This document shows positions 1 to 35,917 of a DNA stretch of 35,917 nt, piece after piece. How positions within the stretch are numbered: the stretch's first letter is position 1; every line of letters begins with the position of its first letter. The DNA is from a virus. Its lineage: Duplodnaviria > Caudoviricetes. Below the pieces are notes generated by a model. The model did no database searches. It was not told the DNA's origin and was given only the letters and a program-made list of their open reading frames with translations. The translations under genes were made by a program, and so were the position numbers. The DNA lies in IMG/VR virus record IMGVR_UViG_3300032224_000176, positions 1 to 35,917 of that record; one strand, written 5' to 3'.

Positions 1-44
1 TATAAAGGCGTACAAATTACGAAGCGAAGCATAGGTTGAAGAAC

Positions 45-73
45 TTGACTTATGTGTAACTTTGTGGTATAAT
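45..73 (+). promoter_or_regulatory. sigma70-type promoter for the early operon
   Basis: TTGACT (45-50), 17-nt spacer, TGg-TATAAT extended -10 (68-73). Confidence 0.8.
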
Positions 74-145
74 AAAGGTTGATATGGATAATTGTGTCTG
101 TATCAGCGTAGGCGTAGGTACAAAAACAAAGTGTTACCTGCAAAC

Positions 146-159
146 CTAACAAATGTTAG
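146..159. repeat. 14-bp palindromic site, copy 1
   Basis: CTAACAAATGTTAG between the promoter and the first start codon. Confidence 0.85.
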
Positions 160-186
160 AAATATCAGCGTATTAGAAAGAACATC

Positions 187-1263
187 ATGGCAGAAATCAA
201 TTTCGGTAAATCAATTACCCTCAAGCAAGCGGCTAACCTTATCCGCACAAACCCAACAACTCGGTTCTTGTTACAAGGCGAGCCCGGGATTGGGAAGTCT
301 TCCCTACTAGAGAATATTGCCGACTCCCTCGGCTATGAGTATGCGTACATAGACGTACCCAACATGGACTTGGGCGACATAGCAATGCCTGTGATCGACC
401 ACGACACCAAGACCACACGCTATTATCCCAATGCACGATTCAAGATTCACGAGAAGAAACCATTGGTCATCATGCTCGACGAGTTCACGAAGGGTGCAGA
501 CCCCGTGAAGAATATGCTTCACCCCATGCTTGAGAAGGCAAACCCACGACTCGGTGACATACCACTAAACGAACCAAACAATCCACCGACTATCGTGTTT
601 TTGACTGGTAATCTAACGACCGATGGCGTGGGCGACTCCCTCAAAGCACATAGCCGTAACCGACTGGTTCCGGTGACGATTGCCAAACCCGATGCCGAGC
701 AGTGGATTGAGTGGGCTATTGGTAAGGGACTCGAACCCGAGGTAATTGCATGGGTGAATCGTTTTCCTCACGTATTGGCAAGCTATACCGATGCGGCACA
801 GGGCGACAACCCATACATCTACAACCCACGTAAAGCTCAGCATGCTTTCGTATCCCCACGCTCATTGGAGACAGCGAGCAATATCGTACGGACTCGCAAG
901 GACAACGACCCTGATTCGGTGATTGCCGCATTGACTGGTGCGATTGGTGAATCGGGTGCGCGTGATATGCAAGCGTACATTGAGTTCTCAGATCAACTGC
1001 CCACATGGGAGGCGACTATCAAAGAGCCAAAGACTACGACAGTACCTACAAGTCCGGGTGCATGCGCCATTGTGGTGTTCGGTGCTATCGCTCGGATTAC
1101 GAAGGAAACCATTAGCCCATTCATGGAGTATCTGTCTCGATTCGATGCCGAATGGCAAGCCGTGTTCGCTATCAACATTGCCAAGAACCCCGCTAAACAA
1201 TCCATCGCTTTCTCAAGCAGTGCGTTCAAGGACTGGGTTGTTAAGAACCAAGACCTACTCTGA
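187..1263 (+). CDS. MoxR-like AAA+ ATPase
   Basis: Walker A GEPGIGKS, Walker B VIMLDEF, sensor LTGN, SRNRL arginine-finger region, SPRS sensor-2; VWA gene just downstream. Confidence 0.85.
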   Translation: MAEINFGKSITLKQAANLIRTNPTTRFLLQGEPGIGKSSLLENIADSLGYEYAYIDVPNMDLGDIAMPVIDHDTKTTRYYPNARFKIHEKKPLVIMLDEFTKGADPVKNMLHPMLEKANPRLGDIPLNEPNNPPTIVFLTGNLTTDGVGDSLKAHSRNRLVPVTIAKPDAEQWIEWAIGKGLEPEVIAWVNRFPHVLASYTDAAQGDNPYIYNPRKAQHAFVSPRSLETASNIVRTRKDNDPDSVIAALTGAIGESGARDMQAYIEFSDQLPTWEATIKEPKTTTVPTSPGACAIVVFGAIARITKETISPFMEYLSRFDAEWQAVFAINIAKNPAKQSIAFSSSAFKDWVVKNQDLL

Positions 1264-1268
1264 GATAC

Positions 1269-1282
1269 CTAACAAATGTTAG
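1269..1282. repeat. 14-bp palindromic site, copy 2
   Basis: CTAACAAATGTTAG, contains the ATG of ORF 1276. Confidence 0.85.
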
Positions 1283-1476
1283 AAACAGATCGCAAGTTCC
1301 TGCGGTACATCGTGAGGTGGAGAACCGAGCATGACAAGACAGAGAGTGGTGCGGCACAAATACGAGTTATAGGTTACTGCGTATACGACAGAAAAGACTG
1401 CAAGACTTTGTTTGAACATGCCGACAGACAAGTTTGTGAGAAGGTATTAGAAATGATGTTAAACGATGAAAGGTAA
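1276..1476 (+). CDS. hypothetical protein (66 aa)
   Basis: Fills the gap between the ATPase and VWA genes; flanked on both sides by the palindrome. Confidence 0.65.
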   Translation: MLETDRKFLRYIVRWRTEHDKTESGAAQIRVIGYCVYDRKDCKTLFEHADRQVCEKVLEMMLNDER

Positions 1477-1486
1477 CAAATGTTAG
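1473..1486. repeat. 14-bp palindromic site, copy 3
   Basis: GTAACAAATGTTAG, contains the TAA of ORF 1276 and the ATG of ORF 1480. Confidence 0.8.
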
Positions 1487-2685
1487 AAGAAAGAAAAGTT
1501 CAGAAAGCTAAGATCACATTGATGCGTGACCCGAGGTTTGCCCTTTGGTCTGGTATCTTGATGGTTGGTCGTACGAGTGTAGTGGACAACATTCCAACTG
1601 CATGCACCAACGGCAGAGACGAGAAGTATGGTCGCAAGTTTGTGACTATGCTCAAAGAGCCTGAGTTGAATTTCGTGGTACTCCATGAGAATCTGCACAA
1701 GGCATTTCGTCACATGACCACATGGAAGAAACTCCATGACGAGAACCATTCGCTGGCTAATGCCGCCTGTGACTACGTGATTAACCTCAAGCTCAAAGAC
1801 CTCGACCCAAGCGAGCGAACTATTGCCATGCCCAAATGGGCTGATGGTGAACTCAAGGGTAAACCCATGGGTTTGGTGGATGAGCGTTTTCGTGGCATGA
1901 ACGCCAAGCAAGTGTTCGACCTACTCAAAGATGAGCAAAAGGATGATGGCAGCGGAAAAGGCGAAGGCGGTGAAGGCTTTGACGACCACGATTGGGATGG
2001 TGCAAAGGATATGACCGAGGAGGAGAAGAAGGTTCTCGAGCGTGAGATAGATCAGGCTATTCGCCAAGGTGTAATGGCGCACCAAAAAATAGCGGGAACT
2101 GGCGCAGGAGAGCTAGACCGAGACTTACTCGACTTACTTGAGCCAAAGGTTGACTGGCGTGAGATGTTGCGTGAGTTCGTGAAATCCACATGCCATGCAA
2201 AAGATACGTCATCGTGGCGTAGGGTGAATCGTAGGTTCTTGTCTGCGGGTACGTACATGCCTAGCCTCATCGGTGAGAAGGTTGGTCACTTGGTTGTGGC
2301 TGTGGATACGTCAGGTTCGGTTGGGCAAGAAGAGCTGTCAGGCTTTCTAACAGAAGTTAGGGGTATCGCAGAAGAAGTTAAGCCGAGCCAAGTGGACTTA
2401 ATCTATTGGGATAGCCACGTAGCCGCACACGAGGAATACACGGAGGGCATGGTGGGTGACATCATCAACTCTACTAAACCTAAAGGTGGCGGAGGTACAT
2501 CTCCATCATGTGTATCAGCGTATCTGAAAGAAAAGCAAATCAAACCCGAGTGCATCATCGTATTGACCGATGGGTACGTGGGTAACGATTGGGGTAGTGA
2601 CTGGACTGCGCCTGTACTGTGGGCGATTGTAGGTGGGAACGATTGTGTTGCCGACAACGGCAAAACGATTCATGTTAAAGATTAA
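1480..2685 (+). CDS. putative metallopeptidase + VWA domain protein (DUF2201-like)
   Basis: N-terminal HExxH (LHENLHKAFRH) with NAACDYVIN; C-terminal MIDAS motif VAVDTSGS, GGGGT, IVLTDG. Confidence 0.85.
   Translation: MLEERKVQKAKITLMRDPRFALWSGILMVGRTSVVDNIPTACTNGRDEKYGRKFVTMLKEPELNFVVLHENLHKAFRHMTTWKKLHDENHSLANAACDYVINLKLKDLDPSERTIAMPKWADGELKGKPMGLVDERFRGMNAKQVFDLLKDEQKDDGSGKGEGGEGFDDHDWDGAKDMTEEEKKVLEREIDQAIRQGVMAHQKIAGTGAGELDRDLLDLLEPKVDWREMLREFVKSTCHAKDTSSWRRVNRRFLSAGTYMPSLIGEKVGHLVVAVDTSGSVGQEELSGFLTEVRGIAEEVKPSQVDLIYWDSHVAAHEEYTEGMVGDIINSTKPKGGGGTSPSCVSAYLKEKQIKPECIIVLTDGYVGNDWGSDWTAPVLWAIVGGNDCVADNGKTIHVKD
2347..2360. repeat. 14-bp palindromic site, copy 4 (intragenic)
   Basis: CTAACAGAAGTTAG, read in frame as LTEVR. 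Confidence 0.75.
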
Positions 2686-2700
2686 CCAAGGAGAAATGAA

Positions 2701-3549
2701 ATGAGTATTAGTGCATCAGCAGTGTTAGTGGAATTGAACATCAGCGTTTGGCCCGCATCAAAGATTGACCGAGAGATCACGAGCCAAGTCAATGCAAATG
2801 CGTCGGCACACAAGGATGCCTCGCAGACCAAGAAGAATCTGTTTGCAGGTACAAGCCTACGAGCAGACATTGAGAAGTTCGCCGCAAGGGTACGACTCTA
2901 TAACAATCAGCACACCTTACCTTGGGCTGACAAAGGCGAGCGCATGTTGCCGACTAAGTTGTTCATGGATTACAAGCAGACCATGAATGGCTACGAGCGT
3001 ACGTTCAATATGTTGTGCGATAACTTCTTTGATGAGTACGAGACATTGGTGGAGGAGGCCAAGGTCAATCTCGGTACGCTCTACAAAGCAGAGGACTACC
3101 CCGAGCTAACAGAAGTTAGGAAGAAGTTCAGCTTTAGACGTAGCGTAAAACCTTTGCCCGAGGCTGGTGACTTTCGCTTAGATATTCCTGCGCATGACTT
3201 GGAGGAAATGAGATCGGCTTACGAGATTCAGTATTCGGAGAAGCTGGCCGATGCGATGCGTACACCATGGGAGCGTCTGCACGAAGTTCTCTTAAGTATG
3301 TCCAAGAAGTTGGAAGACTCAGGTGACGGGAAAAAGCGATATCACGACTCATTGATTAGCAACCCACTGGAGTTGTGCGAGCTATTGACAAAACTAAATG
3401 TCACTAACGACCCCAAGTTAGAGGATGCACGTAGGCAAGTAGAGCTAGCCATGCTTGGTGCTGACATTGATGAGGTCAAAGAGGATGCGTTGGTGCGTGA
3501 GAATCTGAAGTCCAAGGTCGATGCGATCTTGGGTAAGTTCGAGTGGTAA
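2701..3549 (+). CDS. conserved phage protein, possibly DUF3150-like
   Basis: 282-aa ORF with AAGGAG RBS; helical; motifs TLPW and EDYP...KKFSF; family call from recalled similarity and position next to MoxR/VWA. Confidence 0.55.
   Translation: MSISASAVLVELNISVWPASKIDREITSQVNANASAHKDASQTKKNLFAGTSLRADIEKFAARVRLYNNQHTLPWADKGERMLPTKLFMDYKQTMNGYERTFNMLCDNFFDEYETLVEEAKVNLGTLYKAEDYPELTEVRKKFSFRRSVKPLPEAGDFRLDIPAHDLEEMRSAYEIQYSEKLADAMRTPWERLHEVLLSMSKKLEDSGDGKKRYHDSLISNPLELCELLTKLNVTNDPKLEDARRQVELAMLGADIDEVKEDALVRENLKSKVDAILGKFEW
3106..3119. repeat. 14-bp palindromic site, copy 5 (intragenic)
   Basis: CTAACAGAAGTTAG, again read in frame as LTEVR. Confidence 0.75.
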
Positions 3550-3562
3550 TAACATTTGTTAG
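3549..3562. repeat. 14-bp palindromic site, copy 6
   Basis: ATAACATTTGTTAG at a gene junction; overlaps the AGGAG RBS of ORF 3575. Confidence 0.8.
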
Positions 3563-3574
3563 GAGTAACTGAAT

Positions 3575-4441
3575 ATGACTATGAATACATTGAGCTTTAG
3601 CAACGTAGTGATGAGCGAAGACCTAAAGAAGTCTTTCGACAAAGAAGGGCTGAAGATGGGTGGCGTGTATGGGATGCTAGACCCTGTGGTTAGCCGACTG
3701 GCTTCTTTGAATCCATTGTGGACTTTTGTTATTGTTAACAGTACGCACGACAGTGGAACTAGCCGAAAGGCATCGGGGTTTGTTGTCAAGCTAGATGGTG
3801 AGGAGTTGGGCGCTATTGGCATGTCTTACATGGGGCAGAAGGGTAAAGTTATCGCTATCACCAACGATCGTATTGGTAAGGGTCGGCAACGTAGCAACTC
3901 GTATCGTACTAGTGACGCAGACAAAGCCGTACTCATGGCTAAGAAGATGTTCGGCAAGATGAATCCCAACGAGCGTATCAACAAAGCTAAGGATGCGGCA
4001 GAACGTGTAGTGACTCGGGCTAGCTGGAACAAAGAACGTGAGCGCACTAACAGTCAATCCAAGGTACAGAGCGAGCTATTACTGTGGGCGCTAGGTAAGG
4101 GTAATGCTATGTTTCTCGAATACATAGAGAAAGAAGCGCACCCACAGGTCAAACAAAGTGTTCTCACTAACATGGAGAAGGTAAACGCACTCGACATAGA
4201 GATGAAGACTATCGAGAAAGTTCAGAAGGACTTTGGCGACAGTAAGACTGCGCTAGTAGTCAAAGACTTGGGTAACTACCTAGTTAAAATAGGTGACAAA
4301 GTAGATTTATATGAGGATAATACGCTCCCCCAAGATATATGTATGAAGATGGGCATGCTCAAGTTGGTACAAGACGAAGAGTATCTCACCGACATAGGTT
4401 GCCGAGTGACGAGTGAGATTTTTGTGTTATTGATGGACTAA
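3575..4441 (+). CDS. hypothetical protein (288 aa)
   Basis: Long ORF with AGGAG RBS, co-oriented in the operon; no motif recognised. Confidence 0.8.
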   Translation: MTMNTLSFSNVVMSEDLKKSFDKEGLKMGGVYGMLDPVVSRLASLNPLWTFVIVNSTHDSGTSRKASGFVVKLDGEELGAIGMSYMGQKGKVIAITNDRIGKGRQRSNSYRTSDADKAVLMAKKMFGKMNPNERINKAKDAAERVVTRASWNKERERTNSQSKVQSELLLWALGKGNAMFLEYIEKEAHPQVKQSVLTNMEKVNALDIEMKTIEKVQKDFGDSKTALVVKDLGNYLVKIGDKVDLYEDNTLPQDICMKMGMLKLVQDEEYLTDIGCRVTSEIFVLLMD

Positions 4442-4451
4442 CAAATGTTAG
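4438..4451. repeat. 14-bp palindromic site, copy 7
   Basis: CTAACAAATGTTAG containing the stop of ORF 3575 and an ATG in frame with the next ORF. Confidence 0.85.
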
Positions 4452-4465
4452 AAAAGGAGAAAGAA

Positions 4466-4618
4466 ATGGAAGAGTTGAAATACAGTTCGAAGGCGATGCC
4501 GACTCGGTTGTGTACAGACCCGAAGTTCAAGTATCGCAATGCTTCACAAACAGACGTACGTAAAACGTGGCGTAAAGCTAGGTTGATTATGTTCATGCAA
4601 AAGGGAGACAGCAAATGA
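4466..4618 (+). CDS. small hypothetical protein (50 aa; alternative start 4445)
   Basis: Not in ORF track; AAGGAG RBS; MEELKYSSKAMPTRLCTDPKFKYRNASQTDVRKTWRKARL...; ATGA overlap with next ORF. Confidence 0.7.
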   Translation: MEELKYSSKAMPTRLCTDPKFKYRNASQTDVRKTWRKARLIMFMQKGDSK

Positions 4619-4794
4619 AAGCCATACTTGAATTCACATACCCACAAGATGAGCCAAAGCTTAAGCATGCGTTGCAAGGTGAGAAGTATTACCTTACGTT
4701 GGTTGAAATTGATAGGGCGATAGCCGGAGGTGGAAACCCCGAGCTTTTATTAGATCTTATCCAAGAGGTAACTTTGAAGGCATTACACGAATGA
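4615..4794 (+). CDS. small hypothetical protein (59 aa)
   Basis: Not in ORF track; GGGAG RBS; MKAILEFTYPQDEPKLKHALQGEKYY...; ATGA overlaps at both ends. Confidence 0.7.
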   Translation: MKAILEFTYPQDEPKLKHALQGEKYYLTLVEIDRAIAGGGNPELLLDLIQEVTLKALHE

Positions 4795-4943
4795 AATGCC
4801 CACTATGCAACGCCCCAACAGATATTAAAGAAACACGAGTAACTGATAAGGGATACGTTAGGCGTAGGGAGTGTTTTAACAATCACACGTTCAAGACTGT
4901 GGAGACAGTATTGACTGAGCCAAAAGAAAAGGGGAGCAGATGA
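4791..4943 (+). CDS. small zinc-ribbon protein, NrdR N-terminal-like (50 aa)
   Basis: Not in ORF track; MKCPLC...ETR...RRRECFNNHTFKTVE; ATGA overlaps at both ends. Confidence 0.75.
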   Translation: MKCPLCNAPTDIKETRVTDKGYVRRRECFNNHTFKTVETVLTEPKEKGSR

Positions 4944-5149
4944 CAACAGGAATTGAAGAGTTGAAGTTAGATAAAAAACGCAGGGGGCGAGGTGTTGGTA
5001 AGAAGCCCGCCCTATTCTGCACGAGCTTGCGTGTACCAAAGGAGGTGATGGATTACTTCAATACCCACCATGCGTATACAAAGCAAGCCAAGATGAGAGA
5101 AATTCTTACCGAGTACGTTAAAACCCAAACAGGAGAAAACCATGATTGA
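4940..5149 (+). CDS. ribbon-helix-helix / BrnA-antitoxin-like DNA-binding protein
   Basis: RGRG...K, SLRVPKEVMDYF and QAKMREILTEY pattern; GGGGAG RBS. Confidence 0.6.
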   Translation: MTTGIEELKLDKKRRGRGVGKKPALFCTSLRVPKEVMDYFNTHHAYTKQAKMREILTEYVKTQTGENHD

Positions 5150-5696
5150 ATTAGCAACAACAGAAAAAAAGCAAACCAAAGCCGCACGAGTGCGTGAGTA
5201 CGTAGCCAAGAACCCAAAGGCGAGTACGGAGGACATAGCCAATGCTACCGGCGCTACTGACAAGTACGTGTACTCAGTTATGTGGAACGCAAAGCAAGCT
5301 AGGAAGAAAGCCGGAGGTATGGCGAAGAAGAAAGCTCTGACCAATAAGAGCAAGAATGATTGGAGACAGTTGGGTTTGTTTAGCTCTAACACTCCAGTTT
5401 ACGATGCCACAGACCTTTTTACTTATGAGGACTCAGTTCCACATATGACACCCGAACGCCTTGCCGAATTAACTTATGCAGTATCAATGGGCGATCAAGC
5501 CGACCCGGTCAACAGCCCTACTCATTACAGCGTAGGTGGAATAGAGACGATTGACTTCATTGAAGCCAAGAAACTTAACTACCGACTCGGCAACGTGGTG
5601 AAGTACCTGACACGTGCCGACCACAAAGGCAACAAGTTGGAAGACTTGAAGAAAGCCCAATGGTATCTTGAGCGTGAGATCGAGAGCCTGTCCTAA
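5142..5696 (+). CDS. DUF3310 domain protein with N-terminal HTH-like region
   Basis: C-terminal DPVNSPTHY...IETIDFI...GNVVKYLTRADHKG...EDLKKAQWYL; N-terminal STEDIANATGATDKYVYSV. Confidence 0.8.
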   Translation: MIELATTEKKQTKAARVREYVAKNPKASTEDIANATGATDKYVYSVMWNAKQARKKAGGMAKKKALTNKSKNDWRQLGLFSSNTPVYDATDLFTYEDSVPHMTPERLAELTYAVSMGDQADPVNSPTHYSVGGIETIDFIEAKKLNYRLGNVVKYLTRADHKGNKLEDLKKAQWYLEREIESLS

Positions 5697-5706
5697 CATT
5701 TGTTAG
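5693..5706. repeat. 14-bp palindromic site, copy 8
   Basis: CTAACATTTGTTAG containing the stop of ORF 5142. Confidence 0.85.
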
Positions 5707-5723
5707 AAGTTAGGGTAACCACT

Positions 5724-5747
5724 AGCCACCTTCGGGTGGCTTTTTTT
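5724..5747 (+). terminator. rho-independent terminator ending the early operon
   Basis: GCCACC-TTCG-GGTGGC stem-loop followed by T7. Confidence 0.9.
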
Positions 5748-5758
5748 CGTCTGTACTA

Positions 5759-5786
5759 TTGACAAAGTAAAACGCTGTGCTATCAT
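5759..5786 (+). promoter_or_regulatory. sigma70-type promoter for the replication operon
   Basis: TTGACA, 16-nt spacer, TGc-TATCAT; directly after the terminator. Confidence 0.7.
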
Positions 5787-5814
5787 CTAGTTTGAAAAAT
5801 AACTGGAGTGTTAG

Positions 5815-6120
5815 ATGGCGACCACACCTGAAGCCAAGGTCAAAGCAAAGATCAAGGCAATCCTCAAAGCCCACAACGTCTACTACGCTATGCCCATCGG
5901 CACAGGCTACGGCAACAGTGGCGTCCCCGATTTTCTCTGTTGCGTCAACGGCAAGTTCCTAGCGATCGAAGCCAAAGCGGGTAAGGGCAAGGTTACTGCG
6001 CTACAACACAAAAATCTAATCGAGATACAAGACGCGGGGGGCATAACCCTAGTTCTTAATGAGGAGAGCTTTAATCTACGCCCATCCCCCCTTGAGTTTG
6101 TATTGAAAGAGCTTGCATGA
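5815..6120 (+). CDS. VRR-NUC domain endonuclease (putative junction resolvase)
   Basis: TPEAKVK, GVPDFL, FLAIEAK and TALQ motifs; GGAG RBS. Confidence 0.85.
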   Translation: MATTPEAKVKAKIKAILKAHNVYYAMPIGTGYGNSGVPDFLCCVNGKFLAIEAKAGKGKVTALQHKNLIEIQDAGGITLVLNEESFNLRPSPLEFVLKELA

Positions 6121-7934
6121 ACATACTAACGATTGACTTTGAGACATATTATTCTCGGGAGTTCAGCCTAACAAAAGTTACCACGGAGGAATACATTCGT
6201 AGCCCCGAGTTTGAAGTTATTGGCGTAGCTGTGCAGGTGAACGATGGAAAGCCCGAGTGGTTTAGTGGCGATGCTGAATCCATGCACCAGTTCCTTACCC
6301 GATTTGATTGGGGGAATTCCTTGGCGCTAGCCCACAATGCCCCGTTTGATGGTGCAATTTTGCAATGGGTCTACGGACTTAGCCCCAAGGGTTGGCTTGA
6401 TACGTTGTCCATGGGTAGGGCGCTACATGGTACGCAAGTCGGTGGCAGTTTGAAAGTCTTGGCCCAATATTACGAACTAGGTGCAAAGGGTACAGAAGTT
6501 GAGAACGCATTAGGTTTACATCGTGCCGACTTCAGCCCCGAACAGTTAAAACGATATGGCGACTACTGTAAGAATGACGTTGCGCTTACGTGGGAATTGT
6601 TTGGGCAAATGAGTAAGGGTTTCCCCCCTATTGAGTTGCGCCTGATCGACTTGACTGTACGCATGTTCACAGAGCCTGTGTTGCAGTTAGACCAAGCACT
6701 TCTTAAAACCCACTTGATGACTGAAAGAATCCGCAAGGAAGAACTGCTCGAGAACTTTGCCAAAGACGACTTGATGAGCAACCAAAAGTTTGCGGAGGTA
6801 TTGATTGCATTTGGTGTCACCCCGCCGAGTAAGATCAGCCCGACTACCGGCAAAGAAACCTTTGCGTTCTCTAAAACAGACGAAGCGTTCAAGGCTTTGC
6901 TCGAACACGAAGACCCACAAGTTCAAGCGCTAGTAGCCGCAAGGTTGGGAACTAAGTCTACGATCGAAGAGACAAGAACAGCTAGGTTCATGGGGATTGC
7001 TGAACGTGGTGCGCTACCTGTACCCCTGCGCTACTATGCCGCACACACCGGACGTTGGGGCGGTGACGACAAACTGAACCTGCAAAACCTACAACGCAAC
7101 TCACCCCTGAAGAAGGCAATCATTGCCCCGGACGGATACATGATGATCGACTCTGATTCATCACAAATTGAAGCACGTACGCTAGCTTGGCTAGCAGAAC
7201 AAGACGACTTAGTGGAGGCATTTGATCGTGGCGAGGATGTATACAAAATCATGGCTTCGGCTATCTACAGCAAAGATGTATCTGAAATTACAAAGGATGA
7301 AAGGTTCGTCGGAAAGACAACTATCCTTGGCTGTGGGTACGGGATGGGTGCGACCAAGTTCAAGTTACAGCTCAAGAACTTCGGGGTACAAATTGAAGAG
7401 AAAGAAGCTAAGAGAATTATTGATACGTACCGCGCGACATACCCCAAGATTACTGAGTTATGGAAATCTGCTGCGACAGCCCTCAAAGCCATACTTCAGA
7501 ATCAGCAAGCTACGTTAGGTCGAGGCGGTATTTTAAAGATTGATGGTAATGACGGTGTTTTACTTCCCAATAGTTTGTACCTGCGCTATCCCAACCTGCG
7601 TGTAGTAGACAATGAGGAAGGGAAGTCTGAGCTGGTGTACGACACCAAGAAGGGCAAGGCGATGATACCTACACGGATATATGGCGGTAAGGTAATTGAG
7701 AACGTATGTCAAGCCTTGGCTCGGATTGTAATCGGCGAGCAAATGCTAATGGTTGCGAAGAAGTATCGAGTTGTAATGACTGTGCATGATGCGATTGCTT
7801 GCATTGTGCCGACTGAGCAGGTTGAGGCCGCTTTGGAATACGTTGAGATGTGCATGCGTACCCGACCAGATTGGGGCATGGAGTTACCACTTAACTGCGA
7901 AGCAGGAGCAGGAGCAAGCTATGGAGACTGCTAA
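6117..7934 (+). CDS. polA: family A DNA polymerase with 3'-5' exonuclease
   Basis: ExoI DFETY, ExoII AHNAPFD, ExoIII YCKND; TGRWGG...NLQN; motif A DSSQIEAR, motif B RFVGKTTILGCGYG, motif C TVHDA. Confidence 0.95.
   Translation: MNILTIDFETYYSREFSLTKVTTEEYIRSPEFEVIGVAVQVNDGKPEWFSGDAESMHQFLTRFDWGNSLALAHNAPFDGAILQWVYGLSPKGWLDTLSMGRALHGTQVGGSLKVLAQYYELGAKGTEVENALGLHRADFSPEQLKRYGDYCKNDVALTWELFGQMSKGFPPIELRLIDLTVRMFTEPVLQLDQALLKTHLMTERIRKEELLENFAKDDLMSNQKFAEVLIAFGVTPPSKISPTTGKETFAFSKTDEAFKALLEHEDPQVQALVAARLGTKSTIEETRTARFMGIAERGALPVPLRYYAAHTGRWGGDDKLNLQNLQRNSPLKKAIIAPDGYMMIDSDSSQIEARTLAWLAEQDDLVEAFDRGEDVYKIMASAIYSKDVSEITKDERFVGKTTILGCGYGMGATKFKLQLKNFGVQIEEKEAKRIIDTYRATYPKITELWKSAATALKAILQNQQATLGRGGILKIDGNDGVLLPNSLYLRYPNLRVVDNEEGKSELVYDTKKGKAMIPTRIYGGKVIENVCQALARIVIGEQMLMVAKKYRVVMTVHDAIACIVPTEQVEAALEYVEMCMRTRPDWGMELPLNCEAGAGASYGDC
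6168..6181. repeat. 14-bp palindromic site, copy 9 (degenerate, intragenic)
   Basis: CTAACAAAAGTTAC within the 5' end of polA. Confidence 0.5.
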
Positions 7935-8031
7935 AAACGTATGGCCTTTCCCCCCGTTTCCAAACCCCAAGGACAAGGGCAACCGAGTCCCTAAATTCAA
8001 CCCCGATAACCATGAGGATGCACCACTATGA
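7921..8031 (+). CDS. small proline-rich hypothetical protein (36 aa)
   Basis: AGGAG RBS; METAKNVWPFPPFPNPKDKGNRVPKFNPDNHEDAPL; ATGA overlap downstream. Confidence 0.6.
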   Translation: METAKNVWPFPPFPNPKDKGNRVPKFNPDNHEDAPL

Positions 8032-8258
8032 CTGACTGGACAGCAGAAGAAGACGAAGCCTTTAACGAGGTGGAGAAGAACAGCAACTTGGGTAAGCAGA
8101 TACTTAAAGACATGGGACAACCCTACCACTGGGAGCCCGATGCCATCAAAGCCGCTGTGCTGATTGAGCGTGAGGCGTGTGCAAGGTTGTGTGAGGACAG
8201 TGTGGAATACGCTGGCGATACTTTGGCTGAAGCTATCCGAGCAAGGGGAAACACATGA
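8028..8258 (+). CDS. hypothetical protein (EREACA...AIRARG type)
   Basis: GAGG RBS, ATGA coupling. Confidence 0.75.
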   Translation: MTDWTAEEDEAFNEVEKNSNLGKQILKDMGQPYHWEPDAIKAAVLIEREACARLCEDSVEYAGDTLAEAIRARGNT

Positions 8259-8467
8259 CACAAGAAGAGGTAATGCAAATCATGACCGACATGGGTTTAC
8301 ATGAAGGCGGTATGGATAACTGGGTTGCTGATAACGCTTGGTGGAAGTTTGCCAATCTGGTAGCACAGCATGAGCGCGAGAAGTTCTGTGCGGTACTGCG
8401 GCAGTTACACGATTCATATTCATTGGCAAGCAATTCAAACGCCATCCAAGCAAGGGGAAAAACATGA
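8255..8467 (+). CDS. hypothetical protein
   Basis: ATGA coupling; C-terminus AIQARGKT resembles the previous ORF. Confidence 0.75.
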   Translation: MTQEEVMQIMTDMGLHEGGMDNWVADNAWWKFANLVAQHEREKFCAVLRQLHDSYSLASNSNAIQARGKT

Positions 8468-8781
8468 TTATCAAACGCAATATGGCAATCGACAGCCTGA
8501 CGCGAGTATGCGAGGAAAGTCTAGCGCTCATCAAGCAATTGATTGACGCTGACAATGAAACCTACGGGCAAGGATATGAGGATGGCATGGCGGCTCAGGC
8601 TAAAGTGCAACAGACGCTTAGGCCGTGGGTAGAACTGACTGATGCGGAAATGCTTGAATGTTTGAAATCCGTTGACGTTGTTACTGCGGTCAGCTTGTTA
8701 ATGAGTCAATATGAAATGCCTCCGACATTTAAAGTTTTTGCCGAAGCCATTCAAGCCAAACTCAAGGAGAAGAACACGTGA
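8464..8781 (+). CDS. hypothetical protein
   Basis: ATGA coupling; C-terminal WVELTDAE...FAEAIQAKLKEKN module. Confidence 0.75.
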   Translation: MIIKRNMAIDSLTRVCEESLALIKQLIDADNETYGQGYEDGMAAQAKVQQTLRPWVELTDAEMLECLKSVDVVTAVSLLMSQYEMPPTFKVFAEAIQAKLKEKNT

Positions 8782-9017
8782 TTAAGTACGACGGGTACGA
8801 CGAAGCAATCATTGGACCGGCGTTTATTTGGCGTGACAGTACCCACGTATCTGTATTAGTATATGACGCGGAGAAAATACGAGATATTCTTATGGAGCGT
8901 GACGGCATGTTGCCCGAGGACGCACGTGAGTTTATTGAATTCAACATTGAAGGCGGCTACCTAGGGATTGAAACCCCTGTGCTAGTTTGGCCTAAAGATA
9001 TATGGGATGAGTCATGA
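8778..9017 (+). CDS. hypothetical phage protein
   Basis: GTG start with AAGGAG RBS; DGYDEAIIG...EFIEFNIEGGYLG. Confidence 0.75.
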   Translation: MIKYDGYDEAIIGPAFIWRDSTHVSVLVYDAEKIRDILMERDGMLPEDAREFIEFNIEGGYLGIETPVLVWPKDIWDES

Positions 9018-9676
9018 GTATTGTTTGGTCATTCAGTAGCCTGAAAACATTTCAGCAATGCCCTAAAAAGTATTATCACACCAAGATAGCAAAGGACGTT
9101 GTTGAACCGGATACACAGGCAACACTGTATGGCAAGCTAGCTCACACTGTGGCGGAGGAATACATTCGTGATGGAACGCCGATCCCCGAACAGTTTGCGT
9201 ATATGCAAGGACTCTTAGACATATTAAAAAACATCCCCGGAGAAAAGTTATGCGAAGTCAAACTTGGGTTGACGAAGAATTTAGAGTCGTGCGACTTCGA
9301 TGCTCCGAATGTATGGTGGCATGGGGTAGCGGATTTAGTGATTATCAATCCGACTACGGGAACGGCACACTCCATAGACTACAAGACCAGCAAGAGTGCG
9401 AGATATGCGGACGTGAAGCAACTCGATCTTGTCGCTTGTGGATTATTCGCCAAGTTTCCGGAAATTCAAAAGGTGAAGTCGGCACTCTTATTTGTAGTCA
9501 GCAAGGAATTCGTGAGGGCAATTCACCATTCAGAGATGATGCAAAAGTACATCGAAAAACCCGCACAAGACGTAGCAAGAATTGAAGCGGCGTTAAAGAA
9601 CGGGGTGTGGAATCCCATCCAAGGACCACTGTGCAAGTTCTGCTCAGTAAAACAATGTGAGTACAACAGGAATTAA
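9014..9676 (+). CDS. Cas4/RecB-like PD-(D/E)XK exonuclease
   Basis: N-terminal SSLKTFQQCP; ADL...IDYKT; QL motif; C-terminal CKFCSVKQC (four-Cys arrangement). Confidence 0.85.
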   Translation: MSIVWSFSSLKTFQQCPKKYYHTKIAKDVVEPDTQATLYGKLAHTVAEEYIRDGTPIPEQFAYMQGLLDILKNIPGEKLCEVKLGLTKNLESCDFDAPNVWWHGVADLVIINPTTGTAHSIDYKTSKSARYADVKQLDLVACGLFAKFPEIQKVKSALLFVVSKEFVRAIHHSEMMQKYIEKPAQDVARIEAALKNGVWNPIQGPLCKFCSVKQCEYNRN

Positions 9677-9677
9677 T

Positions 9678-10094
9678 ATGCGCCCAATCTACGAAACAAA
9701 TCAAGACAAAATGCGTGAGAGGGAAGTCCACGCCTATCTAATGGATACTTTAGATTGCGATTTTGTACAAACCGACACGCTTGAAAACATTGATGGATTC
9801 ATTTGCTATAAGGATGGTAAACCTGCGGCGGCAGTTGAAATCAAAACTCGGAAGAACGCAAGTGACAAGTACCCCACGTACATGCTTAGTGCAAACAAAT
9901 GGCGCAACGGCTTAACCATAGCAGAAGAATACAAAATACCATTTGTCTTAATAGTTAGGTTTACTGATGGCATATTTGCCGTAAGTTTGGGAAAATCGTA
10001 CAAGCCAAGCCAAGGTGGAAGATATGACCGAGGCGACGCTAAAGATATTGAAGAGTGCATCTACATACCCATGGAAAAGTTCCACAAAATTTAG
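9678..10094 (+). CDS. putative PD-(D/E)XK endonuclease
   Basis: IDG...AVEIKTR catalytic pattern; ATG 9678 preferred over track start 9657. Confidence 0.6.
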   Translation: MRPIYETNQDKMREREVHAYLMDTLDCDFVQTDTLENIDGFICYKDGKPAAAVEIKTRKNASDKYPTYMLSANKWRNGLTIAEEYKIPFVLIVRFTDGIFAVSLGKSYKPSQGGRYDRGDAKDIEECIYIPMEKFHKI

Positions 10095-10102
10095 GAGTCA
10101 AC

Positions 10103-10417
10103 ATGCCCTACGTTAACAAACCCCGCCCTTATAAAAAAGAATATGAACAGCAGATTGCAAGAGGAGAAGCCGATGAACGGCTTGAACGACAACGCGCACG
10201 TGAGTCAATTGACAAGAAGAGTGCCGACCGGAACAAAGACGGACGTGCTGACGTCCGCGAAGGCAAAGATGTTGCTCATATCAAGGCACTATCTAAAGGT
10301 GGCTCCAATAAAGATGGAGTCAAACTTCAAGCCCCATCAGCAAATCGTTCTTTCAAGCGCGGCTCAAACCATAAGGTCGTATCCGAAGTAAGCGCCAAAG
10401 AACGTAAAAGAAAATGA
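10103..10417 (+). CDS. HNH-like endonuclease
   Basis: GKDVAHIKALSKGGSN...SANRS; AGGAG RBS before ATG 10103. Confidence 0.7.
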   Translation: MPYVNKPRPYKKEYEQQIARGEADERLERQRARESIDKKSADRNKDGRADVREGKDVAHIKALSKGGSNKDGVKLQAPSANRSFKRGSNHKVVSEVSAKERKRK

Positions 10418-11817
10418 ACCTATCAGAGTACACGTGGCCTCGCCCGCCGGGGTTCACCCCGTTCGATCATCAGAAGACAACAGCAGAGTTCTTGACCGGT
10501 AATCCGAAAGCATTCTGCTTCAACGAGCAAGGTACAGGTAAGACGGCATCAGTTATTTGGGCTGTCGACTACCTCATGACTGTTGGGTTGATTAAGCGTG
10601 TATTAGTGATCTGCCCCCTGTCAATTATGAAGTCGGCATGGCAAAACGATTTGTTTAAATTTGCGATCCACAGAACAGTTGCAGTTGCTTACGGAGCCGC
10701 AATGAAGCGCAAAGAAATTATCAAGGGCGGCGCTGAGTTTGTCATCATTAACTTTGATGGCGTCGGCATAGTTAAAAAAGAAATCATGGAAGGTGGGTTT
10801 GACCTTATCGTAGTGGATGAGGCTTCAGCCTACAAGAACGCGCAGACCGAGCGTTGGAAAGACTTGCGTGATTTGTCTCGCGTTATCAAGGGTCTGTGGA
10901 TGTTGACAGGTACGCCTGCCGCCCAATCTCCTGTAGATGCTTACGGATTAGCAAAGCTTGTGAACCCCAAAAGTGTGTCGCCTTTCTTTGGTCAGTTCCG
11001 AGACACAGTGATGATGAAGCTGACCATGTACAAGTGGATACCGAAGCCGACTGCAGAGTTAATCGTGCATAAAGCGTTGCAACCTGCGATCAGGTTTGAG
11101 AAAGCCGACTGCCTCGATTTACCGCCGATTACATTTGTTGAGCGAGATGCACCACTGACACCGCAGCAGTTAAAGTTCTACAACATACTAAAGAAGCAGA
11201 TGCTGATTGAAGCAGCTGGGGAAGAGATATCAGCAGTCAACGCTGCCGTTCAAATTAACAAACTCTTGCAAATAGCTGGAGGTGCGGTGTATACGGATAC
11301 AAGCGAAGTAGTTGAGTTTGACGTAAGCAGTCGGCTTAACGTGGTGCAAGAGGTGATTGAAGAGTCGAGCCACAAGGTGCTTGTGTTTGTTCCGTTCACG
11401 CACACCATTGAGTTGCTTGAGAAGCACCTAACCAAGAACAACATTACGTGTGAAGTTATCAACGGCTCGGTCTCGGTGAACAAGCGTGCCGACATTGTCA
11501 AAAAGTTTCAAGAACAAACGGAACCAAAAGTATTACTCATACAACCAAAGGCCGCATCCCACGGGTTAACACTAACCGCCGCCAACACAATTATTTGGTA
11601 TGCTCCCTGCACTAGCGTTGAAACGTACCTACAAGCAAACGCTCGTATTGATAGACCGGGGCAAGTCAACAACATGACCATCGTACACATCAAGGGTAGC
11701 CCAATCGAATCCCGCATGTACTCGATGCTTCGGAACAACATTGACAACCACCAAAAAGTAATTGATCTGTATCGTCAAGAAATTTCTTCGGAAACTATTG
11801 ACAATGTAAAAAGTTAG
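10414..11817 (+). CDS. SNF2-family (SF2) DNA helicase
   Basis: QGTGKT, VVDEAS, LTGTP, HGLTLT and QANARIDRPGQ motifs. Confidence 0.92.
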   Translation: MNLSEYTWPRPPGFTPFDHQKTTAEFLTGNPKAFCFNEQGTGKTASVIWAVDYLMTVGLIKRVLVICPLSIMKSAWQNDLFKFAIHRTVAVAYGAAMKRKEIIKGGAEFVIINFDGVGIVKKEIMEGGFDLIVVDEASAYKNAQTERWKDLRDLSRVIKGLWMLTGTPAAQSPVDAYGLAKLVNPKSVSPFFGQFRDTVMMKLTMYKWIPKPTAELIVHKALQPAIRFEKADCLDLPPITFVERDAPLTPQQLKFYNILKKQMLIEAAGEEISAVNAAVQINKLLQIAGGAVYTDTSEVVEFDVSSRLNVVQEVIEESSHKVLVFVPFTHTIELLEKHLTKNNITCEVINGSVSVNKRADIVKKFQEQTEPKVLLIQPKAASHGLTLTAANTIIWYAPCTSVETYLQANARIDRPGQVNNMTIVHIKGSPIESRMYSMLRNNIDNHQKVIDLYRQEISSETIDNVKS

Positions 11818-11825
11818 AATATAAT
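11798..11825 (+). promoter_or_regulatory. consensus sigma70 promoter
   Basis: TTGACA (11798-11803), 16 nt, TATAAT (11820-11825). Confidence 0.8.
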
Positions 11826-11832
11826 TTGAATT

Positions 11833-11923
11833 GTGCGGTAGTGATGGATAACGGGTTAGCGCCGTTAGAGGACCTCCATAGTTGATGATACACACTGCTT
11901 CATGTGAACTGTCATTACCGCAC
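11833..11923 (+). ncRNA. candidate structured RNA (multi-stem junction)
   Basis: 15-bp closing helix 11833-11847/11909-11923 with three G-U pairs; inner hairpins TAACGG-GTTAGCG-CCGTTA and CACA-CTGCTTCA-TGTG; starts at the predicted TSS. Confidence 0.6.
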
Positions 11924-11948
11924 GCCTTATAACCATTAGGAGAATCAG

Positions 11949-12374
11949 ATGGACGAAGAAGTCAAGGATAGAACTACCCCCATGGACTTAGCAAAGCTAA
12001 CGTCTATCTACATCAAAATCAGAGACAGACGTGCCGAGAACAAGCGCATGTTTGAAGCTGAAGACAACGACCTCAAAGAGCAGATGGAAGTGCTAGAGGC
12101 ACAGATGCTCGATGTATGCAAAGACATGAATGCCGACAGCATTCGCACCCCACACGGCACGATTATTCGCTCAGTAAAGTCACGGTACTGGACGAACGAT
12201 TGGGATTCAATGTACGACTTCATAGAGGAGCACGGTGCATTTGGCCTGTTAGAAAAGAGACTTCATCAAACAAACATGAAAGACTTTCTCTCTGAGAATC
12301 CCACTGTTCTACCACATGGCTTAAATGTGGAGAATTCTTATTCCGTGGTAGTTAGACGTTCAAAGGAAAAATGA
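11949..12374 (+). CDS. hypothetical phage protein (coiled-coil N-terminus)
   Basis: AGGAG RBS; SIRTPHGT...DWDSMYDFI; lies in the replication module. Confidence 0.8.
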   Translation: MDEEVKDRTTPMDLAKLTSIYIKIRDRRAENKRMFEAEDNDLKEQMEVLEAQMLDVCKDMNADSIRTPHGTIIRSVKSRYWTNDWDSMYDFIEEHGAFGLLEKRLHQTNMKDFLSENPTVLPHGLNVENSYSVVVRRSKEK

Positions 12375-12375
12375 G

Positions 12376-13263
12376 ATGAGTAACCTTACCATCATCAACC
12401 TAGACCTCCCCGACTTCCTGCAAACAGCGGGCGTTAGTGAGCTTACAAAACAACTTGCCGGTAAATCCGGTGTTAAACGCATCGTGCCCAAAAACGGAAT
12501 CTTCCGTAAAACAGTCGGCGGCGAAGAGATGGGTAAAGTCAAGGGTAGCCTAAACGCTATCATTGTTAATGCCTCACCACATGTTGGTCGTATCTTCTAC
12601 GCAAAGACATGGAGCCCCGATACCGAGCCAACTGCACCCGACTGTTTTTCTAATGACGGTCGTACACCTGACGCAAGTGCAATAAACCCACAAGCCGAGC
12701 GTTGCGACAACTGCCAACAGAACATCAAAGGTTCAGGCATGGGCAACTCAAAGTCCTGCCGCTACTCACGCCGTATTGCGCTTGTGTTGGAAGAAGATTT
12801 TGGTACTTCACTGCAAGGTGAGGTCTATCAGATGAACTTGGCATCCAAGTCACTGTTTGGTGAGGGCACAGGGGAAAACACCCATACGTTTGAAAACTAC
12901 TCTAAGTACTTGAGCAACAACGGCAAGAGCTTGGACTACGTCATCACACAGATCAGCTTCAACGAAGAGAACGACAACCAGTCCGTTCTGTTTACGCCGA
13001 CTGGCTACATTAACAAAGCACAGTACGCTGTGACTAGCGAAGTAGCTAAAAAGCCCGAAGTGCTGAAGATGGTAGTTATGACACCATACCAAGCTGACAT
13101 GGCAGGTAAGCCCAAGTTGGAAGCACCTGCACCTAAAGCCGCCGCGCCAAAGGATGAGTCTCCTATTGAAGAGCCAACCAAACGTGAAAAGAAAGCCGAG
13201 CCGAAGCCGACTGTCAAGAAAGATCTTGACTCCGTGGTGAAAGCTTGGAGCGACGAGGATTAA
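12376..13263 (+). CDS. putative single-stranded DNA-binding/annealing protein
   Basis: beta-rich core, Pro/Lys/Glu linker and acidic tail WSDED; replication-module context. Confidence 0.5.
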   Translation: MSNLTIINLDLPDFLQTAGVSELTKQLAGKSGVKRIVPKNGIFRKTVGGEEMGKVKGSLNAIIVNASPHVGRIFYAKTWSPDTEPTAPDCFSNDGRTPDASAINPQAERCDNCQQNIKGSGMGNSKSCRYSRRIALVLEEDFGTSLQGEVYQMNLASKSLFGEGTGENTHTFENYSKYLSNNGKSLDYVITQISFNEENDNQSVLFTPTGYINKAQYAVTSEVAKKPEVLKMVVMTPYQADMAGKPKLEAPAPKAAAPKDESPIEEPTKREKKAEPKPTVKKDLDSVVKAWSDED

Positions 13264-13265
13264 AT

Positions 13266-13514
13266 ATGTCTTATGGTTATAGCCAAAGCTTGGTGTACGC
13301 AAATAGAAAAGCAAGCATCAAGTCTTTGGGTGTAGCCTTGGGTCGAGTATGTATCCGTGCAAACATTAGTGTTAGCGACGTTGCAGAGTTCTTCGGGGTA
13401 ACTCGGATGACTATCTACAATTGGTTCAAGGGGGATTCTGTCCCCCATTCTAGCTACGCTGAAGCTATCAACGACTACATCGCTCACACCAAAGCTACTC
13501 TTGAAACAAATTAA
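13266..13514 (+). CDS. Cro/XRE-like HTH DNA-binding protein
   Basis: SVSDVAEFFGVTRMTIYNWFKG; GAGG RBS before ATG 13266. Confidence 0.8.
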   Translation: MSYGYSQSLVYANRKASIKSLGVALGRVCIRANISVSDVAEFFGVTRMTIYNWFKGDSVPHSSYAEAINDYIAHTKATLETN

Positions 13515-13516
13515 AA

Positions 13517-16369
13517 ATGTCAACCTTCGATCTACTTGATACGGTACTGCCACCGGAAGGGCGCTACTGTGTGATGGGGATTGGTAGGTATCCCGACCAG
13601 AAGTTTGTAGATACTAAGGAACAAGTTGAAGAGCTAGCGCAGCAGTTTGTTGAACGGAAAATTGACGTATTCTTTGGGTGCGCCAAGTACGGTCCGCTAA
13701 ACAATCGTACGCATGAGAACGCCAAATACTTCCGTACTTTATGGATGGACATTGATTGTGGTCCAACCAAAGGTGTACCCGACGAAAAAGGCATTATCAA
13801 AGGCTACCTCGATCAGCAAATTGGACTCGATGAGTTCAAGAAGTTCTGCTCTGCGGTCGGCTTACCAAAGCCAATCTTAGTCAGTTCCGGTTACGGCATT
13901 CATGCGTACTGGTTACTGGAAGAAACAGTGTCTCGCACCGAGTGGGAGCCACTAGCCAATCGGCTTCGTGAATTGTGTGTTGAGCAAGGGTTAATTGTGG
14001 ACTCCTCAGTCTTTGAGGCTTCACGTATCCTGCGCATCCCCGGCACATTTAATTTTAAACAAGAAGAGCCTAAAGAGGTGACGGTGCTAAACCCACTGAC
14101 GCCTCGCATGAAATACCAAGAGTTGAAAGACTTGCTTGGTGCGCCTGACCCGAAGGACGATGTACCCGATTTCATTCCGCGCTCTATGAGCCCGATGATG
14201 GAAGCATTGATGGGCAACAGAGTTAAGCGGTTTAAGACAATCATGATGAAGGCCGAGGATGGGTGCGCCCAACTCAACCACTGCTTTGCTAATCAAAATA
14301 GCATTGAAGAACCATTGTGGCGGTCCGCTCTTTCTATTGCAGCTTTTTGCGTAGATGGTGACAAGGCCGCACATAAACTATCGAGCGAACACGAAGCCTA
14401 TGACCCCGTAGAAGTTGACAAAAAAGTTAACAACCTACGCAAGAAAGGTGGGCCTCATCACTGCTCGACATTTGAAAAACTCAATCCGCAAGGATGTCAG
14501 GGGTGTCCTCATAAGGGCAAAATAAAATCACCCATTATGCTCGGTGTTGAGATTGAGGAAGCCGACGCAGAAGACAACGAGTACGCCGTTGAGAACAACG
14601 ATGGCACAGTTAAATTACAACAGATACCCGAGTATCCGTTTCCGTTTTTCCGGGGCAAAAATGGTGGAGTCTACATTCGCCCTGAAAGCGAAGACGCCGA
14701 AGCCGAGCCCAAACTTGTTTACGAGCATGATTTCTATGTGGTCAAACGCATGCGTGACCCTGAGATTGGCGAAGTAGCTTTGTTTCGTTTGCATCTACCG
14801 CACGACGGTGTACGAGAGTTCAGCATATCCACGATGTCTATCTCCTCACCCGATGAGTTACGCAAACAGTTAGCGCATAACGGCGTTGTAGCCCATAAAG
14901 CACAGTACGAATTACTGGCACGATTTGTTGTTTTCTTTATTAAAAATTTACAGTACGTAAGAAAGGCAGAGACCATGAGAACTCAGTTTGGTTGGGTCGA
15001 GGGGGACAGTAAGTTCATTCTTGGCGACAGAGAGATTACAAAAGACGGGATTTTCTATAGCCCACCATCAAGTATTACCAAAGATGTGGCTGAAAAAATT
15101 GTCCCCAAAGGGTCATTTGAAAAATGGAAGGAAGTGTTTAACATGTACGCTAGACCGGGATTAGAAGGTCATGCGTTTGCCGCACTCACAGCGTTTGGTT
15201 CTCCGCTTTTAAAATTTACAGGGCTTGAAGGCGCGATCATTAACTTGATTCACCCCGAGTCAGGCTCGGGTAAGTCGACTGCATTGTTTATGTGTAACAG
15301 CGTATATGGGCAGCCCAAAGAACTCACGTCCATGTACAAGGATACGTTCAATGCAAAGATGCACCAGCTCGGCGTAATGAACAACTTGCCTAATACAGTT
15401 GACGAGATTACCAACCTTAGTGGTATGGAGTTCTCTGACATGGCGTATAGCATTTCGCAGGGGCGAGGCAAAAACAAAATGAACGGCTCGTCGAATACGT
15501 TGCGTGTTAACAATACCAAGTGGCAAGGGATTACCCTAGCTTCAGCCAACGCCAGCTTTTATGAGAAGTTAGGCGTAGCAAAGAACACACCCGACGGCGA
15601 GTCCATGCGTTTGCTTGAGTACAAGATTGAGCCCAACAACATCATCGACGTGCAAGAAGGTAAGCAGATGTTTGACCATCAACTGCGTGAGAACTATGGG
15701 CATGCAGGTGACATTTACGTCCAGTGGCTAGTTAACAATCTTGAAGAGGCTATTTCCTTGGTACGCAAAGTACAGGCTCGGCTTGACAGGGATGTACAGT
15801 TCAACCAGAAGGAGCGTTTTTGGTCTGGTGTCTCCGCATGTAATATTGCCGGTGGTTTGATTGCCGGTAACTTGGGTCTGCACGACTACGACATGAAGGA
15901 AATCTACGACTGGCTCAAGGGTATGCTGAATGAAATGCGTTTTGAAATCCAAGCGCCAACCTCAACCCCAGTAACAATCCTTGGTGAATTTGTTAACGCC
16001 CACATTGTTAATGCTTTGGTAGTAAATGGTGAGGTCGATGCACGTAGTAACCTGCAGTCAATGCCTATGCTCGAGCCCCGTGGAGAGCTGCTCATACGTT
16101 ACGAGCCAGATACCAAAGAACTTTTTATTGCGGCCAAACAATTTAAGGACTTCTGCGTTAAACAACAGATCAACTACAAGACTACCCTGAAGGAATTAGG
16201 CAAAATTAAAGTTTATGTAGAGAGCGTGAACAAACGAATGTCCAAGGGCATGAAGGTTGTATCCCCCGCAGTTCGGGTGCTTAAGTTTGACGCATCGGCA
16301 TCTGAGTTTTTACAGATGGACGCTTTAGTGACAACAGATGAAGATCGAAACAGTATCGTATCAAATTGA
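13517..16369 (+). CDS. primase-helicase (AEP/RepB'-like primase + Cys cluster + DUF927-like region + P-loop helicase)
   Basis: WMDID, SSGYGIHAYW and RILRIPGT primase motifs; Walker A ESGSGKST, Walker B NTVDE; ENYGHAG. Confidence 0.85.
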   Translation: MSTFDLLDTVLPPEGRYCVMGIGRYPDQKFVDTKEQVEELAQQFVERKIDVFFGCAKYGPLNNRTHENAKYFRTLWMDIDCGPTKGVPDEKGIIKGYLDQQIGLDEFKKFCSAVGLPKPILVSSGYGIHAYWLLEETVSRTEWEPLANRLRELCVEQGLIVDSSVFEASRILRIPGTFNFKQEEPKEVTVLNPLTPRMKYQELKDLLGAPDPKDDVPDFIPRSMSPMMEALMGNRVKRFKTIMMKAEDGCAQLNHCFANQNSIEEPLWRSALSIAAFCVDGDKAAHKLSSEHEAYDPVEVDKKVNNLRKKGGPHHCSTFEKLNPQGCQGCPHKGKIKSPIMLGVEIEEADAEDNEYAVENNDGTVKLQQIPEYPFPFFRGKNGGVYIRPESEDAEAEPKLVYEHDFYVVKRMRDPEIGEVALFRLHLPHDGVREFSISTMSISSPDELRKQLAHNGVVAHKAQYELLARFVVFFIKNLQYVRKAETMRTQFGWVEGDSKFILGDREITKDGIFYSPPSSITKDVAEKIVPKGSFEKWKEVFNMYARPGLEGHAFAALTAFGSPLLKFTGLEGAIINLIHPESGSGKSTALFMCNSVYGQPKELTSMYKDTFNAKMHQLGVMNNLPNTVDEITNLSGMEFSDMAYSISQGRGKNKMNGSSNTLRVNNTKWQGITLASANASFYEKLGVAKNTPDGESMRLLEYKIEPNNIIDVQEGKQMFDHQLRENYGHAGDIYVQWLVNNLEEAISLVRKVQARLDRDVQFNQKERFWSGVSACNIAGGLIAGNLGLHDYDMKEIYDWLKGMLNEMRFEIQAPTSTPVTILGEFVNAHIVNALVVNGEVDARSNLQSMPMLEPRGELLIRYEPDTKELFIAAKQFKDFCVKQQINYKTTLKELGKIKVYVESVNKRMSKGMKVVSPAVRVLKFDASASEFLQMDALVTTDEDRNSIVSN

Positions 16370-16532
16370 CTGGTCTAAGTTTAGGCGCGGTTATTCTTTC
16401 TTTGTACCCTGCATTGACGAGAAGGCCGCGCGTAAAGAAATTGCGGCAGTAAGTAAGCGGCTAAAAATGGAAGTGATTACAAAAATAGTTATTGAAGCAG
16501 GAATTAAAGGCTTGCGGGTATGGAGAGTCTAG
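16338..16532 (+). CDS. hypothetical protein (64 aa)
   Basis: IDWSKFRRGYSFFVP...GLRVWRV; last gene of the + arm. Confidence 0.7.
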   Translation: MKIETVSYQIDWSKFRRGYSFFVPCIDEKAARKEIAAVSKRLKMEVITKIVIEAGIKGLRVWRV

Positions 16533-16540
16533 GCTACACT
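16512..16540 (+). promoter_or_regulatory. possible sigma70 promoter of a small RNA
   Basis: TTGCGG, 17 nt, TACACT. Confidence 0.4.
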
Positions 16541-16545
16541 ACGTG

Positions 16546-16628
16546 CGTTGGCTATGCAGTTGCCGACTGTTGAGTTTTGAATTTCCAAATTTCTCCTTTT
16601 ACCCCCGGCTAATCACCGGGGGTTTTTT
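16546..16628 (+). ncRNA. candidate sRNA with anti-Shine-Dalgarno tract
   Basis: 5' hairpin GTTGGC...GCCGAC, pyrimidine tract TTTCTCCTTTT, then an intrinsic terminator. Confidence 0.4.
16601..16628 (+). terminator. rho-independent terminator at the convergence point
   Basis: ACCCCCGG-CTAATCA-CCGGGGGT followed by a T-run; overlaps the stop codon of the giant - strand gene. Confidence 0.85.
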
Positions 16629-19600
16629 ATTTCGCCATACCTTTCAAATCAATCCTGCCTTTTTCCTCTGCTTCCGTTGCGGCTTGACGTGATGGTCGTA
16701 GCGCTTTAATAAACACGGGTACGTTCTTTTCAGTCAGCGTGATCCCACGATAAGACTCACCACGTTGCTCTGCACGTTTCTCAATAGAGTCGGTAATATC
16801 ATCAGCCTCCAGCGCATAACTTGGGTATTGGCGATTGAACTTACTAACCTGCTTACTTAAAGTTTTACTAAAGTCCTTGAAGTCTTTGTTGCGGAACTCA
16901 CGATCAAGTCGGTTCAGTAGTTGCGTGCGCTCATTCAAAATCTTTTGTTCAAGGCCGATTACTTTAAAAGTCACGTACTGCGTATTTGCTAGTTGGTCCG
17001 AACGGAAGCCGACTGCTTGAAAAATCAACTGACCTGTTGAAAATGCATCCCTAGACAGTATCTGCGCGCCCTTATTATCTTTTGCCCCTTCCTTCCATAG
17101 GTCGTAAGAAGTCTTGAAGTTACGGAATCCTGCAGGTAGCGCACGGCTAACACCTTTATCGTAGTCACCCTGTTGGAACGCTTCAAATGCCTCAAACCAA
17201 GACAAGATCATATTTGCAGAGGGGCCAGCTTTCTCTAACGCCAAAGCCATCGCGCCTTCTCTAACAGTCTTAGACTCTTTAGTGTCCCGTAGCCATATGT
17301 TATTAAGACTTGTACGGCCCGCAATATCTAAACCCGTCACAGCATTAGCTATACCACGATCAACAATATCAGACAACTTCTTGCCACCTATGCGTGTACC
17401 GCCAAGTTGCTCTTCCAACCAAACAGTACGGAACCATAATTCAAAACTAATGTTTTTAAGGTCTTTAGGCCAGTCATCATCACCGCGCATTTTTTCCCAC
17501 GCCGCGCCAATCAAGCCCATGATAGTGCTAAACATAGGTAGACCCGATGCACCAGCAAGAACAAACGTAGTACCCAAAGTTCCAAAAAACTTTTTGATCG
17601 CCTCTTCACGTGTTTTGCCCGCCATAGGCTTAATCATTTCCATGAAGTTTCTAAGCAAATACAAAGTCACATGCAACGGGTACATCATGAACTGAGTCAA
17701 GACTTTGCCAACGGCATTCTTCATAAACAGTGGTCGGTTGTATTGACCATAGTTACCCAGAGCTTCGTTAGTATCCATAACTGCTTGGTCCACTGCCGCA
17801 TTGTGTGCTTCAGCGGGAGTCATGCTACCTTTAGCCATCATTTCACGGTTCAAACGGTACGAAGCCAAGAACATCATCTCGCGTGAAATGCGCTCAGTGG
17901 AATGCATCAAACCACCCAACACAAGTACGTCAACTGTCTCTTTGCCAAACGATACAATTGGGCCGCTTCGTTTATCGGTCGGCGTAGCTTTGTAATCAAA
18001 AATTGAACTTGCGTATGTAGATGTAGCTACATCACGAGACAACATATCACGGATGGCCCTGCGCTCATCTGGAGTCATATCTTTTGCGTACTCTACAGAA
18101 GGGGCAACCCAAGACTTACTGCCGTCAGGATTATTTTTGTACACACCAAACTGACCCCACATCTTAATCATGCGGCCCATTTCACGGGAAGCGCCAATAG
18201 AACCATACTTCCATAGCACCGGCATACCGGTCTGAAACAAGCTTAAGGGTTGCAACAAAGCTGAAGATGCGCCACCTAAATACCAAATGAATGATGCTTT
18301 ATTAAGTGCCCCGGCAATTTTTTTACCCGCATCATCTTTAATATACCCAAGCTCATCGGTAACCCTGCGTTCCATTTCTGCAACAAATGGTGTATACCGT
18401 GGGCGGTTCTCAATAGAATCTCGCGCCGCCGACAACGAAGTGCGAAGCAATGGTGCGTATTTAATACGAGCAAGCTGAGTAGCCATCTTAGTTGTGGTGT
18501 GAGCCACGTTGCGCAACAAGTCAGGACGGAAACCTGTAACACCCTTACGATGAATAAACTGTTTGCGGAAACTTTGGTCAGGCATTGCTTGCAAGTAAAC
18601 TTGATACACCGCATCTTTCAGCTTGTCTTTAGAGTCGGCATCACCCAAGTTAGAGCTATCAATTACATCGAAAATTTCACGCAGTAGCGCGGAACTGTCT
18701 GAAGAAATACGACGCAACGAACTGATGTCGTTGTCATATGTAAACTCTTTGTCAGTCAATAACTCTTCAAGGTTTTCGGCACGGCGTTTTTGGAACGCAC
18801 CCCAAGACTCACCGGGTTTTTGTTTAACACGCTCGTCGGCAAAGGCTTGCATTGCATTGTCGCGCTCAGCCATACTTTCGAACATAAAAAATTTACGTGT
18901 CTTCCCTTTGCCAATAGCCAACCAATAGTCACCCTCACGAACAAGCGGGAAGTATGGACTGATCTTGCCACCCTGCTCATAAATCGACCTGATCTTCTTC
19001 ATCAAATTGGCCTTTTGAGCAATCGACATATTGGATGTTGTAATCTGGTCATCCAACAGTTTGGTGAAGTAAGCCGACAACCTTTCAAAGTGCTGTTTGA
19101 TCTGCACAAATAAACGTTGGCCTTCAACACCCAAGTCGGCGTACTGTTTGTCAAGGCTAGCGCTACGTTCATCTGCTGATGGGTTAGAGGGGTCAACCTC
19201 TGCTAACGTAGACTCAAACGCAATCTGGTCTAATTTGGCACGCAAGGTTTTATCTGCACGGAACGCACGATCAATACTGTCAACCAACTCACCGGAAGAC
19301 TTGAGGAACTGAAGCGTCATGCCGTTCATTTTTTGTAGCAGCACGTTTGTGTGTACTAGTTCGGGCACCGCATTAGCGGCCCACTGTGTCAAGAAGTCTG
19401 TAGTAGGTAGACGCACTAACGCATTACGTTGATAGTAATTTAGGCGGTTCCATAAAGCACGGAGCGCGGGGATAACTTGTTTGGGGTCCTGCGCCATCTG
19501 GAGCAACGACACACCTTTAGCAAACTTGTCACCTTTAACCGACTCACTAAACTGCTCGCCAACTTCGGCGACTTTTTTGTCAACTTCTTTTTGACTCCTT

Positions 19601-22600
19601 AGCGAGCCTCTGACTGCTTCAGTTTCGTTATCATCTCCGCTGTCGTCGATGACTTCTCCAGTATCTTCAGTGCCTTCGCCAGTGATTGCTGATAGGCTGG
19701 ATCGCCCTTCTCCTGTTTGGCTAATGCTTCCCATTGACTTAGGAGCACTTTCATCTGAGATTTCTTCGGCGCTAGCGTCTTTGAAGCGGTTTCCACGAGG
19801 TTTGAGATTTCCACTTTTGAACTCCTTTTCTAAGTATCTAAATATGTCGATGTTGGCTGCAATGTGGTCTGTCAGAGCTTTCTGCACCTGACGCATGTCA
19901 AAGCCGGGGAAGACTTCCAACAATACCATAATCTTCTGCATTTCAGAAGGGAACTCAGCTCCATGGTTGCGCACCTTAAAGTGAGCTAGCTCATGAATCA
20001 TTGTGCCTATCATAGAAAGTGCGATCTCTTGCGGCGTTCCAGATAAGTTGGTAACAGATGGGTTAATGAACATGCCTTTAAACGGCAACATTACGTTGAC
20101 ACCGTAATACTGGTTGTCAATACTAGTACCGATTACTTGCGTAGCTAGATCACCGTATTCACCACGTCCGGCGGCAATCAAAGCATTGCGCAGATACAGG
20201 AATGTTTGGCCAACACCAGCCAAATACTTATCGTAAGCAACACCAAATTTGTTTCTCGCAGCATCAGATAGCGACATGTCAGGGGGCAGCTCACCGGCCT
20301 CCTGCATTTTTTTAGCCAGACCCTCCATTTGTTCGTCGGCATACTCTACCTGATCGTTAAAAGCAACGTATTCATTTTTGCTATTAACTGTTACCTGCCA
20401 ACCTAATTTAGTTAATAGCTTTCTTAGCTTGCTTGGGTCAGTTGGGGTGGTAACGCTAATTGTGTTGTCATGAATCATGACCCGATCAGGGTCAAGTTCG
20501 TTCTGCGGAATAGTCAATTCGTCGATACGCACTGACACATTCTTCAAGTCATCGTTTGTAAGCTCTGGAATCTGGCGGTTGTTGACATACAGCACGCCAT
20601 CTTTAACCTCAACTTTGTCGCCGGGTTTGATAAGCGTAAACGCAGTGTCTGTTAGTGGGGTTTTAGGTTCAAGAATTTCTTTAGCCGACAGTGTTCCATC
20701 AGGATTAACATACTGCACATCACCAAAGTTTCTGATACCCGCAGCCAAGTCTAACTGGCTATAGATCGCAGTTATGTAGTTTGCAATTTTGTTAAAGTCT
20801 GCCTGTGCCACCTTGGAGAAACCTTGACGGTTTAACTCAAATGGGTAGCCAGCATCTTCAGGTTTGACACGCGGGTCTGGGGAAACATCAATAAAGAAGT
20901 TTCGTTTAATTTCTTCACCTTCCCAACCCGGCCTATCTTTAAGCGCTACATCAAACTGCCACAACCCATTTGAAAGAACATGCGCGTTCTTACGGGGGTA
21001 GTACTTTTGATCCATCTTGTTTTTGGATACATATATACGAGCAACGCCCCATGCAAAGCGCACATTAGCAAAAGACGTGTATTCATTCGCTGGGAAGTTG
21101 GAACCAATTGGTAATGTATTATTACCATAGCCGTCGTTAAACGTAACTTCAATATCGTCAAACAAAGGGCTTTCTGTAAGTACAGGGGCAGTTTCTAAAT
21201 AGTACGTTTGGAAAGAAATGTCTTTTACGTCACCTGTTGATTCGTCTACGTATGTTTCTGGAATCTGCACAGTTACAGCCGTGCCGTGCCCATCTGGGAA
21301 TAGTTCATTTGTGTACTTTTCTACAACATCGGGGTCAGTTGTAGTTGTAATAGTCGGCCCACGATCTGGGTCATCAAGAGCGGCTTTCAAATCATCGCCC
21401 GTTGTAACCATGCGAGAAACAACACCATCGCGCAGTGATACAACTTCCAACTGCTTGTTCTCAAACAAAAACAACATCTTGGCTACGCCGAGGCCGCCTG
21501 AAGCGCGTGTAGTACCTTTGACTGTACCAGCAATCTGCAAGAACTGATTACCCATCACGCTAGTCGGCATGCCGGGGCCGTTGTCAATAATTTTAATCGT
21601 ACGTTTACTTGAGTCTATAGATACATTAATCTTGCCTTTGGTAAGCTGACCTTTTTCAATTGCTTCTTTAATAGCATCGAATGAATTTTGGAACAGCTCT
21701 TTGATTGAGACTTTTGCAATATCGTCAGGTGTGCCGTACAGTTTGTTGCCGAGCATCTTAGCCAAGCGTTGCACGTTGGCGCTTGGCTTAGCTTTGATTT
21801 CCTGATCGCCCTTTTTACCAAACCCAAAGATCGAGCTACTTGCTGATTCTTCGGGGAGTACAGCTTGCGATATGTTCCCACTACCAATTAAATACGTACC
21901 TTGGTTGTACACAGATTTAACTTGGGTGTTTGAAAATGCAACAATTTCGCTAAGCTCGCCGTCACGACCGTACTGCATGATGCCGTCGTAACCTTGGGCC
22001 ATGGCGCGGGTCATCACTTGCTTACCAATGTAGCCCTTTTCCTCGTATGCTTTTTCTACAATGCTTTCGGCTTTACTTTCGGCAACACCAAGACGCACTA
22101 AAGCTTCAACCATTGGGTCTCTTATTAACCCATTTATGATTAGCGGGTTCTTAATTGACACATAAGCGGGGATAATGTTTGCCCCAGCAAGATTTTTTGG
22201 TGCGTATTGATTAGCGTACTCTGTGGATGGGGTTAGGTATATGCCAGCACCAAGAGCGCCTTCAGGGGACATCTTAAATGTAATTATGTTTTTGGTAGTG
22301 CCGTGGTAAACAACTAATGGATTACCCTCTTTGTCCACAACTTTACTGTCACCAAACCAATTTCTAAAGGCATCTGTAATTGTGCTGACCACCTCACCAC
22401 TAAGTCTAGCCCATGCAGGTGTACGTGAAGACAAGAGCTTGTCGGTAACGATAATCAAGTCGGTCATCGCGTTGGTATCATCATCGCTCATACCAAACAA
22501 ATCACGGAGGCCATTAACAAATCGGTTAAAGAATGGTGTGTCTTCCTCATACCCGTGCGCTTGTAACAGGAAGCCCTGCATTGCAGGGTCAGTCATGCCG

Positions 22601-25600
22601 TATGCAACGAACTCACGTGGGTCGTCAAAGATTTCACCATGAGACGCAAGCACGCTCATCTCTTTAGTCAACGTGCCGTTAGCCGACAACTCATTGAACA
22701 ACGTACCCGCACTGTTCATAGTGCGAATCAAATCTTGGGCAGCACGGACTACAGCCGAGTTGGTGTTAAGGCCCTTTTGAATCATTGCGTAAGCTAAAGC
22801 CAACTTGCGGTTTGTAGCCGCATGCAACAACTCATGCATAATCGTGGTGTTATTAACGCCTTGGTCTACACCAAACGAAGCACCGCGAACGTAGATTACT
22901 TTGTCGCCAGTCCTGTAGTTCTCAATGTACAGAGCGATTGAACGGTCCCACTGCTGAGCGTTCTTTGTTTTCTTCAGTTGTTCTGGAAGCTCATCACCTT
23001 TTTCAATCACAACAAACTTTACGCCGTTGACAAACCCACGAAGTCGCTTGCCTAACTTCTGTTGAAAAAGATCACCTGTCTTAATAATGTGAGACAAAGC
23101 TTGAACACCAGTCTTGAACTTACTGAATGTGCTGTCGGCTTTACCCTTAGCAATAGTCACTGCACTGGACGGGCCAGTTTTAGTTGCAGCCATGCCAGCT
23201 TGAATATCAGCCTTTTCTTTTGCAGTAATGCTTGGATGGTTAAGCGCCTCTTTAATCCTTGTGCTTACTGCTGTACCACGAAGGTTAGGAGACTGTTGTA
23301 ATTTAAACAACTCTTTAATTAGTTCGCGCTTTTCGTCGCGGCGTTTTTGCTCAGCTTCTTTAACCTCATCATCGTTTGCATAGATGGATTCGTCCATCGG
23401 CTGAGCCAGCTTGTTCAACGCCTTGGTAATGCGTGTGACTGCATCGTCGGCGCGCTTTTTCTCAGCTTGAACGGGTTTATTACCCTCGCGTTTTTGTTTA
23501 CGTTCTTCTTCGGTTAAAACGGCAGGGCGGCCGACTGGCTTACCTGTAGCTCTTGAGGCTCTTGGTTTCTTTTGTCCTTGCGTTTTTGCTTGCTTGGTTT
23601 CAGTGGTTTGAGTGCCAACTCCGGCTCCTGTGGTTTGAATCGAGGTAATAGCGTTGCCAACGTGCGTGTTTGCTGTGCCGTCTGGCTCATATCGTTTTTC
23701 AACTGGGTGCAGTCCAACTTGTGGTTGTGTATTAGCTTTGTACACGCCAACAATTTGATTATCTTTTTTGTTGACAACAATAACAGTTGGTTGTGCGCCT
23801 TCAGGTATTTCTGAAACGTTCTGAATTGGCGTGAATTTAAAATCTTGAATGTATCCAAGGCGCACAGAGTTACCACCCATGCCCCCTTGCATATCGCTCA
23901 AAATTTCGTTATTGTCACCGGGGCTTACATATAGCGCCGTATGGGGGGCGTAAGTTGTACCTTGCCCAGCACCTTCAGATTTTTTGGTACGTGAAGTTTT
24001 ACCTTCAGAGTCAACTGTGTACTCACTACCTTTAGCTGTCGTAAAACTTACTATTCCCCCTGTGGTTATATCTTCGCCAAAACGACGTTTATATTCCCAA
24101 GATGCGGCGCTAGCAATGTCTGCTCGGTCGTTATTTTTTCCGTAGTTATAAGATTCGATGAGCCCCTCTTTAGAAACATAAAGGGGGTTTATAATATTTG
24201 TGATTGCCTTAACAAGCGGGTTGTCTACACCTACTCTACCTTGGTCTTCTTCCGCTTTTCTAAGTTCACCACCTTCTACTGTCAATCTGCGATACACAGA
24301 CCGGTGTAGGGCGTTTTCAATTTCATCGTCTACTGCAGTGGACTGTGTTGTTTCTCCAGACGTAGCTGCTGTAGTAGTCTGTCCAGTAGATACCACTCCG
24401 CTTGTGTCAATGTTTCCAACTCCTGTGGTGGTGGGCACTGTACTGGGCTGTCTAGCCACTCTAGTGCTTTTTCGACTTGTTTTACCGATAGGTTGTCCAG
24501 CATTTTTTTTCTCCTCCCTAGCTTGCTTAGCAGCAAGTTTGGCTTCTTTTTCCTGTTCTTTAAAAAGCGCATCGGCTTCGGCTTCTTCTCTAGCTTGTTG
24601 GAATGCTTTTAATATAGCTCGTTGTGGGTCTTCACCTGCGGCAATAAGGTCTTGGGCAATTTGACTTACTCTATCTGAAGGTACTTGAGTAGCCAGACGT
24701 TTGGATTGCTCTGCGTTCTTTTTCTCCTGTTCAACAACTTCGGCTTCAGCCATCTGACGCGCATCTTCATCAGGAACACCGGTTGCAGCAATTTCAGCCG
24801 TGCGTTTATTAACTTCTCGCTCACGTTCTTCAGCAGTGGTAACCTTTTCCGGGTTGAACTCATCTAAGGGAGTAAAAGTAAATTGCCGTTCATCACCGGG
24901 CCGAGTAGTTCCAACGTCACCAAGGTCTCCTTGTCCTTGCTCCTGACGCTGCTGTCTTTGTTGTTTGGCCAAAAATCCTTTGGACTGCGCAAGCAGTTGA
25001 GAGATACCTTCGTAGCTTTCATCCCGTTGGTAGGCGCCTTCGCGTGGACCCGTGAATGCTTCAAGTTTTTGGCGAGTCTCAGGGGACACCATTGGACTAA
25101 TTGCTTGCGCCCCGTACTGTGCTGTTTTTGTGGCTGCTATCGTACCGCCAGCTGTTGCTCCAGCTTGAAGGATTGTTTGGCGTAGGGTTTCTTCCAACTG
25201 CTGGTACAGACCTAAAAGGCTTGGGTTTTTATTTATGCCGATTCCGGGAAGGATGTCAATTCCATATTGAGTCAGCGTAGTTGCCATCTCAGGGGGGATC
25301 TCGTGCATTAAAGCTTTTGCCATATACTCGGGTATACCGCGCACGCCATTCTTAGCGATATAACCTTTTAGCCCAGCCAACGCCTTAGTCATACCGAAGC
25401 GTTCAAAGATTACCTCGGCAGCAGCCATTGGTATTGCACGTGCTGTAGCAGCCTCACCAGATAAACCAGCGGCACGGCCTTCACTATAGGAATCACCAAA
25501 TTGTTGGATTGCGGCTTGCGCCAAGACAGGGGCGGCGGTACCAGTAAAAGCACTCAAAGCAAGAAAAGGCGCTTGAGTTCCCAAGCTTGTCATCGCACCT

Positions 25601-26436
25601 TGCGCGGAACGCTCAAAAATAGATTTGCCTTCGGGAATAGCTTTGCCCCGTGCGTCTTCAATACGCCGAGCGCTTATCAAGTCTTTACTAAATTGATCGT
25701 CACCAGTCAGGTCAGCGTAAGCGCTAAGTAAGCCAAGACCAGCTTTTGTGTATTCTGAAGTAACACCAGAACCAACACGCTTCCAAAATCCCGCATCTTC
25801 CAATTCTTCCGCACGTTTTGCAGCTTCAGCCGCAGCTTGTTCACCAACAACATCGCGGTTTAATTGTTGGAAATCTGGCTTGATACGCCCTTGTAGAGCT
25901 TGTAGTTTTGCTTGACCCTCGGCAATTTCAGGGCGTAGACCTTGGTCAATAAATCGTTGGGTCTGGACTTCTAAGCGTGGATCAGTGTATTCTCTAGCCT
26001 TCTTGGACTGGACTTTGTCTAGGGCCTCATATCGCCCAGCAATTGCACGAGCTGCACGACCATATACGTCAGAACGCTCAACTAACTTAGCTAACGCGGC
26101 TTGGCGTTGCTCTGGTGGTACAGCATTTAATTGAGCTTGGACAGCGTCGACAAACTCAGGACGGATAACATATTTGTCTTCGGTAGGTAGGGGGGCGGGC
26201 ATCTCCTGCCCTTGTAATACGCTTTGTTTTTTAGGCGTGGGTTTGCCCAAAGCAATCTGATCTAAACCAGTTCCCTCTATAGAACCAAAGTCGTAGTCGC
26301 CTTCAAGGTTAGGTTTGACTTTGGGCTTAGCTTTAAGTTCAGGCTTTTCCAGCGGGGTGAAAGTTAAACCTTCTGCTTCGTTCCCCCCGTCTGGTTTTGC
26401 TTCATTGTCTGTTTCAGAAAGGGGTACGAATTTCAT
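16627..26436 (-). CDS. giant polyvalent (putative ejected/internal virion) protein: zincin + ART-like + GHKL ATPase + zincin + PLxRFG-like
   Basis: MHELLH; FRNWFGDSKVVD...VYHGT...GIYLT...GYDG...EIVAF; KELFQNSFDA...DNGPGM...GGLGVAK; IHELAH; YFPLVREG; terminal position after pilot-like genes. Confidence 0.8.
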   Translation of the reverse strand: MKFVPLSETDNEAKPDGGNEAEGLTFTPLEKPELKAKPKVKPNLEGDYDFGSIEGTGLDQIALGKPTPKKQSVLQGQEMPAPLPTEDKYVIRPEFVDAVQAQLNAVPPEQRQAALAKLVERSDVYGRAARAIAGRYEALDKVQSKKAREYTDPRLEVQTQRFIDQGLRPEIAEGQAKLQALQGRIKPDFQQLNRDVVGEQAAAEAAKRAEELEDAGFWKRVGSGVTSEYTKAGLGLLSAYADLTGDDQFSKDLISARRIEDARGKAIPEGKSIFERSAQGAMTSLGTQAPFLALSAFTGTAAPVLAQAAIQQFGDSYSEGRAAGLSGEAATARAIPMAAAEVIFERFGMTKALAGLKGYIAKNGVRGIPEYMAKALMHEIPPEMATTLTQYGIDILPGIGINKNPSLLGLYQQLEETLRQTILQAGATAGGTIAATKTAQYGAQAISPMVSPETRQKLEAFTGPREGAYQRDESYEGISQLLAQSKGFLAKQQRQQRQEQGQGDLGDVGTTRPGDERQFTFTPLDEFNPEKVTTAEEREREVNKRTAEIAATGVPDEDARQMAEAEVVEQEKKNAEQSKRLATQVPSDRVSQIAQDLIAAGEDPQRAILKAFQQAREEAEADALFKEQEKEAKLAAKQAREEKKNAGQPIGKTSRKSTRVARQPSTVPTTTGVGNIDTSGVVSTGQTTTAATSGETTQSTAVDDEIENALHRSVYRRLTVEGGELRKAEEDQGRVGVDNPLVKAITNIINPLYVSKEGLIESYNYGKNNDRADIASAASWEYKRRFGEDITTGGIVSFTTAKGSEYTVDSEGKTSRTKKSEGAGQGTTYAPHTALYVSPGDNNEILSDMQGGMGGNSVRLGYIQDFKFTPIQNVSEIPEGAQPTVIVVNKKDNQIVGVYKANTQPQVGLHPVEKRYEPDGTANTHVGNAITSIQTTGAGVGTQTTETKQAKTQGQKKPRASRATGKPVGRPAVLTEEERKQKREGNKPVQAEKKRADDAVTRITKALNKLAQPMDESIYANDDEVKEAEQKRRDEKRELIKELFKLQQSPNLRGTAVSTRIKEALNHPSITAKEKADIQAGMAATKTGPSSAVTIAKGKADSTFSKFKTGVQALSHIIKTGDLFQQKLGKRLRGFVNGVKFVVIEKGDELPEQLKKTKNAQQWDRSIALYIENYRTGDKVIYVRGASFGVDQGVNNTTIMHELLHAATNRKLALAYAMIQKGLNTNSAVVRAAQDLIRTMNSAGTLFNELSANGTLTKEMSVLASHGEIFDDPREFVAYGMTDPAMQGFLLQAHGYEEDTPFFNRFVNGLRDLFGMSDDDTNAMTDLIIVTDKLLSSRTPAWARLSGEVVSTITDAFRNWFGDSKVVDKEGNPLVVYHGTTKNIITFKMSPEGALGAGIYLTPSTEYANQYAPKNLAGANIIPAYVSIKNPLIINGLIRDPMVEALVRLGVAESKAESIVEKAYEEKGYIGKQVMTRAMAQGYDGIMQYGRDGELSEIVAFSNTQVKSVYNQGTYLIGSGNISQAVLPEESASSSIFGFGKKGDQEIKAKPSANVQRLAKMLGNKLYGTPDDIAKVSIKELFQNSFDAIKEAIEKGQLTKGKINVSIDSSKRTIKIIDNGPGMPTSVMGNQFLQIAGTVKGTTRASGGLGVAKMLFLFENKQLEVVSLRDGVVSRMVTTGDDLKAALDDPDRGPTITTTTDPDVVEKYTNELFPDGHGTAVTVQIPETYVDESTGDVKDISFQTYYLETAPVLTESPLFDDIEVTFNDGYGNNTLPIGSNFPANEYTSFANVRFAWGVARIYVSKNKMDQKYYPRKNAHVLSNGLWQFDVALKDRPGWEGEEIKRNFFIDVSPDPRVKPEDAGYPFELNRQGFSKVAQADFNKIANYITAIYSQLDLAAGIRNFGDVQYVNPDGTLSAKEILEPKTPLTDTAFTLIKPGDKVEVKDGVLYVNNRQIPELTNDDLKNVSVRIDELTIPQNELDPDRVMIHDNTISVTTPTDPSKLRKLLTKLGWQVTVNSKNEYVAFNDQVEYADEQMEGLAKKMQEAGELPPDMSLSDAARNKFGVAYDKYLAGVGQTFLYLRNALIAAGRGEYGDLATQVIGTSIDNQYYGVNVMLPFKGMFINPSVTNLSGTPQEIALSMIGTMIHELAHFKVRNHGAEFPSEMQKIMVLLEVFPGFDMRQVQKALTDHIAANIDIFRYLEKEFKSGNLKPRGNRFKDASAEEISDESAPKSMGSISQTGEGRSSLSAITGEGTEDTGEVIDDSGDDNETEAVRGSLRSQKEVDKKVAEVGEQFSESVKGDKFAKGVSLLQMAQDPKQVIPALRALWNRLNYYQRNALVRLPTTDFLTQWAANAVPELVHTNVLLQKMNGMTLQFLKSSGELVDSIDRAFRADKTLRAKLDQIAFESTLAEVDPSNPSADERSASLDKQYADLGVEGQRLFVQIKQHFERLSAYFTKLLDDQITTSNMSIAQKANLMKKIRSIYEQGGKISPYFPLVREGDYWLAIGKGKTRKFFMFESMAERDNAMQAFADERVKQKPGESWGAFQKRRAENLEELLTDKEFTYDNDISSLRRISSDSSALLREIFDVIDSSNLGDADSKDKLKDAVYQVYLQAMPDQSFRKQFIHRKGVTGFRPDLLRNVAHTTTKMATQLARIKYAPLLRTSLSAARDSIENRPRYTPFVAEMERRVTDELGYIKDDAGKKIAGALNKASFIWYLGGASSALLQPLSLFQTGMPVLWKYGSIGASREMGRMIKMWGQFGVYKNNPDGSKSWVAPSVEYAKDMTPDERRAIRDMLSRDVATSTYASSIFDYKATPTDKRSGPIVSFGKETVDVLVLGGLMHSTERISREMMFLASYRLNREMMAKGSMTPAEAHNAAVDQAVMDTNEALGNYGQYNRPLFMKNAVGKVLTQFMMYPLHVTLYLLRNFMEMIKPMAGKTREEAIKKFFGTLGTTFVLAGASGLPMFSTIMGLIGAAWEKMRGDDDWPKDLKNISFELWFRTVWLEEQLGGTRIGGKKLSDIVDRGIANAVTGLDIAGRTSLNNIWLRDTKESKTVREGAMALALEKAGPSANMILSWFEAFEAFQQGDYDKGVSRALPAGFRNFKTSYDLWKEGAKDNKGAQILSRDAFSTGQLIFQAVGFRSDQLANTQYVTFKVIGLEQKILNERTQLLNRLDREFRNKDFKDFSKTLSKQVSKFNRQYPSYALEADDITDSIEKRAEQRGESYRGITLTEKNVPVFIKALRPSRQAATEAEEKGRIDLKGMAK
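19599..19814 (-). CDS. candidate nested (+1 frame) small protein, 71 aa
   Basis: AAGGAG 7 nt before GTG; helical-looking LLSQWEALAKQEKGDPAYQQSLAKALKILEK; host frame is a low-complexity linker. Confidence 0.35.
   Translation of the reverse strand: MEISNLVETASKTLAPKKSQMKVLLSQWEALAKQEKGDPAYQQSLAKALKILEKSSTTAEMITKLKQSEAR
24330..24503 (-). CDS. candidate nested (+1 frame) small protein, 57 aa
   Basis: GGGAGGAG 7 nt before ATG; MLDNLSVKQVEKALEWLDSPVQCPPPQELETLTQAEWYLLDRLLQQLRLEKQHSPLQ; host frame is a T/S/G-rich linker. Confidence 0.55.
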   Translation of the reverse strand: MLDNLSVKQVEKALEWLDSPVQCPPPQELETLTQAEWYLLDRLLQQLRLEKQHSPLQ

Positions 26437-28022
26437 TTTTTAGCGTATCCGATTAATTTTCCTGATGAATCCAGAACTTCCCAACCTTTGGCAGTTGATT
26501 TACCAATTGTTGAACCTGCTGGCGCTCCCTTAATGGTACTGATATCTGGAGCAGTTGTCGAATTTTTGTTTACCCCACCATCTGAGGGTTTATCCTTAGC
26601 TGAAGCTTGAGCTTGTCGGCGAGCAATAATACGATTACGTATTGCGGTTTCTGCGGCTTGTTTATCTTCTGATGTAGCAGCATTTTGCCAAGTTGGGTCA
26701 AAGATTTTGTCTTTAGCGACTTGTTTGTCAAGCTCGGTATCAGCCCTATTTGTATTTTTTGTGTCTTCTGCTGCGGCTTTTTCGGGGCCAACATCCTTGA
26801 CCTGTCTAGCTGTTAACTTACCAGCCTCTGCACGCATACGTATTTTAAATGCCTCATTTGATTCACCTTCATTTGGTGTTTCCGTTTGCAGCAAATTGGC
26901 AAGGTTGTCGTCGTACAAACGCTCGGCTAACTTAGGTGGTTTGGCATTAGCACCAGCAGCGGCACCGGGGCGAGTCGCACGCATCGCAGTACCCAAGGCA
27001 TTAGCAACTGCTCTCTCTTGGTTAAGGGAAAAAGTATCTGCTGCTTGATTATCTTTACGTGCTTCTGACATAGCAGACATAGCCGCACGGCGGTTACCCA
27101 TACGCTCTTTGCGCTGAGCATCGTTGACGTTAAACCGCATGCTTTCAATAGCACGTTGTTCGGCTTGATTTGCCCGACTAGCTTCAGCCGCATGAGTAGC
27201 AAATGCTGGAAGTGCGTTACTAGCACCTTCAGCCAAATTACGACCCTTAAGCACAGCACCCGCCGCATGAAGTAATGCTAAGCCTTTGTCTTGGCTATAG
27301 TTCTTACCCATAGCTTGTTGGCGTGTATCTAAACTCTTGTTCACATCGCCATAAATATCGGGGCCGCCAACGTTTTCAAGTTGATTAACAATGTCTTTAA
27401 ACATTGCAGATTTTTCTTCTTTGGTAGGTTCTCTACGTGTGATAGACCGCATACGGTTGATGCTTTTTTGTAGCTCCCCGTATATCATTGATTGAAGACC
27501 AGCATTGCCTTGACCTGTACTAGCGTCTTCAACTCCAGTGTCGGTTTCGTCATCGTCTCCATCACTGCCATCATTGCTTTGTTGCATATCGGCCAAAGGA
27601 TTGGCGCTCACTGCGGGTGTGGGCATATTAAACCCACCTTCTTGAAACGCAACAATACCGCCCCGAGCATATCCATAATCTGGAGTTGGCAAACTAGCTA
27701 AACCACCGGACTTTGCTGTCATAGTAGGAGCTGGAGCGGCTGGTGCGGCTGTAGGCGCTGGGTTTGGGTTCATAGCACCGGGGGCCATAGCGCCAAGGCC
27801 CATCTGCGGGGCTACATTTTGAGCGACTATAGAAGGGGATGAAGTTGGTTGTTGTGCTTGCCCCGCCATCATCATCCTGTTGGACTCATTAATCAGCTTT
27901 AGTGCATTAAGCGCAGTGTAAGGGTCCAGTCTGCGATCAGGGCTTCGGCCAAGCACGGCTGCTTGTAGCATTTGGGGGTTTTGTTTATACCTATTGGCGT
28001 AAACAGATGCCATGTCAATCAT
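26433..28022 (-). CDS. putative internal virion / DNA ejection protein (529 aa)
   Basis: Ala/Gln-rich and helical; AKSGGLAS and YARGGIVAFQEGG motifs; ATGA-coupled to the giant gene. Confidence 0.6.
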   Translation of the reverse strand: MIDMASVYANRYKQNPQMLQAAVLGRSPDRRLDPYTALNALKLINESNRMMMAGQAQQPTSSPSIVAQNVAPQMGLGAMAPGAMNPNPAPTAAPAAPAPTMTAKSGGLASLPTPDYGYARGGIVAFQEGGFNMPTPAVSANPLADMQQSNDGSDGDDDETDTGVEDASTGQGNAGLQSMIYGELQKSINRMRSITRREPTKEEKSAMFKDIVNQLENVGGPDIYGDVNKSLDTRQQAMGKNYSQDKGLALLHAAGAVLKGRNLAEGASNALPAFATHAAEASRANQAEQRAIESMRFNVNDAQRKERMGNRRAAMSAMSEARKDNQAADTFSLNQERAVANALGTAMRATRPGAAAGANAKPPKLAERLYDDNLANLLQTETPNEGESNEAFKIRMRAEAGKLTARQVKDVGPEKAAAEDTKNTNRADTELDKQVAKDKIFDPTWQNAATSEDKQAAETAIRNRIIARRQAQASAKDKPSDGGVNKNSTTAPDISTIKGAPAGSTIGKSTAKGWEVLDSSGKLIGYAKK

Positions 28023-28031
28023 AATTTTTCC

Positions 28032-29222
28032 TTACACCAACTTGTTTAATGCAAGACCACCGAGGCCACTGGATTTAACTCTACCACCCTTAGCAAATAG
28101 TTTGCTAATACCAGCCGCGCCGAGACCCAACGAAGCAACAGTTTGTGCAGTCGATGGAGGTGCAGTATAGACCGTACTACCTTGCTGAGACAAGGGCGCA
28201 CCACGAATAATATCGGACATGAAGCCGAGCTGCTTGTAAGGCTGGTTCTGCTGGTTCAAGAAGTCTTGGTACTGATTACCAAGGATAGTATTCATCTGAC
28301 CCTGCTGCTGTGTGCCGTATTGATTCTGCAGTTGATTAATACCCATACCTTGGGTGTATTGATTTTGACCAAGGTTGCCTAGTGTATTAGCGCCTGTAAG
28401 GGCTGTTTGTAAGCCTTGTAAGCCAAGCCCTGCGCCGTATTGACGAGACTGCTCACCTAGTTGTGCCGCTTGCTGACGAGCTTGCTGCTCGGTATTAAAC
28501 TGTTGAAGTGCTTGACCATATGCGTTTTGTAGGCCAGTAGCTTGGATATCACCTTTTTGACGAGCCAAATCACGAGCCATCTGACCACGCATAAGATAAT
28601 CGCCACTGCCACCAAACGCACCCATACGAGCAGCTTGAGCTTGTTGAGCTTGTCCTGCAATAGCCGATTGGCGTGAGGCATCCTGTTGTTGGCGTTGTAC
28701 TACGTTTTGCATGTACGGAGACATGTATTGCTGCAGAGTGTTTTGTGGTCCACCCATACCGCCACCGTAGCCGACACCAACATCTCCGCCGCCATTATCA
28801 AAACCAACACCCCTATCACCGCCGTAACCACCCACATTCATATTGCCGCCTGTGATACTTTGCGACTGAAAATTTAATGGGTTGTACTGTGTACCGAGTG
28901 CTTGTTGCCCAGCCAAACCAGCCAAGCCTGTAGCACCTTGTAACTGATATGCTGGTTGCATGTTCTGCGCACCCTCAAAAGACTGGCGCTGCAATGGAGA
29001 GAACTGAGCAACACGCTCACCTTGATATTGCTGGTAAGGCTGGAAACCGCTAATAATTGGCAGTCCCTTTTCATCCTTCATTACGTTGCCGCTTGGGTCT
29101 TTTTGATAGGTGTACGCAACACCTGCGGCTGTACCTAAAAGGTTTTGTGCATACGGTGCAACTTCAGGTGCAAAGCCAACCTGATTCTGCGTTACTTGCG
29201 AAATATTTGTATCTGTTGCCAT
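28032..29222 (-). CDS. putative DNA pilot/ejection protein (Gln/Gly-rich)
   Basis: YMSPYMQNVV, GAFGGSG, QGLQ repeats, hydrophobic C-terminal LGLGAAG, FAKGG. Confidence 0.6.
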   Translation of the reverse strand: MATDTNISQVTQNQVGFAPEVAPYAQNLLGTAAGVAYTYQKDPSGNVMKDEKGLPIISGFQPYQQYQGERVAQFSPLQRQSFEGAQNMQPAYQLQGATGLAGLAGQQALGTQYNPLNFQSQSITGGNMNVGGYGGDRGVGFDNGGGDVGVGYGGGMGGPQNTLQQYMSPYMQNVVQRQQQDASRQSAIAGQAQQAQAARMGAFGGSGDYLMRGQMARDLARQKGDIQATGLQNAYGQALQQFNTEQQARQQAAQLGEQSRQYGAGLGLQGLQTALTGANTLGNLGQNQYTQGMGINQLQNQYGTQQQGQMNTILGNQYQDFLNQQNQPYKQLGFMSDIIRGAPLSQQGSTVYTAPPSTAQTVASLGLGAAGISKLFAKGGRVKSSGLGGLALNKLV

Positions 29223-29233
29223 TTATCGGCTCC

Positions 29234-31849
29234 TTATGCGGGAAGGTGTTTGTCGGCACGAGAGTTAGTAGCTACTCTGTTTTTGCCGACTGTTTTACTA
29301 CGAGCTTTTTGAATGCGGTCCATCATTGCGTACAACTTACGTGCGCCAGCTTCTGTTGAGCCATTGCCCAACTCAGACACAATACGTGCAGGCACTACGA
29401 ATTCGCCGTCGGCGAGCCGTGCGGGTTGGCGGTTCTTACCAATAGATGCAGGGATGCTATCAGACACACCATCACCGGGGCCTTTGAGCAAGCGGCCACC
29501 ATCGGAGTAACCACCCAAATTACTCATACCACCATTAGCGTACATGTGTGGTGAATGGTAATTAAATTTACCGGTTTGTTGTGAAAAGAATGGGTGCATA
29601 TACCCACCTCTAGCATAGTGAGCAGCCATCAAACCACCTCTAGCAGCTGACGTATCCTCAAACTGATCCATATATCTATCGCCGCCACTTCTTTCATAAC
29701 CACCATAATCACCGTAGCCGCCATAACCACCATAGCCACCGCCACCACCAGTGTATTCACCACCACCAACATCTTCTGTGTACTCATCTGGAATTTCTGC
29801 ATACCCATCAACAGGCGCAACGTAGTCAGGTACGTATGGATACCCAGTTTCTTCTACAGGTGTTGGTTCACCGGGTTTACCCTCATCAACATATTCAGGT
29901 ACAAACTCATCCCTAGCAGTTACAGCAGGCTCATCCACGTAGTCATCCATTGGGGGCTCAACTACTACAGGCTCTTGATACTCAGGAGGTTCTACAAACT
30001 CAGGCTCTTTTACTACAGGTTCTACAAGCTCAGGCGCGGGCTCACCGCGATCTGAAATTTCAACTGGGTCATGATACTCAGGAGGTTCTGTCTCTTTTAC
30101 TACAGGTTCTACAAGCTCAGGCTCTGGCTCAACTACTGGCTCCTCTTGCGGGTCAAAAGGAATATCTGGTCCGGGATCTTTTACCACTTCAGGATCTTTG
30201 TTATCAAAAACCACGGGTTCATCCGTATAGGTGTCATCCCCATATTCATCTATTGGTAAAGGCTCAACTATTGGCTCTTCTTGTGGATCAAAAGGAATAT
30301 CTAGCCCGGGGTCTCTTACTTCTTCAGGATCTACGTATCTATAAGGATCAGTTTCGGGGTCAACAGTTTTGTCATTAAAAACTACGGGCTCATCTGTATA
30401 AGTATCAGCATCCCTAGCAGTAATGTAGGGGTCATCCACATAGTCATCTATTGGGGGAGTATAAGTAGATGGGAAGTCCTCATCTGGGCTAGGCATTACT
30501 GGCTCTGTATAAGTAGATGGGAAGTCCTCATCTGGGCTAGGCATTACTGGCTCTGTATAAGTAGATGGGAAGTCCTCATCTGGGCTAGGCATTACTGGCT
30601 CAGGCTCGCCACGATCTGGGTAATCTACTTCTGGTTCAGGCTCGCCACGGTCTGGGTAATCTACTTCTGGTTCAGTATCGTCGTAAACGTCGTCAAAAAA
30701 GTCAGCCTCTGGATTTTCAGCCGGATTAAACTGCTCATCTGGATCCCTAAGATAATTTCGAGGGTCCGTAAGTTCTGTAGGAGGCACGTAGGGTTGAGTC
30801 GGCGCCTCAATTGTTCCAGTACCGGTTTGCACTTCATTTGGTGGTGTAGAACTTGTACCTGTACCTGTACCGCCTACAGGAGTTTGCAATGATGTAAATG
30901 TTGGTCCAGTCTGCCCCGTTCCTACTCCTGTTGGGGGTTGAACAAAAGACCTACCGGTGTTACCCATTAAGTAATCATAAGCTGCTTTAGACTGACCTGA
31001 CAAAGTATTAAATCTGGCGTTAGGATCATCAGCAGGATCACCGCCACCGGCAAGTGCAAGCAAGCCGCCATTCCTAAACCCAGCTTTGACGGGAGTTAAA
31101 CGGGTAAGAGATTGAGTGCGGGGGTCATAGTCATAAGGACGAATGTACCCGGGGTTTGCGGCAGCCGTAGGCATTTTGGTACTAGTCGGCACCATTGCAT
31201 CAGCAATTATGGGGGACGTAGCGGCCAGACCGTACTTCAAATTATTTCCGGCAAAATGTAAAGCATCCGTGGGAGACGCAGTTACAGAGCTAAACCCTGC
31301 TCCCAGTTTGTCATATGGTGAAGCTGACGCTATTTTCTCAGAAACCATCCTATCAATTTCTGCGTCGCCTAGCTGCCCAGAAGCAATCTCCGCCGCTTTT
31401 TCTCTAGCAATATCATTTGTAAATTGGCTAGATAGCGCACCGGTACCCGCTTCCGCTAAACTTCCAGCCATACCAGCGCCACCATAGGCACCGAGGCCCG
31501 CCATAAGGCCTTTTTGTAAACTACCAGTACGTAATGCTTCAAAACCACCAACAGCAACTCCGGTACCAATAGCGCCAGCAGTAGCCGCACCAGCCCCCAA
31601 AGCACTCCCAATTGCAGAACCAAAACCGGGTGCAAATGCATTAAGGCCAAAACCAATAATTGCGGGTAGCAGGTTTTTCAAAAAACCCGCTTCTGGGAGA
31701 CCAGTCTCGGGGTTAATAGTCAGAGACCCACCATGTTTTAAAGCCAACGCCTGAAGACCCTGCACTTCATTGGGGGTCATGTGTATAAGCATTGAGTCGG
31801 GGCCGCGACCCTTAGATGCCACGTGGTTGGCTATTGCGTGAAGGCTCAT
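29234..31849 (-). CDS. putative ejection protein with acidic Pro-rich repeat insert (871 aa)
   Basis: N-terminal IHMTPNEV...GSLTINPETGLPEA followed by Gly/Ala hydrophobic segments; C-terminal GPGDGVSDSIPA...LADGEFVVPA. Confidence 0.65.
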   Translation of the reverse strand: MSLHAIANHVASKGRGPDSMLIHMTPNEVQGLQALALKHGGSLTINPETGLPEAGFLKNLLPAIIGFGLNAFAPGFGSAIGSALGAGAATAGAIGTGVAVGGFEALRTGSLQKGLMAGLGAYGGAGMAGSLAEAGTGALSSQFTNDIAREKAAEIASGQLGDAEIDRMVSEKIASASPYDKLGAGFSSVTASPTDALHFAGNNLKYGLAATSPIIADAMVPTSTKMPTAAANPGYIRPYDYDPRTQSLTRLTPVKAGFRNGGLLALAGGGDPADDPNARFNTLSGQSKAAYDYLMGNTGRSFVQPPTGVGTGQTGPTFTSLQTPVGGTGTGTSSTPPNEVQTGTGTIEAPTQPYVPPTELTDPRNYLRDPDEQFNPAENPEADFFDDVYDDTEPEVDYPDRGEPEPEVDYPDRGEPEPVMPSPDEDFPSTYTEPVMPSPDEDFPSTYTEPVMPSPDEDFPSTYTPPIDDYVDDPYITARDADTYTDEPVVFNDKTVDPETDPYRYVDPEEVRDPGLDIPFDPQEEPIVEPLPIDEYGDDTYTDEPVVFDNKDPEVVKDPGPDIPFDPQEEPVVEPEPELVEPVVKETEPPEYHDPVEISDRGEPAPELVEPVVKEPEFVEPPEYQEPVVVEPPMDDYVDEPAVTARDEFVPEYVDEGKPGEPTPVEETGYPYVPDYVAPVDGYAEIPDEYTEDVGGGEYTGGGGGYGGYGGYGDYGGYERSGGDRYMDQFEDTSAARGGLMAAHYARGGYMHPFFSQQTGKFNYHSPHMYANGGMSNLGGYSDGGRLLKGPGDGVSDSIPASIGKNRQPARLADGEFVVPARIVSELGNGSTEAGARKLYAMMDRIQKARSKTVGKNRVATNSRADKHLPA
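30459..30601. repeat. 48-bp perfect tandem repeat x3 (coding EPVMPSPDEDFPSTYT)
   Basis: ATAAGTAGATGGGAAGTCCTCATCTGGGCTAGGCATTACTGGCTC at 30461, 30509 and 30557. Confidence 0.95.
30601..30675. repeat. 36-bp tandem repeat x2 (coding EPEVDYPDRGEP)
   Basis: CAGGCTCGCCACGRTCTGGGTAATCTACTTCTGGTT twice, one mismatch. Confidence 0.9.
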
Positions 31850-31877
31850 AATTGCCTCTCAAAATGGGGGTTAGTCG

Positions 31878-31906
31878 ATAATATCATGTTGACGTCTTTA
31901 TGCGAA
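31878..31906 (-). promoter_or_regulatory. possible internal promoter for the ejection-gene block
   Basis: On the - strand: TTCGCA, 17 nt, TGa-TATTAT; then GAGAGG RBS before ATG 31849. Confidence 0.35.
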
Positions 31907-32156
31907 GCATTTGGCTAGTTGCTTGTACACCATCTTGTGTGTCTCTGTAAACATCGCCTAAGCGCAAATTGGGCAAATCCGCATCAGTCGGCAACGTATT
32001 TAAGTTTAGGTTTAGCGTGGCCCCGCCTATGTTGCCGGGGTTTGACAGCTGGTTAAAAAACAAACGCAAGACGTTGTTTAGTTGGTCTTGATACCTGCGT
32101 TCGTACTCTTCGGGGGCCAGCGGTAAGCTTGGTGGAGATACATTTAATTCAGCCAT
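31884..32156 (-). CDS. hypothetical virion-associated protein (90 aa)
   Basis: PSLPLAPEEY...NNVLRLFFNQL; TAATG coupling to the upstream gene. Confidence 0.7.
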   Translation of the reverse strand: MAELNVSPPSLPLAPEEYERRYQDQLNNVLRLFFNQLSNPGNIGGATLNLNLNTLPTDADLPNLRLGDVYRDTQDGVQATSQMLRIKTST

Positions 32157-34234
32157 TAGCGTCTACCATCTGGTCTGATATCAATACGGGGGGCGCCCAA
32201 TTGCCATGTTGTATTGATTTGATTAGAACTAATTTTAAAAATCATTTGACGGCCACGGAAGCGCGTATAAATCTGCCCAGTAAATTCTTCAGTAATGTTG
32301 TACGCACTGCTTTTTAAAACCGGCTGGCTTGCATCACTTGTTACACCTGAGCCTGAGTTAGTTAGGCCATACAGCTCCATCGTCACAGTAGCGGGGCTAC
32401 CTATGGGAGAGGCGGACGAGTTTTCAAAAGTTAAGTCGGGCAGGATACGCCACACAAAACCAAAGTTGTGGCCATCACCAATATCAAATTCAGATGAGGC
32501 AATGTATGCATTAATAGCTGCTGGGGTAGTGGTTGTACTGTCATTTATACCCTTTTCATGGTTTACCAAGTTGTTATTGTAGGTAGCAGCAATTGGATAG
32601 GATTGGAGTCCAGAGTCCAGCCATGCAGTTCGTGCCATAGTGCCGTAATACCAAACTTTCTCTAGGTAGTTGTACACAACGTACCGGTTGATCGCAGTAG
32701 CGCCAGTAGAACAGTAGAACCACCAGATTTCATTAAAGCCTTCATTTGTACCCGCAAAAACCTGCAAATACTGTTCTTGATTTAGGTCTTGGAAGATGTA
32801 CCGGCGTAGGTCACAGTTAAGGGTTTGCACACGGCCATCGTACACATAGAACTTATCCACGCCCATCCAGTACACAGCACCGGAAGCAATGATCGCCGAA
32901 TTGGGGCTAAGAATAGAAATGTTGTCGCCGAGCAGCTGCGACGCCCAAACGTAGGGTGGTCCTAGGTATTGGAGCGAGTAAACACTTGAGTCGGTAAATA
33001 CTACAATCTCCTGACGAGACTGCACGGTAGTAACAATCTGAGAGCCATGAGACAGGCGGGTAAACCCTGCTTGGTTAGTAGCGTCGGGCGTCCAGTTGTA
33101 GGGGTCATTTTGCCCAGACCAACGAATCAGCATAGGGTCAATTGAGGTCTGGCCATAATCATTAGTACCAAACACCATCACAAAGCGGGAAGAGTCTGAG
33201 ACAGTAAGATTGTTTTGGGCAATAGGCGCGTCAACAATTAAAGATATGTATACGCCAGAACCCGTAGAGGTTGTGCTTATTTCGTTACCGGCAGCATTAA
33301 TTAAACCAAAAGTATTACCGTCAACTTGAAATGCATAGTATGTTGTAGCTACAACAATATTACCGGGCAGGGAGGTAGTGGCAGCAAACTGAAGCGCAGC
33401 GCCCTCGGTAAAAGTAACAGTAGAAGTTACCACAGTCGGCACGCCTGTAGATGAGCTATTTGTAAAAGTTACAGTACCACCAAGAGTATTAAGCGCAACA
33501 CCACGAGTGCCGACACCGCCAGCTGCATCCCAGTAATAGATATTGCCACCACGGGGACCATAAACTAGGTCCTCACCATAATTAATTTGGTTCCAAAGCT
33601 GCAGTGGGCTAGTACTTGTACCGCCAGAACCCCAAGGGCCAGCACCCCAAGCACCCGCACCCCAGCCTGTTAGAGGAATAGCAAAAGCAGGACCAGCATT
33701 GACTTGGTAAGCGGCAACAACTGCAGACCCCCCGTAAGCACCAGCAGGAATACTACTTGGTACGGCAATTGTGTATGTGTCAAGGCTAATAACTGTGACT
33801 TGATATTCTGCATTCCACGTTGAAGCATAAGTGCCAGTAGCTCCGCTAAATGTTACAAACGACCCTGTTGTTGCCCCGTGTGCTACAGAAGTTACAGTGA
33901 CTGTAGTAGTGCCATCAGCAGTAAAAGGGTTTGTGCCAAGCGTTACAGTTGTGCGAATGGGGGTAATATCGTTGTATAAACCGCCGCTTTCAATGTAAAA
34001 CTTGGTATTAGTGCCGACGCCAACCAAATTTAAAAAGCCAAGCGTTACCCAATTCCAAAGTGAGCGACAAATGCCATTAAATAGGGATGTAGAAATCTGC
34101 TCCCACCCGCCAATGACTTCGGGATTACCCTGACGAAAACGAATCTTGTCGCACTCATACCAGCCACCCTCAGTGGTGTATCTAGTATTTTCCCGATTGA
34201 CACCGGGTTTAAAAAGAATTTTTTGTAATGCCAT
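32156..34234 (-). CDS. tail/head-closure (nozzle, P22 gp10-like) structural protein
   Basis: beta-rich W/G pattern (MLIRWS, VYWMGVDKFYVYDG, NEIWWFY), Thr-rich inserted beta domains, C-terminal DIRPDGRR; position before ejection genes. Confidence 0.65.
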   Translation of the reverse strand: MALQKILFKPGVNRENTRYTTEGGWYECDKIRFRQGNPEVIGGWEQISTSLFNGICRSLWNWVTLGFLNLVGVGTNTKFYIESGGLYNDITPIRTTVTLGTNPFTADGTTTVTVTSVAHGATTGSFVTFSGATGTYASTWNAEYQVTVISLDTYTIAVPSSIPAGAYGGSAVVAAYQVNAGPAFAIPLTGWGAGAWGAGPWGSGGTSTSPLQLWNQINYGEDLVYGPRGGNIYYWDAAGGVGTRGVALNTLGGTVTFTNSSSTGVPTVVTSTVTFTEGAALQFAATTSLPGNIVVATTYYAFQVDGNTFGLINAAGNEISTTSTGSGVYISLIVDAPIAQNNLTVSDSSRFVMVFGTNDYGQTSIDPMLIRWSGQNDPYNWTPDATNQAGFTRLSHGSQIVTTVQSRQEIVVFTDSSVYSLQYLGPPYVWASQLLGDNISILSPNSAIIASGAVYWMGVDKFYVYDGRVQTLNCDLRRYIFQDLNQEQYLQVFAGTNEGFNEIWWFYCSTGATAINRYVVYNYLEKVWYYGTMARTAWLDSGLQSYPIAATYNNNLVNHEKGINDSTTTTPAAINAYIASSEFDIGDGHNFGFVWRILPDLTFENSSASPIGSPATVTMELYGLTNSGSGVTSDASQPVLKSSAYNITEEFTGQIYTRFRGRQMIFKISSNQINTTWQLGAPRIDIRPDGRR

Positions 34235-34264
34235 GGCTTATTTTCCCATCAATTGAGGGACGCA

Positions 34265-34693
34265 TCAAGCATAAGCTCTAGTGCCAGCTTTGTCGATAAT
34301 CAGCGCTTGTTTTCTAGGCTTGGCATCAGGTGTGTTAGGTATGCTCAAGTGTGTCCAACGGTCAAACTCTCGGATGACCTGATCGTAGCCAAGATTTGAT
34401 GCAATAATTGCTTTGACAACCTGATCTGGCGTCAGTTCAGGAACTCGGAAATCCACAGCAGCAGCAAGGCGATGCTGGCTCCGATCAGAGCTGCCCACTG
34501 CATCATTGACTTGCTTGCTTCTAAAAGCCGAGTTGACCATGATTGGTCTACCCCCAAGTACTGTTTTGACGTCTTCAAGAAACTCTGCGAGGCGTTTGAG
34601 GTTCTCGAGTTCTTTATCATTTGGCGTATTATCATATTGTCTGTGATCTGTATGCGTTAGTTCTTCTAAGGTAAAGTGTTCAGTCAAATTCAT
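34265..34693 (-). CDS. peptidase M15A-family endolysin
   Basis: HFTLEEL, SAFRS...N..VG, SQH......D and WTH zinc-ligand pattern. Confidence 0.85.
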   Translation of the reverse strand: MNLTEHFTLEELTHTDHRQYDNTPNDKELENLKRLAEFLEDVKTVLGGRPIMVNSAFRSKQVNDAVGSSDRSQHRLAAAVDFRVPELTPDQVVKAIIASNLGYDQVIREFDRWTHLSIPNTPDAKPRKQALIIDKAGTRAYA

Positions 34694-35097
34694 TTTTTCA
34701 CCCTGTCGGTAATTTTCTCAAGTGTTCTGCCACCAAAATAAAATGACATGACAAGCATGCCCCACTGCCCCAGCAGCTCAACGTACGCGCCACGGGTTTC
34801 GTATTCGAAGATAGACGCAATTGCAAAGCCAGAATAGGCCACCAGCAAGAATATCAGCGTCATGGGGCGAATGTTTTTAGACAGCCAAGAATCGGATGCC
34901 ATGTCCGCCTGAACGCGCTGGGTCAAGTTGTTTTGCTCGGTCTTGTACAGCTCAGTCTCATTAGCCATTTTAGCCAGCTCGCCGTCTTGCGCCATCTTAG
35001 CCAACTCCATCTGGGCTTTGGCTTTAGCTTCAGGGTCGGGGATCAGCTTGTCGATGAGCTTGCCGCCCACGTTTAGTAGTGCATCTAGTCCAATCAT
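34690..35097 (-). CDS. holin (3TM, gene-transfer-agent-like)
   Basis: DKLIPDP, SDSWLSKNIRP, hydrophobic segments, FYFGGRTLEK; adjacent to the endolysin. Confidence 0.75.
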   Translation of the reverse strand: MIGLDALLNVGGKLIDKLIPDPEAKAKAQMELAKMAQDGELAKMANETELYKTEQNNLTQRVQADMASDSWLSKNIRPMTLIFLLVAYSGFAIASIFEYETRGAYVELLGQWGMLVMSFYFGGRTLEKITDRVKK

Positions 35098-35324
35098 TTT
35101 GTATCCTGATTCTGTGAAAGTTTAACGCCAGCAAGGAGGCCAATAAAACCGCCAATGATGGTCTGGAACGCCGGGCTGAGCATAGCAAAAATTTCTTTAT
35201 TATCAACTTCTTTAGCCCACAAGCCGAGTAGGAAGGCCGTCACCATCCCAAGGATGCAAAGGCAAAGCGTTGCGCTCACCATAAATGTCACCCAAAATGT
35301 CAGTTTGTTTCTTGAATCTTCCAT
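35094..35324 (-). CDS. two-TM membrane protein (76 aa)
   Basis: GAGG RBS before ATG 35324 (MEDSRNKL); two hydrophobic helices. Confidence 0.7.
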   Translation of the reverse strand: MEDSRNKLTFWVTFMVSATLCLCILGMVTAFLLGLWAKEVDNKEIFAMLSPAFQTIIGGFIGLLAGVKLSQNQDTK

Positions 35325-35331
35325 TTTGTCC

Positions 35332-35568
35332 TCACACAAATATTGCAAAACGTCGGTGATTGTTAATATTCTCCAACGAAATTGTATTTTCTCTAGCTCG
35401 CTTGTTGTAAAGTTCAACATCTAATTCTTGGGTTTTGATGGCTAATTTCTTACATTCCACGGCTTCTTTGTATTGCTCTAACTTCTTTTCTACCGCACGA
35501 TCAAAAGCAACCATTTTTGCATCATAGGTTGGCTGAACCATTGGATACCATTTGTCTAAGGTAATCAT
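35332..35568 (-). CDS. hypothetical protein (78 aa)
   Basis: ATGA-coupled ORF in the - strand operon. Confidence 0.65.
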   Translation of the reverse strand: MITLDKWYPMVQPTYDAKMVAFDRAVEKKLEQYKEAVECKKLAIKTQELDVELYNKRARENTISLENINNHRRFAIFV

Positions 35569-35849
35569 TTCTTTTCCCTTTCAGCCGCCCTTGCATAGTA
35601 ATACAACACTTTAGAACGAAGTTCTGCACTATCCGCAACCCCCGCCCATGCCGCAAGGTTATTCCAAATACCCGCTAGTTGCTCAGAGGAACAGTTATCA
35701 CCATTTGTGGTGAGCCACTCCGACAATCTTTGATGCCTCTCCGATGGGTTTCCCAGCCAACTCAGAGCGTAAAAGTCTGTAACTGTGCAAGGCGCTTTTG
35801 CACTCGCCCAAAATACCAAGCAAATAAGAAATAGCCAAAACCATTTCAT
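35565..35849 (-). CDS. putative secreted protein (signal peptide, two Cys in the mature part)
   Basis: MKWFWLFLICLVFWASAKA signal-like N-terminus; ATG 35849 overlaps the upstream stop. Confidence 0.65.
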   Translation of the reverse strand: MKWFWLFLICLVFWASAKAPCTVTDFYALSWLGNPSERHQRLSEWLTTNGDNCSSEQLAGIWNNLAAWAGVADSAELRSKVLYYYARAAEREKK

Positions 35850-35917
35850 TTCGACCAATAGTGAGTGATGTAACCGACAAACGTAGATATTGCCGACACA
35901 AACACCATGCCCATCCA
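35846..35917 (-). CDS. partial membrane protein (C-terminus only)
   Basis: ...WMGMVFVSAISTFVGYITHYWSK* runs off the window edge; ATGA overlap. Confidence 0.5.
   Translation of the reverse strand, partial: WMGMVFVSAISTFVGYITHYWSK

Follow-up and report, generated by a model that had tools for sequence, protein, structure and literature searches.

This locus poses a two-part question: is a 57-codon reading frame that lies wholly inside the gene for a giant phage protein itself a gene, and, if so, what would its product do? The window, the whole 35,917-nucleotide stretch of viral DNA that we analysed, carries this frame on its minus strand. A sequence-only reading had described a ribosome-binding site (RBS), an A run and an ATG that open the frame in the +1 phase of the giant gene. 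We found this arrangement between positions 24518 and 24330, and the three peptide stretches singled out in that reading all occur in the 57-residue ORF.

The nested frame and its giant host gene

The features on which the argument rests all lie on the minus strand of the window:

16627..26436, minus strand: giant host gene, 3269 aa, PLxRFG/DarB-like polyvalent protein (NF032893, E 1.9e-102)
16726..18957, minus strand: C-terminal PLxRFG (tail-700) domain, residues 2494-3237 (NF032893)
21481..21705, minus strand: HATPase-like stretch, residues 1578-1652, sporadic cargo (under the Pfam cut-off)
21901..22335, minus strand: ART-PolyVal domain, residues 1368-1512, sporadic cargo (PF18760, E 1e-25)
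22387..23181, minus strand: zinc-peptidase-like (HExxH) region, residues about 1086-1350 (HExxH motifs)
24330..24503, minus strand: nested gene of 57 aa, read in frame +1 relative to the giant gene (ORF list, model with pLDDT 78.5, family match)
24330..24344, minus strand: C-terminal S-P-L-Q-stop, family pattern S-x-[LVIM]-[HQ]-stop, putatively Lon-degron-like
24503..24510, minus strand: A8 spacer whose last A is the A of the ATG; lineage-specific, without a conserved slippery role
24511..24518, minus strand: Shine-Dalgarno site GGGAGGAG, GGAG-type, kept at about -10 to -7

The nested ORF starts with the ATG at 24503, comprises 57 codons and a TAG stop (24332-24330), and overlaps a T/S/G-rich stretch of the host protein, residues about 645-701. 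A public contig, possibly from the same source DNA, covers 24200-24700 with 0 differences and 0 gaps and so gives no obvious sign that the A run arose by misassembly. The nested gene is also overlapped by an antisense open frame about 155 codons long (24200-24664, plus strand, in the window; 9840-10310, minus strand, in locus L001); antisense frames are closed in many relatives, and this one is probably a shadow.

The giant scores 343.9 bits against NF032893 (cut-off 100), and its gene ends a minus-strand run, other members of which encode a virion structural protein and a product that weakly matches a DNA ejection protein (E 0.0037); judging by these matches, the giant is likely an injected virion protein. 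Other genes of the window encode a family-A DNA polymerase, an SNF2 helicase, a primase, a holin and an M15 peptidase. The closest cultured polymerases, 32-38% alike, belong to Rhizobium phage RHph_TM3_14A and Pseudomonas phages KPP25 and Rollin, relatives that point to a proteobacterial host. Near-identical pieces occur in one freshwater metagenome run (X4), with no RNA data set among the holders listed. An AAA ATPase gene (187-1263, plus strand) adjoins a DUF2201 metallopeptidase/vWA gene (1480-2685, plus strand), together a pair of the MoxR-vWA type; RHph_TM3_14A has similarly annotated ATPase and metallopeptidase genes in the same order.

Around the fixed nested gene, related giants exchange cargo domains and C-terminal modules, the latter being LPD38 in L175, L213 and L307 and LPD39 in others. 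By eye, the N-termini and flanks of the giants have no common motif. The N-terminal part of the window's giant contains repeats of an F-x-P-L/I motif (residues 1-30 and about 530-545; about 26436-26340 and 24850-24790, minus strand), other giants have different short N-terminal repeats, and such repeats could be capsid-targeting or processing signals. The peptidase motif (HExxH or HExxxH) is of divergent form in 19 giants. In eleven (L171, L172, L175, L197, L205, L218, L224, L227, L245, L257 and L283) an HExxxH motif is followed by a conserved G-L, and the four of these that were scanned gave no Pfam match for this domain.

Constraint, distribution and initiation

We compared the two frames over the same bases in 108 distinct DNAs, leaving out 3 of 162 loci with indels. 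Mean identity was 0.66 in the nested frame and 0.44 in the host frame, with the nested value higher in 5777 of 5778 pairs. A frame-specific test of selection used the last 31 codons of 64 close, non-overlapping pairs (378 differences; 231 distinct sequences) and gave pN/pS values of 0.15 for the nested frame and 2.97 for the host frame. The nested frame is thus under purifying selection, in line with the earlier suggestion that the main frame is here a permissive linker and the alternative frame carries the constraint; the host-frame value is a by-product of the overlap, not positive selection. Differences in the overlap fell 229, 106 and 43 times at host codon positions 1, 2 and 3, compared with 524, 278 and 2052 times in a control, the giant's C-terminal part (22 pairs). 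That the ORF might be a by-product of host-frame composition, and no gene, would agree with the lack of a family or fold match for its peptide, but the shift in codon position and the near-universal excess of nested-frame identity reduce this reading to a negligible probability.

The same disparity holds over longer distances. Across 149 giants, mean identity was 54% for the peptide and 30% for the last 600 residues of the giant, and the peptide was still 49% identical where those 600 residues were less than 25% alike; the two sets of distances correlate (rho 0.39). Conservation so far above that of the giant fits a conserved partner outside the giant.

Database searches returned 14 close proteins and, with E no higher than 0.001, 135 cluster representatives, among which a few are probably chance or chimeric. 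The family profile matched 311 of 319 sequences (310 loci and the window, a redundant set with 214 distinct peptides), and in every one of the 311 the peptide lay inside a long same-strand ORF, in its +1 frame, none being stand-alone. Of the eight sequences that the profile did not match, five are annotated phage regions and three are actinobacterial loci put down to chance. The complete host proteins (187 distinct) range from 1618 to 3269 aa, and the nested stop falls at host residue 319-1002. In the converse direction, 79 loci were chosen by the giant C-terminus, with four giants that carry the nested gene as query and with many contigs duplicating earlier ones; all 55 loci complete at the 5' end (46 distinct giants) had the nested gene, as did 6 truncated loci. 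The other 18 loci lacked it; all are truncated and, by alignment, start no earlier than the nested region, which is least certain for L404.

Beyond these loci, the peptide had 0 matches in 50,697 GenBank phage records, and species genomes gave only three 15-residue actinobacterial matches, judged to be chance, so no prophage and no host were found. The nested gene had no match in 13 annotated records, of which 16 CDS for giant or ejection proteins were compared, and was not found in Rollin, RHph_TM3_14A or two stretches of KPP25, with a best score of 13.4 bits at a place outside the giant. A stand-alone ancestor was sought through five subgroup scans and a single-protein scan, none of which gave one, most of the 135 representatives having no known context. 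Titles and opening abstract lines from searches of the open literature, subscription papers being outside this scope, gave no description of the nested gene. In four database proteins (P0115, P0045, P0095 and P0102) a portion of the nested peptide is fused to different sequence; P0115, on a single 1238-nt contig, consists of giant-like sequence and the second half of the peptide, and each of the four is an assembly error or a rare fusion. In L065, L066, L071, L072, L076 and L080 the usual Met1 is missing and the start apparently lies about 10-12 codons further upstream.

An RBS-led start was present in 230 of 235 distinct members (219 ATG, 10 GTG, 1 TTG), compared with 423 of 4153 (10.2%) random +1-frame windows of equal size from the same giants; the RBS is therefore conserved along with the +1 ORF that it precedes. 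We detected no sigma-70 promoter in 23900-25200, and the RNA fold around the RBS showed nothing unusual (z 0.41). As no promoter-like site was found close by, we infer that the nested gene is read from the giant's own late mRNA by internal initiation. The sequence-only reading had also raised a +1 slip on the A run, which would link the giant's first ~645 residues with the peptide in a short isoform. The window does have the A8 run, and P0115 combines giant-like sequence with the peptide's second half, but just 2 of 230 members have an upstream A/T run of at least 7, and 11 of the 230 have an XXXYYYZ heptamer. In 14 members the nested frame has a stop at most one codon from the start, and in 39 at most five codons, so that any upstream slip there would terminate. 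With the RBS and start codon kept in 230 of 235 members as well, the slippage proposal did not hold up, and we regard it as very improbable. Taken on its sequence conservation, the nested overprinted gene is near certain to be real.

The nested protein, its C-terminal tail and candidate roles

AlphaFold2, run with 112 sequences, predicted three helices (7-18, 27-30 and 34-53; pLDDT 78.5, pTM 0.54). The window's copy is acidic (pI 4.6; median of the members 4.5), and the family alignments show no conserved Cys, hydrophobic leader or visible signal peptide. Conserved Trp37 is lost in L170, L171, L172, L173 and L175. Pfam, PHROGs and NCBIfam held nothing over the cut-off for the peptide: P0001 and 7 relatives had no PHROG match at E 0.01, and phrog_5825 (function unknown) weakly matched 17 of 112 members, with a best E of 0.022. 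A link to PF10109, a tail-assembly chaperone family, was not borne out; the best score of 23.3 bits, below 25, came from 1 of 112 members, hhalign gave 0.1% on a shallow template, and there is no conserved slippery site. Structure searches were similarly unrevealing, with 0 Foldseek matches to the PDB for the peptide model, no BFVD match at E 0.001, no usable ESM Atlas match for two members, and a best VIA-align hit (Z 5.0, rmsd 3.2, 55 aligned) to generic helical folds. A PDB sequence search produced no family (best E 0.13).

The C-terminus is far more distinctive. The last residue is His in 124 and Gln in 90 of the 214 distinct peptides, the window's copy ending in Gln, and the residue before it is L, V, I or M in 213 (L 148, V 52, I 10). 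Ser occupies the fourth-last position in 146 of the 214, and the third-last is P in 125, R in 27, Q in 27 and L in 4, departing from the L/I of the degron class described below. By comparison, an [LVIM][HQ] end was found in 92 of 4758 other alternative-frame stretches of these giants, and an [LVI][HQ] end in 16 of 2182 other RBS-led ORFs in these phage loci. We consider this invariant hydrophobic-His/Gln ending the most telling feature of the family, and as a sequence pattern it points to the host Lon protease. In the available text of PMC11986505, Lon recognises x-L/I-L/I/V-H tails, hydrophobic-His C-termini are Lon degrons, and published Lon substrates also deviate at the third-last position. 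The Lon activator LarA binds a conserved pocket of the Lon N-domain through its terminal His and penultimate Val (available sections of PMC10665427 and PMC11882793).

The Lon hypothesis was set down ahead of complex modelling. Modelled together with residues 1-245 of E. coli Lon, a stand-in from which the phage's own host Lon may differ, the peptide scored 0.45 (best of 3 controls 0.00), a pass on a mark that 116 of 157 solved pairs and 2 of 215 mismatched pairs reached, though passes at or below 0.60 comprised only 18 solved pairs and both mismatches. Partner pLDDT was at least 82 and the runs agreed in all contacts, with no interface reported. The pass may reflect likeness to the solved LarA-Lon structure, and docking of the peptide on the Lon N-terminal domain is weakly predicted. 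Some contact of the peptide with Lon seems to us slightly favoured.

On this basis we propose a mechanism in which internal initiation on the late mRNA that also encodes the giant would yield the nested peptide, and the small helical product would bind host Lon through its hydrophobic-His/Gln tail. Once bound, it would tie up or dampen Lon, rather than activate it or merely be cleared, and would shield the 1600-3300-aa giant while the virion assembles. Such a Lon-binding decoy, probably shielding the giant during virion assembly, is a tentative reading that we put somewhat short of an even chance. Features of the tail count against it. A terminal Gln is weak for Yersinia Lon, with a half-life of 402 min compared with 152 min for His in the sole terminal-residue test (Table S1 of PMC11986505), yet 90 of 214 members, including the window's copy, have Gln as their last residue; and most members have Pro, not L/I, in third-last place. 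Nor does the tail single out a decoy, since a degron would equally remove a chaperone or a peptidase inhibitor.

The main rival to the Lon decoy is that the peptide pairs with or inhibits the zinc-peptidase (HExxH) domain of the giant and silences this domain in the producing cell; its tail would enter the active site or act as a removal tag. The peptidase is the most widely shared domain found among the giants: of 187 distinct giants, 174 have HExxH and 11 have HExxxH (185 of 187; 1.4% each in shuffled controls), and 184 have such a motif downstream of the nested gene. What weakens this account is that L170 and L173 have neither motif and nonetheless keep an intact nested ORF and His tail, albeit with the conserved Trp lost, and that the domains are of divergent subtypes and lie 134 to 1318 residues from the nested gene, whereas the peptide is uniform. 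We judge it unlikely, though a serious contender.

Another possibility ties the peptide to the making of the giant rather than to one of its activities, as a folding or packaging helper of the P1 Ulx or tail-assembly chaperone kind whose tail serves as a Lon clearance timer. The strict cis linkage (311 of 311 and 55 of 55) agrees with such a helper, as does the single member of 112 that scores on Phage_TAC_7 (E 6.6e-5, 23.3 bits, cut-off 25), and P1 DarB requires helpers, Ulx being given as aiding DarB localisation in the available part of PMC9024508. Alignment by hhalign to a shallow P2 gpE alignment gave a probability of only 0.1%, however, and the giants offer a helper no common visible motif in their N-termini and flanks, some of their C-termini having LPD38 and others LPD39; the cultured PLxRFG giants examined, moreover, lack a match to the nested peptide. 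We consider a helper role distinctly unlikely. A degron tail would fit both the peptidase and the helper accounts, as it works as a removal tag. The earlier suggestion of an immunity peptide, taken here as one directed at the ADP-ribosyltransferase or HATPase cargo, can point to the presence of both domains in the window's giant, but among the 187 giants ART-PolyVal occurs in 6 and HATPase in 17, and all 187 keep the nested gene; the suggestion fails on these counts, and we deem such a role highly improbable.

The Lon decoy remains our preferred reading, and its mechanism is a testable hypothesis that can be approached with purified Lon and without phage culture. Independently of function, this is an unusually clean nested gene: over 200 distinct peptides occupy the same architectural position within giant genes that diverge widely, the hidden frame is better conserved than the gene containing it, and standard annotation is expected to overlook it. 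If the Lon reading is true, the peptide is a further phage-encoded regulator of a protease central to the host, and it hints at a way for injected proteins of 200-350 kDa to last until packaging. The alternation of His and Gln also serves as a natural experiment on how Lon degron rules apply in other hosts. The boldest form of the idea, that widespread uncultured phages encode within a giant gene a degron-mimic Lon modulator that fills the N-domain pocket when the protease-sensitive giant is made, is plausible but doubtful; it would mean a new phage anti-protease family in which gene overlap hard-wires protector to client.

Comparison with known systems

In phage lambda, Rz1 is embedded in the +1 frame of Rz. 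This spanin gene within Rz (available text of PMC5295617 and PMC6139136) and the gene studied here are both small phage genes fully inside another gene, in a shifted frame, on the same strand and with a start of their own. Unlike Rz1, the nested product is acidic and helical, without a conserved Cys or visible signal peptide, and its host gene is not that of an i-spanin but of a 1600-3300-aa PLxRFG polyvalent protein, no lysis gene. Nested phage genes as such are known, as Rz1 illustrates; what appears new from our sequence comparisons is a family without a match in the libraries searched or the cultured giants examined.

LarA of Caulobacter, as described in the available portions of PMC10665427 and PMC11882793, resembles the peptide in being small, with a helix and a short free tail that has a hydrophobic-His end, and the peptide is likewise predicted, weakly, to dock on the Lon N-domain. 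The peptide, which may or may not activate Lon as LarA does, differs in being phage-encoded and nested, in ending in Gln in 90 of 214 members and in having no Pfam or NCBIfam match.

Lambda CIII is a competitive inhibitor of FtsH. A precedent for Lon itself is T4 PinA, a phage Lon inhibitor according to the available text of PMC9697503. In its proposed role only, the peptide is like PinA and CIII in being a small protein by which a phage would protect its own proteins from an ATP-dependent host protease; it differs in being encoded by a nested late-operon gene, not a free-standing one, and inhibition is here proposed. As far as searches of Pfam, PHROG, NCBIfam and PDB sequences show, the peptide has no match that would place it in the LarA or PinA family.

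By its C-terminal domain, the giant belongs with the PLxRFG/DarB-like proteins (NF032893) of F116, PBC5, POI1126, LASTA and Skulduggery; the cultured PLxRFG giants examined, unlike those described here, are without the nested gene. P1 Ulx (available part of PMC9024508) and the PF10109 tail-assembly chaperones offer a further likeness, that of a small helper tied to a very large virion protein. Their genes are separate, whereas here the small gene is nested within the large one.
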